Position numbers and translations under genes: made by a program
DNA from: Marinicella sp.
Lineage (GTDB): Bacteria; Pseudomonadota; Gammaproteobacteria; Xanthomonadales; Marinicellaceae
DNA length: 64,000 nt
Direction of reading: 5' to 3'
NCBI GenBank assembly: GCA_965230295.1
Contig: OZ246001.1
Coordinates: forward strand, 1,600,001 to 1,664,000
Shown: one piece after another, positions 1 through 64,000 of the stretch
Position numbering within the stretch: position 1 is the first letter of the stretch
How the letters are laid out: each line of letters opens with the position of its first letter
The notes under the pieces: model-generated
Told to the model about the DNA's origin: nothing
Seen by the model: only the letters and a program-made list of their open reading frames with translations
Database searches by the model: none

Positions 1-239
1 GTATCACCGGCTTTAAGTGCGGTTGTATCCACCAGGGAACTGGCAGCAGAATTTTGTGGAGTGATGGTTCGATCAACTGACGACAAGTGGGTATCCACCA
101 TGCCCTGGACCGTTGTTTTCAAATGTGGTTGCGCAGCGCACAATTTTTCAATGGCCGCTTGAATCTCAGCTGTAGGCAGTTCGATGACTTGGTTGAAAAT
201 GGCTTTGATTTGTTGCCAATCAGCTGGGGTCAATTCCAT
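1..239 (-). CDS. N-terminal part of a probable Ser/Thr protein kinase (runs off the window edge)
   Basis: Hand translation from ATG at 239 gives MELTPADWQQIKAIFNQVIELPTAE..., open to the window edge. This W..IK.IF helical N-terminus is typical of kinases encoded after TIGR02999-type ECF sigma factors. The kinase domain itself is outside the window. Confidence 0.6.
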   Translation of the reverse strand, partial: MELTPADWQQIKAIFNQVIELPTAEIQAAIEKLCAAQPHLKTTVQGMVDTHLSSVDRTITPQNSAASSLVDTTALKAGD

Positions 240-253
240 TGAAGATTCCTCGA

Positions 254-829
254 TTATTTATACTGCATCAACAACCAACTGCGAGCAAACTGCCAGTTTC
301 TGGAGACGGTTGATTCTGAAACGTCCAATACACGGGCCATCTCTGGAATGGTCATGCCACCAAAAATTTTATATTCAACCACCTTGGACGCTTCCTCATC
401 CACTTTGCTCAGATCCAGTAACAGTTCATCCAACTCAACCCAATTAAACTCATTGGCATTGGGGCTCTCTATCAAATCAGTGACTTTCTCTAAAGTGATG
501 TGTTGTTCCAAGCCCCCCCTTTTCTGACTCAACTCTGATCGGTAATGATCAACAACCACCCTTCTGATGACTTTGGCTGCAATGGCCAGAAAATGGTCTT
601 TGTTTTGCCAGTTGACTGATTTTTGGTCGCTGATGCGAATGAAGGCTTCATTGACCAATTCTGTGGTCTGCAAGGCACTGGCTGAATTGGACTTGATTTG
701 AAAATGAGCAATGCGATGGATATGTGGATACAACAATTGAATCAATTGGTTTTCCACTTTTTCATCACCCTGAGACCAAGCATGCAACATGTCATCAATC
801 TCAGTTGGGTCAGCTTTTAGATCATTCAT
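254..829 (-). CDS. ECF-type RNA polymerase sigma factor (TIGR02999/ECF43-like)
   Basis: Motifs AWSQGD, LYPHIHRIA, LQTTELVNEAFIR, QKRGG, and C-terminal HTH ...VSESTVSRNWQFARSWL. Confidence 0.9.
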   Translation of the reverse strand: MNDLKADPTEIDDMLHAWSQGDEKVENQLIQLLYPHIHRIAHFQIKSNSASALQTTELVNEAFIRISDQKSVNWQNKDHFLAIAAKVIRRVVVDHYRSELSQKRGGLEQHITLEKVTDLIESPNANEFNWVELDELLLDLSKVDEEASKVVEYKIFGGMTIPEMARVLDVSESTVSRNWQFARSWLLMQYK

Positions 830-1156
830 CTTTAATGATTATTTGGGTACTTCTGCAACACAATTAAACAAAAATACAGTTCACACATCGACCCAACAAA
901 TTGAGTCACACAACACTAAGTCTATACATTGTAACCAATTGTATGTACTTTTTTCAGCATTGCATCGAAATTCTTGATCCCAAACCAGCCGCTTAATACC
1001 ATGGTTTGTGCCAAAGATTGGTTTAATTGATGTCATCATCTGTATTGCCAAGGCCGCCTGTCACTTGATGTCGCTCAGATGAATCACTTTTTATCACAGA
1101 CCATTCACGCTGCTGATGAAGCGACGTAGCTCATTAAACCAAGCTAAAACGGTCTG

Positions 1157-3571
1157 TTACAACAGATACAAAATACTGTGCCTTATGCGACGAGAGAGGA
1201 TGTTCTTTGCGCCCTGATACATGGGCTCTAAATTCTCTGAATGGATGATCTTTCCGGCAATGTCAGTCCTGATGATCTGCTCTTCTTTCAACACCGATAT
1301 GAACTGACGGAACAAATTCTTATCAAAAAAGTCGGGTGAATTGAATTCATACAACAACGACAGTTGGCTGGCCACTTGATGGCACAAGGACTCCAATTCT
1401 TTGCTGGTTAGGGTCCCTGAACCCCGGTTTTTCAACAGCGCAATCACAATGAAGAAGCGCTCATAAGTTTGCATCAAGGCATTGGCCAGCACCCGCAGTT
1501 GTGCGGCCTGTAGCGAACCGCCTTTGTGCCGCTCTAAATTTCGCCCGGTTGATACCAGTAAATCCAAATCTTTCAACAATCCCAGAGTTTTTCTGCCATA
1601 CTCAACAAATTCTTCTGTTGTCCATTTGAGGAACAGTTCATTTTTTATGAAAGGGTAGACAATGGCCATCATGCGCAACACTTCTTTGCGCGGTTGTTTT
1701 AAATCATTGACAAAAAACATGGCAATGAAGGAACTGGCAGCAAACAAGTGCAAAACGTTGTTGCGGTAATAAGTCATCAACACACCCATTTCATCTTTGA
1801 CCTGAATGACATCACCCAAAGAGTGTTTAACGCGCTGGATGAAACCAAGAAAGATGCCTTTTTCAATGATTTCATCCACCGATAAAGTGGTCACCGTGGT
1901 GCGCTGAGAATAGGGTAAATCCAAAATGATCTTTTTATACAGTTCAATCTGGTTCCTTAAGTTGGCTTCAGAAGCCGCACGATTCGGGGTAGACAGCAAA
2001 GTCACTGCCAAAAGGTTAATGGGGTTAACATGTGATGCTTCATTGATTTTGGTCAGGATTTGCGTACCTGCATCTGACACCACATTTTTGAACCACTGGG
2101 GTTTTTCTTTAATTTCCAGTTTGACCTCTCGCCAGTCTGGTTTGTGCTTGTCTAACACATCATCCAATTCGATGGGTTCAGAAAAATTCACTGTTAAGCG
2201 ACCATAGTCTTCCTTTAATAACTTGATGGTTTTGAACAGTCCGCCGATTGATTCTTTCTTTTTACCTTTGCCTCCCAGCTCATTTTTATAGGATGCCCCT
2301 TCCATCAATTTTTCATAATTCAATGAAGAAGGCAAAAACACCAGGGGTTTACTGCGTTCATTCAAGTAACTGCGAACCGTCATTGCCAACATGCCAGCCT
2401 TGGGGTGTAACAAACGGCCAGTACGTGATCGGGTGCCTTCGATGAAGTATTCGATCGAAACACCATGGGCTATCAAGGAGCTCAAGTATTCAGAAAATAT
2501 GGTCGAGTAAAGTACCGAATTAAAAGAACGGCGTAAAAAGAAGGCCCCAGACCCCCGCAGGATTCGACCCACCAAAGGTAAGTTTAAATTGATGCCTGCT
2601 GCAATGTGTGGAGGTACGATGCCCCGTTCATACAAGGAGTAAGACAAGATCAAATAATCAATGTGGCTGCGGTGGCATGGGGTATAAATGATTTCTTTTT
2701 CGATGGTGAGGTTTCTGAACTCATCAAAAAAGTTCAGCTTCACCCCATCATAAACCTTGGTCCAGAACCAACGGAATATACCACTCATGAACTTTATCGA
2801 TGAATACGAATAGTCAGCTGCTATTTCACGGATGATTTTCTCAGCTTCTTTTTTTGCTTTTTCTACAGGAATTTTCCGCCGCTCTGCATAACTGTTGATT
2901 TCATGCTGCACACTGGGCCTTTTGATGATGTTTTTGGCAATGGTTCTGCGGTGTGATAAATCTCGTCCCACCACAGCCGTTTTGACCCGGTTGTTATGCA
3001 GCCGCAAAACCCTCGACAGTTTGTGCGACATTTTTTCAGCTTCGTCATCTGAATCATCCAATGTTTGATTCACCACAATGGGTTGGCTGAGTCTGACCAA
3101 TGTGTGCTTGCCGTGTACCAGGAATGAAATGAATTTCCTGAATCGACCAGTGATGCCCCATTTTTCAGAAAATATGACTTTAAATATGCCGTGGTCTCGA
3201 TCTGGTGCGCGCCCTAAAAAGACTGAAATGGGCACCAGTTGTAATTGTTTAGAGGCGTCTGCTTGAATTTGTTTGATGACATCAGTGAGCTGGCTCTCAA
3301 ACTCCTTGTAATCGGTTTTTCGGTTCCAGAACCCAACGGTTTTTTGTGAGGCCAAGATACTTTTGCTGAGGCCAAACTCAGCGTCTAACTTGAAAGGTTT
3401 TGGTAAGTGTCCGCGGTTGATTTCTTCCCACAAGATACTTCTTGAGACCGTTGACTCTGAGGAAAGAACATAAACGAAAGGCATGTCAGGATCGACCCCT
3501 AAACTGGAAAGTTTTTTGGGGCTGTATTCTACTTTTACTCGCAGATAGAGTAACTTACTGAGTAATGACAT
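1157..3571 (-). CDS. plsB: Glycerol-3-phosphate 1-O-acyltransferase
   Basis: Acyltransferase motifs PCHRSHIDY, GAFFLRR and FIEGTRSRTG; 804 aa. Confidence 0.95.
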   Translation of the reverse strand: MSLLSKLLYLRVKVEYSPKKLSSLGVDPDMPFVYVLSSESTVSRSILWEEINRGHLPKPFKLDAEFGLSKSILASQKTVGFWNRKTDYKEFESQLTDVIKQIQADASKQLQLVPISVFLGRAPDRDHGIFKVIFSEKWGITGRFRKFISFLVHGKHTLVRLSQPIVVNQTLDDSDDEAEKMSHKLSRVLRLHNNRVKTAVVGRDLSHRRTIAKNIIKRPSVQHEINSYAERRKIPVEKAKKEAEKIIREIAADYSYSSIKFMSGIFRWFWTKVYDGVKLNFFDEFRNLTIEKEIIYTPCHRSHIDYLILSYSLYERGIVPPHIAAGINLNLPLVGRILRGSGAFFLRRSFNSVLYSTIFSEYLSSLIAHGVSIEYFIEGTRSRTGRLLHPKAGMLAMTVRSYLNERSKPLVFLPSSLNYEKLMEGASYKNELGGKGKKKESIGGLFKTIKLLKEDYGRLTVNFSEPIELDDVLDKHKPDWREVKLEIKEKPQWFKNVVSDAGTQILTKINEASHVNPINLLAVTLLSTPNRAASEANLRNQIELYKKIILDLPYSQRTTVTTLSVDEIIEKGIFLGFIQRVKHSLGDVIQVKDEMGVLMTYYRNNVLHLFAASSFIAMFFVNDLKQPRKEVLRMMAIVYPFIKNELFLKWTTEEFVEYGRKTLGLLKDLDLLVSTGRNLERHKGGSLQAAQLRVLANALMQTYERFFIVIALLKNRGSGTLTSKELESLCHQVASQLSLLYEFNSPDFFDKNLFRQFISVLKEEQIIRTDIAGKIIHSENLEPMYQGAKNILSRRIRHSILYLL

Positions 3572-3630
3572 GTATTGAGTTTAGCAGATTAGGTCGCCAA
3601 AACAGCAACATTATTGATTGATCAAAGCGG

Positions 3631-3657
3631 AAAAAGGGCCGAGAATCGGCCCTTTTT
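3631..3657 (-). terminator. Rho-independent terminator
   Basis: AAAAAGGGCCGA-GAA-TCGGCCCTTTTT hairpin downstream of the lipoprotein gene. Confidence 0.7.
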
Positions 3658-3679
3658 TCTGACTTTTGGAAGTGTGGAT

Positions 3680-4507
3680 TTATTGCTCGCCAACCCAAAC
3701 GCCGTCTTTCTTAACCATGTTCATGGATTGTTTGATGCTTTGACCAAAAATATCAAAACTGACATCCATGGTGGCATTGTCACCATTGACATTAACGTTA
3801 CCAACTTCAACAGAATCCAACATGTCGTCCATTGAAATACCGTAAGCGCCTAACACGTCTTTCAAACCACCAAAGGCAATGGAGCCTTTCGCCAATGCTT
3901 GATCAAAACTCATGTTCTCAACTTCATCCAATGAAGTCATGTCCAAAGCTTTGGCCGTGCTGACTATAGCCGAAATGGCTGCTTTGGTTTTTTCTTCACT
4001 CAGGACGTCGTTTTCTCCAACCCAGTCCATCGCGGCACCGGCCACAGCGGCCATGGTGTCACGTTGATCTGCTGGTAACATGGGGTTTTGTTTGATGCCC
4101 TGGATCATTTGATCTTTACCCATCATGACCATCATGGGTAACATGGCGCGTGCTTGCTCTAATTGAGGTTCAGCCATGGCATACAAGCTGTCTTCTGCAC
4201 CATCGGCAGTCAGCATGCTCATGGTTTGCGCAAACTGGGCTTTATCCGCTTCAGAAAAATTACCGGTTTTATTTTTTTCGAATTCATTAACCAGCTCGTT
4301 GTATTTCTCTTTACTCATTGAGTTTTTAATCAACGATGCCAAGTCGTTAGATTTCATGGCAGCAATAGATGCTTTCAACGCACCATCAGGTGTGTCAGTA
4401 TCCATCATGGCAATTTCTTTTTCTGCTGAATTTTCGTCACCACCACAGGCTGTTAAACCCATCAGTGCAATCAACAAAAGTGACAGTAATTTTAAATGTG
4501 TATTCAT
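3680..4507 (-). CDS. Hypothetical lipoprotein
   Basis: Signal peptide with lipobox LTAC; Met/Ala-rich helical body. Confidence 0.8.
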   Translation of the reverse strand: MNTHLKLLSLLLIALMGLTACGGDENSAEKEIAMMDTDTPDGALKASIAAMKSNDLASLIKNSMSKEKYNELVNEFEKNKTGNFSEADKAQFAQTMSMLTADGAEDSLYAMAEPQLEQARAMLPMMVMMGKDQMIQGIKQNPMLPADQRDTMAAVAGAAMDWVGENDVLSEEKTKAAISAIVSTAKALDMTSLDEVENMSFDQALAKGSIAFGGLKDVLGAYGISMDDMLDSVEVGNVNVNGDNATMDVSFDIFGQSIKQSMNMVKKDGVWVGEQ

Positions 4508-4579
4508 GTGATCCTCTTCAATAAATATAAGTGTAAACCGCGTATTATGTCTCGATTCAGACGATTTAACAAGAATTCA

Positions 4580-5905
4580 CTACAATATGTAGCGACTCAA
4601 ATCTTCATCTTTTGAAAGCTCGCCAACAGCACTGTTAACATGTTCAGCATCGATGATGTACTCTTGTCCTGATTTATCCGGGGCATCAAAGGCCACTTCA
4701 TCCAAGATGTTTTCTAATACCGTATGCAGTCGCCTGGCCCCTATATTTTCCGTTTTTTCATTCACCGACCAAGAAATTTCTGCGATTCGTTTGATGCCAT
4801 CTTCAGAAAATTTAAGCACCACATTTTCAGTACCGATCAAGGCCCGGTACTGCTCAGTCAATGAATGCTCAGGTTCGGTGAGGATGCGCTCAAAGTCTTC
4901 ACTGGTCAGCGCACGCAACTCCACCCTAATGGGTAACCGACCTTGTAATTCCGGAATCAAGTCTGAAGGTTTACTCAAGTGAAATGCACCTGATGCGATG
5001 AACAAAATGTAATCGGTTTTGATCGGGCCATATTTGGTGTTCACTACCGAACCTTCAATCATCGGTAACAGGTCTCTTTGTACCCCTTCACGAGACACTT
5101 GGCCTGAACCACCGACCCCACCACTTTTGGCCACTTTATCAATTTCATCAATAAACACAATACCGTTTTGTTCGGCTTGAGTCAGCGCCTGTTGTCTGAT
5201 TTCTTCTTCATTGATGAGCTTTTGTGCTTCTTGTTCAGCCAGGATGGGCAGGGCTGCTTTGATGGTTAATTTCTTGGTTTGTTGTTTCTTTTTACCCAGG
5301 TTTTCAAACATGCTTTGTAACTGGTCGGTCATTTCTTCCATACCTGGAGGGCCCATGATGTCCACACCCATGTTCATGTTGACCTGAATTTCAATTTCCT
5401 TATCGTCCAACTTGCCTTCGCGTAAACGGGTTAAGAATTTGGCCCGGGTGCTGCTGTCATCCACCGTTTCATCAGGAATGGGCGACTCACGCTTGGGTAA
5501 TAAATAGTCAAGAACCCTTTGTTCTGCGGCGTCTTCGGCTTTTTTGTTGACTTGTTTCATCGCCGTTTCACGGGCTTTTTTCATCGAGGACTCAACCAAG
5601 TCTCGAATGATTGATTCCACGTCTTTGCCCACATAACCCACCTCGGTGAATTTGGTGGCTTCCACTTTGATGAAGGGGGCATCTGCCAATATGGCTAAAC
5701 GCCTGGCAATTTCTGTTTTACCCACTCCAGTGGGCCCTATCATCAAAATGTTTTTGGGGGTGATTTCTTTGGCCATGGCATCATCCAGTTGCATGCGCCG
5801 CCAACGGTTACGCAGTGCAATGGCCACTGATCTTTTGGCATTGTGTTGGCCAATGATGTGTTTGTCCAATTCCTGGACAATTTCTCGGGGAGTCATATTT
5901 GACAT
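4580..5905 (-). CDS. hslU: ATP-dependent protease ATPase subunit HslU
   Basis: [27 protein letters not shown]; C-terminus DLSRYIL. Confidence 0.98.
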
Positions 5906-5915
5906 AACAATTCCT

Positions 5916-6467
5916 TTATAAATCCAATGTTTCTATGGTCTGGTTGCGGTTGGTGTAAATACAAATGTCGGCAGCAATGTTCAAGGCTTCCTTAACCAAA
6001 CGCTCAGCCGGTAACTGGCTGTTTTTGATCATCGCTAAGGCGGCAGCCTGGGCAAACGGGCCACCTGATCCAATGGCAATCAAACCGTGTTCCGGCTCGA
6101 TCACATCGCCATTACCAGAAATGATCAACGAAGTGGTGTGGTCAGCAACTGCCAACAATGCTTCCAGGCGCCCTAAGCGGCGGTCGGTGCGCCATTCTTT
6201 GGCCATTTCAACCGCAGAACGCACCAAATGCCCGGAATGCTTTTCTAACTTGGCTTCAAACACTTCAAACAAGGTGAAGGCATCTGCCGTGGCACCGGCA
6301 AAACCAGCCAAGACTTCATTGCGGTACAATCGCCTGACTTTTCGGGCGTTGGATTTCATGACGGTGTTGCCCAGGGTAACCTGGCCATCACCGCCAATCA
6401 CAACTTGTTTATCGTCGCGGTAACTGACTATGGTGGTCCCGCGGTAGTTATGCATTGACTCTTTCAT
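5916..6467 (-). CDS. hslV: ATP-dependent protease subunit HslV
   Basis: Catalytic N-terminal TTIV, GDGQVT, AIGSGG, DICIYTN. Confidence 0.97.
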
Positions 6468-6494
6468 GTATGATTTGTACTTAGATAAGCCCTA

Positions 6495-6524
6495 TAAATG
6501 GGTTGTTTTCAGGAAAAATCAAAC
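6495..6524 (-). promoter_or_regulatory. Probable sigma32 promoter of hslVU
   Basis: Minus strand GTTTGA-tttttcctgaaaacaa-CCCATTTA resembles the CTTGAA..CCCCATNT consensus; hslVU is a classical heat-shock operon. Confidence 0.6.
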
Positions 6525-6560
6525 AATTAATCCTTCAGACAATGTTTTTTTCATCAAGGC

Positions 6561-6593
6561 AAAAAAAAAACACCCAGCCTTGCCGGGTGTTTT
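6561..6593 (-). terminator. Rho-independent terminator
   Basis: AAAACACCC/GGGTGTTTT stem followed by a 10-nt U tract on the minus strand. Confidence 0.65.
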
Positions 6594-6624
6594 ACTGACA
6601 GGCATTGGTGCCTGAAAACTGTGA

Positions 6625-7140
6625 TCACCAACCTCTTTTGCGTTTGGCTTTTCTGAATCTGCGGTTTCTGGCACGGCTGACGGCCTCTTGATCTTTGATA
6701 CCCGCCCAGTCATCCAGGGTGAAAGGTCCATTCTTGGCATACACCAATCTGGCCCGACAGAAATCTTTGTATTCCATCATTTCCTCTTCAACAGCGTCCA
6801 TGGTGCCATCAATGACGATACAGTCATCCACATAACCGATACCTGGAATGTGATCTGGAATCACGTCGTTGTCATCAATGAAGTATTTGATGGTGGCATT
6901 GATTTTTTCTTTGTTGCTGTCTTCAATGACCCAAGTTTTGTCTTCAACCATGCTGAGCATCATTTGCAAACAACCCACTTGATCAATCACATAACCATCA
7001 TTCACGTTGGCTCGCACTTCTGCCACCTTTTCCATGGCCTCTTTGACATCTGCTGAATCTATATTGGTGCCATGCTCTTCGATGAATTTATTAAAATGTG
7101 CTTTGACCTGATCATCAATATCAATTGAAACGGTAGCCAT
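6625..7140 (-). CDS. YkvA/DUF1232 family protein
   Basis: YF.D..DVIPDHIPGIGYVDD motif. Confidence 0.85.
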   Translation of the reverse strand: MATVSIDIDDQVKAHFNKFIEEHGTNIDSADVKEAMEKVAEVRANVNDGYVIDQVGCLQMMLSMVEDKTWVIEDSNKEKINATIKYFIDDNDVIPDHIPGIGYVDDCIVIDGTMDAVEEEMMEYKDFCRARLVYAKNGPFTLDDWAGIKDQEAVSRARNRRFRKAKRKRGW

Positions 7141-7183
7141 AAGTTGTCCTCTGTGAAATTTAATTGGATTATTATAAACAGCC

Positions 7184-7909
7184 GTGACAATAAATCAAAT
7201 GGCTGTCCTCATGCTTTTATATTATCATTGTCGTAGATCAATGCGAGCAATATTTATCAAAAACACGAGCGTCTCATACTTTAATTACGTTTTGAGTGGT
7301 ATTTTGTTACTCTTGGCAACCCTTTCACTGGCCAAAGAAAGCAATGACCCCACCTCTGCCTTGGTACAGGATGCAGAAAAACAACAACGATTGTTGTTAG
7401 AAAAATATGGCATAAGCCAACACCCCCAATGGACAGCCAAATGTCAATCGATGATCGAATTACTGCAATTAGTGGAGTTCAAGTCATGTCAGGTGTTGGC
7501 CGCAGATTATGCCAATGCCTACTCACTTGCAAACGGCGTGGTGCTCTTGACCGAAGGTTTGCTGGGCAACATCAACAACAACGACCAACTGGCTCATGTT
7601 TTGGCCCATGAACATGCCCACTTATCCCTCAAACATCACCAACAAGCACAACAAATGGTCAACAACCCACCTGTTTTCTTTACCAAATCACGCATGAAAA
7701 AATTTTACCGTCAAATGGAGCAAGACGCTGATTTGGCGGCTAATGAGTTATTGATAAAACACCAGTTGGACCCTTTACAGATTCACCATTATCTGCTGCG
7801 GATTGAAAAAACCACCACAGAACGTTCGGCTGACCATGAAAAACTTAAAAACCGCATTCAGAGGAAAAACCTATCTCCTGAGCATATAGATCCATGGTGG
7901 CAAAAATAA
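7184..7909 (+). CDS. M48 family metallopeptidase (true start probably downstream)
   Basis: NAYSL..G, LAHVLAHEHAH zinc motif, E.DAD; hydrophobic signal segment. Confidence 0.85.
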   Translation: MTINQMAVLMLLYYHCRRSMRAIFIKNTSVSYFNYVLSGILLLLATLSLAKESNDPTSALVQDAEKQQRLLLEKYGISQHPQWTAKCQSMIELLQLVEFKSCQVLAADYANAYSLANGVVLLTEGLLGNINNNDQLAHVLAHEHAHLSLKHHQQAQQMVNNPPVFFTKSRMKKFYRQMEQDADLAANELLIKHQLDPLQIHHYLLRIEKTTTERSADHEKLKNRIQRKNLSPEHIDPWWQK

Positions 7910-7990
7910 ACCAATCGATATACCGATTTGATTTGATTAAATAAAATTATCATCGGGATTTTCATATTGGATGAATTTTAAAAAAACGCA

Positions 7991-8105
7991 CGTCATTCTG
8001 TGACTTGACCACAGAATCCAGGTAGTATAATTTTGACGCTTATTAAAAGTTTGAATCACTGAAGTACTGTCCGCCTGGATCCTGCGGTCAAGCCGCAGGA
8101 TGACG
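7991..8105. repeat. Inverted pair of CGTC-type REP elements (REPIN-like doublet)
   Basis: CGTCATTCTGTGACTTGACCACAGAATCCAG at 7991-8021, and the reverse complement of CGTCATCCTGCGGCTTGACCGCAGGATCCAG at 8075-8105. Confidence 0.85.
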
Positions 8106-8266
8106 AGGAGTTAATTTTGTATAACAAAACTTTACGGGTTTCTGGAACGGGACAAAGTGAAGGCTAAATTATGGATCGGGCTGGGTTGCACAGCAACTCT
8201 TTGCAAGACTCATTCAATAGATGACTAATGGTATGAGTCTAAAGTGATAAATCTCGCTATAATGTA

Positions 8267-9727
8267 TTGATGAAGTTAAACAGCAAATCCTTGTTGGCCA
8301 TCATTTTTACTGTCCTGGGCTTGTTTGCCCTGGTCATGGTGTTGATTCTGGCTGAGAAGCTATTGGCCATCTGGGATTACCTCCAATCTGCACCCCTGTG
8401 GGTGACGGTCATGTATGCGGCCCTGATCGTGGTGGTTACCAGCATACCCGTTTGGTTGTTTGTTAAATTAACCAGGCCTAAAGTCAAAACCGAACCACAA
8501 GTACAGGTGCTTGATGAACAAAGCTTGGAACAAGCCATCCAACAAGAACAACTGCGCGGTGTGGACACTCAGGCTGCTGATGCCGAGATGCTTGAACTGC
8601 GAGAACGCCGATCCAGCGGGCAGTTCCACATCAGTTTGTTCGGCAGTGCTTCAACCGGAAAAACCAGCCTCATTCAATCTTTAATTCCTGATGCCCATGT
8701 GAAAACCGATGTGGTCAAGGGTACCACCATTGCAGCTCAACACCACAGTTATGGGCAACTGGAAATAACCGATTTGCCTGGCTTTGATGCGGTGGGACAA
8801 GATGAACTGACCCAGCTGGCACTCGAAGAAAGCCAACGGGCCCATGTGGTGGTGTTTTTACTCAATACCGACTTGGCCAGAAGCGAAATGTTGCTGTTTG
8901 AAAAACTCAATGAATGGCACAAACCCATGGTGCTGGCTTTGAATAAAGTCGATGTGTATAGCAATGAACAATTACAACAAATCACAGCGGCCATCGAACA
9001 AAAAACCCGACAACTTTTTCCAGTGGTGATGATCAACACAGGCGGATTTCAAGAGGTCGTCGTCGAACAAGCCGATGGCAGCCAACAACATCGCACCCAA
9101 GCGGTGCAACCCAACATCAAACCACTGATCGATGCCATCGAACAAGTGGTCAGTGACAACCCTGAAGCCTTGCATCGCTTTCGCGATGCCGGCATCCTGA
9201 TGTTGGCCGAACAGAAGCTCAATGCGGCCAGCAGAGAACACAACCAAACAGTGGCAGCAGAAACCATAGACCGCCACACCAAACGCGCCATTGTTGGGGC
9301 GCTGGCATCTGTGGCGCCAGGTTCAGACCTGGTGATTCAAGGAACCATTGGTACCCAATTGGTGCGAGAATTGTGTCAGTTGTATGATGTACAAGTGAAT
9401 CAACTGCAGGTCGATGAAGTTTTGAAATCAGCCGGTGGTAAATTACGCACATCAACCTCGTTGGTATTAGCAGTGGCCGGCAATGCACTGAAAGCCTTTC
9501 CTGGTGTTGGAACCGCAGCTGGCGGCATCATGCATGCTGTGGCCTATGGCATGATATTCAATTCACTGGGTAAAGCGGTGCTCACCAGCGTCAGCACCCA
9601 AGGACGACTTGACACCGAACAAACCAAACAGACTTTTGAGGAAAATTTACTTGGCTCATCCAAAGAACTGGCTAAAGATCTGGCAAAAATGGCGCTCAGA
9701 CTCAGCCGCGAAAAAAGCAGCCGCTAA
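8267..9727 (+). CDS. Membrane-anchored Era-like GTPase with C-terminal DUF697/YcjF-like domain
   Basis: Two N-terminal TM helices; G1 GSASTGKT, G3 DLPG, G4 NKVD; C-terminal Gly/Ala-rich hydrophobic helices. Confidence 0.85.
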   Translation: MMKLNSKSLLAIIFTVLGLFALVMVLILAEKLLAIWDYLQSAPLWVTVMYAALIVVVTSIPVWLFVKLTRPKVKTEPQVQVLDEQSLEQAIQQEQLRGVDTQAADAEMLELRERRSSGQFHISLFGSASTGKTSLIQSLIPDAHVKTDVVKGTTIAAQHHSYGQLEITDLPGFDAVGQDELTQLALEESQRAHVVVFLLNTDLARSEMLLFEKLNEWHKPMVLALNKVDVYSNEQLQQITAAIEQKTRQLFPVVMINTGGFQEVVVEQADGSQQHRTQAVQPNIKPLIDAIEQVVSDNPEALHRFRDAGILMLAEQKLNAASREHNQTVAAETIDRHTKRAIVGALASVAPGSDLVIQGTIGTQLVRELCQLYDVQVNQLQVDEVLKSAGGKLRTSTSLVLAVAGNALKAFPGVGTAAGGIMHAVAYGMIFNSLGKAVLTSVSTQGRLDTEQTKQTFEENLLGSSKELAKDLAKMALRLSREKSSR

Positions 9728-11069
9728 CAATCAACCTGCTGCGGCTGCCGATGGGGCTGGGAGCCCTGAAAATTCAGAACCGCCCAGTGATGCCATCAGA
9801 ACGGTCAATGAACAGGCTTTAAGCAGTCTGCGTCAGTTGCTGCATGACCCCAAAATTCCAACCACCGTACGCCATCAGTTACAATCTGAATACCAGAACA
9901 TCAAGCGCTTGATTGACAAGCTTGAGAACGAACAAATTCACATCGTCACTTTCGGTAAAGTCAGCACCGGCAAATCATCACTGCTCAATGCCATCAGTGG
10001 CCAAAATCACTTCAAAGTCAGCCCATTGCACGGTGAAACCAAACACACCAATCATTTGGACTGGCCCTCTTATGAACAACAGTCTGTGGTGTTGATTGAT
10101 ACACCAGGCACCGATGAATTTGATGGTGAAGAACGTGAGTTGATGGCCCAACAGGCCGCTAAACAAGCCGATGTCATTTTGTTTGTGCTGGATGGCGACA
10201 TCAGCGAGTCACAAAAACAACAGCTGGAAATCATTGCCCAACCGAATAAACCGATCATCCTGGTGTTGAACAAAGCGGATTTATATACCTATGATGAAAT
10301 TGAGCGGATTAAAAAGTCAATCGCTGAAAAGACCCAAGGGATCAACAGCCAAATCGTGGCAATATCTGCCGACCCAAGACCACGCACGCTGATTGTAGAA
10401 TTGGCCGATGGCAGCCGTCAGGAAAAGGTGGAAAAACCACCTGCGCACATTGATGAATTGAAACAATTGATTTGGGAATTGCTGGATAAAGAAGGCAAAA
10501 CCATCACCGCCTTGAATGCCAGTTTGTTTGCTGGAGAAGTGTCTGAAAATGTGGCCAAAAAAGTGATTGAAGCACGCCAACAGGCGGGGCAAAAAATCAT
10601 CCGCACCTACAGCATGGCCAAAGGCATTGGTGTGGCATTCAATCCCATTCCGGTGGCAGACTTGTTATTTGCGGCTGGTCTTGATGTGGCGATGATCAGA
10701 CAGTTATCCAAGTTGTATGGTTTGTCATTAGGGAAGGTTGAAGCCACCAAGCTGACCACTTCCATCATGGCCCAACTGGCGGTTTTGATGGGTGCCGTTT
10801 GGGGGGTTAATTTACTCTCTTCAGCGATGAAAACAGTCAGTGCCGGCTTGTCCACAACGCTCACTGCCACGGCGCAAGGCTCATTGGCTTACTATGCCAC
10901 ATATTTGGTTGGACAAATTGCTGAATATTACTTTGTTCAAGGCAACTCTTGGGGCAAAGAAGGCCCCAAAACAGTGGCCAAAAACATCGTTAAAAATCTG
11001 GACAGGAATTCGATTTTACTGGAAGCCCGGGAACAAATACTGAAAACATTGAACCGAAAGCCGTCTTAG
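9651..11069 (+). CDS. Era-like GTPase with C-terminal DUF697/YcjF-like domain
   Basis: G1 GKVSTGKS, G3 DTPG, G4 NKAD, NPIPVADL motif. Start reassigned to TTG 9651, which has GAGGA 8 nt upstream. Confidence 0.85.
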   Translation: MAHPKNWLKIWQKWRSDSAAKKAAANNQPAAAADGAGSPENSEPPSDAIRTVNEQALSSLRQLLHDPKIPTTVRHQLQSEYQNIKRLIDKLENEQIHIVTFGKVSTGKSSLLNAISGQNHFKVSPLHGETKHTNHLDWPSYEQQSVVLIDTPGTDEFDGEERELMAQQAAKQADVILFVLDGDISESQKQQLEIIAQPNKPIILVLNKADLYTYDEIERIKKSIAEKTQGINSQIVAISADPRPRTLIVELADGSRQEKVEKPPAHIDELKQLIWELLDKEGKTITALNASLFAGEVSENVAKKVIEARQQAGQKIIRTYSMAKGIGVAFNPIPVADLLFAAGLDVAMIRQLSKLYGLSLGKVEATKLTTSIMAQLAVLMGAVWGVNLLSSAMKTVSAGLSTTLTATAQGSLAYYATYLVGQIAEYYFVQGNSWGKEGPKTVAKNIVKNLDRNSILLEAREQILKTLNRKPS

Positions 11070-11087
11070 AAACGGACCTAAATAAGC

Positions 11088-11483
11088 TTATTGGCAGGAC
11101 TTAATCAGATGGTCTAATCTGAATTTTGATTTGAAATTCTTGCTGGCCAGATAGAAACCACCCACCACGGTATCTTCATGTTCATGCTGCTTAAGCCACA
11201 ATAGTTCAGCAATGACCTTGATGTATTGCTTCTCGCTTTTGCCGTTTTCGACCACCAAAGTGACTTCGAGTATCTGGTTCAAATACATCTCCTTGTTGAG
11301 CCTCAATTGCATGCCTGCTTTATTGAAATTCACGACTGTGCCAATCAATTCATGTGATTCTGAATCAAAAACCTGGATGGCATTGTTGGGCTCAATGCGG
11401 GCAGCACGCTCAACAAATGCATGGGTTTTTGCGTTCATCATTTCTGCTGTTTCTAGATTCATGTGTTGCTCCTGTTGATACAA
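11088..11483 (-). CDS. PilZ domain protein
   Basis: RAAR (RxxxR-like) followed by NFNKAGM (D/NxSxxG-like) and a beta-rich body. Confidence 0.7.
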   Translation of the reverse strand: MYQQEQHMNLETAEMMNAKTHAFVERAARIEPNNAIQVFDSESHELIGTVVNFNKAGMQLRLNKEMYLNQILEVTLVVENGKSEKQYIKVIAELLWLKQHEHEDTVVGGFYLASKNFKSKFRLDHLIKSCQ

Positions 11484-11592
11484 TTATTTTATGACAAAAG
11501 CACACCAACTGGCCAAGAAACCGGGTTAAACATTGTTACATTCTGATCATTTGGACCCGCAGGCCGCATCGGCCATCAAGTGCGCATTGATG

Positions 11593-11613
11593 AAGTAACA
11601 AATTTTGTTACTT
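11593..11613. promoter_or_regulatory. Palindromic operator candidate
   Basis: AAGTAACAAATTTTGTTACTT, a near-perfect inverted repeat between divergent genes. Confidence 0.45.
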
Positions 11614-11955
11614 TTTTTCAAAACAGGGCTACGTAATTTCCGCATTTGTATCGGAGACAACCGACACCTGGCATTCAAATTTCAACCAAATCCTGATCAT
11701 TCAATGGTTATGACTATTTTCTATATACGCAGAATAGACACTTAGCAATTTTTGCGATGAAGAATACAGTGGGGCTGTAAGTCATTGACATGTACAAATT
11801 GGATTAAGAGCGAGAAGATCCAGCTGTAAAGTCAATACCTGGAACAACCACGCGAAAGCTGACAGTCTGTTTACCAATTGATGGATTGGATTTTGTGTTT
11901 TTAAACCTTTTTTGTTCATGTTTTATCCATTAAATATGAGGAGGTAAATTCTGTC

Positions 11956-12654
11956 ATGAACAAAAATCAATCAACTAAAGTATGCAGTGCCATGGCCCTG
12001 CTGTTACTGGCTTCAGCCACAACACAAGCAGAAGTCAGCACCAATTTTTCAATGGTTTCTGACTATGTGTTCCGTGGCATCTCACAATCTCAAGAAGACC
12101 CCACGGTACAAGGTGGCTTCGACTGGGCCCATGAATCTGGGTTTTACCTGGGAACTTGGGCTTCAGGCGTTGATTTCGTCGGTGCGGGTGATGACGATGG
12201 TGCCGATGTCGAATGGGACTTGTACCTGGGTTATGGTGGCAGCATCAATGTAGATTGGAGCTGGGATGTCAGCTATGTACAGTACCTGTATCCGGGCACT
12301 GTCTCAGGCGTAGACTACGATTACGGTGAAGCCTTGGTTTCATTCGGGTATAAAGAGCTGGTGGGATTGACCCTGGGTTATGCCAATGACGTGTTCAACT
12401 CAGATGAAACGGGCATTTATTATGAAGTTTCAGGTGGTTCCGACCTCGGTTCAGATGGTTGGAGTTGGAATGCGGCTGTCGGTCATTACGATTTGGATGA
12501 CCTCAACAGCTCATACACCCATTATTCAATTGGCGTAGCCAAAGCCTTAGAGAAACTCTCCGTTGGATTGACTTTACATGATTCAGATGGCGATGATGAG
12601 TTCGGTGACATCGCTGAAGCCAGAGCCGTGCTCTCTGTATCTACCGAGTTTTGA
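11956..12654 (+). CDS. TorF family putative porin (TIGR02001-like)
   Basis: Signal peptide, SDYVFRGISQS, P.VQGGFD, GFY.G.W.S; C-terminal Phe; GAGGAG RBS. Confidence 0.9.
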   Translation: MNKNQSTKVCSAMALLLLASATTQAEVSTNFSMVSDYVFRGISQSQEDPTVQGGFDWAHESGFYLGTWASGVDFVGAGDDDGADVEWDLYLGYGGSINVDWSWDVSYVQYLYPGTVSGVDYDYGEALVSFGYKELVGLTLGYANDVFNSDETGIYYEVSGGSDLGSDGWSWNAAVGHYDLDDLNSSYTHYSIGVAKALEKLSVGLTLHDSDGDDEFGDIAEARAVLSVSTEF

Positions 12655-12689
12655 TCACAATTTTTTATGCACTCAATGAGTGTTTTGCT

Positions 12690-12729
12690 CGGCCTCATCA
12701 ACTGACCCTTGAGATGAGGCCGCTTTTTT
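12690..12729 (+). terminator. Rho-independent terminator
   Basis: CGGCCTCATC/GATGAGGCCG stem followed by a T tract. Confidence 0.7.
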
Positions 12730-12732
12730 AAT

Positions 12733-12951
12733 TCATTGTTCCAAAGGCGATTGATTTTTCAAAGCGTTGATGCGTTTGGTTTCTTCAAAATCCTTGGGGT
12801 TGTTGGCCAGAATGCGCTGAGATTTTGCGATGTCCTGCAAGCTGTCATTGATTTGTTCAGCTTGGCGCAGGATTTTATAAAAAAAGGCCGCCATCAAAAT
12901 AAACAACGACACCACCACAAACAACAGTGCCAATACATCCGGTTGGTTCAT
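12733..12951 (-). CDS. Small single-pass membrane protein
   Basis: GAGGTG RBS, N-terminal TM helix, coiled-coil-like tail. Confidence 0.6.
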   Translation of the reverse strand: MNQPDVLALLFVVVSLFILMAAFFYKILRQAEQINDSLQDIAKSQRILANNPKDFEETKRINALKNQSPLEQ

Positions 12952-13011
12952 TTGTTCACCTCAAATACAGATTGTTCAAGTATACGTCAGCCCTCTACAA
13001 TCACCAAGCCA

Positions 13012-13139
13012 TTCACTGAGCGGAGTCGACGTGTAAACCTATTTATTCCATCAAACATCAGATTGAGGCGGCTTCGACTCCGCTCAGCCAGCGGAAGACC
13101 ACATATCATCAAACCCGTTCACTGAGCGGAGTCGAAGTG
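13012..13139. repeat. Orphan cluster of three TGAGCGGAGTCGAA-core repeats (forward/inverted/forward)
   Basis: TTCACTGAGCGGAGTCGACGTG 13012-13033; GGCTTCGACTCCGCTCAGCC 13070-13089; CCCGTTCACTGAGCGGAGTCGAAGTG 13114-13139. Confidence 0.9.
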
Positions 13140-13292
13140 GACTTAGTCTGGAAACAACCCAAACCACTCATTCAACAATTAAACAAGCTCATCAAAAGTG
13201 TATTCAAAGAACTGTTTGTTTTGTGTGCAACCTATTTTTTTGCATACCAAGATGATTGATTTCTGAAGCCGACTCAGCCAGAATGACGCGCT

Positions 13293-15179
13293 ATGATTCA
13301 ATTGACCAACCTTTCTTTGCGACGTGGCCATAAAGTCTTGTTTGAAGAGGCCACATTAAGCATCCACCCAGGACAAAAAGTCGGCTTGACCGGCGCCAAT
13401 GGCACCGGAAAATCAAGCCTGTTTGCCTTGTTCATGGGTCAGTTGCAAGCCGATCTGGGTGACTGCAGCGTACCGAAACACTGGCAGATTGCTCACGTCA
13501 AACAGGAAACCCCTGCCTTGGATCAATCAGCTCTGGATTATGTGCTGGATGGTGATGTGGTGTATAGATCCATTGAACAACAAATTGAGCAAGCCACGGC
13601 CGATGAAGCCCATGAGCAATTGGGTGAGTTGTATGCAGAGATGGAACGCATAGGTGGTTATGCCGCCCATGCCAAAGCCGGTCGCTTATTACATGGCCTG
13701 GGTTTTGCCGCAGGTGAAGAATTGCATTCGGTCAAATCCTTTTCAGGTGGCTGGCGCATGCGATTGAATCTCGCCCAAGCATTGATGTGTCCCTCAGATT
13801 TGTTGTTACTCGATGAGCCCACCAACCACTTGGATCTCGAAGCTGTGGTGTGGTTACAAGATTGGCTGAAACGCTACGAAGGGACCTTGGTGTTGATTTC
13901 ACATGACCGTGACTTTCTGGATGGGGTGATAAAGTTCATCTTGCACATTGAGCATGAAAAACTCAAGCAGTACACCGGTAATTATTCAGCCTTTGAAAAA
14001 ATCCGCACCGAGCAACTGGCCTTGCAACAAGCGATGTTTGAAAAACAGCAGAAACAAATTGCCCACATGCAATCTTATGTGGACCGTTTTCGCTACAAAG
14101 CCAGCAAAGCCAAACAGGCCCAGTCTCGACTGAAGGCTTTGGAACGCATGGACACCATTGCTGCCGCTCAAGTGGAAAACCCCTTTCATTTTGAATTCTA
14201 CCCATGCCAAAATCTCAAACACCAGATCGTTGAATTGGAGCATGCCGACATCGGCTATGGCGATCACCTGGTGTTTCAAGATTTAACCTTTTCTGTGACT
14301 GCAGGTGCTCGCATTGGTCTGTTAGGCCGCAATGGTGCAGGCAAATCAACCTTGATCAAAGCCATGTCTGGAGAAAAGGAACTGCAAAGTGGTGAGCTTA
14401 AAACAGCCAAAGACCTCCACATTGGTTATTTTGCACAACACCAATTAGAACAGTTAGACCCCCAATCCACAGCGATAGAACATGTGATGCAGCTGGATGC
14501 CAAAATCAACAGCACCGCAGCCACTGAACAAGCGGTGAAAAACTTCCTCGGTGGATTTGGCTTCCAGGGAGAAAAAGCCGACACCCCGATCAAGCCCTTT
14601 TCTGGCGGAGAAAAAGCACGCTTGGCTTTGGCCCTGATTGTCTATCAGCGCCCTGACTTGTTGTTGCTGGATGAGCCGACCAACCACTTGGACCTGAACA
14701 TGCGTGACGCCATCAGTTTCGCCTTGCAAAGCTATGAAGGCGCCGTGATCCTGGTCTCGCATGATAAACACATGCTCAATTCAGTGATCGATGAAATGGT
14801 TTACATCGATCGCGGGCAGATCCACCCCTTTGATGGCGATTTGGACGGTTACCAAAGTTTCATCAAAGCACAGATCAAAGCAGCTGAAGCTGAAGAACAA
14901 GCACAATCAGGGCAAGCTGATGTGGTGTCAATCAGCAAAAAGCAAAACCACAAAGCCAACAAAGCGGCCAAGAATCGTTTGAAAAAACTCGAAAGGATGG
15001 TCGATGATTACACGCAAAAACTGGTCGATGTCACAGCCAAATTGGGATCTGAAGACATCTACGAACCGGAGAATGTCCATGAACTCACCCTCTGTTTGAA
15101 CCAGTCCAAAGAGTTAAAAATGAAACTGGATGAAGCCGAAAACGAATGGATGGTACTCAGTGAGGAGTTGGAAGGGTGA
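13293..15179 (+). CDS. yheS: ABC-F family ATPase (YheS-like)
   Basis: Two ABC domains (GANGTGKS, GRNGAGKS, two FSGG, two LLLDEPTNHLD), no TM helices, linker RFRYKASKAKQAQSR. Confidence 0.88.
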   Translation: MIQLTNLSLRRGHKVLFEEATLSIHPGQKVGLTGANGTGKSSLFALFMGQLQADLGDCSVPKHWQIAHVKQETPALDQSALDYVLDGDVVYRSIEQQIEQATADEAHEQLGELYAEMERIGGYAAHAKAGRLLHGLGFAAGEELHSVKSFSGGWRMRLNLAQALMCPSDLLLLDEPTNHLDLEAVVWLQDWLKRYEGTLVLISHDRDFLDGVIKFILHIEHEKLKQYTGNYSAFEKIRTEQLALQQAMFEKQQKQIAHMQSYVDRFRYKASKAKQAQSRLKALERMDTIAAAQVENPFHFEFYPCQNLKHQIVELEHADIGYGDHLVFQDLTFSVTAGARIGLLGRNGAGKSTLIKAMSGEKELQSGELKTAKDLHIGYFAQHQLEQLDPQSTAIEHVMQLDAKINSTAATEQAVKNFLGGFGFQGEKADTPIKPFSGGEKARLALALIVYQRPDLLLLDEPTNHLDLNMRDAISFALQSYEGAVILVSHDKHMLNSVIDEMVYIDRGQIHPFDGDLDGYQSFIKAQIKAAEAEEQAQSGQADVVSISKKQNHKANKAAKNRLKKLERMVDDYTQKLVDVTAKLGSEDIYEPENVHELTLCLNQSKELKMKLDEAENEWMVLSEELEG

Positions 15180-15192
15180 TGGTCTCCCCTTT

Positions 15193-15623
15193 TCAAACCA
15201 CCTGACAGCCTGACAAGCCCTGTTCAAAACAATCCTTGGGCAACAAACCCAATTGGCAGTACAAGCCCATAAAATCGATGTGATTGTAAGCCTGTTGGAT
15301 TTGGCCTTGGCGTATTTCCACGTGGACATTGCCTGAAAAGCTGACTGCTTGGTTGTTGGCCCGGGCTCGGGCATCAATGGTGATCAATGCAGAAATCCAG
15401 TCTCCTTGTTCTATGTGGTGATCGATTGAAATTTTAAAATCTTTCAACAGTTCACTCATGGCATGATGAAAGACTTTGAAGTCTTTAGGACCCACCAATG
15501 TTTGTTTGTCTAAACCTCGGGCACGTCCAGCATCCACAAACAACTCATCAATGGCAGCCACTTCCTGGTCCGTCCGCACACGCTGCATCCACGCTTCCAT
15601 CAAAGCCAACTTTTCTGACATCA
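15193..15623 (-). CDS. SnoaL-like/ester cyclase family protein
   Basis: NTF2-like pattern (AIDELF, GP.DF..F, DFMGLY.QLG). Start moved to MMSEK after an AAAGGG RBS-like site. Confidence 0.75.
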
Positions 15624-15708
15624 TCACACCCTTTCTGTTATTAAGGACATTTATTATGTCACAATTTACACAATTGAACAAAGGGCTGATTAGATCATCA
15701 AAAAGACA

Positions 15709-15736
15709 CTGGATACCGGCTTTCGCCGGTATGACG
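15709..15736 (-). repeat. CGTC-type REP
   Basis: Reverse complement reads CGTCATACCGGCGAAAGCCGGTATCCAG. Confidence 0.8.
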
Positions 15737-15792
15737 ATATAACCAACTCAAGTGATTTCTGAGCTTATCTTCGTTTTTGAATAAACTAAAAC

Positions 15793-16179
15793 TTATATTG
15801 ACAGCAGCTGTTCTCTCAAGGCTTTAAGATCTTCAATGATGGCTTGTTGCTCTTTGGCCAAAGGCTGATTGAATTTCTGTTCCATTGATTTCGGGTATTG
15901 GTCCAAATTAAGCTCCATGGTCTCAAGTGCCAACAATTCAGGTTCATTGACGGCTGTCAATTCAGTGTTTTGCCAAGTCAGCCATGTCAAAACGGTCAGG
16001 CAGATGGCCGCTGCAACAGCCACCAGCCCAAGTTTCGGTGCTCTGCGGTGTTGAGTGGGTTGGTTGGCCAGCAGCGTCGCCATGTTCTGACTGAAATCTT
16101 TTTCTTGAAGTCGAGCCGCTGCCTGGTCCTGAATGGCCTTGGCATCTTGTTTGAGCTGTTTCTCTAAATCTGGATTCAT
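15793..16179 (-). CDS. Putative anti-sigma factor (single TM)
   Basis: Directly follows an ECF sigma gene; cytoplasmic N-terminus, one TM helix, short periplasmic part. Start taken at MNPDLEK. Confidence 0.65.
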   Translation of the reverse strand: MNPDLEKQLKQDAKAIQDQAAARLQEKDFSQNMATLLANQPTQHRRAPKLGLVAVAAAICLTVLTWLTWQNTELTAVNEPELLALETMELNLDQYPKSMEQKFNQPLAKEQQAIIEDLKALREQLLSI

Positions 16180-16180
16180 G

Positions 16181-16735
16181 TTATTTCGCCTCCAACAACA
16201 ACCCGAGTTCACTGTTGTTGCTGAGTTTCATTTTACTTCGATGTAAATTGGTTTTCACCCAAGATTCTGACTGATTCATGATGTGTGCGATTTCTTTGAT
16301 GCTGGCTTGTTCGACATAAAAGAACCACAACACATCATAGTTCTTGGGTGAAACATCTTGTTTGATGATGTTCCAAATATTGTTCTGGTCCACAGCAAAA
16401 GGGTCTTCTTCCGTCATATACTCTTGACCAGAAACAGCCTCAATGGCCGTGTGATAAACGGTTTTCAGTTTACTGAGAATCCTTCTGGCAATGGTGAACA
16501 ACCAAGTACTGAACTGCCACTGTGCATCATAGGTTTTCAGGTACTTAAAGGCGCTGATGAAAGTTTCCTGGAGCACATCATCCGCATCGAACCTGTTCTG
16601 GCAACGGGCCAACAAATAACTGTACAGACGCGCTTGGTAAGAAGCCACCAACTGCGTGAAGCAATTGGTGGCACCTTGTTGCGCTTGTTTGATCAGTTGC
16701 TGTTCAGTCACAGACCGATCCTCAATCGAAATCAA
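16181..16735 (-). CDS. ECF sigma-70 family RNA polymerase sigma factor
   Basis: DADDVLQETF, FSTWLFTIAR, region 4 IKEIAHIM...VKTNLHR. Confidence 0.92.
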   Translation of the reverse strand: MISIEDRSVTEQQLIKQAQQGATNCFTQLVASYQARLYSYLLARCQNRFDADDVLQETFISAFKYLKTYDAQWQFSTWLFTIARRILSKLKTVYHTAIEAVSGQEYMTEEDPFAVDQNNIWNIIKQDVSPKNYDVLWFFYVEQASIKEIAHIMNQSESWVKTNLHRSKMKLSNNSELGLLLEAK

Positions 16736-17618
16736 CCTCAGGAATCATGCTCATTGGAAACCCAGTGCTGATCAACAAGTCATTTCCCTGGTTACTGATA
16801 GACAGTCCAGACATCAAAGCAGCCAATACTGGTTTGTCATCATTCATGTTTGATAATGCATTCATGGCAATCAAACCATTGATCACTTGCTCCAACTGTT
16901 TTGCTGTGGCTTCGTCTGCTGTAGACAGTGCGGCGTCAATACTCAGGTTTTGCTCAGCTTCATACAAACTGGCTGAGAACTGTGTGACTTTTTGGAACAC
17001 CGCTGAATTGAATGGCCTGCTGTTGCTCTTCAAGTCTGCACCCATATGGGCCATGGCAGATTCAATGTTGACCAACAATGACACCATGCCTGAATTGTTC
17101 AGATCATATGTGCTGTAACTGTCAGCAGCCCAATTTTTGACTTCTGCTTCATCGAAACTCACCACAATGGTTTCATCGCTCAACTTGGTGCTAAAAAAAG
17201 ATTTGGTTTTGTTGTCACCACTGACTCTGAATTCTTCGACCACTTGCCCATTGTGTTTATAGGTGTTAAACAAACCCACATTGATGTCTTTGTCTGATTC
17301 GACCAAATACATCAAATTATTGATGAAGTCATTCAAGGTGAATTGACTGAAATCACCATGGAGAACCAATGATAAATCATCTTCTGCTTCACTGTGTCCA
17401 TAGGCCGTGATTTGCTTCACTTCATGAGGCAGGTGTTCGTTGATGGAAAAATCTGCGTGTGCCTCTTTGTGTTGAGGAATCAAAGGGACTATCTTGGTAC
17501 GTACTTGCTCAACATCCACAGAAAAATACCAATTGGCCTCATCATATGGGCTGGCCTGGGTGTTGATTGACAAGGCCAATGTGGCCATTAAAAATAGGTT
17601 GGTTAATGTTTTTTTCAT
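16722..17618 (-). CDS. Secreted hypothetical protein, first gene of the ECF operon
   Basis: Sec signal peptide (MKKTL...TQA); overlaps the sigma gene start. Confidence 0.8.
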   Translation of the reverse strand: MKKTLTNLFLMATLALSINTQASPYDEANWYFSVDVEQVRTKIVPLIPQHKEAHADFSINEHLPHEVKQITAYGHSEAEDDLSLVLHGDFSQFTLNDFINNLMYLVESDKDINVGLFNTYKHNGQVVEEFRVSGDNKTKSFFSTKLSDETIVVSFDEAEVKNWAADSYSTYDLNNSGMVSLLVNIESAMAHMGADLKSNSRPFNSAVFQKVTQFSASLYEAEQNLSIDAALSTADEATAKQLEQVINGLIAMNALSNMNDDKPVLAALMSGLSISNQGNDLLISTGFPMSMIPEVDFD

Positions 17619-17738
17619 ATCATGCTCCGATTCAATACTATTAGATATGAAAACTTATAGGCTTGGTAACTGCCAAAGGTTACAAATATGTGAAATTAAT
17701 TTCGTTCGCTTAGACGCAAGAAAGCTGCTGAGCCAGTA

Positions 17739-17755
17739 GGTGAGCATAGCGAATC
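17739..17755 (+). repeat. GGTGAGCNNAGCGAATC dispersed repeat copy
   Basis: GGTGAGCATAGCGAATC; related copies at 27744-27761 and 38710-38726 (reverse complement). Confidence 0.65.
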
Positions 17756-17784
17756 ACCACAAAGCGAATTTCAGTGAGCAGTTA

Positions 17785-17865
17785 GGCTTCGACTCCGTTT
17801 GTTATGAGTTGGCTGAATGTCTCAGCCTGCAAGACACCCGTTCACTGAGCGGAGTCGAAGTGAAC
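17785..17865. repeat. Left 81-bp repeat block flanking the GIY-YIG gene
   Basis: GGCTTCGACTCCG[23-nt insert]CTCAGCC followed by GTTCACTGAGCGGAGTCGAAGTGAAC. Confidence 0.9.
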
Positions 17866-17931
17866 TTGAGTGAAACACTAATTTCAGTATCTCTGATATG
17901 TTAAAGTAAATGAGTCTATAAGGAATTGATT

Positions 17932-18246
17932 ATGAATGGATACGTTTACATACTCGAATGCAGTGATGGCAGTTTTTATACTGGCAGCACAAAAGATATT
18001 GAGCAACGTATCTGGCAGCATCAGAATGGACAAGGTGCAAAATATACCCAAAAAAGGCTGCCTGTAAAACTTGTATATATTGAACATTGTTTTAGAATCG
18101 ATGATGCTTACCACAGGGAAGGACAAATAAAAGGATGGAGCAAGAAGAAGAAACTGGCTTTGATAAACAATAATTTAGAAGCTCTAAAAGCCTATTCCAT
18201 TTGTTTGAATAACAGCCATCATATGAACCAAGATCCCATTGATTAG
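17932..18246 (+). CDS. Stand-alone GIY-YIG nuclease (UPF0213/YhbQ-like)
   Basis: GYVYILECSDGSFYTGST...R..QH..G.GAKYT..R.PV.LVY.E....A..RE.QIKGWS..KK; AAGGA RBS before ATG 17932. Confidence 0.93.
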   Translation: MNGYVYILECSDGSFYTGSTKDIEQRIWQHQNGQGAKYTQKRLPVKLVYIEHCFRIDDAYHREGQIKGWSKKKKLALINNNLEALKAYSICLNNSHHMNQDPID

Positions 18247-18248
18247 CA

Positions 18249-18375
18249 GGCTTCGACTCCGCTCAGCCAGCGGTAATCCCTAATCTAAACTTTTGGCTTC
18301 GGCTCCGTTTGTCATGAGCATGTCGAATGGCTCAGCCAGCGCGATTTCCGTTCACTGAGCGGAGTCGAAGTGAAC
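18249..18375. repeat. Right repeat cluster: simple inverted copy plus 81-bp block
   Basis: GGCTTCGACTCCGCTCAGCC at 18249-18268; block 18295-18375 is a direct repeat of 17785-17865. Confidence 0.9.
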
Positions 18376-18389
18376 ATGAGGTTTGTTCA

Positions 18390-19061
18390 CTAGCCCATAC
18401 CAAAAATCAAATAAATGATTTCCACCCCTTTTTGGGTGTGGTGTAGCAACAAGAATGACAACAAATACAGTAACGAAGACAACAAGCCCAAAGACCACAG
18501 GTATTTTGTATTGACTTGAAACATCTGATGCAATCCATAAACTGCGATGGCGGTGGCATGTAACCAGATCAGAACCAACAAGTAGATATGCCAATCCATC
18601 ATCGCCTCAGCATGAGCCAGTTGTAAAAACAAGTTGTGGTATTTTTCCCCGGTAAAACCGGCATGGACCTCAAACACCATATTCCACAACCACAATGGAA
18701 TCCAGTAAACCACAATAAACCACCCAACCATCAAACCCACTTGATGGTGGTTGCGCAAACCCAACCAGGCAACACCAGCAACCAAAATCGAAACCAAGGC
18801 CCCGTGCACCAACAGCACTGCAAAAATTTCTCCTGGTTTTTCCTGCTCCTGAACAAAGGCAAAGCTTGAAAATAACAACGACAATACCGTGATGATGATC
18901 ACCATCAGTGCAATCGACTTTTTCACATTCAGCATGGCATGCTCAATGGCGTTGTTGTGATTCTTAACACCTGCCATCACCCAACTTGGGCGCAGATAAA
19001 AACAAAACATGGCCATAAAGGCATGGTACAAGGCAGCGCATTCTTTGATGATGTATTGCAT
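18390..19061 (-). CDS. Hypothetical multi-pass membrane protein
   Basis: About five hydrophobic segments; fills the intergenic space. Confidence 0.6.
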   Translation of the reverse strand: MQYIIKECAALYHAFMAMFCFYLRPSWVMAGVKNHNNAIEHAMLNVKKSIALMVIIITVLSLLFSSFAFVQEQEKPGEIFAVLLVHGALVSILVAGVAWLGLRNHHQVGLMVGWFIVVYWIPLWLWNMVFEVHAGFTGEKYHNLFLQLAHAEAMMDWHIYLLVLIWLHATAIAVYGLHQMFQVNTKYLWSLGLLSSLLYLLSFLLLHHTQKGVEIIYLIFGMG

Positions 19062-19159
19062 GTTGGCATTGTAACCAAAGTGTGACTTGGCTTGAACTTT
19101 AATTGAACCATCTGACTTTATCAGAGGTCCGAATTCTTAATTAATCAAGGAGTCTTGGC

Positions 19160-19552
19160 GTGAAAAAACAAAATACTTTGCAGCAACAACAGGATGAAAT
19201 TAACATCACACCGATGATGGATGTGGTATTTATCATGCTGATCTTTTTTGTGGTCACCGCTTCATTTGTCAAGGAAACCGGCATTGGCATCAGTCGCGCC
19301 ACAGCTGCTGTAGAGCCCAATGAAAATGCAAAAATCGCAACCATCAAGTTGGATCCTCAAGGATACAGCATCAACGGACATGCTGTTTTATTGGATGGCA
19401 TTGAAGCCAGAATGGCTCAGCTGAAAGCTGAATTTCCAAACCTTCAAGCCCAATTGATCACGGCCAAAAACATCAAAGTGAACACCTTGGTCAGAGCGGT
19501 AGAACAGGTCAAAAATGCCGAGGTCAAAGGTCTGTCTGTAGCCACTTATTAA
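19160..19552 (+). CDS. exbD: ExbD/TolR family protein
   Basis: INITPMMDVVFIMLIFFVVT motif; AGGAG RBS before GTG. Confidence 0.9.
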   Translation: MKKQNTLQQQQDEINITPMMDVVFIMLIFFVVTASFVKETGIGISRATAAVEPNENAKIATIKLDPQGYSINGHAVLLDGIEARMAQLKAEFPNLQAQLITAKNIKVNTLVRAVEQVKNAEVKGLSVATY

Positions 19553-19566
19553 GGGTGGTCGCTTGG

Positions 19567-20259
19567 TTATTCCAGGGCTGTTTTTACCGCTGCCTTGATG
19601 TGACTGTGGGTGGCATCAATCAATGGCACATGGGTGTCTGATTGTTTGATCAACAGACCTATCTCAGTACAACCCAAAATGATGGCCTGGGCACCTGCTG
19701 TGGTTAACTGGTTGATGGTGTCTAAGTAGATTTGTTTGGATTGTTCATTGATGATGCCATGACACAGTTCTTCAAAAACCACCCGATCCACCTCATGCCG
19801 TGCTGCTGCATTGGGCACCCAGGTTTGGATGCCATACCCTTGTGCCAATCGATCTTTATAAAAATCTTCTTCCATGGTAAAAGCAGTACCCAATAACCCG
19901 ACTTGTTTTATTTCTTGGTTTTTTAACTCTTTGCCCACCACATCTGCAATGTGAAGCAACGGTATATCCAGGGCCGCTTCTATTTGAGGGGCTAATTTAT
20001 GCATGGTATTGGTGGCAATGACCAGAAAATCAGCACCTGCACTTTGTATGCTTTTACAGTGATCAGCCAGTTGACGACCAATTTCATCCCATTCACCCGC
20101 TTGCATCAAGGCTTCGATCGGCGCAAAGTCAACATTGAACAACACCATTTGAGCAGAATGAAGACCACCCAGGTTTTGGTTGATCTGTTGGTTCAATTCA
20201 CGGTAGTAAATGCGGGTGCTTTCCCAACTCATGCCACCCAATAAACCAATGGTTTTCAT
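19567..20259 (-). CDS. Aspartate/glutamate racemase family (YgeA-like)
   Basis: MKTIGLLGGMSWEST, ATNTMH, ILGCTEI. Confidence 0.92.
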   Translation of the reverse strand: MKTIGLLGGMSWESTRIYYRELNQQINQNLGGLHSAQMVLFNVDFAPIEALMQAGEWDEIGRQLADHCKSIQSAGADFLVIATNTMHKLAPQIEAALDIPLLHIADVVGKELKNQEIKQVGLLGTAFTMEEDFYKDRLAQGYGIQTWVPNAAARHEVDRVVFEELCHGIINEQSKQIYLDTINQLTTAGAQAIILGCTEIGLLIKQSDTHVPLIDATHSHIKAAVKTALE

Positions 20260-20287
20260 ATGGCAATGCGGTTTGGTATTAAATGCC

Positions 20288-20872
20288 TCATTTCATCCAA
20301 GTGTATATTCGCATCGGGGGGATGTTTTTGAACTCTATTTTTTTGCAGGTGTATTCTCCGAACAAAGGCTCTGCCAACCTGCTTACATGGTCCCTCAATT
20401 GGTAAGCCAAAAAAATACCTCCAGGCTTCAATGTATCGTGAATGGACTGCATGATCAGTTTATCCATCCCTTTTGGCAAAGTGGTAAATGGAATACCAGA
20501 TATGATCACATCGGCAGACTCCCATCCATGTTCATCCATGATTTCAAGCAAATTTTGGGCCCCTTTATTACTCACAATTAAGCGGTCATCATCGATGGTT
20601 TTTATCATGTGATCGATGAATTTTTGGTTGATCTCTACACTGATGAGTTTGGCGTCATCAGCCATATATTTTAAGATTCCTTTGGTGGTTCCGCCTGTTC
20701 CCGGACCCAGCTCCATGATGTGACGGGCTTCTTGCAAATGAGCCGTTTTGGCAATTTGCTCAATCAACCAAGGCGATGATGGCATGAAGTAACCCACTTG
20801 TAACGGGCTTTTTATGGCATGTTTCAAAAATAAGGCAGAATCCTTCAAGGAATTTTTCACTTTTTTACTCAT
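20288..20872 (-). CDS. SAM-dependent methyltransferase, phospholipid N-methyltransferase (PmtA-like)
   Basis: [28 protein letters not shown] motifs. Confidence 0.8.
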
Positions 20873-22575
20873 GCCTTGATTTGCCCTGATAAGAAGCCCT
20901 CGATTGTATCACGACTGATGTTTTTTGACTGCATGTCCTGACGATTGCGATATTCCACTTCATTGTTATCCAATGCTCGATCACCGATGATCACCTGATG
21001 AGGTATGCCAAGTAATTCAAAATCTGACATCATAAAACCCGGTCTTACTTTGCGGTCATCCAATATCACTTCTATACCCTGAGCCAATAATTGATTGTAC
21101 AGATCATCTGCAGCTTGTCTGACCCGTTCAGATTTTTGATAATTCATGGGCAAAATCGCCACTGTGAATGGGGCTATGTTAACTGGCCATATAATGCCCT
21201 TGTCATCATGGTTTTGTTCTATGGCCGCCGCCACCATTCGTGTCACACCCATACCATAACAACCCATTTCCATGGCTTGTGACTTACCCTGTTCATTCAA
21301 AACCACAGCATTCATGGCTTGTGAATACTTGTTACCTAACTGAAAGATATGACCCACTTCAATACCACGAGCCATTTTTAGGCTACCCACACCATCAGGA
21401 CTGGGCTCACCGACTTGAGCATCCCTGAGGTCCTTAACTGCATCAAAATGGGCATCACGTTCCCAGTTGACTCCGGTAAAATGATGGCCGTCTTCATTGG
21501 CACCACAAATAAAATCGCTCATGTTGGCAACGGTTTTGTCCACCACAACCATGCAATCCAAATCCTTCACACCAATTGAACCTGCATCACATCCAGCCAC
21601 GGCTTTGATTTCATCATCATTCAACATCCTGAATGGAGATTCAACCACCTCCAGATTGCCAGCTTTGACTTCGTTTAAATTGTGATCGCCTCTGAGCACC
21701 AAAGCAACTGGGCCATCCACACCAGCAACCAATAATGTTTTGATGGTCTGTTCTTTGTCTACCTTTAAGAATTCTGACACGGCATCAATGGTCTTCTGCT
21801 CGGGAGTCGCCACCTTCTCAAGTTGAGCAACTGGTGCTGCCCGTTCTGGCAGCATACTGACCGCTTCGCACTTTTCTAAATTGGCCGCGTAATCACCGGT
21901 GTCAGAATACATGATGGCATCCTCACCTGATTCGGCTATTACATGAAATTCTTGTGATCCAGACCCACCTATGGCGCCAGAGTCAGCCAGAACACAACGG
22001 AAGTCCAGACCTATTCTATTGATGATATTGGTATAAGCTTGGTGCATTTTTTGATAGGTTTCAACCAATGACTCATGAGACAAATGGAACGAATAGGCGT
22101 CTTTCATGATGAACTCACGAGAGCGCATGACACCAAAACGGGGCCTGATTTCATCTCTGAATTTGGTTTGGATTTGGTAATAGTTGATTGGCAACTGTTT
22201 GTATGAGTTGACCTCATTGCGAACAAAATCAGTGATCACTTCTTCATGTGTAGGCCCAAAAAAGTAATCCCGTTCGGCACGATCATGAATGGCCAATAAT
22301 TGACCGCCAAAATCTTCAATTCGGCCGGTTTCCTGCCACAATTCTTTGGGTTGAACAGCTGGCATCAGCATTTCCAAAGCACCGGCAGAATTCATCTCTT
22401 CACGGATGATGTTTTCTATTTTTTGTAACACCCGCAAGCCTAACGGCGCCCAAGTATACAAGCCAGCACCCAGTTTCCTGATCATGCCAGATCGCACCAT
22501 CAATTGATGAGAAATGATTTCCGCGTCCTGAGGTGTTTCCTTACGCGTTACTAAATGAAAAGCCGTGGTTCTCAT
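20869..22575 (-). CDS. proS: Proline--tRNA ligase
   Basis: [39 protein letters not shown]. Confidence 0.98.
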
Positions 22576-22790
22576 GGGTCATATTCTGAAGTCTTGAAAT
22601 TAGCGCTATCTTAACTGATTCTGTGCATTTCTGCTGCTTTTAATCGGGTCAAATGTAAGCACGTTCTTAGGGTTTTAAATTTTGCAATATTGAGCCGGTC
22701 AATGGCTTCAATAGTGTCACACAATCGGTTGATTAAATGGTCAACGGTTTCTTTCCGGCCGGGTTCTGTTGTTGCGGTCCCGACCGCGGT

Positions 22791-23333
22791 CTACTTTTTT
22801 GAGTTTTGGTGCATAAAGAAAGTGATGGTCTTAGATTTTTTCATCACTTTGTTGCTGAGTCGATCAACCAACAACGCTTGTACTTTATGTTCGCCGCGGT
22901 AGATGCCGGAGAATTCTTGGGTGGTGGCGTCGTTGGGCTTTTGTTTTTTGCCATCCAACACGAATTGTACCTGGTAACGTAATTGTTGTTGTTCATTCAA
23001 GGGACCCACTGAAACCTTTAGTTTTCCACCTGTACCCCATAAATTTTGCTCATTAACCGGCTCAATGATTTCAAAATCGGCGACTTCAGCAGGATCAATG
23101 ACTTCATCACTGCTGGTGCTGTCAGTGGCTGTGCTGGTGGTGACTGGCGCAGAAGGAATGATGGAGAGCTTGGGCAGATCTGCTTCCTTATAGTTATCAT
23201 TGGGCTTGGTCTCGCTGTAGTGGGTCACCCCATTTTCATCGGTGTACTTATAAATTTTCTTTTCTTCCGCAGCCAATACGCCAGTACTGGCAACTGCCAA
23301 ACCCAATAATATCCAAGCTTTTTTCATATTCAA
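22791..23333 (-). CDS. DUF4124 domain secreted protein
   Basis: Signal peptide, then IYKYTDENGVTHYSE.P, then an Ig-like C-terminus (RGEH). Confidence 0.85.
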   Translation of the reverse strand: MNMKKAWILLGLAVASTGVLAAEEKKIYKYTDENGVTHYSETKPNDNYKEADLPKLSIIPSAPVTTSTATDSTSSDEVIDPAEVADFEIIEPVNEQNLWGTGGKLKVSVGPLNEQQQLRYQVQFVLDGKKQKPNDATTQEFSGIYRGEHKVQALLVDRLSNKVMKKSKTITFFMHQNSKK

Positions 23334-24517
23334 TCCGAAAATAACATACTTTCTTTGTTATACAGCCTCACAGCGATCCATGCAAGGATCACACCAAAGA
23401 ACAGCGTACCAAAAATGGTGACCAAAATGGCTGACATACCCGGCTCTTCGCCTCGTATGATTTGATTGATAATCAAATTCTGGCTCAAAATAGGCACCAG
23501 CATCATCCACAGTTTTTCTTTCACAGATAAAAACATCAATAACATACTGGGTATCATCGGCACCAAAATCAAGAGCCCCACATAAGTTTGGGCTTCCTTG
23601 AAAGATTTGCTGAACGAGGCAATGATGGTTTGGATGGCACTGGCCACGACAGCCAATGGCATCAACACCAAAAACATAATCAGGATTTTATACAGACCCA
23701 AGTCCAAACTCAGACCCAGTTTTTTCTGAGGATAAAAGGGCAAAGATAATTTGAACACAATCATCGCCAAAACCAGTGTCACCAAACCAAAAGTGATGGT
23801 GGCTGCCAGTTTTCCTGAAAGGATGTCCGTGCGGCTAACTGGATTGAGAAACAGCGGCTCCAATGATTTTCTTTCTTTTTCACCAGCCGTGGTGTCAATC
23901 GCCAGATACATGCTGCCGGAGAACAAAATCAAGATCAGGAAATAGGGCAAGAAGGTCATCATCTGGCCTCCTTTAGACTCTAAAGAGGCTTGGTCATGAT
24001 TCTCAATAGTGACCGCTTTCATGATACCGGGAGACACCCCTCGCAACTGGAGTCGAATGGCTCCAATGCTGGATGAATAGGCGTTGATCAAGGACCTGGC
24101 TTTGCGCACAGAGATGTTGGTCGTGCCTTTGGCGGATCCATCAAAATACAGTTTAACTTTGGCTGCTTTTCCTGCGCCGAAAGCCTCTGAATACCCTTCA
24201 TCAATGGCTAAAATCACATCATGGTCTTTGTCTTTAATCGCTTGTTCTGGCGATTTGTCACCCATAGGGACAATTTTGACACCTTGAGACAACAGGTATT
24301 TTTCCAGATTCTGCGCCCCTTCAACATTGATCACAGGCAGCTCTAACTGTTCTTCTGCTTTGCCCTTGGTCATGTTGGTGGTTAATTGGATCAGTCCCAA
24401 CATCAATAACGGTCCGAACACCGCAGACATCACCAATGAAGACATGATGGTTCTTTTGTCGCGCAAGTTTTCCCTCACTTCTTTGAGGAACACCACTTTA
24501 AAAGCATTGCTGATCAT
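23330..24517 (-). CDS. ABC transporter permease (NatB-like)
   Basis: KEVRENLRDKRT, AGEKERKSLEPL, multiple TM helices. Confidence 0.9.
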   Translation of the reverse strand: MISNAFKVVFLKEVRENLRDKRTIMSSLVMSAVFGPLLMLGLIQLTTNMTKGKAEEQLELPVINVEGAQNLEKYLLSQGVKIVPMGDKSPEQAIKDKDHDVILAIDEGYSEAFGAGKAAKVKLYFDGSAKGTTNISVRKARSLINAYSSSIGAIRLQLRGVSPGIMKAVTIENHDQASLESKGGQMMTFLPYFLILILFSGSMYLAIDTTAGEKERKSLEPLFLNPVSRTDILSGKLAATITFGLVTLVLAMIVFKLSLPFYPQKKLGLSLDLGLYKILIMFLVLMPLAVVASAIQTIIASFSKSFKEAQTYVGLLILVPMIPSMLLMFLSVKEKLWMMLVPILSQNLIINQIIRGEEPGMSAILVTIFGTLFFGVILAWIAVRLYNKESMLFSD

Positions 24518-25257
24518 GCGACACCTCCTGCAGTGGCGGGTTGTTGGGTGACTAAATTCACGAAGGCATCCTCCAGGTTTTTCTCACCGGTTAATTCCAA
24601 CAATTCTTGTTCTGTGCCAGTGGCCCGGATAATACCCGCATCAACCACTGTAATGATGTCACAAACTGCCGAAACTTCTTGCATCACATGAGAAGAAAAC
24701 AACACACACTTGCCACGGGCTTTTTCTTCGCGCAAAAAAGCTCGGATGGCTCGGGTACTCATCACATCCAAACCATTGGTGGGCTCATCCAATAATATGT
24801 TTTTCGGGTCATGAATGATGGCCCTGGCAATCGCCACTTTGACCCTTTGACCTTGAGAAAAACCATCGGTTTGTCGGTCGGCAAATTTTTCCATCCCTAA
24901 GCGTTGAATCAACTCATCAGCACGGCGCTTGATGTCGGCTTCGCTCATGCCTTGCAGTCGCCCAAAGTAGGTCATGTTTTCTCGCGCTGTTAAGCGTTTA
25001 TACAAGCCACGTGCATCTGGCAAAACACCCATGCGGGCTCTGGCAGCAACCGGGTTTTCAGTTGAGTTGATACCATCCACTGTTACCACTCCTGTTTCTG
25101 GTTTTATCAAAGCATAAATCATCCGCATAGAGGTGGTTTTGCCGGCACCATTGGCACCCAGCAAAGCGGTGATTTTCCCATCTTCAGCCACCAGGCTGAC
25201 GTCTTTGACGGCTTTGACTTCGCCAAAGGATTTACTGATTTGGTCAACTTTAATCAT
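24514..25257 (-). CDS. ABC transporter ATP-binding protein (NatA-like)
   Basis: GANGAGKT, FSQGQ, LLDEPTNGLD; start MIKVDQ overlaps the upstream stop (ATGA). Confidence 0.92.
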   Translation of the reverse strand: MIKVDQISKSFGEVKAVKDVSLVAEDGKITALLGANGAGKTTSMRMIYALIKPETGVVTVDGINSTENPVAARARMGVLPDARGLYKRLTARENMTYFGRLQGMSEADIKRRADELIQRLGMEKFADRQTDGFSQGQRVKVAIARAIIHDPKNILLDEPTNGLDVMSTRAIRAFLREEKARGKCVLFSSHVMQEVSAVCDIITVVDAGIIRATGTEQELLELTGEKNLEDAFVNLVTQQPATAGGVA

Positions 25258-26687
25258 TCTTTCGGCCCATTCATGTTGATGAAAAAGGAAAAATCCCTGA
25301 AATCTTTCATGCATTCGGTTGCCAATTCAGCTTCAGGGTCTTTGATGAACGCAGTCACTATTTTTGGCATACAACCACGGGTACCCACAATGTGGCCCTG
25401 ACCTTTGGCAATCAAATGTTGGGCATTGTTTAAGGTTGCCATGGTTTTTTCAGCAAATGCTGGTGGTGTCACTGGATCATATTCACCTGACAACAACAAT
25501 GTAGGAATGTCAGAACTGACGGGCTCTTTGAATGAGGCGTCGACAGGAACATAATCCCACTGTTCACAGCGGGCATGCATCAATTCAAACAGATTATCTC
25601 CAAACAAGGAGTTAGTGACATTCGATGTTTTCGGCATAAAAGGCACATCTTCAGCACATGATACTGACAACTCCAAAGCATTATTCAAGCCTTGGTTTAA
25701 ACTGTTCATCACCATTTGAGCTTGCGCTGCCATGGTTTCAGGTTGCCCCTGATTGGCCAACGACACCATCAATGGAATCAAACCCATGGTTTCAGGCGAA
25801 TAGGCAAACATACGTAAAGCCAACACCGCGTACTCACGGGTCATCACCACATCCTCAAACTCACCTGTACCTGAATTCAACAGCCTCAATTCAATGGGCT
25901 CTGCTTTCAACTGTTCAAGGAACTTCCACATTTGTTGCTCGGCATCACCAAATGCTGTGGCACATGATTCATCTTTCCCACACAGGTCAAAAATCCGACT
26001 GAGGGTGCTTTGTAAATTCCCTTCATGAGAAACGCCCAAAGCTTCATCTTGTGGCACCACGGCATCCAAGACCACCGAACGGATCGCCTCAGGATACATT
26101 TTCATATAGGTCAGTGCTTTTCTGGTACCGTATGATCCACCGTATAAATTCCAATGGGTATACCCCAATGCCGCTCTGACTGCTTCCAAATCATGGATGG
26201 CTTCAGTCGTGGTATACATGCGGGTGTTGGCATCCAAACTTTGGTGGCATTCTTTGGTCCATGCTTTCAATATTTCCGGGTCCAATTCATTCATATCCTC
26301 CATGTCCTCAGGTGTGATTTCACAACGCAACGGGTTTGATGCACCTGTGCCACGCTGATCGACCATCACCAAATCCCTTAACGGCAAAGCAGCCCCGATG
26401 GGTTTAGCCAATCCTGCAAAGGTGTCAACGGCACCTTGTCCAGGACCTCCAGCCAGCAACAACAGCGGATCGCTGAGTTTTTCTGATGATCCTGATTTGA
26501 TCACCGCGATGTTGAGCTCGATCATTTTATCCGGGTTGGCACGGTCTTCAGGAACGGCCAATCGACCACAATGGGCTGCTGTACTGACCCCTGAACCATC
26601 TGCCCCGATAAAACAGGGCTCCAACTCCAAGGCAGAAACGTCGGCAACAAGCAACCAGGTCACCAACGTGATATAGATTTTTTTCAT
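25254..26687 (-). CDS. Secreted alpha/beta hydrolase with TAP-like C-terminus
   Basis: Signal peptide; GGPG, DQRGTG, GGSYG nucleophile, DPVTP, GQGH. Confidence 0.9.
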   Translation of the reverse strand: MKKIYITLVTWLLVADVSALELEPCFIGADGSGVSTAAHCGRLAVPEDRANPDKMIELNIAVIKSGSSEKLSDPLLLLAGGPGQGAVDTFAGLAKPIGAALPLRDLVMVDQRGTGASNPLRCEITPEDMEDMNELDPEILKAWTKECHQSLDANTRMYTTTEAIHDLEAVRAALGYTHWNLYGGSYGTRKALTYMKMYPEAIRSVVLDAVVPQDEALGVSHEGNLQSTLSRIFDLCGKDESCATAFGDAEQQMWKFLEQLKAEPIELRLLNSGTGEFEDVVMTREYAVLALRMFAYSPETMGLIPLMVSLANQGQPETMAAQAQMVMNSLNQGLNNALELSVSCAEDVPFMPKTSNVTNSLFGDNLFELMHARCEQWDYVPVDASFKEPVSSDIPTLLLSGEYDPVTPPAFAEKTMATLNNAQHLIAKGQGHIVGTRGCMPKIVTAFIKDPEAELATECMKDFRDFSFFINMNGPKE

Positions 26688-26792
26688 GTGAATATATGCT
26701 GTTTAACGTTAATTATTGTAAAGGAAGTTAAGTTCTTACTTCATGTCCCGATGGTCATGTAAACCATAAGTTTAAAAAAACCGAATATTAAA

Positions 26793-27545
26793 TCATTTTT
26801 TTTTGGTCGCCGGACTGATGTATTTTTCTCGTTTGATCAATGGCACAGGCATGCCTTTCTCTTTCAACAAAGCAAAGGCATCATCAACCATGTTGGGGTT
26901 GCCGCACAAGTAGGCGATGTCATTTTCCGAATCGAAATCATGGCCGGCTAAATAGTTTTGTACATAACCATTTTGATCATTGGGGCCTGCGGTCCCTCGA
27001 GGTTTTCTGGACAGACAAGGCACATAATGAAATCCCTCATACTGTTGCTCAAGTGCGACAAAATCATCTTCATACAGCAAGCCTGTTGCATCTTGTGCAC
27101 CCATCACCACATAGAATTCTGACCCTTGCTGTAAACGCAATTCGATTTCTTTCAACATCGCCCGATAAGGTGTCACACCCGTTCCAGTGGCGATTAAAAA
27201 ATAACGTTCATGCCGATCTGGTAACAAACAAAACCGTCCATAGGGGCCCGTTGCTTCCAACTCATCACCCACTTGCATGCTTGAAAGTTTATTGGTCGCC
27301 AAACCACCTTCTACCCAGGAAACTGCGATATCAATATTATCTAAGGTGGTTTTCTCTTCTGGAAAAATACTCGCTATCGAATAGCTGCGAAAAGTTTCGA
27401 TGCCATCATCCTGCGTGAAGTGCAAGCGCAAGAATTGTCCTGCAATCACCACAAACGGCTGTTCGGACTCAACCGAAAAGGCGATGTTAACGGTGTTGTC
27501 ATTCAACGATTCCATGCTTTGCATGGTTAATTTCAGTGGGGTCAT
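26793..27545 (-). CDS. Ferredoxin--NADP reductase family oxidoreductase
   Basis: RSYSIAS, ATGTGVTP, YLCGNP, terminal EKY. Confidence 0.9.
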   Translation of the reverse strand: MTPLKLTMQSMESLNDNTVNIAFSVESEQPFVVIAGQFLRLHFTQDDGIETFRSYSIASIFPEEKTTLDNIDIAVSWVEGGLATNKLSSMQVGDELEATGPYGRFCLLPDRHERYFLIATGTGVTPYRAMLKEIELRLQQGSEFYVVMGAQDATGLLYEDDFVALEQQYEGFHYVPCLSRKPRGTAGPNDQNGYVQNYLAGHDFDSENDIAYLCGNPNMVDDAFALLKEKGMPVPLIKREKYISPATKKK

Positions 27546-27730
27546 GTTGGATTATATTGAATCAAAGCTTCATTATCGCAATATTCATGACTAAAAGGAA
27601 TGTTAATGGGGTTTTGTGGACATGTTTATTTGCTGAAAAAAATGTTGAACAATGGGTTTTATTTGTCTATACTTCGCATCCTCGTTTAGACGAGAGCCAC
27701 TTTTAAGGTTGCTGGCTAGTAACTTTACAC

Positions 27731-27858
27731 CGCAGAGCCGGCTGGTGAGCGTAGCTGAATCGCTATCGCTCCATGCTAATGCGATAGACCTACATCCATG
27801 TAGGCCAATCAGAGGCGAAGCGCATAATCGAAAGACATGTTCGAAGTGGTCGCTTTCA
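27731..27858 (+). repeat. Dispersed MITE/REP-like element
   Basis: Starts CCGGCTGGTGAGCGTAGCTGAATC, contains a CTACATCCATGTAG hairpin, ends GGTCGCTTT; shares both ends with 38662-38735 (reverse complement). Confidence 0.5.
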
Positions 27859-27906
27859 CTTTTGTCACAGACAAAGTGAAAAAAGACCCAATAACATACA
27901 TATCGT

Positions 27907-27982
<76 letters not shown>

Positions 27983-28160
27983 TTTCAAAGCATTGATTCC
28001 AAAGGAATTTCCTTGTGGTTTTCCCTTACTCTAAGTAATTTAATTATTTTTCCTATAATTTATAGAACCTTATTTAGAACCTTGACGAATTCAGTCTAAA
28101 TCTAAATTATCAAGGTTCAAAATTACGGCTTTAACCGATTTGCCATCTCCTTTATTTGCT

Positions 28161-28807
28161 TCACCAGTTTTCTCCCACGTTAAAATAATCAATCATATTA
28201 TCTTCGTCATCTGACAACTCTGTAATGATGCACCTTTTGTCCTTTGGGGACTCAACTAAGGCTGAATGATCAATATCAATAATTTTTCTGTTTATTCTGT
28301 AACACAGGCTTCCACTATATACTTTCCCTTCAATATGGTTACACGATGTAAATTTTTGCTTGCATATAGAACAACCACCTATTGTTTCAGTAAAGCCAGG
28401 ACTGTTATACATAACCCAGCCTGGAAAAATGAGTTTTCGGCACAAATCAATTTTTTCTAGATTGCGAACCCCCTCATAGTCAGTTATTTTTAATGCAATG
28501 CCAGTATAGTCTTGAACATCAATTAGGTGATTCCAAGCTCCATTGAAATTATCAGCCTTTAGTTCAATCCACATTAGCAATGATGGCGATCATACATTGC
28601 ATATGAAACATAATGATTGGCTTCATATTCGTTTTCCATAGCCTGATACTTGCAGCTTTTAACAAATAAAATGTGTTGTTCACACCCAGCAATTTTTTCT
28701 TTTTGAAAGGCTTGATAACGTATAAAGCGGTTAAATTTATGGCAACTGTCTATAAAATCACAACAGTCATCGTGAATTTTTTCGAATGAGGTGCTATTAC
28801 TTTTCAC
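28161..28807 (-). pseudogene. Fragmented hypothetical gene with a CSIC..C.H..G..Y.G..C zinc-binding motif
   Basis: Two abutting ORFs (28574-28807 and 28161-28580) in different frames inside the island. Confidence 0.55.
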
Positions 28808-29419
28808 TTGAGTTGTTTTTTTCGATATGGTCTTTAATGGCGCCTTCTAATTTGTTGAGGCTTTTATTACCCCTTTGTAAGAAAACTCTGATAACTTTGC
28901 TGTTAGTTGATAAAAAAACCAATGATTAATGGCCCAGTAACCACAAAGGCTTGTACACCGACAGTACCCATTTCTCACATAGTAGGGGTAGTTACCTCAT
29001 AGGTGTTAAAAAGGGTCAACTTTTAACAGATGTAAAAGGCATTGCCCCCTATTAGTTAGCAAGGACGTATCAACTTAAGATGACCAACACTGTTTGAGCA
29101 TGCACATTTCCGAACAAAAAGATCAGCGCTAAATCAGGTTTTGATCAGGACTTTATTGTGATGTTATTTGATAATTTACAGTAAGGAGCCATGCACGAAA
29201 TCTATACGCTATACCGTTGCATGGCTCTTTAGCTGGAAAGCATGGATGGCGGAGTTTTGCTCAAACTCTTTTTTGCCCCGTCACTCTTGTTTCCCATACT
29301 TACAGGGCACTGATCTCAAAAATAACAATGTGTTATTCAGAACAAATGCCTGTCTTTACAACTATATGGTCATTACCCTTAATAAAGAGGTATGCGCCCT
29401 GAACCTAAGGAATATAAAG

Positions 29420-30682
29420 ATGATAAAAAACTGTTCTCACTTAAAAAAAACGGCCCTGGTTTCTGCCTTGCTGCTAGAAATGGGTACGGGGGCACTAGCG
29501 GCCAACATCGCCGTTGATGGCACCACTTGTAACTTAGCAGATGCCATCACTGCCGCCAATACGGACACAGCCACAGGGGGGTGTTCAGCTGGAGCGGGGG
29601 ATGATGTCCTGAATTTAGAATCGGGTGCTAGTCCATTTGTACTAACCACTCAGTTGCCTTATATAAGTTCCAATATCACAATCAATGGTAATGACTCAAC
29701 AGTCTCTCGAGATGCAGGGGCGCCTGAATTCAACGTGTTCAACATAACTGGCACCAACACCACTTCAATTTTAAATGACCTAACAATCACGGGTGGAAAC
29801 AGCCTCAGTAATCGTGGGGGCGGTATAAATGCTGAAGTAGGAACGTTAGTTGAAATCAATAACACCACCATCACAGGCAACACAGGCGGTGGTATATTCA
29901 TGCGTGTTAGTAATTTGACGCTCAGTAATTCTCTGATTGCAAATAACAGTGGAAATGTACAAGCCTATTATTATGGAGCTGGTGTTGCTGTAAATGCTGG
30001 TAATGTGGATATCGTTAACACCACCATTACTGGGAATAACAATCAGTCAACCATTGCTGGTGGTGGTGGTGTCTATGTCACTGATTTTAACGGTCCAGTT
30101 ACACTTGGCATAACCAACAGCACCATTTCTGGCAACACAGCCAGTGTCCGCCGAGGTGGTGGAATCTCCAGCGAGGGCTTTGGCAACGGAATAGAATTGA
30201 ATTTGAATAATGTCACGGTCACTTTGAATTCATCTGGTGGCAATGGCGGTGGTATTTATAACAGAAATACGGATATCACCGTTTCTCAATCTTTGATCTC
30301 TGGCAATACGGCAGCGGTATCCAATCAATGGGAATCTACAGGTGCATCTTACGTGACAGTTAATGCATACAACATCTTTGGAGAAAGCAATGCCGCGGGG
30401 TTGACAGGAGTGACTCCGGGTGTTTATGACATCATACCAACAGTTGGTGTTGCGGAGATTTTTGACACCAACTTAACAGACAACGGCGGTGCAACACCAA
30501 CCCATGCATTGATCGCCAATGGCCCTGCTTTAGACGCGATTGCCGCATGTTTACTGAGCACTGATCAAACGGGTAAATCCAGACCCATCGATGGCGATGC
30601 AGATGGCAATGCATTGTGCGATGTGGGGGCCTTCGAAAACATCTACCCCGATGTGATTTTCACTGATGGGTTTGAAAACTGA
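29420..30682 (+). CDS. Secreted beta-helix protein with choice-of-anchor Q domain and C-terminal IFxDGFE tag
   Basis: AAGGA RBS and signal peptide; GG(G/A)I..N.TI.GN repeats; L.DNGG.TPTHAL...PA.D..DQ.G..RP...CDVGAFE; ends DVIFTDGFEN. Confidence 0.85.
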   Translation: MIKNCSHLKKTALVSALLLEMGTGALAANIAVDGTTCNLADAITAANTDTATGGCSAGAGDDVLNLESGASPFVLTTQLPYISSNITINGNDSTVSRDAGAPEFNVFNITGTNTTSILNDLTITGGNSLSNRGGGINAEVGTLVEINNTTITGNTGGGIFMRVSNLTLSNSLIANNSGNVQAYYYGAGVAVNAGNVDIVNTTITGNNNQSTIAGGGGVYVTDFNGPVTLGITNSTISGNTASVRRGGGISSEGFGNGIELNLNNVTVTLNSSGGNGGGIYNRNTDITVSQSLISGNTAAVSNQWESTGASYVTVNAYNIFGESNAAGLTGVTPGVYDIIPTVGVAEIFDTNLTDNGGATPTHALIANGPALDAIAACLLSTDQTGKSRPIDGDADGNALCDVGAFENIYPDVIFTDGFEN

Positions 30683-30906
30683 CAATGCTCAGCCGAAACC
30701 TTAAAAAAGCCCGTTTCAATCGGGATTGTTTGATTGAAAAGGATGCCCATACGAACTACTTCTGAAAACGGCGCTTTCAAGTAGTTATTTAAATATCATA
30801 CTGTAACTTTTTGCACAAATTCACTCTCAGATCCGGGCTGTTCCTTGCACATTCTATAAATTATAAGACTGGGATTATTGGAAAAGTGGAGGAAATAAAC
30901 AACTTA

Positions 30907-30959
30907 AACTGACTTGTAATCAGTAGGTCCGGGGTTCGACTCCTCGTGTCGGCACCATT
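30907..30959 (+). repeat. Duplicated 3' part of tRNA-Thr (att site)
   Basis: AACTGACTTGTAATCAGTAGG...GGCACCATT; lacks the 5' acceptor strand and D arm. Confidence 0.92.
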
Positions 30960-31059
30960 ATCGCCATGTTCCCTCATCCCCTTATAACAAAGTGACACGA
31001 CATGCATTCGTGGTTTCTTGCTTTCTCATCCTGAGTATTTATTGTTCAGTTAAAATGGT

Positions 31060-33270
31060 ATGATTCTGGCCATGCAGAACTCCGCCAGAAAGTCTGTGGT
31101 CCAAGTGGCTTTGAAAGTGCCATTTGCAGCCCATTTAGACTACCGCTTACCAGACGATTGTCCCACGCCGCCAGTCGGCGCTCGGGTGGTGGTTCCCCTG
31201 GGTAAAAACAAACCCATGGTCGGGGTGGTTTTGGCTTTGGTGGATGACAGCCCTTTTGAAAACCTGAAGCCCATCTCGGAGGTGCTTGACCTAAAACCGC
31301 TGTTGAATGCAAAGAGCATAGAATTACTGCAGCAAGCAGCCAAATACTATCAAGTCAATCTGGGTGAAATGGTGTTCACTGCCTTACCTGCCTGGTACCG
31401 GAAAACTGACAACCGACCCATCCCGATTCAGTACTGGTGGCAAGTTTCAGCCTCGGTTGAAGCAGCACAAGAGTTGTTAAAAGCGGCCCCCAAACAACTT
31501 GAGATTTTTGAATACCTGCATCGACACGGGCCCTTGCAGAGCAAAACCATGAATCACATCAATGCCGCCGCTGCCAAGTTGTGTCGTCAATTGCAAGATA
31601 AAGGCCTGTTGGATTCATCAGAAGTCTGTTTTGTAGCAACCGACCAGGCCAAAGATCCAGGTTTTCAACTGACCACCGATCAAGCCAATGCGCTTGAACA
31701 GTTAAAGGCCCATGAAGACCAATTCCAGGTGGCGCTGTTAGATGGCATCACCGGTTCAGGCAAAACTGAAATATACATCCAATTCATCAACCGCCTGTTA
31801 CAGAAAAAACAACAGGCACTGGTTTTGGTGCCAGAAATCGGCTTAACTCCTCAACTGTTTCAGGAAATCAGTCAACGCATCAATGGTCAAATGGCCATCT
31901 TACATTCCGGACTGTCGGATGGGGCCCGGGGCCGGGTCTGGCAACATGCTGCCAATGGCTTAGTGGATGTGGTGGTTGCCACCCGTTCAGGAATCTTTAC
32001 ACCGTTCAAAAACCTGGGCGCCATCTTGGTCGATGAAGAACACGACTTGAGCTACAAACAACAAGAGGGCTTGCGTTATTCAGCCCGTGACCTGGCCGTT
32101 TTGCGTGGCAAAATTGAATCCATTCCTGTGGTTTTAGGCTCGGCCACACCCAGTTTTGAAAGCCTGAACCATGCCATCAATGGTAAGTACCAGTGGTTGA
32201 AACTGCGCACCCGCACCAATCGCAGCCCCATGCCCAGTATGACCTTACAAAACACCCAGGCCAAACAATTCCACAAAGGGTTGACCAGGCAAACACTCAG
32301 TGCCATCGAGGACCATTTAAACGAAGGCAATCAAGTGTTGGTTTTTCTTAACCGACGAGGCTGGTCTCACAAACTGATATGCCATGAATGCAGTTGGGTG
32401 GCTGAATGTGATGACTGTGACGCCTACCTGACTTTTCATCAACACTTGGGTTTGTTGAAGTGCCACCATTGCGAACGGCGCTATACCATACCGGAATTTT
32501 GTCCCGCTTGTGGCTCTCAAGAGGTGGAAACCATGGGCGTGGGCACGGAAAAGGTTGCTGCAGGTTTACAAGCTCACTTTAACCAAGTACCGGTGGTGAG
32601 GTTTGATCGCGACTCGGTCAACACGCCTGCCCAATGGCAAAGTAATTTAGAAGTGGTCAGGGCTGGAGACCCTTGTGTCATTGTTGGCACCCAAATGTTG
32701 TCCAAAGGGCACGATTTTCCGCTGTTGTCATTGGTGGTGGTGGTCAATGTAGACAACAGTTTCTTTTCGGCAGACTTTCGTGCCACAGAATATTTGGCCC
32801 AACTTTTGACTCAGGTTTCCGGGCGAGCTGGCCGGGCAAAAACCAGTGGTGAAGTCATCATCCAAACCCAATTCCCTGAACATGAGTTTTTTCAGACTTT
32901 ATTCAAGCAAAATTATGAAGTGTTTGCCCAGCAACAAATGGAACAGCGCCATGAAATGATGTTCCCACCTTACACCCACATGGCCATCATTCGTGGCCAG
33001 CACCGCAATGAATTGGTGTTGGATCGTTTCCTGCAACAAATGGCAGATGGCCTGAACATTCAGGATGACATCAGCGTGCTCGGCCCCTTACCGGCGCCCA
33101 TGCAAAAGCGGCAAAAACTGTACCGGATGCAGCTGATCCTGAACAGTAACAACCGCAAGTCATTACACCAAACCATCCACCAACTCAAATCATCGATGGA
33201 TAAACAAGCGGCGAATAACCGACAGCAGGTGCAGTGGTTTGTAGACATTGACCCGGTTAATTTCGACTAA
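31060..33270 (+). CDS. priA: Primosomal protein N'
   Basis: GITGSGKTE, DEEHD, GSATPS, four CxxC, QVSGRAGR. Confidence 0.97.
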   Translation: MILAMQNSARKSVVQVALKVPFAAHLDYRLPDDCPTPPVGARVVVPLGKNKPMVGVVLALVDDSPFENLKPISEVLDLKPLLNAKSIELLQQAAKYYQVNLGEMVFTALPAWYRKTDNRPIPIQYWWQVSASVEAAQELLKAAPKQLEIFEYLHRHGPLQSKTMNHINAAAAKLCRQLQDKGLLDSSEVCFVATDQAKDPGFQLTTDQANALEQLKAHEDQFQVALLDGITGSGKTEIYIQFINRLLQKKQQALVLVPEIGLTPQLFQEISQRINGQMAILHSGLSDGARGRVWQHAANGLVDVVVATRSGIFTPFKNLGAILVDEEHDLSYKQQEGLRYSARDLAVLRGKIESIPVVLGSATPSFESLNHAINGKYQWLKLRTRTNRSPMPSMTLQNTQAKQFHKGLTRQTLSAIEDHLNEGNQVLVFLNRRGWSHKLICHECSWVAECDDCDAYLTFHQHLGLLKCHHCERRYTIPEFCPACGSQEVETMGVGTEKVAAGLQAHFNQVPVVRFDRDSVNTPAQWQSNLEVVRAGDPCVIVGTQMLSKGHDFPLLSLVVVVNVDNSFFSADFRATEYLAQLLTQVSGRAGRAKTSGEVIIQTQFPEHEFFQTLFKQNYEVFAQQQMEQRHEMMFPPYTHMAIIRGQHRNELVLDRFLQQMADGLNIQDDISVLGPLPAPMQKRQKLYRMQLILNSNNRKSLHQTIHQLKSSMDKQAANNRQQVQWFVDIDPVNFD

Positions 33271-33287
33271 ACAAATCTTTAGCGCAC

Positions 33288-33315
33288 AAAAAAAGCCCCA
33301 AACCGGGGCTTTCTT
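33288..33315. terminator. Bidirectional terminator
   Basis: AAAGCCCC/GGGGCTTT hairpin between convergent genes. Confidence 0.7.
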
Positions 33316-33335
33316 CGAATTCATTTTAATTGAGT

Positions 33336-34043
33336 TTATTTAACTTCAATCAACTCAACATCAAAAATCAAGGTACTGTTGGGGCCAATGGCACCACCAG
33401 GTCTGGCGTCTGAACCATAAGCCAGCTCAGGTGGGATGTAAAAGCGGTATTTTGAACCCGCATTCATCAATTGTAAACCTTCAGTCCAACCTTTGATCAC
33501 TTGATTCAAAGCAAAAGTAGCTGGTTGACCACGATCAACTGAACTGTCGAACTTGGTGCCGTCAATCAAAGTGCCGGTGTAATGAACCACCACAGTGGCG
33601 GTTTCTGAGCCAGGCTTGGCGCCTTCACCTTGTTGAACCACTTCATACAACAAACCAGATTCTGTGCTCATGACACCTGATTGGGCCGCTTTCTCTTTCA
33701 AAAAGGCCGCGCCTTTTTCTGCATTCTCAACTTTTTGGGTTTCCAATTCAGCCATCATTTTTTCTCTTTTGGCTTTTTGAACTTCTTGTTGCTTTTGCTG
33801 AATGATGCCGCGGATCTTGGTCAACTCCTCGTTGGTTAATCGCAGTTCACGTCCCGCCAAACCATCTTCTAATCCTTTCAAGAAAGAGTCTTTATCAAAC
33901 TCAAGCTCTGAATCATTCAAGTATTTTCCAACATCAGATCCAATTTTATAGTTAATCTGACCGTTTTCGGAATCCATATCTGCCCATGCAGAAGCGCTCA
34001 TAAAGGCTCCAACTACACCAAAGGCAATGGCTAATTTTTTCAT
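33336..34043 (-). CDS. fkpA: FKBP-type peptidyl-prolyl isomerase (FkpA/Mip-like)
   Basis: Signal peptide; VHYTGTLIDG.KFDSS, VIKGWTEGL, LIFDVEL. Confidence 0.9.
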   Translation of the reverse strand: MKKLAIAFGVVGAFMSASAWADMDSENGQINYKIGSDVGKYLNDSELEFDKDSFLKGLEDGLAGRELRLTNEELTKIRGIIQQKQQEVQKAKREKMMAELETQKVENAEKGAAFLKEKAAQSGVMSTESGLLYEVVQQGEGAKPGSETATVVVHYTGTLIDGTKFDSSVDRGQPATFALNQVIKGWTEGLQLMNAGSKYRFYIPPELAYGSDARPGGAIGPNSTLIFDVELIEVK

Positions 34044-34292
34044 TCAATATCTCCAATTTATTAGCATTTAATGAGGCTTGATCAATCAATCTGATCAACC
34101 AAAGCCGGCAATTATAACAAAAATATGCAACCAATATTCAATAACTGGGTCTCAGTTTAGTTCACAGAAGCTTGTATTGATGACGATTGACCTATATCAT
34201 TATTTACACCCCTCTGGCAGTATTAATGGTTAAAAGTTCAATCCCGAAGGTTGAACACCCACTGAACAATAAGAAGAACAGGACATTTAAAG

Positions 34293-36470
34293 ATGAACCA
34301 AAGAACAATTATATGGGTTATGGCTACTTTGATTGGCAGCCTTTTGGTCAGCCAAACCGGCCTTGCCAAAACCGATTTTGAACCGATAAAACCCAGCCCA
34401 AAACATCAGGATGAAAGTCGCTTGGTGGTCAAGCTGGTTGATAAGTTACATTACAAAGAAACCGATTTGGACGATCAATTTTCAGCAGAAATATTGAACA
34501 AATACATTTCTGTCTTGGACCCCAACAAGATGTATTTTCTTGGTGAAGATGTGGTGGCTTTTGATCGGTGGAAGACTTCTATTGATGAAGGCTTAAAAAC
34601 CGGCAACTTAAAGCCGGCTTATGCCATCTTCAACCTGTTCAAGAAACGAGTGAGCACCCAAAAGGCCTACGCCTTGTCAGTACTTGAGTCGGATTTGGAT
34701 TTTGAGAAAGCCGAAGAATTTCAGTGGGATCGTGAAAAAGCAGCTTATGCCATAGACCAACAAGAACTGAATGAACTGTGGCGCAAGAAAGTTAAGAACG
34801 ACTACCTGGGCCTGAAATTACTGAAGAAAGAGCCAGAAAAAATCAATGAAACACTGAGCAAACGTTATAAGTTAATGGCCAAACGCATCGATGACATGAA
34901 AAGCGATGACGTGTTCCAGTACTTCATTAATTCCTATTTAAGCCTGGTGGAGCCACATACGGGTTATATGGAGCCCATCACTTCAGAAAATTTCGAGATC
35001 AACATGAAATTATCGCTGGAGGGCATCGGTGCCGTTTTGGGCAATGATGGCGAATATACATCGATTCAAACCATTGTCAAAGGTGGCCCGGCTGATCTGG
35101 AAGGCACCTTGAAAAGTGGTGATAAAGTTTTGGCAGTGGGTCAGGATGCAGAAGGTGGTTTTGAAGATGTGGTCGGTTGGGGCATCGAAGATGTGGTACA
35201 ACTGATTCGTGGAGAAAAGGGCTCAACCGTGCGATTGCGTGTGATTGCAGAAGATGATGGCCCTGATACCATTCCTCATGTGGTGCATATTGTGCGTGAT
35301 AAGGTCAAACTGGAACAACAAGCCGCCCAACACCAAATATTTAAAGTCAAAGACGGGAAACATACCCGTAAAATTGGTGTCATTGACTTACCGACCTTCT
35401 ATTTAGATTTCGCGGCTTTACAAGCGGGTGACAGCGACTACCGCAGCACCACCAAGGATGTCAAAAAAATCCTGCGCAAATTTGAAGATGAAGGGGTACA
35501 AGGTGTCATTGTTGACCTGCGTAACAACGGCGGTGGTTCTTTGTATGAAGCCGTGCAATTGACCGGCCTGTTTATTGACAAAGGGCCCGTGGTTCAAACC
35601 AAATTCAGCCAGGGCAAAATTGACATCAAAAGAGATGTCAACCCAAATATTTCCTGGAAAGGACCCATGGTGGTAATGGTCAATAAGTTATCCGCCTCTG
35701 CGTCAGAGATTTTTGCTGCCGCCATGCAAGATTATGGCCGTGCCTTGATCGTCGGTGGTCAAACCTATGGCAAAGGGACGGTACAAAATGTGATGCCTTT
35801 GAATGAATACATCAACAACCCTGAACTTGAGTTGGGTCAATTAAAAATGACCATGGGTCAGTTTTTCCGCATCAATGGTGGCAGCACTCAAAACCGCGGG
35901 GTCATTCCGGACATCATTTTCCCTGCTTCACCTGGTTTAGAAAACTATGGCGAATCCACTTATGAGAACGCTTTGCCCTGGAACAGCATTTCAAGCAGTG
36001 ACTACACCATGTTTGACGATTTATCAGATGAAATTTCACAATTAAAGAAACGCTATTTAGCAAGAAGTGAAGTCAACTTTGAGTTTGACTTTTTGAAACG
36101 TGAAATTGAACTGTATGAGAAAGAAAAAGATGAAGTGACGGTGTCACTGTCTTTGGCGGAGCGAAAGCGCAAAGCCGAAGAACGCAAAGCCAGAAAGAAA
36201 GTCCGCAAAGAGAAGCGCGCAGCCATGATGGCTGCCATCGAACCCAACCCGCTGTTGGGTGAGGTCACTTTGGTGTTTGATTCAAAAGAAGAACTGAAGT
36301 CTGAAGACACCTTAATGGCCGAACAAGCCGCTGCCGAAAATCCTGATGAAGACGAAGATGAAGAGTTTGTAGATTACCGCTTACATGAAACGGCCCGAAT
36401 TTTGGCAGATTTTATTGCATTAAAAATGGAAAACCTGATTGCACTGGCTGATAAAAAAACTGACAGCTGA
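34293..36470 (+). CDS. prc: Carboxy-terminal processing (tail-specific) protease
   Basis: PDZ (LEGIGA), DLRNNGGG, SASASEI, TYGKGTVQ. Confidence 0.94.
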   Translation: MNQRTIIWVMATLIGSLLVSQTGLAKTDFEPIKPSPKHQDESRLVVKLVDKLHYKETDLDDQFSAEILNKYISVLDPNKMYFLGEDVVAFDRWKTSIDEGLKTGNLKPAYAIFNLFKKRVSTQKAYALSVLESDLDFEKAEEFQWDREKAAYAIDQQELNELWRKKVKNDYLGLKLLKKEPEKINETLSKRYKLMAKRIDDMKSDDVFQYFINSYLSLVEPHTGYMEPITSENFEINMKLSLEGIGAVLGNDGEYTSIQTIVKGGPADLEGTLKSGDKVLAVGQDAEGGFEDVVGWGIEDVVQLIRGEKGSTVRLRVIAEDDGPDTIPHVVHIVRDKVKLEQQAAQHQIFKVKDGKHTRKIGVIDLPTFYLDFAALQAGDSDYRSTTKDVKKILRKFEDEGVQGVIVDLRNNGGGSLYEAVQLTGLFIDKGPVVQTKFSQGKIDIKRDVNPNISWKGPMVVMVNKLSASASEIFAAAMQDYGRALIVGGQTYGKGTVQNVMPLNEYINNPELELGQLKMTMGQFFRINGGSTQNRGVIPDIIFPASPGLENYGESTYENALPWNSISSSDYTMFDDLSDEISQLKKRYLARSEVNFEFDFLKREIELYEKEKDEVTVSLSLAERKRKAEERKARKKVRKEKRAAMMAAIEPNPLLGEVTLVFDSKEELKSEDTLMAEQAAAENPDEDEDEEFVDYRLHETARILADFIALKMENLIALADKKTDS

Positions 36471-36493
36471 TCAGCAGTTTTCATTGACCATAC

Positions 36494-36523
36494 AAAAAGC
36501 CTGACATCAAGTCAGGCTTTTTT
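36494..36523. terminator. Bidirectional terminator
   Basis: AAAAAGCCTGAC/GTCAGGCTTTTT. Confidence 0.8.
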
Positions 36524-36534
36524 ATTGAGCACAA

Positions 36535-37812
36535 TTATCGACTCAAATTGACTGGGTCTTCGCTCTTGACCACCACATTGTCTTCAATGCGAATCCCACC
36601 ATACGGTAAAAATTGATCCACTTGCTGCCAGTTCACATCAGCATGTCCGGCAATCTCTTGCAACAACATGGGAATAAAATAGATGCCCGGCTCAATGGTG
36701 ATGATTGCGTTTTCCCGCAAAGTATCGGTCAGTCGCAAAAATGGGTATTGTTCTGGTGGTGACTTGACAGTACCTTGATGATCAATCACATGTCCGGAAA
36801 CATCATGAACCTGGAGTCCCAAATAATGGCCCAACCCGTGGGGGAAGAACGTTTGGCTCAAGCCTTGCTCAACGGCCGCTTCAGGGGTGCAGTTCAACAC
36901 ATTGAACTCACTCAACACCTGCGATATATTGAAGTGGGCCTGACGATGTAAGTCAACATAGTCCTGGCCAGCCACAGCTTGCTGACACAAACTTTGCTGT
37001 TTCTCATCAAGGCTATTGACCATGTCCGCGAAATCACCAGACTGGTACGCATAAGTCCGGGTGATGTCGGCCGCATAGCCTTTGAAGTTGGCACCGGCAT
37101 CAATCAAAAACGACTTCAAATCAGCTGCCGCAATCCGTTCACGGCTCTGATACTGGTAATGCAGCACCGATGGATTTTCATTCAAGGCCACAATGTTGCC
37201 ATAAGGCATTTGGTGTTCATTGTGATCACAGGCCTGTAAATAAGCCATGTGAATACCAAACTCTGATTCACCGGCATAAAAGGCCTTTTTGGCTGCTTCA
37301 TGGCCTTTCAGAGCCAACTGATTGGCTCCGGTCACACAGTGGATTTCATAGTCGGTTTTTTGTACTCGGCTGAAATGTAAATAGTTAATCAATGCCTCAG
37401 GGTTGGTGTCTGCATCTGGCAGCGGCTGCAATTCGCTGGAACCGATCCAGGCATGGTTTTTTTCTTGGGTAAAATCAGGCAGTTCTGAATAATGTCCGAC
37501 CACCTTCACATCAAAATACTGAGCCCACTTACCTTCAGAGTTGTCGATGATTTTGTGCCAGAAATCGGCTGGTTGATTCAGGTAAACGGTGGGCTTGTGT
37601 CCTGGTTTGAAGTGCAACACACTGCTGACCACATGAGGTACTGGCACCCACCATTTGAAATGTGGATTGATGCTGTGCGGTGGCGCCATGTCATCGAGAA
37701 AGTTATTGGTAGGGTGGCCTGAGTAAATCCAAACCCCATCATAGTTGGTGGCTGCCAGTGCAGCTGTGGTGATTTCAGTCAGGTGTTCAATGTGGTTTTT
37801 AAATAAGTTCAT
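36535..37812 (-). CDS. pepQ: Xaa-Pro dipeptidase
   Basis: LIDAGA..GYAADITRT, PHGLGH.LGLQVHD, TIEPG, GGIRIEDN. Confidence 0.93.
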   Translation of the reverse strand: MNLFKNHIEHLTEITTAALAATNYDGVWIYSGHPTNNFLDDMAPPHSINPHFKWWVPVPHVVSSVLHFKPGHKPTVYLNQPADFWHKIIDNSEGKWAQYFDVKVVGHYSELPDFTQEKNHAWIGSSELQPLPDADTNPEALINYLHFSRVQKTDYEIHCVTGANQLALKGHEAAKKAFYAGESEFGIHMAYLQACDHNEHQMPYGNIVALNENPSVLHYQYQSRERIAAADLKSFLIDAGANFKGYAADITRTYAYQSGDFADMVNSLDEKQQSLCQQAVAGQDYVDLHRQAHFNISQVLSEFNVLNCTPEAAVEQGLSQTFFPHGLGHYLGLQVHDVSGHVIDHQGTVKSPPEQYPFLRLTDTLRENAIITIEPGIYFIPMLLQEIAGHADVNWQQVDQFLPYGGIRIEDNVVVKSEDPVNLSR

Positions 37813-37830
37813 GGCTTCATCTTTTGGTGT

Positions 37831-38610
37831 TCATATATTAAAAAATCTTCGACTGTTGGCGGTGGTGACGGCCACCACTTCATCATGACTGAAGTTGGTA
37901 TGTTCGGCAATGAAATTTGCAATGTGAGGCAGGTATTTGGGTTCATTGCGTCTGGTTTTGGGTTTAGGCTGTAAATTCCTTGGCATCAAATAAGGGGAAT
38001 CGGTTTCAATCAGCAACCGATCTGTAGGGATGTTTTTCACCAATTCAATTAAATGCTGTCCACGCCGCTCATCACAAATCCAGCCAGTTATGCCGATGTA
38101 ACAATCCAAGTCTAAATAATCAAACAAGGCTTGTTCATTGTCGGTAAAACAATGCACCACCACATGGCCCAATTGATCTCGGTGCTCTTTGAGGATGGGG
38201 TGAAAGTCGACATGCGCATCGCGTTGGTGTAAAAATATGGGCATTTCATGCGCTATGGCCAACCTGATGTGTTGTTCGAAAGAAAATACCTGTGACTCTC
38301 TGGGTGATATGTCGCGAAAGTAATCCAAGCCTGTTTCACCCACTGCCACCACCTTGGTGTCTTTCAACAAGGATTGGATGGCTGCTTCCGCTTCACCGTC
38401 GAAGTCACTGGCATGGTGTGGGTGGATACCAGCTGTGGCATAACAACAATCACTGTAATGGTGTGCCAATTGCTGTGCTTTTTGGGAACACTGCACATCT
38501 GATCCTGTGATGATAAAGGCCTCAACACCGGCCAACCGCGCGTTTTTGATGACTTCATCGCGGTCCTTATCAAAGCTGTCGTGGGTTAGATTGGCCCCAA
38601 TATCTATCAT
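37831..38610 (-). CDS. tatD: TatD family DNase
   Basis: DIGANL, G.HPH, GETGLDY, HCFT, ETDSPY. Confidence 0.93.
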   Translation of the reverse strand: MIDIGANLTHDSFDKDRDEVIKNARLAGVEAFIITGSDVQCSQKAQQLAHHYSDCCYATAGIHPHHASDFDGEAEAAIQSLLKDTKVVAVGETGLDYFRDISPRESQVFSFEQHIRLAIAHEMPIFLHQRDAHVDFHPILKEHRDQLGHVVVHCFTDNEQALFDYLDLDCYIGITGWICDERRGQHLIELVKNIPTDRLLIETDSPYLMPRNLQPKPKTRRNEPKYLPHIANFIAEHTNFSHDEVVAVTTANSRRFFNI

Positions 38611-38661
38611 AGTTGTATTCTCTTGGGTCTTTTTTTATTTTTTGTTGTTGACAGTAAAAAT

Positions 38662-38735
38662 AAAAGCGACCTCAGCGAGAATGGCTTTGTTTTCGCGCGC
38701 AACCGCTCTGATTCGCTGTGCTCACCAACCGGGTT
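38662..38735 (-). repeat. Dispersed MITE/REP-like element
   Basis: Reverse complement reads CCGGTTGGTGAGCACAGCGAATC...GGTCGCTTTT, matching the ends of the 27731-27858 element. Confidence 0.5.
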
Positions 38736-38887
38736 GGCTGGGAATGCAACATCAAAACTCCAGGGGGTTTTGATGTCAATAATATTTGGTTTTTTAAATC
38801 CGTTCATGTTCTGTTTATTAAATATTCATTTCCAATTCAGTCAGGATACGTAATATATCAATCAATACTCACCTCGCGGAGAACTTT

Positions 38888-39865
38888 ATGAAAAAAATAA
38901 TGACTTTAATGGCTTTTATGTGGGTCAGCTTGCCCAGTTGGTCTTTCACCCCTGAATCTGGCTTGTATTGGAATGCCAATGAACCGGGCATTGGTTTCAA
39001 CTTTGAAATCCAGGACAACTTCTTTTTTGGTGTCTTTTATGTCTACGACGACAATGGCATCCCATTTTGGTACACCACTTCCGGCTTTATGGATGGCAAC
39101 TCCTATGTTGAAGGCGACATTTACATCAGTGAAGACGGTCCTTGTTTAGGCTGTAGTTGGACTCCTTCAAACACCTATATCAGCAGCTTAGGCAAAGCCA
39201 AAATTAATTTCCTGACCGAAACCACCGCCACCATTGAATATTTGGGCCAAACCAAATTTCTTGAGCGCTTTAATTTCTTTTTAGGTGACGAGTTGCAAAA
39301 AATGCGAGGCGAATGGCAAGTGGTTTATGATGTATCAGAGTACAGCAATGGCTTTCCGTTTTTTGCCGATGTGTTGATCTTTGAGCAAACCGAAACTTTT
39401 GATGGAGATTATTTAGCCACGGGTTGTCGCTCAGAAAGCACCGTTTTCAACCGCTGCACCAATTATGCTTTGAACAACAATGACCTTGCGGCTGCTTATG
39501 ATACGGTTAATGATGAGTTGATTGCAGTGGTCAGGGATGATGACGATTACTATTTGGCCTATTACTTGAAAACCGGTACCAATCAATTCGATGGCGAGGC
39601 TTTCTCTTATGAAGTGGGTAGCTCACCCAATCTGAACCTAACCGGGTTTTCGGTCCGCGGTTTTCGTTCAGCCAGTAAAACCTTTGTGGACACAGGTACA
39701 GGCCCCTCCAAGTCTGCTTCAACCTCCAAAAACACCAAGCCTGGTTTGAATAAAATGTTAGACCAAGATTTATTGAAATCAGCACCTGCATCTACTTTAG
39801 ATGCCGCCACCCAAGAACGGGTGATGGACACCATCAAGCGACTGGAGGCACAGTTAAGCAAATAA
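38888..39865 (+). CDS. Secreted hypothetical protein
   Basis: GGAG RBS, signal peptide, PESG.YWN..EPG.G..EIQ beta-rich domain; terminator downstream at about 39886-39921. Confidence 0.8.
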   Translation: MKKIMTLMAFMWVSLPSWSFTPESGLYWNANEPGIGFNFEIQDNFFFGVFYVYDDNGIPFWYTTSGFMDGNSYVEGDIYISEDGPCLGCSWTPSNTYISSLGKAKINFLTETTATIEYLGQTKFLERFNFFLGDELQKMRGEWQVVYDVSEYSNGFPFFADVLIFEQTETFDGDYLATGCRSESTVFNRCTNYALNNNDLAAAYDTVNDELIAVVRDDDDYYLAYYLKTGTNQFDGEAFSYEVGSSPNLNLTGFSVRGFRSASKTFVDTGTGPSKSASTSKNTKPGLNKMLDQDLLKSAPASTLDAATQERVMDTIKRLEAQLSK

Positions 39866-39962
39866 GACACACACCTTTGCTTAACAAAAAAGCCAGCACC
39901 TGCTCCCAGTGCTGGCTTTTTCTTGCCAGTATAGTTTGACTGAATAAAATAGTTACTACAAT

Positions 39963-40005
39963 TTGACTTTGGTCAATTTCTCAACACATCCTGCAGTGCT
40001 AGACT
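39963..40005 (+). promoter_or_regulatory. FNR/ANR-type box with -10 element
   Basis: TTGAC-TTTG-GTCAA at 39963-39976 and TAGACT at 40000-40005. Confidence 0.6.
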
Positions 40006-40032
40006 TAATTTTTTAGTTGTGGGACATAAAAA

Positions 40033-40452
40033 ATGAGAAAAAACGAACCGATCAATCACATCATGAGCGCCGATGTACAGGCTGTACAACAGGGGCAGAA
40101 GTTGAGTGAGGTTTATCACATCATGAGTCAATCAGGTGTACACCATGTACCCGTTCTGGATTCTCAGCAGCTGGTGGGAATCGTCAGCTTCACTGACATG
40201 ATGCAATTGAACTTCAACCTCCAAGGCTTCGATCAACGAGGTTTCGCTGACATGATAGATCAACAATTCAAAACCACTGACATCATGTCTAAATCACTGA
40301 CCACGCTGAACGCCAACCAATCTATTCGCGATGCAGTGGAGTTACTGGCAGATGGCGGGTTCCATTCATTACCAGTCACTGACAACGAAAACCATTTGGT
40401 AGGTATGGTGACCAGCACCGATTTAATCAGATACCTGAAGGATCAATACTGA
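40033..40452 (+). CDS. CBS domain pair protein
   Basis: HHVPVL..LVGIVS..D and HSLPV...LVGMVTSTD. Confidence 0.92.
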   Translation: MRKNEPINHIMSADVQAVQQGQKLSEVYHIMSQSGVHHVPVLDSQQLVGIVSFTDMMQLNFNLQGFDQRGFADMIDQQFKTTDIMSKSLTTLNANQSIRDAVELLADGGFHSLPVTDNENHLVGMVTSTDLIRYLKDQY

Positions 40453-40799
40453 TGAGTGCACTGATGGAAATTAAGCTCATTGATGAGTTAAAAACCAAAC
40501 TTGAGCTTGAACAGAGTCGGCTTAAAGCCTTATTAATCAACACCCAAAGACATTTACATCGCACAGACCCTGTTAGTCAGGATTTTGCCGAGCAAGCAAC
40601 CGAAACAGAAAACGATGAAGTGGTGGCTGCGCTGGACCAAGGCGCGCAGATTGAACTGTCTCAAATTGTCAAAGCATTGAAACGGATTGAAGAAGGTAAT
40701 TATGGTGAATGCGTGGTCTGTGGTGAAAACATCAACATTGAACGCTTGAAAGCCATTCCACATACACCGTTTTGTATAGGCTGTGCCAGCGAGAAGTGA
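40452..40799 (+). CDS. TraR/DksA C4-type zinc finger protein
   Basis: Coiled coil with DFAEQA; AL.RI..G.YG.CVVCG..I..ERL.AIP.T.FCIGC. Confidence 0.9.
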   Translation: MSALMEIKLIDELKTKLELEQSRLKALLINTQRHLHRTDPVSQDFAEQATETENDEVVAALDQGAQIELSQIVKALKRIEEGNYGECVVCGENINIERLKAIPHTPFCIGCASEK

Positions 40800-40822
40800 T
40801 TCTGGATTGATTGATATCAGAG

Positions 40823-41458
40823 TTACTCATCAAAGGATTCCAGCCCTTCATCCAAACGCCAGTCTTTGAGGATGGGCCGATCGATGTCCTTGGTGTTGTA
40901 AGCCAAAAAAATACCCATCAACAAACCGAACATGTGAGATTCCCATGAGATGCCCACTTGTCCTGGAAAAATACCCCAGATCAACGACCCATACATGAAG
41001 GCAATGGCAATCGAAATGCCTACTGATTGTGTGTCTTTTTTCAAAAAACCGCTGACAAACAAGTAACTCAACAAAGCATAAAACAAACCACTGGATCCAA
41101 TGTGATTCACTTCACGAGCAAATAGCCACACCAAAGCACCGGTTAAAACCACACTGAAAAACACCACTCGATTGGCCACTTTGGGGTAGTTGCCAAACAG
41201 GGCCACCATGGCCAGGAACATGGGTAAACTGTTGTCAATCAAATGCGGCCAACCGCTGTGAATAAAGGGCATGGTGACGATGCCCAACAAACCCTCCAAA
41301 CTGCGGGGTTTTGTACCAAACTGGGTTAATGGCAACACCTGAGCCAACAAAAAGCAAACCCAAATCACTGCCAAAAAGACCAGGCTGATGCGAAATGCTT
41401 TGGGCCATTGTTTGCGTCTGGCACGGGCGTAATCAGGGTCTAAGTGAGGGATCTTCAT
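40823..41458 (-). CDS. Rhomboid family intramembrane serine protease
   Basis: PFIH....H..N, HIGSSG, WESH.FG. Confidence 0.9.
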   Translation of the reverse strand: MKIPHLDPDYARARRKQWPKAFRISLVFLAVIWVCFLLAQVLPLTQFGTKPRSLEGLLGIVTMPFIHSGWPHLIDNSLPMFLAMVALFGNYPKVANRVVFFSVVLTGALVWLFAREVNHIGSSGLFYALLSYLFVSGFLKKDTQSVGISIAIAFMYGSLIWGIFPGQVGISWESHMFGLLMGIFLAYNTKDIDRPILKDWRLDEGLESFDE

Positions 41459-41507
41459 CGGCTGTTAAGTATTTAAAACACAACTGTGGGGGTGGGGAAC
41501 ATAAATA

Positions 41508-42434
41508 TCAATAGAAGCTGGCTTCATCTGCTGGTCTGGTTTTGAATCGCTTATGCAGCCACAGGTACTGCTCAGGGGCTTGGGTCACCAGCTTTTCTAT
41601 CTGCTGATTGATGCGCAAGGTATCCCCCTTGACATCTTTGCTGGGAAAATCAGCCAATGGCGCCGACAGGCTCAGTTCATAGAACGGGGCTTGATCAATC
41701 CTTTTGACGGAATAAAACATCACTTGACACCCTGAAATGCGTGCCAATTGGTGGGTGGCCGTAATGGTGGATGCTCGGGTACCAAAAAAATCAACAAAAA
41801 CAGATTGTCCGCGGCGGTAATTCTGATCAGGGGCATACCACACCACGCCGCCAGATTTGAGGTACTTGACGATCCCCTTGAGTTCATCACGAGAGAACAT
41901 GGCATCGGCATAATGCAATCGTGCACGCTTCACCACGAATTCCTGCACCGGGTTTTTATGTGGTCGGTAGACGCCAGCAATGGGGTATCGTTCACAGATG
42001 ACTCGACCACCCACATCCAGCGCTGTGAAGTGACCAGAAACCAGCAACACACCTTGACCTTTGGCCAAAGCAGCCTCCAGATACTCTTTCCCGGAAATGG
42101 TCAAGGGCTCATATAACTTGGAAGACCGGTTCAAAAAGGTGCGTAAGGTTTGACTCACCATCATCCCTGTTTCGCGATAATTTTTCTCAATCAACTCTTG
42201 TTGCTGATCTTGGGTTAAATCAGGAAAACAGGTGGCTATGTTTTTTTTAATCACCCGACGTCTGGATTTAAACAGCCGTTTAAAAAGCCAGCCCATGGCT
42301 CGCCCTATGGCCAACAACAAACGCCTGGGTAAATGCGCCAGCAACCAACACAAGCCATAAACAAACCATCCGGACAAATTTGACCAAAATGCCGGCCTGT
42401 CCAGATGATCGTTAGTTTTTGATGGTTGGTTCAT
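41508..42434 (-). CDS. lpxL: Lipid A biosynthesis lauroyl acyltransferase
   Basis: HF..LD, YAPDQ, FFG, PEQYLWLHKRFK. Confidence 0.88.
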   Translation of the reverse strand: MNQPSKTNDHLDRPAFWSNLSGWFVYGLCWLLAHLPRRLLLAIGRAMGWLFKRLFKSRRRVIKKNIATCFPDLTQDQQQELIEKNYRETGMMVSQTLRTFLNRSSKLYEPLTISGKEYLEAALAKGQGVLLVSGHFTALDVGGRVICERYPIAGVYRPHKNPVQEFVVKRARLHYADAMFSRDELKGIVKYLKSGGVVWYAPDQNYRRGQSVFVDFFGTRASTITATHQLARISGCQVMFYSVKRIDQAPFYELSLSAPLADFPSKDVKGDTLRINQQIEKLVTQAPEQYLWLHKRFKTRPADEASFY

Positions 42435-42497
42435 AACAAAGACAGGTGGCCAAGCAGCTGTTGCACTGAGTCAGTAAATCCTTGACCACTTGACACT

Positions 42498-45470
42498 TCA
42501 CTTAACCGTAAACTCAACGCTGTGTTCATGATCTCCCTGTTCAATCTTCATTTTGTAATTGCCTGGTTCAATGTAAGGAGGGTGGCCTAAGCGCTGAGAT
42601 TCTGCATAGGGCATTTTCGCCTTGTTCAAGGGTTCAAAATTAACCACTTCTTCATTGCCATCTATTTGGCTGACACCCTCAATTTGATCTTCGTCCTCGA
42701 CTGATGTTTTGGCATTGGCTGATGCCTCAGCTGCAATGGCACTGTCAGCATCCACCTTGTAGCCCCACAACCATTGGTTTATGCCTGCATTTAATTTCCA
42801 ATCTTGCCTGAAATACTCGGATCCGTCTTGGTCCGTGATGCTGATGGTGGCTTCTCCTGCCGCTTTGGACCAAACATAAACCGGGACTTGGTCATGGGTT
42901 TGGTCGGTGTAACTCCAGCGAAATGGCTTGCTGTCCCAACTGCCTTTTTCTTTGATCTCTGCCACTGGGTAGAGGTGCAAATCTGCGGTTTTGATGGCAT
43001 CGGTGATGCCTTGAACCGGACTGACATCAGCGACAAAAACACTGCGCCCATGGGTGCCTATGACCAGTTCATTTTCTCTGGGGTGTACGATCAAATCATG
43101 CACCGGCACAGTCGGTAATTGGTTGCCCAACATGTCCCAGTCTTGACCTTGGTTCAAAGACACATAGATGCCTTTGTCTGTACCCACATAAACGATTTGG
43201 TCATTTTTGGGGTCTTCCTTAACCACATTGATGGTTTCATTAGGCAAGCCTGCACTCATGTCACGCCATTTATTACCCAAATTATCAGTTCTAAACAAGT
43301 AGGGTTTGATGTCGTCATTGCGGTAATTATTCAACGCCAGCCAAGCCCTTTTTTCCTGGTGTGGCGAGGCCACAATGCGACTCACCCATTTGCCTTTCAA
43401 AGACCTGGCGTTGGGTAAGTTTTTACTGACCTTTTGCCAGTCCTCTCCACCATTGCTGGTGACCCAAACCAGACCATCGTCTGTACCAGCCCAGATCAAA
43501 CCAAATTTCATCGGTGACTCTGACAAACTTGTCAAAGTCGCAAACGGCACATCGCCACGATTTTCTGATTCCGTGAGGTCGCCACTGATCAAAGTCCAAT
43601 CATCACCATTGTTCATGCTTCGGTAAACTTTATGACCACCAAAATAGAGAATGTCTTTGTTGTGGGTTGACATCATCACGGGGGTATTCCAGTTCTTGCG
43701 CAATGACTCTTCTCCCACGTAATTGGGTGGTGTGATTCTTTTCGGTGCGGCAGACCCCAGTCGAAAAGAATTACCAAACTGGAAGCCTACATACGTGAGT
43801 TTCTCATCATCGTCAACATTCACATGCATACCATCACCACCAAAAATGCGTTCCCAATCGTCACCGCGATATTGGTTGTTATGCCACAGATTTTGACTGG
43901 AACCTTTTAAGGTACCATTGTCCTGCAAACCACCATAAATGTTATAAGGCTTTTCCATATCAACGGCAATGGTATAAAACTGACCTACAGGTTGGTGATC
44001 AACTTTGCTCCAGGTTTGACCACCATCATAACTTTCATCAACCCCGCCATCATTGCCCACCATGATGTGATTGCTGTTGTTGGGATCAATCCAAATGGCT
44101 TGAATGTCCGCATGCACGGATGAATCCCATGCCGATGCCCAGGTTTTACCGCCATCGGTTGATTTAATGAATGGCACTCCAGTGGCATACACAGTATCTA
44201 CATCCTGCGGGTCCACCTTAACCTGACCAAAGTAGTAACCATAGGAAAAGACCACCCCTTGCAAGTCTTCGTCATGGGTCCGATAGAAACTGTCTCCACC
44301 ATCATCTGAACGGTAAATTTCAAGTGATTTGATGTCTACATTAAACAGATTGGTGTTGCCATCTGCCAGTTTCTCAACCAAAGATTGTGGTGTGATTTCA
44401 TCATTCTTTATTTGTTCGACCACCTTTTCAGCCGTCATCTCTGGTGGGAAGTTATTGCCACGCAAAAATCTTTCTATGGCTTTTTCATCTTGACTTAAAA
44501 ATGTGGCTTTATCCATATTTTTTAAGCGCTTGACATTAACCGCTTGGTCTCCCATGTCCCACTGATCCTGAGGTAAAGGTGTTTGGTTGTCGACTGAAAC
44601 GTATAAGGTGTTTGGCTCACTGACGGCTGTTGTCAGGCCCATTCGCCCTGTGTGCTTACCTTGTGGCAAGCCATTGGTGAGTTTTTGCCAGGTATCCCCT
44701 TGGTCAGAACTTTTATAAATGGCACTGCCTTCTCCACCTTCGACAAAATCCCAAGCCCGTCTTGATCGATCCCATGCAGATGCATACAAGTCACCATTGG
44801 ACGACCTGGCCACATCAATGAAACCGGTAAAACCTTCACCAGAGATCAAAGTTTCCCAACTTTTCCCGCCATCGGATGTGCGGTACAACCCGCGATCTCC
44901 ACCGTCGGTATATAGACGGCCTAATGCAGCCACATATACCCGCTCAGAATTTTCGGGGTCAACCAGTATCCGACCAATGCGGTCGGTGTCACCGAGCCCT
45001 ACATACTGCCAACTGGCGCCCCCATCAACAGATTTATAGACACCCATACCGCCATAGGAAGAACGGGATGAGTTGTTTTCTCCGGTACCCAACCACAGCG
45101 TATTGGAATCATTGGGGTCAACCACCAATGAACCCACAATTTGGCTGGGAAGGTTGTCGGTAATTGGCACAAAAGTGTTGCCATTGTTGGTGCTCTTCCA
45201 AACACCGCCTGAAGCATACCCAACATAGATCACATGGGGTTGATCAACCGGCCTGATTACATCCACTGCGCGACCTCCCTGTACCACCGGACCCACATTG
45301 CGCCAAGTGATGCCTTTATACGGCGTCTCTGATCGCATGGCTTGGTGTTGATCCCATGAAACCTTTTGGTGGTTATAGGTAGATGACACATCAGCCATGG
45401 TGTGGGTTGATGCTGACAACATGAGCAAACCAATGAAAGTCAGAGAACACAACGTTTTAAACTGTTTCAT
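42498..45470 (-). CDS. Secreted VPS10/BNR-repeat beta-propeller (glycosyl hydrolase-like)
   Basis: Many S.DGG.TW Asp-box repeats; GGLQDNG, GTHGRS. Confidence 0.88.
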   Translation of the reverse strand: MKQFKTLCSLTFIGLLMLSASTHTMADVSSTYNHQKVSWDQHQAMRSETPYKGITWRNVGPVVQGGRAVDVIRPVDQPHVIYVGYASGGVWKSTNNGNTFVPITDNLPSQIVGSLVVDPNDSNTLWLGTGENNSSRSSYGGMGVYKSVDGGASWQYVGLGDTDRIGRILVDPENSERVYVAALGRLYTDGGDRGLYRTSDGGKSWETLISGEGFTGFIDVARSSNGDLYASAWDRSRRAWDFVEGGEGSAIYKSSDQGDTWQKLTNGLPQGKHTGRMGLTTAVSEPNTLYVSVDNQTPLPQDQWDMGDQAVNVKRLKNMDKATFLSQDEKAIERFLRGNNFPPEMTAEKVVEQIKNDEITPQSLVEKLADGNTNLFNVDIKSLEIYRSDDGGDSFYRTHDEDLQGVVFSYGYYFGQVKVDPQDVDTVYATGVPFIKSTDGGKTWASAWDSSVHADIQAIWIDPNNSNHIMVGNDGGVDESYDGGQTWSKVDHQPVGQFYTIAVDMEKPYNIYGGLQDNGTLKGSSQNLWHNNQYRGDDWERIFGGDGMHVNVDDDEKLTYVGFQFGNSFRLGSAAPKRITPPNYVGEESLRKNWNTPVMMSTHNKDILYFGGHKVYRSMNNGDDWTLISGDLTESENRGDVPFATLTSLSESPMKFGLIWAGTDDGLVWVTSNGGEDWQKVSKNLPNARSLKGKWVSRIVASPHQEKRAWLALNNYRNDDIKPYLFRTDNLGNKWRDMSAGLPNETINVVKEDPKNDQIVYVGTDKGIYVSLNQGQDWDMLGNQLPTVPVHDLIVHPRENELVIGTHGRSVFVADVSPVQGITDAIKTADLHLYPVAEIKEKGSWDSKPFRWSYTDQTHDQVPVYVWSKAAGEATISITDQDGSEYFRQDWKLNAGINQWLWGYKVDADSAIAAEASANAKTSVEDEDQIEGVSQIDGNEEVVNFEPLNKAKMPYAESQRLGHPPYIEPGNYKMKIEQGDHEHSVEFTVK

Positions 45471-45607
45471 GCTTTTTAATCCGATTCAATAAGCCTATAA
45501 TTATGGGCTTAAGTGAATACAGTGGCAAGTGCATCGAACCAATCACCATCAAATCGTTACTTCTGTTACATGTGAAGCTTATATTGAGGCCTTATTATGA
45601 TTGAATT

Positions 45608-47482
45608 ATGACTACTGACACCCACCCTACAAGCAAGCCATTCGGTATGGCCCAAGTGTTTAATTTTTTTACCAAGCCATTTATTTTGGTGGCCAATTTC
45701 ACCCGACATTTTTTGTTGTTATTGGTGTTCTTGATTATTTTATACCTGATCTTCGGTGGCCAAAGCATCACCATCAAAGAAGGGACCGCCTTGGTACTGG
45801 CACCCAAAGGATTTGTGGTCGACCAATACAGCGGCGATCCAAAAACCCAGGCCATTGATAACTTACGTGGCACCGACATTCCTGAAACTCGGGTCAGAGA
45901 CATTTTGCGGGCCATAGAACTGGCCACTGATGACCATAAAATCACAGCCTTGGTATTAAACCCTGATTATATGTGGGGTGCTGGTTTGGCCAATTTGCGT
46001 GAAATTGAATACGCCATCGACCAATTCAAAACTAAATCCAACAAGCCGGTGATCGCCATGGCCACCAACTTGTCTCAAGGTCAGTACTACTTTGCCAGTT
46101 TGGCCGATGAAATCCTGATGGACCCCCAAGGATTTTTATTCTTACAAGGCTTTGGTTCATACCGTAATTACTTCAAAGATGGCCTGGATAAGCTGGGAGT
46201 GGATGTTCACTTATTCAAAGTGGGTGAATATAAATCTGCCGCAGAACCCTATGTGCGCAACGACATGTCTCAAGAAGCCAAGGAAGCAGGGCTGCATTTC
46301 ATGAAAGACTTGTGGCAAACTTACCTTTCTGGAATTGCCGCCAGACGCGGCTTGACTGTTGAAGCCATTGAAGAAATCGTTGACCAACAAGCCCAGCGCC
46401 TGATGGCGAACAAAGGATCGGTATCAGACATGGCGGTTGATGCCGGATTGGTGGATCGCATCATGAAGAGAAGCTTCATGCACAAGCGCATTGCCGAAGT
46501 CAGTTCGTTTGATGATAACAACAACCATTTTCGCGGTATTGGATACGAAGACTATTTAAGCACCCATTTGTCTACTGTAACTTCAACAAGCAGTAAAGTG
46601 GCTGTGGTGGTGGCTGAAGGCACGATCATGGGTGGCGAACAACCTGCTGGTACCATCGGCGGTGCTTCCACCAGCTCCCTGTTAGAACTGGCCCGACTTG
46701 ACCCATCAGTCAAAGCCGTGGTGTTGCGAGTGAACAGCCCAGGTGGTGGTGTCTATCCTTCTGAACAAATCAGGCGCGAAGTGGATGCCCTGAAGATCGC
46801 CGGTAAACCTGTGGTTGTTTCCATGGGCAATGTAGCGGCTTCGGGCGGTTATTGGATATCAATGACTGCAGACAGTATATGGGCTGATGAGGCCACCATT
46901 ACCGGCTCAATTGGCATCTATGGTTTGTTAATGACTTATCCGGATTTATTCAACAAGCTGGGCATTCACACCGACGGTATTGGCACCACCAAATGGGTGG
47001 GGGCTTTCAATCCAGACAAAGATTTGGATCCTGAGTTTGCCGATTTAATCCAAAGCAACATTGAGTATGGTTACCAACAATTCATCGGATCGGTTGCCGC
47101 CGCGCGCAATCTGGAAGTTGAAATGGTGGACCGCATCGCACGTGGCCGTGTGTGGACAGCCAAACAAGCTTACGATTTGGGGTTGATAGACCAACTGGGC
47201 GGTTTACAACAAGCCATCGAAGATGCCGCCACCAAAGCCAACCTCACAACAGATTACCACCTGGTCTGGGTGGAAGAGTCTTTGAGCTTCACTGAACAGC
47301 TGTTTGTTGACATGTTGGCCAAGGCGGGTGAACACATTGATTTCAAAACCAACACCAACAACCTGAAACTACAGCAATTACTGCAACCTTTCGCAGCCGA
47401 ACTGGCCATGGTGCTAGACGCCAAACCTGGCGAAGTGTTGCAAATGGCTCATTGCTTGTGCGACTTTAACCACATCCCTTAG
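45608..47482 (+). CDS. sppA: Signal peptide peptidase SppA (67K type)
   Basis: G.YKSA.EP, RVNSPGG, AASGGYW, ITGSIG. Confidence 0.95.
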   Translation: MTTDTHPTSKPFGMAQVFNFFTKPFILVANFTRHFLLLLVFLIILYLIFGGQSITIKEGTALVLAPKGFVVDQYSGDPKTQAIDNLRGTDIPETRVRDILRAIELATDDHKITALVLNPDYMWGAGLANLREIEYAIDQFKTKSNKPVIAMATNLSQGQYYFASLADEILMDPQGFLFLQGFGSYRNYFKDGLDKLGVDVHLFKVGEYKSAAEPYVRNDMSQEAKEAGLHFMKDLWQTYLSGIAARRGLTVEAIEEIVDQQAQRLMANKGSVSDMAVDAGLVDRIMKRSFMHKRIAEVSSFDDNNNHFRGIGYEDYLSTHLSTVTSTSSKVAVVVAEGTIMGGEQPAGTIGGASTSSLLELARLDPSVKAVVLRVNSPGGGVYPSEQIRREVDALKIAGKPVVVSMGNVAASGGYWISMTADSIWADEATITGSIGIYGLLMTYPDLFNKLGIHTDGIGTTKWVGAFNPDKDLDPEFADLIQSNIEYGYQQFIGSVAAARNLEVEMVDRIARGRVWTAKQAYDLGLIDQLGGLQQAIEDAATKANLTTDYHLVWVEESLSFTEQLFVDMLAKAGEHIDFKTNTNNLKLQQLLQPFAAELAMVLDAKPGEVLQMAHCLCDFNHIP

Positions 47483-48087
47483 TCTTGACCACCAACCATG
47501 GGGATGTAATTGGGGTGGTTCTTGATGTGGGATAACCACTGGTTGATGGCCGGATACTGACTCAAATCAAAACCACCTTCATCAGCCACATGGGTGTAGG
47601 CAAACAAGCATATATCTGCCACCGTCAACTGATCGCCGGTTAAATAAGGGTGTTTTGCCAGTTGCTGTTCCATCTGAGACAAGGCTTGATGGCCCCCATG
47701 TTGTTTGGCGGCATATTCAGCTTGGCGTGCACTTGGCATGCCTTGAAATTTATTGATGAATCTGGCCACAGCAATATAAGGTTCATGGCTGTATTGTTCA
47801 AAAAACTGCCATTGTTGAACGCGACTGAAATGTTCTTTTTCAGATGGTAACAATGCCGTACCATAGGCCAAATAGTTCACGATGGCGTTGGATTCACTCA
47901 AGAAGCTGCCATCGTCCAACTGTAAAACCGGGATCTTGCCATTGGGGTTCTTTTTCATGAATTCAGCTGTTCTGGCTTCACCATGCATAATGTCAACAGC
48001 TTGCCACTCTAAAGGGATGTCAAGCCATGCGGCTGTTAAGAGTATTTTGTAACAATTTCCCGAGCGTTTATCACCAAATAATTTCAT
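47479..48087 (-). CDS. Glutathione S-transferase family protein
   Basis: SGNCYK, NPNGKIPVL, ESNAI, ADI.LFAYTH. Confidence 0.92.
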   Translation of the reverse strand: MKLFGDKRSGNCYKILLTAAWLDIPLEWQAVDIMHGEARTAEFMKKNPNGKIPVLQLDDGSFLSESNAIVNYLAYGTALLPSEKEHFSRVQQWQFFEQYSHEPYIAVARFINKFQGMPSARQAEYAAKQHGGHQALSQMEQQLAKHPYLTGDQLTVADICLFAYTHVADEGGFDLSQYPAINQWLSHIKNHPNYIPMVGGQD

Positions 48088-48215
48088 CTTAAAACCTACA
48101 AATTAAAGCCTTATTTTCACAGAAATACGACAGTCATTCATGTATTTTGTTTATGTAATGGCATTTGCCTCAGCATTCACCACTGAAACTTCTGGTGGCA
48201 GGGACTTTTGGCCCA

Positions 48216-48243
48216 TTGACATGATCTGGAGGCATGCTATAAT
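48216..48243 (+). promoter_or_regulatory. Sigma70 promoter of rpoH
   Basis: TTGACA-N16-TATAAT with extended TGn -10. Confidence 0.75.
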
Positions 48244-48269
48244 CGCTTTCCCGTTGCTCAATGGAGGAC

Positions 48270-48297
48270 GGAACTAATCGGGTGTTAATCGGTCAAA
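48270..48297 (+). promoter_or_regulatory. SigmaE (RpoE) promoter of rpoH
   Basis: GGAACT-N16-GTCAAA, matching the RpoE consensus and analogous to E. coli rpoH P3. Confidence 0.75.
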
Positions 48298-48358
48298 ATT
48301 AGCACTTTAATATCTCATCACATGGGCTATTGAGCCATGTAAGATTGGAGACCAAAAA

Positions 48359-49213
48359 ATGACTACAGAAACCATAAAAAACTTACCTGTACCTGCGATT
48401 ACCGGCTCGCTTGAGTCATACATCAGCAGTGTCAACCAAATACCTGTACTGTCGGTCGAGGAAGAACGCTCGTTGGCTGATAAAGTACGTGATCACAATG
48501 ATTTAGATGCCGCTCACGCTTTGGTGATGTCTCACCTGCGTTTTGTGGTGTATGTGGCCAAAGGTTACTCAGGCTATGGCCTGCCTGTTGGCGACTTGAT
48601 CCAGGAAGGCAACATTGGCTTAATGAAAGCCATCAAGCGCTTTGACTCAGTACACAAGGTTCGCCTGGTGTCATTTGCTGTGCATTGGATCCGTGCAGAA
48701 ATACATGAGTATATATTGAAAAATTGGCGCATCCTTAAAGTGGCCACCACCAAAGCTCACAGAAAACTGTTTTTCAATTTAAGAAAAAACAAAAAACGCT
48801 TGGGTTGGTTCACTCAAGAAGAAGTCAATCGCGTGGCCAAAGACTTGGACGTCAGCCCTGAAGTGGTGGTTGAAATGGAATCACGCTTACATGGCCAAGA
48901 CGTTTCTTTTGATTTACCACTGGATGACGATGAGGACAACAACTACTCACCACAAGCCTGGTTAACCAACAACAGCCCAACACCAGAGGCTGAACTGATC
49001 AAGGAAACCGAAGCGAATAAGAACCACCATGCCCTGTTCAAAGGTTTGGACAAGCTGGATGAGCGTTCTTTGGACATCATCCAAAGCCGCTGGTTGGTGG
49101 ACAAAAAAGCCACCTTACAAGAGTTGGCTGCCAAGTATGAAGTCTCGGCCGAACGCATCAGACAACTGGAAGCGGTGGCCTTGAAAAAACTAAAAACACA
49201 AATGGTGGCTTAA
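48359..49213 (+). CDS. rpoH: RNA polymerase sigma factor RpoH
   Basis: [13 protein letters not shown]; RpoH box [15 protein letters not shown]; SAERIRQLE. Confidence 0.97.
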
Positions 49214-49236
49214 ACGGCCACAGTTAAATAAGCTTT

Positions 49237-49262
49237 AAAGGCCGCAATCCGCGGCCTTTTTT
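49237..49262 (+). terminator. Rho-independent terminator of rpoH
   Basis: AAAGGCCGC/GCGGCCTTTTTT. Confidence 0.8.
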
Positions 49263-49304
49263 GTGTTTCAAGGAAAACTGGCGAGTGAGGTCCAATCATA
49301 TGCA

Positions 49305-49415
49305 GTCATTACGAGGAGCAAAGCGATACCCAAACGAGTTGAGTGCAGGCTAAGGCAACCAACCTCCTAAAAACTACCCGGCTTTACGAGATTGCTACAC
49401 TGCGTTCGCAATGAC
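49305..49415. repeat. GTCATT(A/G)CGA...TCGCAATGAC palindromic element
   Basis: Terminal inverted repeats GTCATTACGA and TCGCAATGAC, with internal GCAAC/GAGATTGC. Confidence 0.65.
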
Positions 49416-49442
49416 ATTGTTCTATTAAAAACCCAAACCATT

Positions 49443-50528
49443 TTAATCAAACTCCAAATCCATTTGAGCAGGTTGGTCATTGTTTTTATATTGGATGCCC
49501 AAACCCAATAAACGCACAGGACGCTGTTGTCTTAGCCAGGCCGTTTCGACCAATTTTTGATAAATGCTTAAATCCAGTTTAGCGTGAATTTGTTGTGCGG
49601 TGGTGGTTTGAAAATTTTCGAACTTGAGTTTTACATACAAGGCCTTGATCTTGATGCTTTGCTTATCCATGGCCCGTTCATGGCGCTTAACCAATGCCTC
49701 ATACAGGCGTTGAGCTTCAGCTAAACAAGCCGGTAAATGAGTTAAATCCTTGAGAAATGTGTCTTCAACACTGACTGATTTTCTCACACTGTGGGTTTGT
49801 ACCGGACGCTCATCGATGCCCCGACATAAATGGTACAAGGTCGAACCAAAAACACCGAAACGTTGTTGTAGTTGCTGTTTTGATAACTGCTGTAGATCAA
49901 AACACGTATTCAGGCCCATGTCGTGCATTTTCTTGGCCGTTACTTTACCCACACCATAGATTTTCTTAACAGGTAGGTCTTTGACGAATTCATCCACCGC
50001 ATCTGGTGTGACGACAAATTGGCCGTTGGGCTTGTTCCAATCACTGGCAATTTTTGCCAAAAACTTGTTGGGCGCGATGCCTGCTGAAGCCGTTAACTGG
50101 TGTTGTTGCCATATGTCTTGCCTGATTTTTTGTGCCATCAGCGTGGCACTGCCGTGGCAAATGTCTGAACCCGTGACATCGAGAAAGGCTTCATCCAATG
50201 ACAGCGGCTGGATGGTATCGGTGTAATTTTTAAAGATGGTTTTGATGCCTTTGGACTCATCCTGGTAGACAGACATACGCACCGGCTGGATGATCAGTTG
50301 GGGGCATTTTTTGATGGCCTGGGCCATGGGCATGGCTGAGTGGATGCCAAAGGCCCTGGCTTCATACGAACAAGTGGCGACCACTCCTCGCTTATCTGGC
50401 TGTCCACCCACCGCTATGGGCAGTCCTTGTAAATGTGGAAAATCCCTGGCTTCTATGGCCGCATAAAAACAGTCCATATCAACATGGATAATTTTTCTTA
50501 TTTCATTATCTATTGAAGCCTCAACCAT
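49443..50528 (-). CDS. dinB: DNA polymerase IV
   Basis: HVDMDCFYA, SYEAR.FG, SLDEAFLD, AKIASD.NKP.G. Confidence 0.96.
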   Translation of the reverse strand: MVEASIDNEIRKIIHVDMDCFYAAIEARDFPHLQGLPIAVGGQPDKRGVVATCSYEARAFGIHSAMPMAQAIKKCPQLIIQPVRMSVYQDESKGIKTIFKNYTDTIQPLSLDEAFLDVTGSDICHGSATLMAQKIRQDIWQQHQLTASAGIAPNKFLAKIASDWNKPNGQFVVTPDAVDEFVKDLPVKKIYGVGKVTAKKMHDMGLNTCFDLQQLSKQQLQQRFGVFGSTLYHLCRGIDERPVQTHSVRKSVSVEDTFLKDLTHLPACLAEAQRLYEALVKRHERAMDKQSIKIKALYVKLKFENFQTTTAQQIHAKLDLSIYQKLVETAWLRQQRPVRLLGLGIQYKNNDQPAQMDLEFD

Positions 50529-50578
50529 CAGTATTTGTATGAGGAAAACTGCTGTTTATTTTAAACCCGCTCGCTGGC

Positions 50579-51838
50579 TCACAAGCGTTCATCAACCCAA
50601 TCTTCAGGCAACAGTCCCTTGAGGTCAAACAACACCCCATCTGGTTTCAAATAAGCCCTGGGGTTGGTGGCTAAAAATTGATCGTGGGCCACAGCCAACA
50701 CCACCAAATCATAGGCTCCAGATTCAGGTTCATCCACCAATGGTTGTTCCAAATCCAAGGCAGATTGTGGTTCGACCCAAGGATCAAAGACATCAATTTG
50801 GGCATGGTATTTTTGTAATTGGGTCACTATTTCAGTCACCCTTGTGTTGCGCAAATCAGGGCAGTTTTCTTTGAATGTAAGCCCCATGATTAATATCCTG
50901 GATGCCACAATGTGCTTTTGTTTTAACGCCATTAATTTCAAGATGCGTTCACTGACGTAACTGCTCATGTTTTCATTGAGGCGTCGGGCCGTGGTGATGA
51001 GCTGTGGATAAAACCCCTTCTCTTGGGCTTTGTGGATCAAGTAATAGGGATCCACTCCAATACAATGACCGCCCACCAAACCGGGGGTAAATTTCAAAAA
51101 ATTCCATTTGGTGGCAGCGGCTTCAATCACATCCAACACATCGATGTCCATTTCATGAAACATCATCGACAATTCGTTCATGAATGCGATGTTGATGTCG
51201 CGTTGGGTGTTTTCAATCGCTTTGGCGGCTTCAGCCACTTTGATTGACGGCGCCAAATGTGTGCCCGCTGTAATGATCTTTTGATAAATGGCGTTGATTT
51301 TTTCTGCCGTGGCCGCATCAGAACCCGCCACCACTTTAACGATCGAAGACAAGGTGTTGGTCTTGTCGCCCGGATTGATTCTTTCAGGTGAATAACCCAA
51401 AAAGAAGCCTTGATTCAATACCAAATCACTCTGTGCGGCCAAGATCTTGGCACAAACACCTTCTGTTGCACCAGGAAAGACCGTCGATTCATAAATGACT
51501 GTATCACCTTGTTGTAACAACGAACCGACCAATTCAGAGGCTTGAACCAACGGCGAAAGATCCGGTGTGTTGTTGGCATCTACAGGGGTCGGCACCGTGA
51601 TGATGTAATGGTTACAATCAGCCAGGTGGTTGGCATCTGCAGTGAAAGTCAACTGTTTGGCCGCTTGTAACTGTTCAGTACTGACCTCTTGGGTCAAATC
51701 CTGATGCTCTTGCAGTTCATCAATGCGTTGTTGATTGATGTCATAACCCGCCACCGGGTAATGCTCGGACAAAGCCACAGCCAGTGGTAAGCCCACATAG
51801 CCCAATCCAATCACTGCAATGTTATGGTCTGTCGTCAT
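50579..51838 (-). CDS. UDP-N-acetylhexosamine 6-dehydrogenase (TviB/WbpO-like)
   Basis: GLGYVGLP, ESTV.PG, SPERINPG, GGHCIGVDP, FKENC.D.RN. Confidence 0.9.
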   Translation of the reverse strand: MTTDHNIAVIGLGYVGLPLAVALSEHYPVAGYDINQQRIDELQEHQDLTQEVSTEQLQAAKQLTFTADANHLADCNHYIITVPTPVDANNTPDLSPLVQASELVGSLLQQGDTVIYESTVFPGATEGVCAKILAAQSDLVLNQGFFLGYSPERINPGDKTNTLSSIVKVVAGSDAATAEKINAIYQKIITAGTHLAPSIKVAEAAKAIENTQRDINIAFMNELSMMFHEMDIDVLDVIEAAATKWNFLKFTPGLVGGHCIGVDPYYLIHKAQEKGFYPQLITTARRLNENMSSYVSERILKLMALKQKHIVASRILIMGLTFKENCPDLRNTRVTEIVTQLQKYHAQIDVFDPWVEPQSALDLEQPLVDEPESGAYDLVVLAVAHDQFLATNPRAYLKPDGVLFDLKGLLPEDWVDERL

Positions 51839-53098
51839 TCAGATGTCAAATTTCGGTAGCTTCTTCTCCACCAATTGTTGTGATATGCGCACATAATTGG
51901 GTAGTCCATTGTCATTGTAGGGTGGATACGCTTCTCCGACAATCAATGGTTGCATGTATTTTCGACATTTTTCAGTGATACCAAAGCCATCTTCGGTGAT
52001 GTAATCCCGAGGCAACATTTTTTCAACATTGGCCAGATCTTTCAATTCAGCAGTGGCGATTTCCCACTGATAAGGCTCATCTTGCAAGCGCTTGATCACT
52101 GGCATCACCGAGTTGCGGCCTGCTACTGCCAATTCGATGGCGTTCTCACCCACCGCATAAGCCTGCTCCAGATCTGTTTTCGAAGCCAAATGTCTTGCCG
52201 AACGCTGCAGATAATCGCTGATGGCATAATGGTATTTATAACCCAACTGATCTTTGACCATTTGAGCAATCACTGAAGCCACGCCGCCCAGCTGTGCATG
52301 ACCAAAGGCATCCGTGGTTCCCGCATCGGCCAAGAACTTGCCTTCAGGGTTTCGTACCCCTTCAGAGACCACCACCGAGCAGTATCCATGGTTTTCCACA
52401 GACCATTTAACCCGTTCTAAAAATGCTTGTTGGTCAAATGGAATTTCCGGGAACAAAATAATCTGAGGTGGTTCGTCATGATTTTTTCCAGCCAAGCCAC
52501 CAGCCGCTGCAATCCAACCCGCATGCCGACCCATCACTTCCATGATGAAAACTTTGGTTGAACTTTCAGCCATCGACTCAACATCGAGGCTGGCTTCCAT
52601 CACTGAGGTGGCGATGTATTTCGCTGTGGTGCCAAAACCAGGGCAGGTATCGGTCACTGGTAGGTCATTATCAATGGTTTTGGGCACGCCAATACAAGTG
52701 ACGTCCAGACCTTTGGCCTTGGCCATCTGTGAAACTTTAAAGGCGGTGTCTGAAGAATCACCGCCACCGTTGTAGAGAAAATACCCAATGTTGTGGGCTT
52801 TGAACACGTCAATGAGTCGTTCGTATTCTGCCCGTTGCGCTTCCATGTCTTTTAATTTATAACGGCATGAACCGAAAGCACCTCCTGGGGTGTGGCGTAA
52901 CGCTGCGATGTCTGCATCACTGTGTTGGGCCGTGTCTACCAACTCTTCACGCAACACGCCAATGATGCCATTTTTGGCTCCAAATACGGTTCCCACTTCA
53001 GGGTTTTTTCTGGCCGCCTCAATCACGCCACAGGCCGTGGCATTGATAACGGCTGTGACACCACCTGATTGACAATAAAGGGCGTTCTTCTTAGACAT
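51839..53098 (-). CDS. pfkA: 6-phosphofructokinase, probably PPi-dependent
   Basis: QSGG, GGGDS, PKTIDND, EVMGRHAG; start taken at MSKKNA. Confidence 0.9.
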   Translation of the reverse strand: MSKKNALYCQSGGVTAVINATACGVIEAARKNPEVGTVFGAKNGIIGVLREELVDTAQHSDADIAALRHTPGGAFGSCRYKLKDMEAQRAEYERLIDVFKAHNIGYFLYNGGGDSSDTAFKVSQMAKAKGLDVTCIGVPKTIDNDLPVTDTCPGFGTTAKYIATSVMEASLDVESMAESSTKVFIMEVMGRHAGWIAAAGGLAGKNHDEPPQIILFPEIPFDQQAFLERVKWSVENHGYCSVVVSEGVRNPEGKFLADAGTTDAFGHAQLGGVASVIAQMVKDQLGYKYHYAISDYLQRSARHLASKTDLEQAYAVGENAIELAVAGRNSVMPVIKRLQDEPYQWEIATAELKDLANVEKMLPRDYITEDGFGITEKCRKYMQPLIVGEAYPPYNDNGLPNYVRISQQLVEKKLPKFDI

Positions 53099-53494
53099 AT
53101 ATTCTTTCCTGATTGTATTGTTTAGCGAGATCACAAACGATTCCGGGTTTTTGAAAAAATCAAAATTGAAAAATCCGCTTGTGACCTTGTGTATAAATCC
53201 ACCACTGAAACTCAGGGTTCGGCTGTAGAATTTTTATTTTTTCAAATTTTTTGACCAATCCATGAATTATGTAAAGGTCTCATATTGACTAAAATGCTTT
53301 GGGCGTGTACTGTAGCACGTTTTTTAGCTCAAAGACCCAAAGTGACTCTGTCGTAGTACTCAGGCAGCCGATTTTAACTGAAATCGTGCGCCATTGCATG
53401 ACGTCTGACAGCATTATTGACATCACCAATGAATTCATTTTTTAGGTTTTTGCAGCAACTGTTTAAGCAAAACAAATCAACTGAAGAGCAACAT

Positions 53495-54058
53495 ATGAGA
53501 ATTGTATTATTAGGCGCGCCAGGAAGCGGCAAGGGCACACAAGCCAAGCTGATCGTAGAAAAACTCAACATCCCTCACATTTCAACCGGCGACTTACTGC
53601 GTGGTGCCATTGCAGCCAAAACACCGCTGGGTTTAGCAGCCAAAGAAGTCATGGACAAAGGAGACCTGGTTTCAGACGAAATTGTGTTGGGAATGCTCAA
53701 AGACCGGGTTACTCAGGCTGATGCCAACGATGGATTCATCTTGGACGGTTTTCCTCGCAATGTCACCCAGGCAGAAATGTTGGAAGACTTGTTACAAGAG
53801 CTTGATATGTCTTTGGATCATGCATTGTTGATCGAAGTGGATCCTGATGAAGTGGTCGAGCGGATCGCCAAACGGGCTGAAATAGAAGGCCGCACCGACG
53901 ACACCGAAGAAGTGGTGCGCAACCGTTTGGATATCTATAAGCAACAAACTGCACCTGTTGCTGATTACTACAAAAAACAAGAGATTGTGACCGAGGTGCT
54001 GGGTAAAGGCAGCATTGAAGACGTCCAACAACGCATTCAAGCCGTACTGCGGTTTTAA
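53495..54058 (+). CDS. adk: Adenylate kinase (short-LID type)
   Basis: GAPGSGKGT, STGDLLR, LDGFPR, short GRTDD lid; start taken at MRIVLL. Confidence 0.95.
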   Translation: MRIVLLGAPGSGKGTQAKLIVEKLNIPHISTGDLLRGAIAAKTPLGLAAKEVMDKGDLVSDEIVLGMLKDRVTQADANDGFILDGFPRNVTQAEMLEDLLQELDMSLDHALLIEVDPDEVVERIAKRAEIEGRTDDTEEVVRNRLDIYKQQTAPVADYYKKQEIVTEVLGKGSIEDVQQRIQAVLRF

Positions 54059-54069
54059 ACTAAAATTTC

Positions 54070-54100
54070 CGTCATCCTCGGGCTTGACCCGGGGATCCAC
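54070..54100 (+). repeat. CGTC-type REP
   Basis: CGTCATCCTCGGGCTTGACCCGGGGATCCAC. Confidence 0.85.
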
Positions 54101-54111
54101 TTTATTGAGAG

Positions 54112-54465
54112 ATGCCTTACAGTAAAATCGATTTTATCAACGACTTTCAATCAATATTAGAATACAAATCTATAGATACAACTCTCTTTGAAGGATGTTT
54201 TGAATACCTGGCCCAACCTATTTTTGAAGGTACTCATCAACAAGGCACTTGGTACGATGGTTTCCTACTTCATGAAATTCAAAGAAGAAAGTCAAAACAA
54301 ATCAAGCTTGTTGGCAAAATGTGGGTCGCGCTCAATAACAAACAATGGTTAGAAGCATGTGAGATTACTTTGACAGATCAAACAATCGTTAAACAAGGCA
54401 TCATGATCAAGATCAAAATGTATGATTCACAAATTGAAAAATCATTGGACGACATTTGGGACTAA
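54112..54465 (+). CDS. Hypothetical protein (AT-rich)
   Basis: 117-aa ORF directly after a REP; no recognisable motif. Confidence 0.55.
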   Translation: MPYSKIDFINDFQSILEYKSIDTTLFEGCFEYLAQPIFEGTHQQGTWYDGFLLHEIQRRKSKQIKLVGKMWVALNNKQWLEACEITLTDQTIVKQGIMIKIKMYDSQIEKSLDDIWD

Positions 54466-54728
54466 CCAACCACGCTCATCAAAATCACCACGATGGGCGT
54501 GATCAGCGCAATCAAAAAACACCTCAAAGTCACCTTCAGTAAACTGAATTTCGGATTGGCATAGATATAAATGGCATTGATGATGGCAGTCAGCGGAATG
54601 GCCAGTAAACCCAATAAATAAGCTCCCAAACCAACAAATGAACCGTTACCCGTGTTCATTTCAATCACCACATAAACCACCAATGCCTGAATCACCATCG
54701 GGATCAGAACGCCATAAATATACTTCAT
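54462..54728 (-). CDS. Small hypothetical membrane protein
   Basis: Three hydrophobic segments with a GNGSFVG loop. Confidence 0.65.
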   Translation of the reverse strand: MKYIYGVLIPMVIQALVVYVVIEMNTGNGSFVGLGAYLLGLLAIPLTAIINAIYIYANPKFSLLKVTLRCFLIALITPIVVILMSVVG

Positions 54729-54770
54729 GAATTTATTCTGCTAAATATCATTTGATTTGGCAAGCAGGTA

Positions 54771-55016
54771 TTAATCGTTTAACTGTCCTTTGGTCACCAA
54801 AAAACGCATGACTGGGTCATTGTCTTGAATTTTGTCCAAGGTATGACCAAATCGTTCACACCATATCTCAAAATCAAGCTCTGCATGAACGTCTGTGACT
54901 TCAATACACACCTTGGCACCAGCCGGTATATCCTGCATGGTTTGTTTAAGCAACATCAAGGGCATGGGACAAATCAAACCCGATGCATCAATGTGGGTGG
55001 TGGTTTTGCTGTTCAT
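54771..55016 (-). CDS. TusA/SirA family sulfurtransferase
   Basis: IDASGLICPMPL (CPxP) motif; start taken at MNSKT. Confidence 0.88.
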   Translation of the reverse strand: MNSKTTTHIDASGLICPMPLMLLKQTMQDIPAGAKVCIEVTDVHAELDFEIWCERFGHTLDKIQDNDPVMRFLVTKGQLND

Positions 55017-55079
55017 GGCGATGATTGTATGGACAGATCCTGAGGATGCAAGTACGGTGAATGATTTTATTAACCCCAA

Positions 55080-55172
55080 AAAGCAAAAGACCGCCTCGTG
55101 GGGCGGTCTTTTTGGGCCTAGAGATCAAGAAAGGGGGAAAAGGGTGTGTGTGAGCTTGATCTCTACCTTGGT
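55080..55172 (-). ncRNA. Candidate small RNA with C-rich loop
   Basis: -10 TAAACT at 55177-55182; 11-bp stem TAGAGATCAAG/CTTGATCTCTA enclosing CTCACACACACCCTTTTCCCCCTTT; GACCGCC/GGCGGTC terminator. Confidence 0.5.
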
Positions 55173-55225
55173 ACCCAGTTTACGCTTCTATGAGCAGATT
55201 ATTGTGATGATGCTCACAAAAAATA

Positions 55226-55256
55226 AAAAAGGCCCTGAAAAATTTTCAAGGCCTTT
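55226..55256 (-). terminator. groESL terminator
   Basis: AAAGGCC.TGAAAA/TTTTCA.GGCCTTT hairpin with U tract on the minus strand. Confidence 0.7.
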
Positions 55257-55287
55257 AAAATGAACCTAAGAGTTCGGGGAGGTTGGC

Positions 55288-57226
<1,939 letters not shown>

Positions 57227-57318
57227 TATCGAACTCCTTAAAAATTATAGTAATACAGTTTCTTTAAAATGAAGAAGCGCCATGGGCTCTTTATCCATAA
57301 CGCTTCGGTTGGTGTGAC

Positions 57319-57346
57319 ATGTGGGGTTCGCGCTGATGAATTCAAG
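57319..57346 (-). promoter_or_regulatory. Sigma32 promoter of groESL
   Basis: Minus strand CTTGAA-N14-CCCCACAT. Confidence 0.8.
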
Positions 57347-57528
57347 TCAATCTAATCAAAATTTCTTTTTTTCTTTTTGCTTTTCAGCTTTGCTTCTAGG
57401 CATTAAGTCGTTTTAAGCTTAATCAAGCCCATCTGCCATACCCGTGGCACATGGTTGTCATAGTATTGTCACATCGTAAACCCCATTGCCCTGGTATGCT
57501 GTTATTTTCAACAACTGAGGGTAAAATT

Positions 57529-58101
57529 ATGGACATGAAACTGAACCGAAAAACCATCAAAAAACTGCGACTGGCACGTGCCTGGAGTCAGTCACAACTG
57601 GCCGAATTAACCGATTTAAGTCTTCGGACCATTCAACGAATTGAAAAACAAGGCCAGGCCTCCCTGGAATCAGCCAAGTCCCTGGCTGCGGTGTTTGAAA
57701 AGCCCTTACAAACATTGGAAGATAACTCCAAAGCTGCAGTAAAACTGTGGGCAGTGCCGTTGGTAATGACTGGTTTATTGGGCTTGTTATTTATTCTTCC
57801 TGCATCAGCTGACAGCATCATGCTCAATGTATTACTGAAAGAAAAAAACCAGGTACTGGCGGATGTTCAACTCCTCAACAAAGCCAACCAGGAAAGCGAA
57901 TTGAAGTTGGGTACGGACATGAAATTGACATTCTCTACCCATGTCACATCAGATGACATGATCCACATTGCAGTGAAAATTTATGAACGGCTTGAAGGTG
58001 GGATGAAGTTGGTGGCAGAACCCGCCATCAAAACCCAGCACCAACTTCCGGCCGAGATCAAACTGGATGGTTTATCAATCACTCTCGAACCCAACCTCTG
58101 A
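57529..58101 (+). CDS. XRE-family HTH protein with TM helix and periplasmic domain
   Basis: WSQ.QLAE..LSLRTIQRIE; central TM segment; GAGG RBS before ATG 57529. Confidence 0.85.
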   Translation: MDMKLNRKTIKKLRLARAWSQSQLAELTDLSLRTIQRIEKQGQASLESAKSLAAVFEKPLQTLEDNSKAAVKLWAVPLVMTGLLGLLFILPASADSIMLNVLLKEKNQVLADVQLLNKANQESELKLGTDMKLTFSTHVTSDDMIHIAVKIYERLEGGMKLVAEPAIKTQHQLPAEIKLDGLSITLEPNL

Positions 58102-58150
58102 TTGGCCTTCCAATTAACTGAAGGGCTGCCAAGCAGCCCTTACCATGGAA

Positions 58151-58918
58151 TCAACTGCGTAAACCTATCCCTTTATGCAGTATGTACCAAGAGATGAAGC
58201 CCAAAATCAACACAAAAGCAATGATGATGCTGTAAGCCAGTCCCACATTGATATCAGAAACACCCAGGAATCCATACCTGAAAGTGTTGACCATGTAGAG
58301 CACCGGGTTGATCAATGACACTTTTTGCCAGAAATCAGGCAGCAAAGTGATCGAGTAAAACACCCCGCCCAAATAGGTCAGAGGTGTCAACACAAAGGTC
58401 GGTATGATGGCAATGTCATCGAATTTGTTAGCAAAGGCCGCATTGATGAATCCACCCAATGAAAACACCACTGAGGTCAGTATCACCGTGGATAAGATGA
58501 TCCACACGTTGTGCACCTGGATTTCAGTAAAGAACAATGAAATCAAGGTCACAATCAAACCCACCATCAAACCGCGGAACAAACTGCCACTGACATAACC
58601 GGCCAAAATGGCCCAATTAGGCATCGGTGAAATCAACAGTTCTTCCACATGCTTGGCGAACTTGGCACCAAAAAACGAGGACACCATGTTGCCATAGGAA
58701 CTGGTGATCACCGCCATCATCACCAAGCCTGGAACGATGAAAGACATGTAATCAAAGCCGCCCATCTGGCCGATGCGTGAACCGATCAAATTACCAAAAA
58801 TGACAAAATACAAGGTCATGGTGATCGCTGGCGGTAACAGGGTTTGTGACCAAATGCGGATGATGCGCGTGATTTCTTTGCGCAACAAGGTCTGAATGCC
58901 TATGCGGGTAGTGCTCAT
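58151..58918 (-). CDS. yadH: ABC-2 transporter permease (YadH-like)
   Basis: RIW.QTL.PP.IT..LYF.IFG, PLTYLGGVFYSI. Confidence 0.88.
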   Translation of the reverse strand: MSTTRIGIQTLLRKEITRIIRIWSQTLLPPAITMTLYFVIFGNLIGSRIGQMGGFDYMSFIVPGLVMMAVITSSYGNMVSSFFGAKFAKHVEELLISPMPNWAILAGYVSGSLFRGLMVGLIVTLISLFFTEIQVHNVWIILSTVILTSVVFSLGGFINAAFANKFDDIAIIPTFVLTPLTYLGGVFYSITLLPDFWQKVSLINPVLYMVNTFRYGFLGVSDINVGLAYSIIIAFVLILGFISWYILHKGIGLRS

Positions 58919-59838
58919 GCGACGGCTCCTTTGTTTTCTATCATTTTCACAAACAATTCCTCCAAACGGTTGGCTTTGTTGCGCATCGAACTGACTTTGT
59001 AGCCAGCGTCATCAATGGTTTTGAACACTGAATTCAGGTTTTTTGATTTGGGTACATCAAGTTCTATTGAACAATCATCTTTGTGCACCGCCCCCAAGGT
59101 CTGAAGCAAATCATCATCTGGGTGTTTGTCCAAATCAAAAATAAAGGTCTCGATGTCCAAGGTTTTCAATAAATCCTTGATGGTGGTGTTGCGAACAATT
59201 TCACCGTGATCAATGATGGCGATGTTTTTACACAACTGTTCAGCCTCTTCCAGATAATGCGTGGTGAGGATGATGGTGGTGCCTTGTTCAGCAATCTGTT
59301 CCACGAAAGACCACATGGAACGGCGAATTTCAATGTCCACACCTGCCGTTGGCTCATCCAGAATTAAAATGCGCGGTTCGTTGACCATCGCCCGGGCAAT
59401 CATCAAGCGTCGTTTCATACCGCCAGACAAGCCCCGGGAAACGGTGTTTTTCTTTTCCCACAGTTGCAGTTGTTTTAAATATTTCTCAGCTCTGCGCAAG
59501 GCCTCTTCCCTGGGTACGCCATAATATCCTGCCTGGTTGGCGACAATGTCGATGGGTTTTTCAAACATGTTGAAATTGAATTCCTGCGGTACCAAGCCAA
59601 TCATGGACTTGACTGCCTGACGGTCTTTGATCAGGTCTTTACCAAACACCTTCACATCACCCGAGGTACCATTGACCAATGAAGAAATGATTCCAATCAT
59701 GGTAGATTTACCGGCACCATTGGGGCCCAGCAAGGCAAAAATTTCGCCTGCGGACACTTGCAGGTCTACACCCTTCAGAGCCTGAGTGCCGTCTTTATAG
59801 GTTTTGACTAAATTGTTTATTTCTAATGCTGATTCCAT
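58915..59838 (-). CDS. yadG: ABC transporter ATP-binding protein (YadG-like)
   Basis: GPNGAGKS, LSGGMKRR, LDEPTAGVD, MRNKANRLEELF. Confidence 0.9.
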   Translation of the reverse strand: MESALEINNLVKTYKDGTQALKGVDLQVSAGEIFALLGPNGAGKSTMIGIISSLVNGTSGDVKVFGKDLIKDRQAVKSMIGLVPQEFNFNMFEKPIDIVANQAGYYGVPREEALRRAEKYLKQLQLWEKKNTVSRGLSGGMKRRLMIARAMVNEPRILILDEPTAGVDIEIRRSMWSFVEQIAEQGTTIILTTHYLEEAEQLCKNIAIIDHGEIVRNTTIKDLLKTLDIETFIFDLDKHPDDDLLQTLGAVHKDDCSIELDVPKSKNLNSVFKTIDDAGYKVSSMRNKANRLEELFVKMIENKGAVA

Positions 59839-59913
59839 AATACACTCAACTTTTTTTGTTGATTTTTCTCAGTTTGACCGTATATTGGCTGGGTTCTTAA
59901 TCAATTTGACCCG

Positions 59914-60084
59914 ATGGAAACTGAGTTTAAAAAATATATTTGTGTTGTTTGTGGCCTCATCTATGACGAAGCTGATGGCTGGCCGGACGATGGCATCGAA
60001 CCTGGTACCCGTTGGGACGATGTGCCCGAAACCTGGATGTGTCCTGATTGTGGCGTCACCAAAGAAGACTTTGAAGAACTGTAA
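59914..60084 (+). CDS. Rubredoxin (56 aa; absent from the ORF track)
   Basis: Hand translation: [56 protein letters not shown], with two CxxCG motifs. Confidence 0.95.
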
Positions 60085-60132
60085 GTTCGTACCCAAGTTT
60101 TTTCAACCTAACAAAGCCGGCCGTACCATTGA

Positions 60133-60504
60133 TCATTTCACTTTGATGCACTGCATCAAGCGGTAGTTGCGCCAATGCGCCAGCACCATCAAAGCGCCGC
60201 CCAACACAAACAAAGCGGACTCCATCAAAACACTGACTTGGCCTTCTAACAAAGTGGCCACCACCAAACTACTGTAACCCAAGACAAAATAAGCAATCAC
60301 TGTTTTGTCCTGATGTTGTTGCCAGCCCCTGGCAAACGCCCACAAGGCAATCACCCCGATCACACTCAACCAAATCCAGCCATGACCGAAGTGTGCCCAA
60401 TTCGGCACCACCGCACTGACGCTCAATAAGATGGGCAGCATGGCACATTGAATGGCACACAAGCCAGACAAAAACATGCCTAATTTATCAGCTACAGATT
60501 TCAT
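60133..60504 (-). CDS. MerC domain membrane protein
   Basis: DKLG..LS.LCAIQC..LP; four TM helices; AH..N near the C-terminus. Confidence 0.8.
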   Translation of the reverse strand: MKSVADKLGMFLSGLCAIQCAMLPILLSVSAVVPNWAHFGHGWIWLSVIGVIALWAFARGWQQHQDKTVIAYFVLGYSSLVVATLLEGQVSVLMESALFVLGGALMVLAHWRNYRLMQCIKVK

Positions 60505-60708
60505 TTGTGAATTTCAGATCAGGGCTCAAAAAATGATGATAACAGATATGGGATTAAACTGGTCAGTCACAAGTGTTTAAGTTTAATAAGTTTGGTCTCT
60601 CAACCTTGAACCATCAGAACAAACCAAACATGTGTCTGTTAATCTGCTCTCTGTAACAACAAATTCATGCTTTAATGTGTACAATACAGTTTTTGTTGTG
60701 AAGAACCC

Positions 60709-61413
60709 ATGAACGCCAACCACTACCCTCAAGAAATCGAACAATTCGATGGCCAAGCGGCTTTTTGGTGGGACACTGAAGGCCCCTTCAAAACCCTGCA
60801 CCAAATCAACCCAACACGTCTGCAATACATCACTGATCAGGTGTCATTGACTGATAAACGTGTGCTTGATGTCGGTTGTGGTGGTGGCATCCTGTCAGAA
60901 GCATTGACCAAAGCCGGCGCCCACGTCACGGGATTGGATCTGTCAAAGGCTTCTTTACAAACCGCCAAAATGCATTTGTTTGAATCCCGGTTATCAGTGG
61001 ACTACCTACAGCAGAGTATTGAAAATTTTGCGCATGAACACCCTGGCAGCCAAGATGTTATCTGTTGTTTAGAAATGTTGGAACATGTGCCGAACCCCAA
61101 AAGCATCATTGAAGCTTGTTTGGCCGCACTGAAACCAGGGGGCTGGTTGTTTTTATCAACCCTGAATCGACACCCCAAAGCCATGATGCTGGGTATTTTT
61201 GCCGCTGAGCATGTGTTGAAAATCGTCCCCAAAGGCACACATCACTTTGAACAATTCATCAAACCCTCTGAATTGGTGGCGATGCTGAGTGATCAAGCCG
61301 TGGAAATCAAAGACATTTGTGGCATGCGTTACAACCCCATCACCCAAAGTGCCAGCCTGGATCCTGAGGATTTAGACATCAACTATTTTGTGGCCGCCCA
61401 AAAACAACCTTGA
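60709..61413 (+). CDS. ubiG: Ubiquinone biosynthesis O-methyltransferase
   Basis: WWD.EG.F..LH.INP.R, LDVGCGGG, EMLEHVP, PKGTH. Confidence 0.95.
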   Translation: MNANHYPQEIEQFDGQAAFWWDTEGPFKTLHQINPTRLQYITDQVSLTDKRVLDVGCGGGILSEALTKAGAHVTGLDLSKASLQTAKMHLFESRLSVDYLQQSIENFAHEHPGSQDVICCLEMLEHVPNPKSIIEACLAALKPGGWLFLSTLNRHPKAMMLGIFAAEHVLKIVPKGTHHFEQFIKPSELVAMLSDQAVEIKDICGMRYNPITQSASLDPEDLDINYFVAAQKQP

Positions 61414-62069
61414 CCATGGATAAATACCAGGCCATCTTATTTGACTTAGACGGGACCCTGATTGATACCGCAGTTGACATGATCCATGCCTTGGCTCAGC
61501 TGGCTGACAACCATCAAATCAACCACCAATTGAATGTGGCAGAGTTTCGCCAATACATTTCGTTGGGAGCCGTGGCCCTGGTGAAATCGGTTTTCAGTGA
61601 CCCCGACCCTGAAGAATTAGAAACACTTCGACAAGAGTACCTGGTACTCTACCAACAACAACTCAACACCCACAGTCAATTGTTTGATGGTGTGGGAGAC
61701 TTGATTGCCCATCTGGATCAACAACAAACCCCTTGGGGCATCGTGACCAACAAACCTTCCTGGTTGGCCAAACCCATCGTACAACACACCACGGCGCTAA
61801 AAAACAGCCAGGTGCTGATCTGTGCTGATGATGTGGGCGTTGGAAAACCCGACCCCAAACCCCTGTTAGTGGCTGCCGAACACATGGGGTTGAATCATGC
61901 ACACACCTTATACCTCGGTGATGCCCAATCCGATGTCGATGCCGCCCATGCTGCCGGTATGCAATCAGCCATTGCGATGTGGGGTTATTTGGCCCCCGAT
62001 GACAAGCCTGATGAATGGCTGGCACACCACCGATTTGCCTGGCCCAGAGATTTGATGGTTAATTTTTAA
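61410..62069 (+). CDS. gph: HAD family phosphatase (phosphoglycolate phosphatase/MupP-like)
   Basis: FDLDGTL, VTNK, KPDP, GD...D; located next to ubiG. Confidence 0.82.
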   Translation: MTMDKYQAILFDLDGTLIDTAVDMIHALAQLADNHQINHQLNVAEFRQYISLGAVALVKSVFSDPDPEELETLRQEYLVLYQQQLNTHSQLFDGVGDLIAHLDQQQTPWGIVTNKPSWLAKPIVQHTTALKNSQVLICADDVGVGKPDPKPLLVAAEHMGLNHAHTLYLGDAQSDVDAAHAAGMQSAIAMWGYLAPDDKPDEWLAHHRFAWPRDLMVNF

Positions 62070-62113
62070 GGGGGTTCTCTGGCAATGTACTCTAAGATTT
62101 ATGCCATTACCCA

Positions 62114-62887
62114 CTACAAACCTTTGAATTTACCGTTGTTGTTTTTCCATTGGTCTTTGGGTGCGATGGTTTCTGTGGTGTCCCAATGCTCAACGATTTG
62201 TCCGCCAGCGACCCGATAAAGATCAAAAAATGAGGCGGGTTGGTGGTTACAGATGCCTTCACAAACTGACAGCACAAAATCGCCTTCTGCCAGCAATCGA
62301 TGGCAGGTTTGGTAAATGATCAGACTGGGGTGATTTTCTTCATGTTCAATCAATGATCGCAACTCAGATATATCGTCCGACAATTGCGGGTTGTGTTCGA
62401 TGAATTGATCTTGGTTGATGTAAGTATCTAAGGCCGTCACATCTCTTCGGATCAGCACTTGGTTGACAAAAGCCTGTACCAGACTGCGATTCGATGTTGT
62501 CTGCTCAAAGTCACTGGCTTCCGTAACCCCATCCACCATGCTGTGACCCGATGAATTGGGTCCTTTTCTGGGTTGGATGTTGTCCCAATGCTCGACCGCC
62601 CGACCTTGTTCAAAGCGAAATATTTCAAATCCGATGTTGCGCGAAGCAAAGTCATATTCGGTGTGGGCAAAGACAAAATCACCGTCTTCAAAAGCACGCA
62701 CCACATTGACTTTAGGCGCGGTCAACGACAATCGTTTAAACAAAGCAGCCAAACCCTCGCTGCCTTCATGGGTTTGTGGGTTGTGCTGGATGTATTTGGC
62801 CTCGTTAACGACCTGGACAGATTCAGGGTCACCCGTTGCTATGCCTTTGAGCAGCCGGCGGATTTTGTCTTTATTACTCAGATTCAC
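62114..62887 (-). CDS. Tandem SnoaL/NTF2-like domain protein
   Basis: Duplicated YIQHNP/FIEHNP ... VEHWD motifs. Confidence 0.85.
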   Translation of the reverse strand: MNLSNKDKIRRLLKGIATGDPESVQVVNEAKYIQHNPQTHEGSEGLAALFKRLSLTAPKVNVVRAFEDGDFVFAHTEYDFASRNIGFEIFRFEQGRAVEHWDNIQPRKGPNSSGHSMVDGVTEASDFEQTTSNRSLVQAFVNQVLIRRDVTALDTYINQDQFIEHNPQLSDDISELRSLIEHEENHPSLIIYQTCHRLLAEGDFVLSVCEGICNHQPASFFDLYRVAGGQIVEHWDTTETIAPKDQWKNNNGKFKGL

Positions 62888-62906
62888 TGTGTTTTTTTAA
62901 TGGCGG

Positions 62907-63326
62907 TTATTCAAAATAGTCCTGATATTCGTCCAATGTCTGTTTAACAGCCTGGTAAGACTCTTGAGACCCGGTATCTGCCAGTGAATTTACAGCTGAC
63001 ATGTACGGCAACAAAAACACATGCAGCTGGTCATGTGCTGTGCCACTCATGGTACACCCTTGAATCAATTTTTGCAGGTCATCATTAAGCTCTGCCCCCA
63101 TGGTTTTGAGGTCGCCGCCCACATCAACCCGTTGGCTCATGACAACAAACATGTCTCTGGTGTGCGTGTCCATGATCCATTTGGCACCTTGATTCAAAGT
63201 GGGTTGTTTGGCTTCATGACCATGATGGTGAGCATGCTCACCATGCTTTTGGTTTGCATGATGTTCGCTCAATGCCAGCTGTGGGGTGCCCATCAGCAAG
63301 ATGATCAACGTGGTGATTGTTTTCAT
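62907..63326 (-). CDS. Secreted His-rich putative metal-binding protein
   Basis: Signal peptide MKTITT; HHANQKHGEHAHHHGH; L..GAKW..D and GCTM.G.AHDQLH. Confidence 0.7.
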   Translation of the reverse strand: MKTITTLIILLMGTPQLALSEHHANQKHGEHAHHHGHEAKQPTLNQGAKWIMDTHTRDMFVVMSQRVDVGGDLKTMGAELNDDLQKLIQGCTMSGTAHDQLHVFLLPYMSAVNSLADTGSQESYQAVKQTLDEYQDYFE

Positions 63327-63393
63327 AAGAAGTTCTCTATTCCAATTAACATTTGATTTGACCTGTTGTGTGATGACTTTCATTGATATTTGA

Positions 63394-64000
63394 TCAATTG
63401 GGCACTTCAATGCGATACCCCAGTGCTTGTAAAGATGCCAGGTAATCATAACGCCCCAACAAGTTACTCATGGGTAAATAAGCAAAGGTTGAAGCATGGG
63501 TGCTGAGCGCCTGTACAGCTGACTCAAGCCAGGCATCACGCAGGCGATCTGGAATGGCCCTCAGGCCGGTTTCATCAGCAACACCGGAGTTCAAAATGGC
63601 ATCACCACAGGCCAATTCTTGTTCAGGGTTGATCAGCGAAGTGAGTTGGTCTACATGGCCATTTGCCCAGGCATTGGCGCGGGTGCGCATGGCTGGCAAG
63701 TCCTCTTCTAAGCGCACAATGGTGGCTTCAAAACAAGCCAAATCATCTATCTCAGATTTTTTAAATCGTTTGATGGCTCCTTTGGGGTTTTCAATGGCCA
63801 GGGAAATTTCAGGCCTGATTTTTTCCAGTTTGTGTCGTCGGGCCAACTTTCGGACTTTTTTCTCCACCCCGGCATCAAACACCAGGTCATTGTCATCCAA
63901 GGCTTCTTCAAACAGTTTAAAGGCGGCAAACAAGGGGCGGTATTTTTCCACTTTGCGGCTGTTGCCGATGTACAGTTTTTTCAGTTCCAACCAACGTGTA
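63394..64000 (-). CDS. TraB/GumN family protein (C-terminal part)
   Basis: RANAWA.G, WL..A..AL, STFA.LPM..L, L...GY.IE; open to the window edge. Confidence 0.7.
   Translation of the reverse strand, partial: TRWLELKKLYIGNSRKVEKYRPLFAAFKLFEEALDDNDLVFDAGVEKKVRKLARRHKLEKIRPEISLAIENPKGAIKRFKKSEIDDLACFEATIVRLEEDLPAMRTRANAWANGHVDQLTSLINPEQELACGDAILNSGVADETGLRAIPDRLRDAWLESAVQALSTHASTFAYLPMSNLLGRYDYLASLQALGYRIEVPN

Follow-up and report, generated by a model that had tools for sequence, protein, structure and literature searches.

The 64,000-nucleotide stretch of DNA analysed here (the window) carries an intact gene for a small single-domain GIY-YIG protein, which lies among short inverted and direct repeats (Table 1). 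Inspection of the sequence found AAGGA 7 nt 5′ of its ATG. The 104-residue product matches the Pfam family GIY-YIG (PF01541) over residues 3–74 with an E value of 4e-20 and 72.3 bits (cut-off 22.6), and GIY-YIG and T5orf172 are its only Pfam matches, i.e., no second domain was found. Its closest solved or named relatives by sequence are the UPF0213 proteins (E. coli YhbQ, B. halodurans BH0048, E. faecalis EF2693), which resemble it in size and in having a single domain; the solved UPF0213 proteins 1zg2 and 1ywl are matched with E values of 3e-17 and 1.3e-11, respectively, and E. coli YhbQ is 32% identical (E = 2e-13). All of 40 homologues (51–79% identity) share the residues Y6, Y16, R26, H30 and E63, as do the seven sequences of a wider set. 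Among these residues are the two motif tyrosines, the arginine and the metal-binding glutamate that work on I-TevI and UvrC leads one to expect for catalysis. A cysteine at position 10 and a C-x-N-x-x-H tail are conserved as well.

The genes around it are unrelated and encode a 298-aa protein without a Pfam match, an ECF-type sigma factor, a membrane protein of 223 aa, and ExbD. A scan of 59 window proteins (the product of the GIY-YIG ORF itself, those of four ORFs next to it and those of 54 others no shorter than 120 aa) gave no transposase or integrase family, which bears out the first-pass annotation, where unrelated neighbours and a window without a transposase had been described. A promoter and terminator consensus scan of positions 17600–18450 returned no promoter-like site on the strand of the gene and no terminator-like site, an outcome that carries little weight in either direction.

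Table 1. Features of the GIY-YIG locus and of the nearby gene-less repeat cluster (window coordinates)
Feature	Position	Strand	Description
GIY-YIG gene	17932..18246	+	Intact, 104 codons; single domain, UPF0213-like clade
Hairpin unit A	17840..17865	+	Stem GTTCAC/GTGAAC, core TGAGCGGAGTCGAA at 17846–17859; nearest upstream unit
Hairpin unit B	18249..18268	−	Stem GGC/GCC, core at 18252–18265; starts 2 nt past the stop codon
Second copy of unit A	18350..18375	+	Forms a long imperfect hairpin (doublet) with unit B
Left 89-nt block	17782..17870		Degenerate B-type half-unit (17784–17797) and unit A
Right 89-nt block	18292..18380		Direct repeat of the left block, 82% identity; half-copy at 18294–18307
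Whole cassette	17687..18393		Gene and repeats, about 700 bp
Gene-less repeat cluster	13017..13136		Units 13017–13030 (+, one mismatch), 13073–13086 (−) and 13123–13136 (+)
TGAGCGGAGTCGAA cores in the window	13017, 13123, 17846, 18356	+	14 nt
TGAGCGGAGTCGAA cores in the window	13073, 18252	−	14 nt

The 14-nt repeat core, TGAGCGGAGTCGAA, occurs six times in the window when up to two mismatches are allowed, versus 0.17 expected, and none of 100 shuffled sequences reached six. The five copies that had been reported around the gene resolve into three full copies and two half-copies; the nearest ones, units A and B, indeed face each other across the gene, and the two direct-repeat blocks, given at first as 81 bp, proved slightly longer. 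Every unit in the window is a hairpin, its core being enclosed by either GTTCAC/GTGAAC or (CT)GGC/GCC(AG). Folding of individual units is weak (z −1.5 and −1.0), the DNA fold of unit A being a 7-bp stem of −4.5 kcal/mol. The doublet of unit B and the second unit A has 28-nt arms that are 86% complementary, and the corresponding segment (18246–18378) folds with −28.7 kcal/mol (z −4.4); the left block folds with −16.8 kcal/mol (z −3.6) and the gene-less cluster with −25.1 kcal/mol (z −3.8). In an Rfam scan of positions 12500–19500 with E values up to 1, the repeats were without a match, and the sole match (14505–14583) is weak and unrelated.

The hairpin family and its association with the gene

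Defined by a stem of at least 3 bp and the motif TGAG-N5/6-CGAA, the hairpin was found 57 times in the 4.0-Mb source genome, versus five times in the reversed and four times in the shuffled genome. The 57 copies form 38 clusters, mostly intergenic, and 52 of them lie outside long open frames, although such frames make up 88% of the genome. Gene-less (−)(+) doublets are scattered through the intergenic DNA, copies of the flanking blocks occur elsewhere in the genome as well, and in mosaic intergenic regions several repeat families cluster together. Three of the four GIY-YIG paralogues of this genome have a hairpin within 300 bp, whereas random placement gave three or more in none of 200,000 trials.

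The general hairpin has a variable stem of 3–8 bp, a loop of 5–6 nt and a TGAG…CGAA frame that is kept, with a conserved G six bases 5′ of the core. Among 208 matches picked by the loop motif alone, 168 possess at least three flanking Watson–Crick pairs. The stem covaries: in 150 distinct units 85.4% of the cells pair versus 66.4% in shuffles (none of 500 reached 85.4%), the covariation score is 0.507 versus 0.167 in shuffles, and slid stem registers pair in 32–55% of cells. The frame itself may close as T-A, G·A, A·G and G-C pairs, where G·A lies outside the model of the folding program.

The clade of the window gene comprises at least 504 confirmed matches. The association of gene and hairpin was followed in 80 homologue loci from 11 phyla (53–80% identity), collected with a four-sequence alignment as the search query. 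Not counting units that reach into the 3′ tail of the ORF, a hairpin lies within 300 bp in 70 of the 80 loci and is missing in ten; with such units counted, only six loci are without one. Both sides of the gene carry hairpins in 36 of the loci. The hairpin density falls from 4.57/kb at 0–300 bp to 0.41/kb at 300–1000 bp and 0.115/kb beyond, and the same search in reversed sequence gave four matches in 314 kb. The architecture is conserved, the usual order being (+) gene (−): of 62 loci, 49 have a (+) unit as the closest one upstream, and of 70 loci, 56 have a (−) unit as the closest one downstream, the median distances being 36.5 nt 5′ of the start and about 0 nt measured from codon 104. In addition, direct repeats with a score of at least 40 and a length of 50–480 nt flank the gene in 29 of 77 loci, versus none of 131 shifted controls. 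Since the general hairpin motif was widened after the loci had been inspected, the pre-set 14-nt core (at most two mismatches) provides the cleaner test; it lies within 200 bp of the gene in 50 of the 79 loci outside the genus, at a density of 5.24/kb close to the gene versus 0.21/kb at a distance, and reversed sequence gave 0. Homologues are thus preferentially flanked by the repeat, a point that the first-pass annotation had proposed to check.

The association is specific to the clade of the window gene, with hairpins adjoining six of six window-clade genes, one of 12 Ssn-like genes (see below) and, in the relatives searched, none of 11 YhbQ-like genes. In the phylogenetic tree, the Ssn-like rows split from the window-gene clade with an SH-aLRT support of 100%, and the YhbQ-like rows form a branch of their own (99% support) despite the UPF0213 similarity of the window protein. 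An Ssn-like paralogue matches the solved UPF0213 proteins with an E value of 0.11 only, versus 3e-17 for the window protein.

The number of repeats likewise tracks the gene, which was a second check proposed in the first-pass annotation. In a sample of 150 genomes, one from each of 150 other families of the class, only three have a strong gene match (G120, G112 and G183), and their core counts (20, 4 and 163, respectively) are the top three of the whole sample, the other 147 genomes holding at most three cores each. Within the genus, the four genomes with a close orthologue hold 28–78 type-1 cores (counted with at most one mismatch). The orthologue of G003 and G022, which is 53–55% identical, is flanked by a second core, TGAGCYTGTCGAA (type 2, counted as exact matches), and the counts of this core are the highest in these two genomes (72 and 36). 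However, orphan repeats are present in G017 (35 type-1, 22 type-2), G012 (19 type-1), G019 (33 type-2) and G015 (27 type-2), in which no gene of the clade was found (best profile matches 1e-13 to 6e-19; genomes 94–99% complete), indicating that the repeats can persist, or be served, without the clade gene.

Repeats that persist without the gene, together with the co-clustering of repeat families in mosaic intergenic regions and a Y1 transposase gene 5.4 kb beyond the window, would fit independent REP- or terminator-like repeats that are moved by a RAYT-like transposase or by host processes and that pile up near the gene or regulate as RNA. However, this RAYT-like gene, the one PF01797 gene of the source genome (E = 8e-10), is flanked by a different palindrome of its own with the core GACTTCAGTC (about 26 copies), and no TGAG hairpin was found within 4 kb of it. 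Repeats independent of the nuclease also do not account for a gene–hairpin link that is seen, in a fixed arrangement, in 11 phyla and again in the one-genome-per-family sample, nor for the YhbQ-like paralogues without hairpins. The opposite orientations upstream and downstream do not fit a single RNA motif, and neither an Rfam match nor a terminator-like site was obtained for the repeats. This explanation is therefore regarded as very improbable.

Presence, absence and relocation of the cassette

The cassette and the doublets are polymorphic among relatives. In three congeners the site is empty, in line with the empty sites that the first-pass annotation had proposed to look for: the gap between the neighbouring genes is 771 nt here versus 123 nt (G006), 103 nt (G003) and 96 nt (G015), and the repeat is absent from these sites. 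The contigs of three sequencing runs show the sequence of the window itself and, at low depth, that of a divergent relative. The contig of this relative joins 17686 to 18394, which agrees with the empty sites and is not evidence of excision in the source strain; the remaining sequencing-contig joints fall inside repeats, with sides of 20–28 letters. In three other congeners the GIY-YIG gene lies 4.8 kb off, in the intergenic region 12952–13251, where the source genome has the repeats alone; positions 12868–12951 of the window align with flanking sequence of L002, L003 and L006, and positions 13252–13699 with that of L002 and L006. At a single intergenic site, G000 and G003 each carry their own core type. 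The doublets at 0.20 and 1.27 Mb are absent from the orthologous sites of relatives, and at a third repeat site (2.12 Mb, L119) the flanks are non-adjacent in G003 and contigs break in G010. Two orthologues are broken, one by an in-frame TAG (G003) and the other by a frameshift (G021). At the compared sites, i.e., the empty site and the 13-kb site, neither a target-site duplication nor a precise excision scar was seen.

The comings and goings of the cassette raise the possibility of a true analogue of the REPIN/RAYT systems, in which the nuclease would drive the multiplication of doublets and cassette, e.g., by cutting hairpins that are then processed by host repair, template switching or gene conversion, and would be chiefly selfish. 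The two systems share several features: inverted copies of a hairpin repeat bracket the gene, in the fashion of transposon ends; gene-less inverted doublets that fold into long hairpins are dispersed in intergenic DNA; and there is one clade gene per genome. The absence of the cassette from three congeners, the displaced gene in three others with the repeats alone left at that place in the source genome, the polymorphic doublets, the patchy distribution in the genus with broken copies and the change of core type at one site between G000 and G003 are all in favour, and an identity of 53–80% over 11 phyla suggests horizontal spread. The enzyme, however, is a GIY-YIG hydrolase rather than an HUH/Y1 transposase, PF01797 being absent from the repeat-flanked gene, and the patchy occurrence of a gene common to several phyla is unlike the vertical stability of RAYTs. 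GIY-YIG enzymes hydrolyse DNA, a chemistry for which no strand-joining step is known. Missing target-site duplications and excision scars, a modest copy number (57 hairpins) and the orphan repeats of four congeners also count against it, and the only role tested for Ssn is the modulation of transformation (PMC11893778). An REPIN/RAYT analogue in the full sense is thus conceivable, and we hold it only tentatively. The RAYT-like role suggested for the enzyme in the first-pass annotation, i.e., multiplying and maintaining the repeats, is not supported as it was stated, given the hydrolytic GIY-YIG chemistry, four congeners with 19–35 cores of one or the other type and no clade gene found, and the RAYT-like gene just outside the window, which has a REP of its own. 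A likeness to IS200/IS605 elements lies in an enzyme that would read single-stranded hairpins at the ends of its own cassette. However, both ends of those elements lie on one strand whereas the two hairpins nearest to the window gene are inverted, and fold and chemistry differ.

Many GIY-YIG enzymes are homing endonucleases, and a homing-type selfish gene was considered as well. Here the enzyme would cut duplex DNA at gene-less repeats, and repair of the break on the template of a copy with the gene, the 89-nt direct repeats supplying the homology, would copy the gene into the repeat site. The window gene shares with I-TevI-type enzymes the catalytic domain and the coming and going of the gene at a site; moreover, direct repeats of 50–480 nt flank it in 29 of 77 loci, gene-less copies of the flanking blocks exist elsewhere, and in relatives the gene occupies two alternative repeat-bearing sites 4.8 kb apart. 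However, the 104-aa single-domain protein lacks a homing-type DNA-binding domain, there is no intron or intein context, and the clade is represented by one copy per genome, with no duplicate genes, despite 38 repeat clusters in the source genome. The empty sites of the relatives hold no repeat to home into, and the Ssn relatives that were tested do not cut duplex DNA (PMC11893778). A homing gene is accordingly an unlikely explanation.

Relation to the Ssn nucleases

A pairing of small GIY-YIG nucleases with hairpin repeats was described in 2025. In that study (Chenal et al. 2025, Nat Commun, PMC11893778), the genes of the small Ssn nucleases are flanked by hairpin repeats, next to which the enzymes cut single-stranded DNA; SsnA of N. 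meningitidis and three homologues cut only single-stranded DNA, next to the flanking hairpin, and not duplex DNA. Modulation of transformation, not mobility, is the sole role tested there, and the comparison with REP and IS200 is already drawn by the authors. The idea that the first-pass annotation put forward thus stands insofar as a nuclease-plus-structured-repeat system is concerned, whereas its novelty does not, the Ssn/SRM pairing and the REP/IS200 comparison having been published before (PMC11893778). This kind of pairing is already known from Ssn, and the window clade looks like a second, undescribed branch of it.

The two have much in common: a single-domain GIY-YIG protein of about 95–105 aa (the window protein, at 104 aa, falls below the Ssn limit of 150 aa), hairpin repeats on both sides of the gene and also gene-less in intergenic DNA, a conserved 5′ flank that gives the repeats an orientation, nuclease and repeat subtypes that change together, and repeats that are kept without the gene in some genomes. 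Ssn-like paralogues of the source genome and of G018 adjoin hairpins that join the NTS GTCAT…ATCT flanks with a TGAG…CGAA core. However, the window protein belongs to another, UPF0213-like clade, and in its repeat the stem is short and variable and the conserved core 13–14 nt long, unlike the Ssn repeat with its long conserved stem and small loop. The family criterion for Ssn is a top CDD match to cd10448 (GIY-YIG_unchar_3) or a blastp E value below 1e-10 to N. meningitidis SsnA (CAX49033.1; PMC11893778). Of six clade-bearing species looked up in Supplementary Data 4 of that paper, five are recorded with no SsnA homologue by tblastn, no cd10448 match with a CDD score above 100 and an SRM enrichment of 0–0.96. 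Together with the separate branch of the Ssn-like paralogues, these entries speak indirectly against membership of the window protein in the Ssn family. The published SRM pattern, HGTCWYN(0-2)YYVSBRHN(0-5)WNVSBRGN(0-2)RNCYNB (PMC11893778), has no match within 35 nt of any of 46 cores in the source genome, with units A and B and the GTCAT-flanked variant all failing it, and was found within 300 bp of the gene in only one of the 80 homologue loci. Literature searches for small UPF0213/YhbQ-type GIY-YIG proteins with such repeats returned nothing relevant beyond the Ssn paper, bacterial Ssn follow-up studies were not among the matches listed, and the twelve core strings searched occur in no relevant paper.

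Taken jointly, the data favour, with a probability of roughly 0.7, an intact single-domain GIY-YIG endonuclease with cognate hairpin sites, which would cut single-stranded DNA by analogy with Ssn and whose cassette would move as a whole. If the behaviour of Ssn, a different clade, is a guide, the enzyme would most likely bind the hairpin in DNA that becomes single-stranded during replication, repair, transformation or conjugation. Once bound, it may cut the hairpin-bearing strand nearby, and it would probably be inactive on duplex DNA or RNA. Together with its hairpins the gene would make up a cassette, as a rule (−)(+) gene (−)(+), and gain, loss and relocation would involve this unit as a whole. 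Control of incoming DNA and a spread of the repeats through breakage and repair are consequences that such binding and cutting could have.

The more specific proposal, for which the odds seem about even, is that the clade constitutes a second family of hairpin-guided ssDNA endonucleases, UPF0213-like rather than cd10448, present in at least 11 phyla and missed by the 2025 Ssn survey. Its site would be a stem of free sequence framed by TGAG/CGAA (probably tandem G·A pairs) with a G six bases upstream, its cassette would move, and the hairpin type would switch with the nuclease subtype even at one intergenic site.

Site-specific cutters that act only on single-stranded DNA, first described in 2025, are wanted as tools, and the available cutting specificities would be extended by a sister clade whose site is different, compact and easy to recognise. 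The published search pattern and family boundary would miss a large part of the phenomenon, the window clade alone having at least 504 confirmed matches. The partnership would also account for intergenic repeats of a kind that occurs in many Bacteroidota, Proteobacteria and Spirochaetes, and for the unusual '...GFDSAQP...' tails that annotated small GIY-YIG proteins carry. The relocation of the gene and the switch of repeat type make this a tractable case for asking whether such nucleases spread their own repeats. If the proposal is true, the partnership of nuclease and hairpin would be a property of the whole small GIY-YIG radiation and a source of new single-strand specificities.

A GIY-YIG gene among hairpin repeats

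The first-pass annotation described a 104-aa GIY-YIG ORF embedded in its own repeats. Since the ORF, the core copies, the direct repeats and the hairpin nature of the units were all verified, this observation is confirmed with slightly corrected lengths: the two direct-repeat blocks around the gene are present, but at 89 nt rather than 81 bp, each containing a degenerate half-unit and then a full one. The window holds six copies of the 14-nt type-1 core, TGAGCGGAGTCGAA, at up to 2 mismatches, vs. 0.17 expected, and 0 of 100 shuffles reach six. Alignment of all genomic copies in register showed that the unit is a hairpin, i.e., a conserved core inside a stem of varying sequence (GTTCAC/GTGAAC, CTGGC/GCCAG and ATCC/GGAT among the variants seen).

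Features of the cassette and of related loci (window positions unless a genome and contig are named)
Feature	Position	Strand	Locus	Detail
GIY-YIG ORF	17932-18246	+		104 aa; AAGGA 7 nt upstream of ATG
Core copies around gene	17846+, 18252-, 18356+			n = 3
Gene-less core cluster	13017+, 13073-, 13123+			n = 3
Direct-repeat blocks either side of gene	17782-17870, 18292-18380			89 nt; 82% identical
Y1-transposase gene	G000:C1:1669270-1669825		L116	inverted copies of own palindrome either side
Ssn-like GIY-YIG paralogues	G000:C1:1943600-1944500, 3081700-3082500			outside window
Type-2 hairpin of congener G003	G003:C8, gap between 474570 and 474762		L133	
ORFs with hairpin read-through at 3′ ends			L041, L042, L043, L060, L064, L094, L113, others	

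GIY-YIG is the sole domain found in the protein by a Pfam search (E 4e-20), and catalytic roles are presumed for its conserved residues. The closest solved structures are UPF0213 proteins (for which we take cd10456 to be the label), with 1zg2 at E 3e-17, whereas an Ssn-like paralogue among the genes flanked by NTS, a hairpin repeat of the published Ssn system, matches 1zg2 only at E 0.11. A search of one genome per species returned at least 504 confirmed relatives, the best 80 of which (53–80% identity; 11 phyla, mostly Bacteroidota, Pseudomonadota and Spirochaetota) were analysed. Three of these 80 are broken (L077, L082 and L095). Cys10 is unchanged across 40 homologues, and a C-x-N-x-x-[H/S] motif past residue 80 (residues 91-96 of the window's protein, in the stretch SICLNNSH) occurs in 40 of 76 intact homologues, being replaced by an AY[RK]D tail in 12; these residues may bind a metal or serve to read DNA. 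Many homologous ORFs extend into the downstream hairpin; the resulting tails (...GFDSAQP... and LRLRSA among them) probably reflect misannotation or variable C-termini.

With a hairpin defined as at least 3 Watson–Crick pairs flanking TGAG-N5/6-CGAA, the 4.008-Mb source genome G000 (44% G+C), in which the window spans C1:1600001-1664000, contains 57 TGAG hairpins in 38 clusters, vs. 5 in the reversed and 4 in the shuffled genome. Stop-free frames of 150 codons or more make up 88% of the genome, yet 52 of the 57 hairpins fall outside them. The most frequent multi-unit arrangement is the (-)(+) pair, which folds as ssDNA into a long imperfect hairpin (z -3.6 to -4.4), whereas a unit on its own folds only weakly (-1.0 and -1.5). 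One such (-)...(+) pair, 307 nt apart at G000:C1:1579931 and 1580238, lies 20 kb before the window, and tblastn found no GIY-YIG remnant between its hairpins.

Three of the four GIY-YIG genes detected by tblastn in G000 have a hairpin within 300 bp, a number reached in 0 of 200,000 random placements. The Ssn-like paralogues at 1.94 and 3.08 Mb, the former with stops within its match, adjoin a variant hairpin with GTCAT...ATCT flanks and a TGAG...CGAA core, and a further repeat, GGGAGATTCCTCC.CTCGCTTCACTCGGTCGGAATGAC, is also present. The published SRM pattern for hairpin repeats of the Ssn system has 64 matches in G000, so that this genome seems to carry classical Ssn-type repeats too. In the window, the frame 15476-15742 ends in ...IPAFAGMT (about 15700-15742), presumably the peptide that hairpins of the NTS/dRS3 type (ATTCC-N-GGAAT) typically encode.

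The TGAG hairpins were also considered as REPs of the one Y1-transposase (RAYT-like, PF01797) gene of G000, 5.4 kb past the window. However, that gene is flanked by a different palindrome, AGCG-NN-GACTTCAGTC-NN-CGYT (about 26 stem-flanked copies in G000), and its surroundings are free of TGAG hairpins for 4 kb, so the TGAG repeats are not its REPs. Several RAYT-type palindromes adjoin TGAG-hairpin clusters (e.g., at 1.376, 1.387, 2.307 and 2.338 Mb), forming mosaic repeat regions.

Association and hairpin structure across bacteria

The expectation that homologues would be enriched for the repeat within 200 bp was upheld. Using the core exactly as set before any homologue locus was viewed, 43 of 79 loci among the best 80 carry it within that distance at 1 mismatch and 50 of 79 at 2 mismatches; at 1 mismatch, copies number 3.49/kb close to the gene vs. 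0.10/kb more than 600 bp away, with none in reversed sequence. The general hairpin occurs within 300 bp of the gene in 70 of the 80 loci, on both sides in 36, and in 74 once units overlapping the ORF 3′ tail are included, its density falling from 4.57/kb at 0–300 bp to 0.41/kb at 300–1000 bp and 0.115/kb farther out. The cassette architecture is conserved across these best 80 loci. Upstream, the unit closest to the gene has (+) orientation at 49 of 62 loci and sits about 36 nt ahead of the start; downstream, the closest one has (-) orientation at 56 of 70 and sits right where the conserved domain ends. The commonest layout is (-)(+) gene (-). Direct repeats on the two sides of the gene, counted from an alignment score of 40 upwards, were found in 29 of 77 loci vs. 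0 of 131 shifted controls. By GIY-YIG group, a hairpin adjoins the gene at 6/6 relatives' loci of the window's clade, 1/12 Ssn-like and 0/11 YhbQ-like loci.

The repeat unit is a real hairpin. Near the 80 genes, 168 of 208 matches found by the loop motif only are flanked by 3 or more consecutive pairs. In a test set of 150 distinct units, 85.4% of cells pair vs. 66.4% in shuffles (equalled by 0 of 500), the covariation score is 0.507 vs. 0.167, both-side changes occur in 231 cells vs. 78, and sliding the register drops pairing to 32–55% of cells. The TGAG/CGAA ends could close as T-A, G.A, A.G and G-C round a loop of 5–6 nt. The G six bases ahead of the core is 95% conserved and its partner column is not, showing that the unit has a direction; the conserved NTS flank described for Ssn (PMC11893778) is the same kind of feature. 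An RNA role for the repeats fits poorly, since units before and after the gene point in opposite directions, copies are scattered, and neither Rfam nor a terminator search gave a match.

Presence, absence and copy number

The empty sites that the first-pass annotation proposed to look for were found in three congeners, G006, G003 and G015, in which the two genes flanking the cassette are adjacent (gaps of 123, 103 and 96 nt vs. 771 nt in G000) and the gap holds no repeat. This empty arrangement is also seen, in a relative, in two public runs whose low-depth, divergent contigs connect 17686 to 18394. In G010, G006 and G021, the orthologue occupies a different site with the same repeat architecture as in G000. 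The flanks of this site align to 12868-12951 and 13252-13699 of the window, the downstream one being seen in G010 and G021 only because the G006 contig ends within the cassette; G000 has only a (+)(-)(+) repeat cluster there. As the simplest reading, we infer that the cassette was lost at the old site and gained 4.8 kb off.

Doublets also vary: that at 1.27 Mb of G000 is absent in G006, G010 and G015 (gaps 44–90 nt), and that at 0.20 Mb in G003 and G015. At the 1.27-Mb site (G000:C1 about 1269950-1270020), G000 has a type-1 doublet and G003 a type-2 hairpin, GGTGGC-TGAGCCTGTCGAA-GCC, each thus carrying its own genome's type, which could reflect independent insertion or conversion in place. No target-site duplication was seen at the compared cassette and doublet sites. 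Long head-to-tail unit arrays with 28–39-nt spacing occur on G006 contigs C35 (11 copies at 31 nt), C97, C157, C334 and C26, showing that the repeat can also grow as tandem arrays. A homing mechanism acting on duplex DNA is possible but not favoured, since each genome has a single gene copy, the 104-aa protein lacks a DNA-binding domain and the empty sites are repeat-free.

The proposed correlation between repeat copy number and gene presence was also found. Among 23 other genomes of the genus, close orthologues occur only in G010 (79%), G006 (72%), G021, G022 (53%) and G003 (55%), that of G021 being frameshifted and that of G003 carrying an in-frame TAG. Type-1 cores (at most 1 mismatch) number 46 in G000, 78 in G006, 28 in G010 and 29 in G021, as well as 35 in G017, 19 in G012, 9, 7, 4 and 4 in four more congeners and 0–2 in the remaining 14. 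G003 and G022 have 0 and 1, and the type-2 core flanking their orthologues reaches its two highest counts there (72 and 36). However, cores occur without a detected clade gene in G017 (also 22 type-2), G012, G019 (33 type-2) and G015 (27 type-2), genomes 94–99% complete with best clade-profile hits of 1e-13 to 6e-19, which speaks against strict dependence of the repeat on the gene. In a sample of 150 genomes, one from each of 150 other families of the class, strong clade-profile hits (E at most 1e-45) occur only in G120, G112 and G183, whose exact TGAGCGNAGYCGAA counts of 20, 4 and 163 are the top three; the 147 others, including the unpublished G078 and G180, have 3 or fewer. By our arithmetic, three given genomes would rank as the top three of 150 by chance about 2 times in a million. 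All four copies in G112 flank the gene, as (-)(+) gene (-)(+).

Relation to the Ssn system

Chenal et al. (Nat Commun 2025, PMC11893778) report the pairing of a small GIY-YIG nuclease with a hairpin repeat, and the central idea of the first-pass annotation is therefore already in print. According to their text, SsnA of N. meningitidis is a 94-aa single-domain GIY-YIG protein (CDD family cd10448) whose binding and cutting are limited to single-stranded DNA, beside the NTS repeat; three other homologues also cleave their cognate repeats, a repeat lies near 71% of homologue genes and on both sides of 42%, and the system modulates natural transformation. The authors likened the NTS-ssnA-NTS layout to IS200/IS605 and REP/BIME.

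However, the published SRM pattern fits no unit here (none of the 46 cores has a match within 35 nt) and lies near only 1 of the best 80 of at least 504 homologue loci of the window's clade; it does recover canonical NTS beside 2 Ssn-like genes of relatives. In a tree of 98 rows and 92 columns, too few for strong inner forks, the 12 Ssn-like rows are split off together by a branch with 100% support and the 11 YhbQ-like rows by another with 99%, the window's clade being the remainder. Six species carrying this clade were checked in Supplementary Data 4 of PMC11893778. There, Neolewinella antarctica, Ulvibacterium marinum, Leptospira jelokensis, Flavobacterium humi and Lutibacter oceani are without an SsnA homologue by tblastn and without a cd10448 hit of CDD score >100, with SRM enrichment of 0–0.96; Winogradskyella echinorum is 'YES' on 3 of 4 criteria for a homologue and perhaps carries an Ssn gene besides. 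The string TCGAA is absent from the ten supplements searched.

The cassette is thus a real, strongly supported nuclease–hairpin pairing. By analogy with Ssn/SRM, its nuclease most likely works in the same way, with predicted cutting of DNA. The enzyme may also play a part in the spread of the repeats. Set apart by sequence, tree, repeat and the paper's tables, the cassette is a member of a sister clade that has a site of its own and escaped the 2025 Ssn study.
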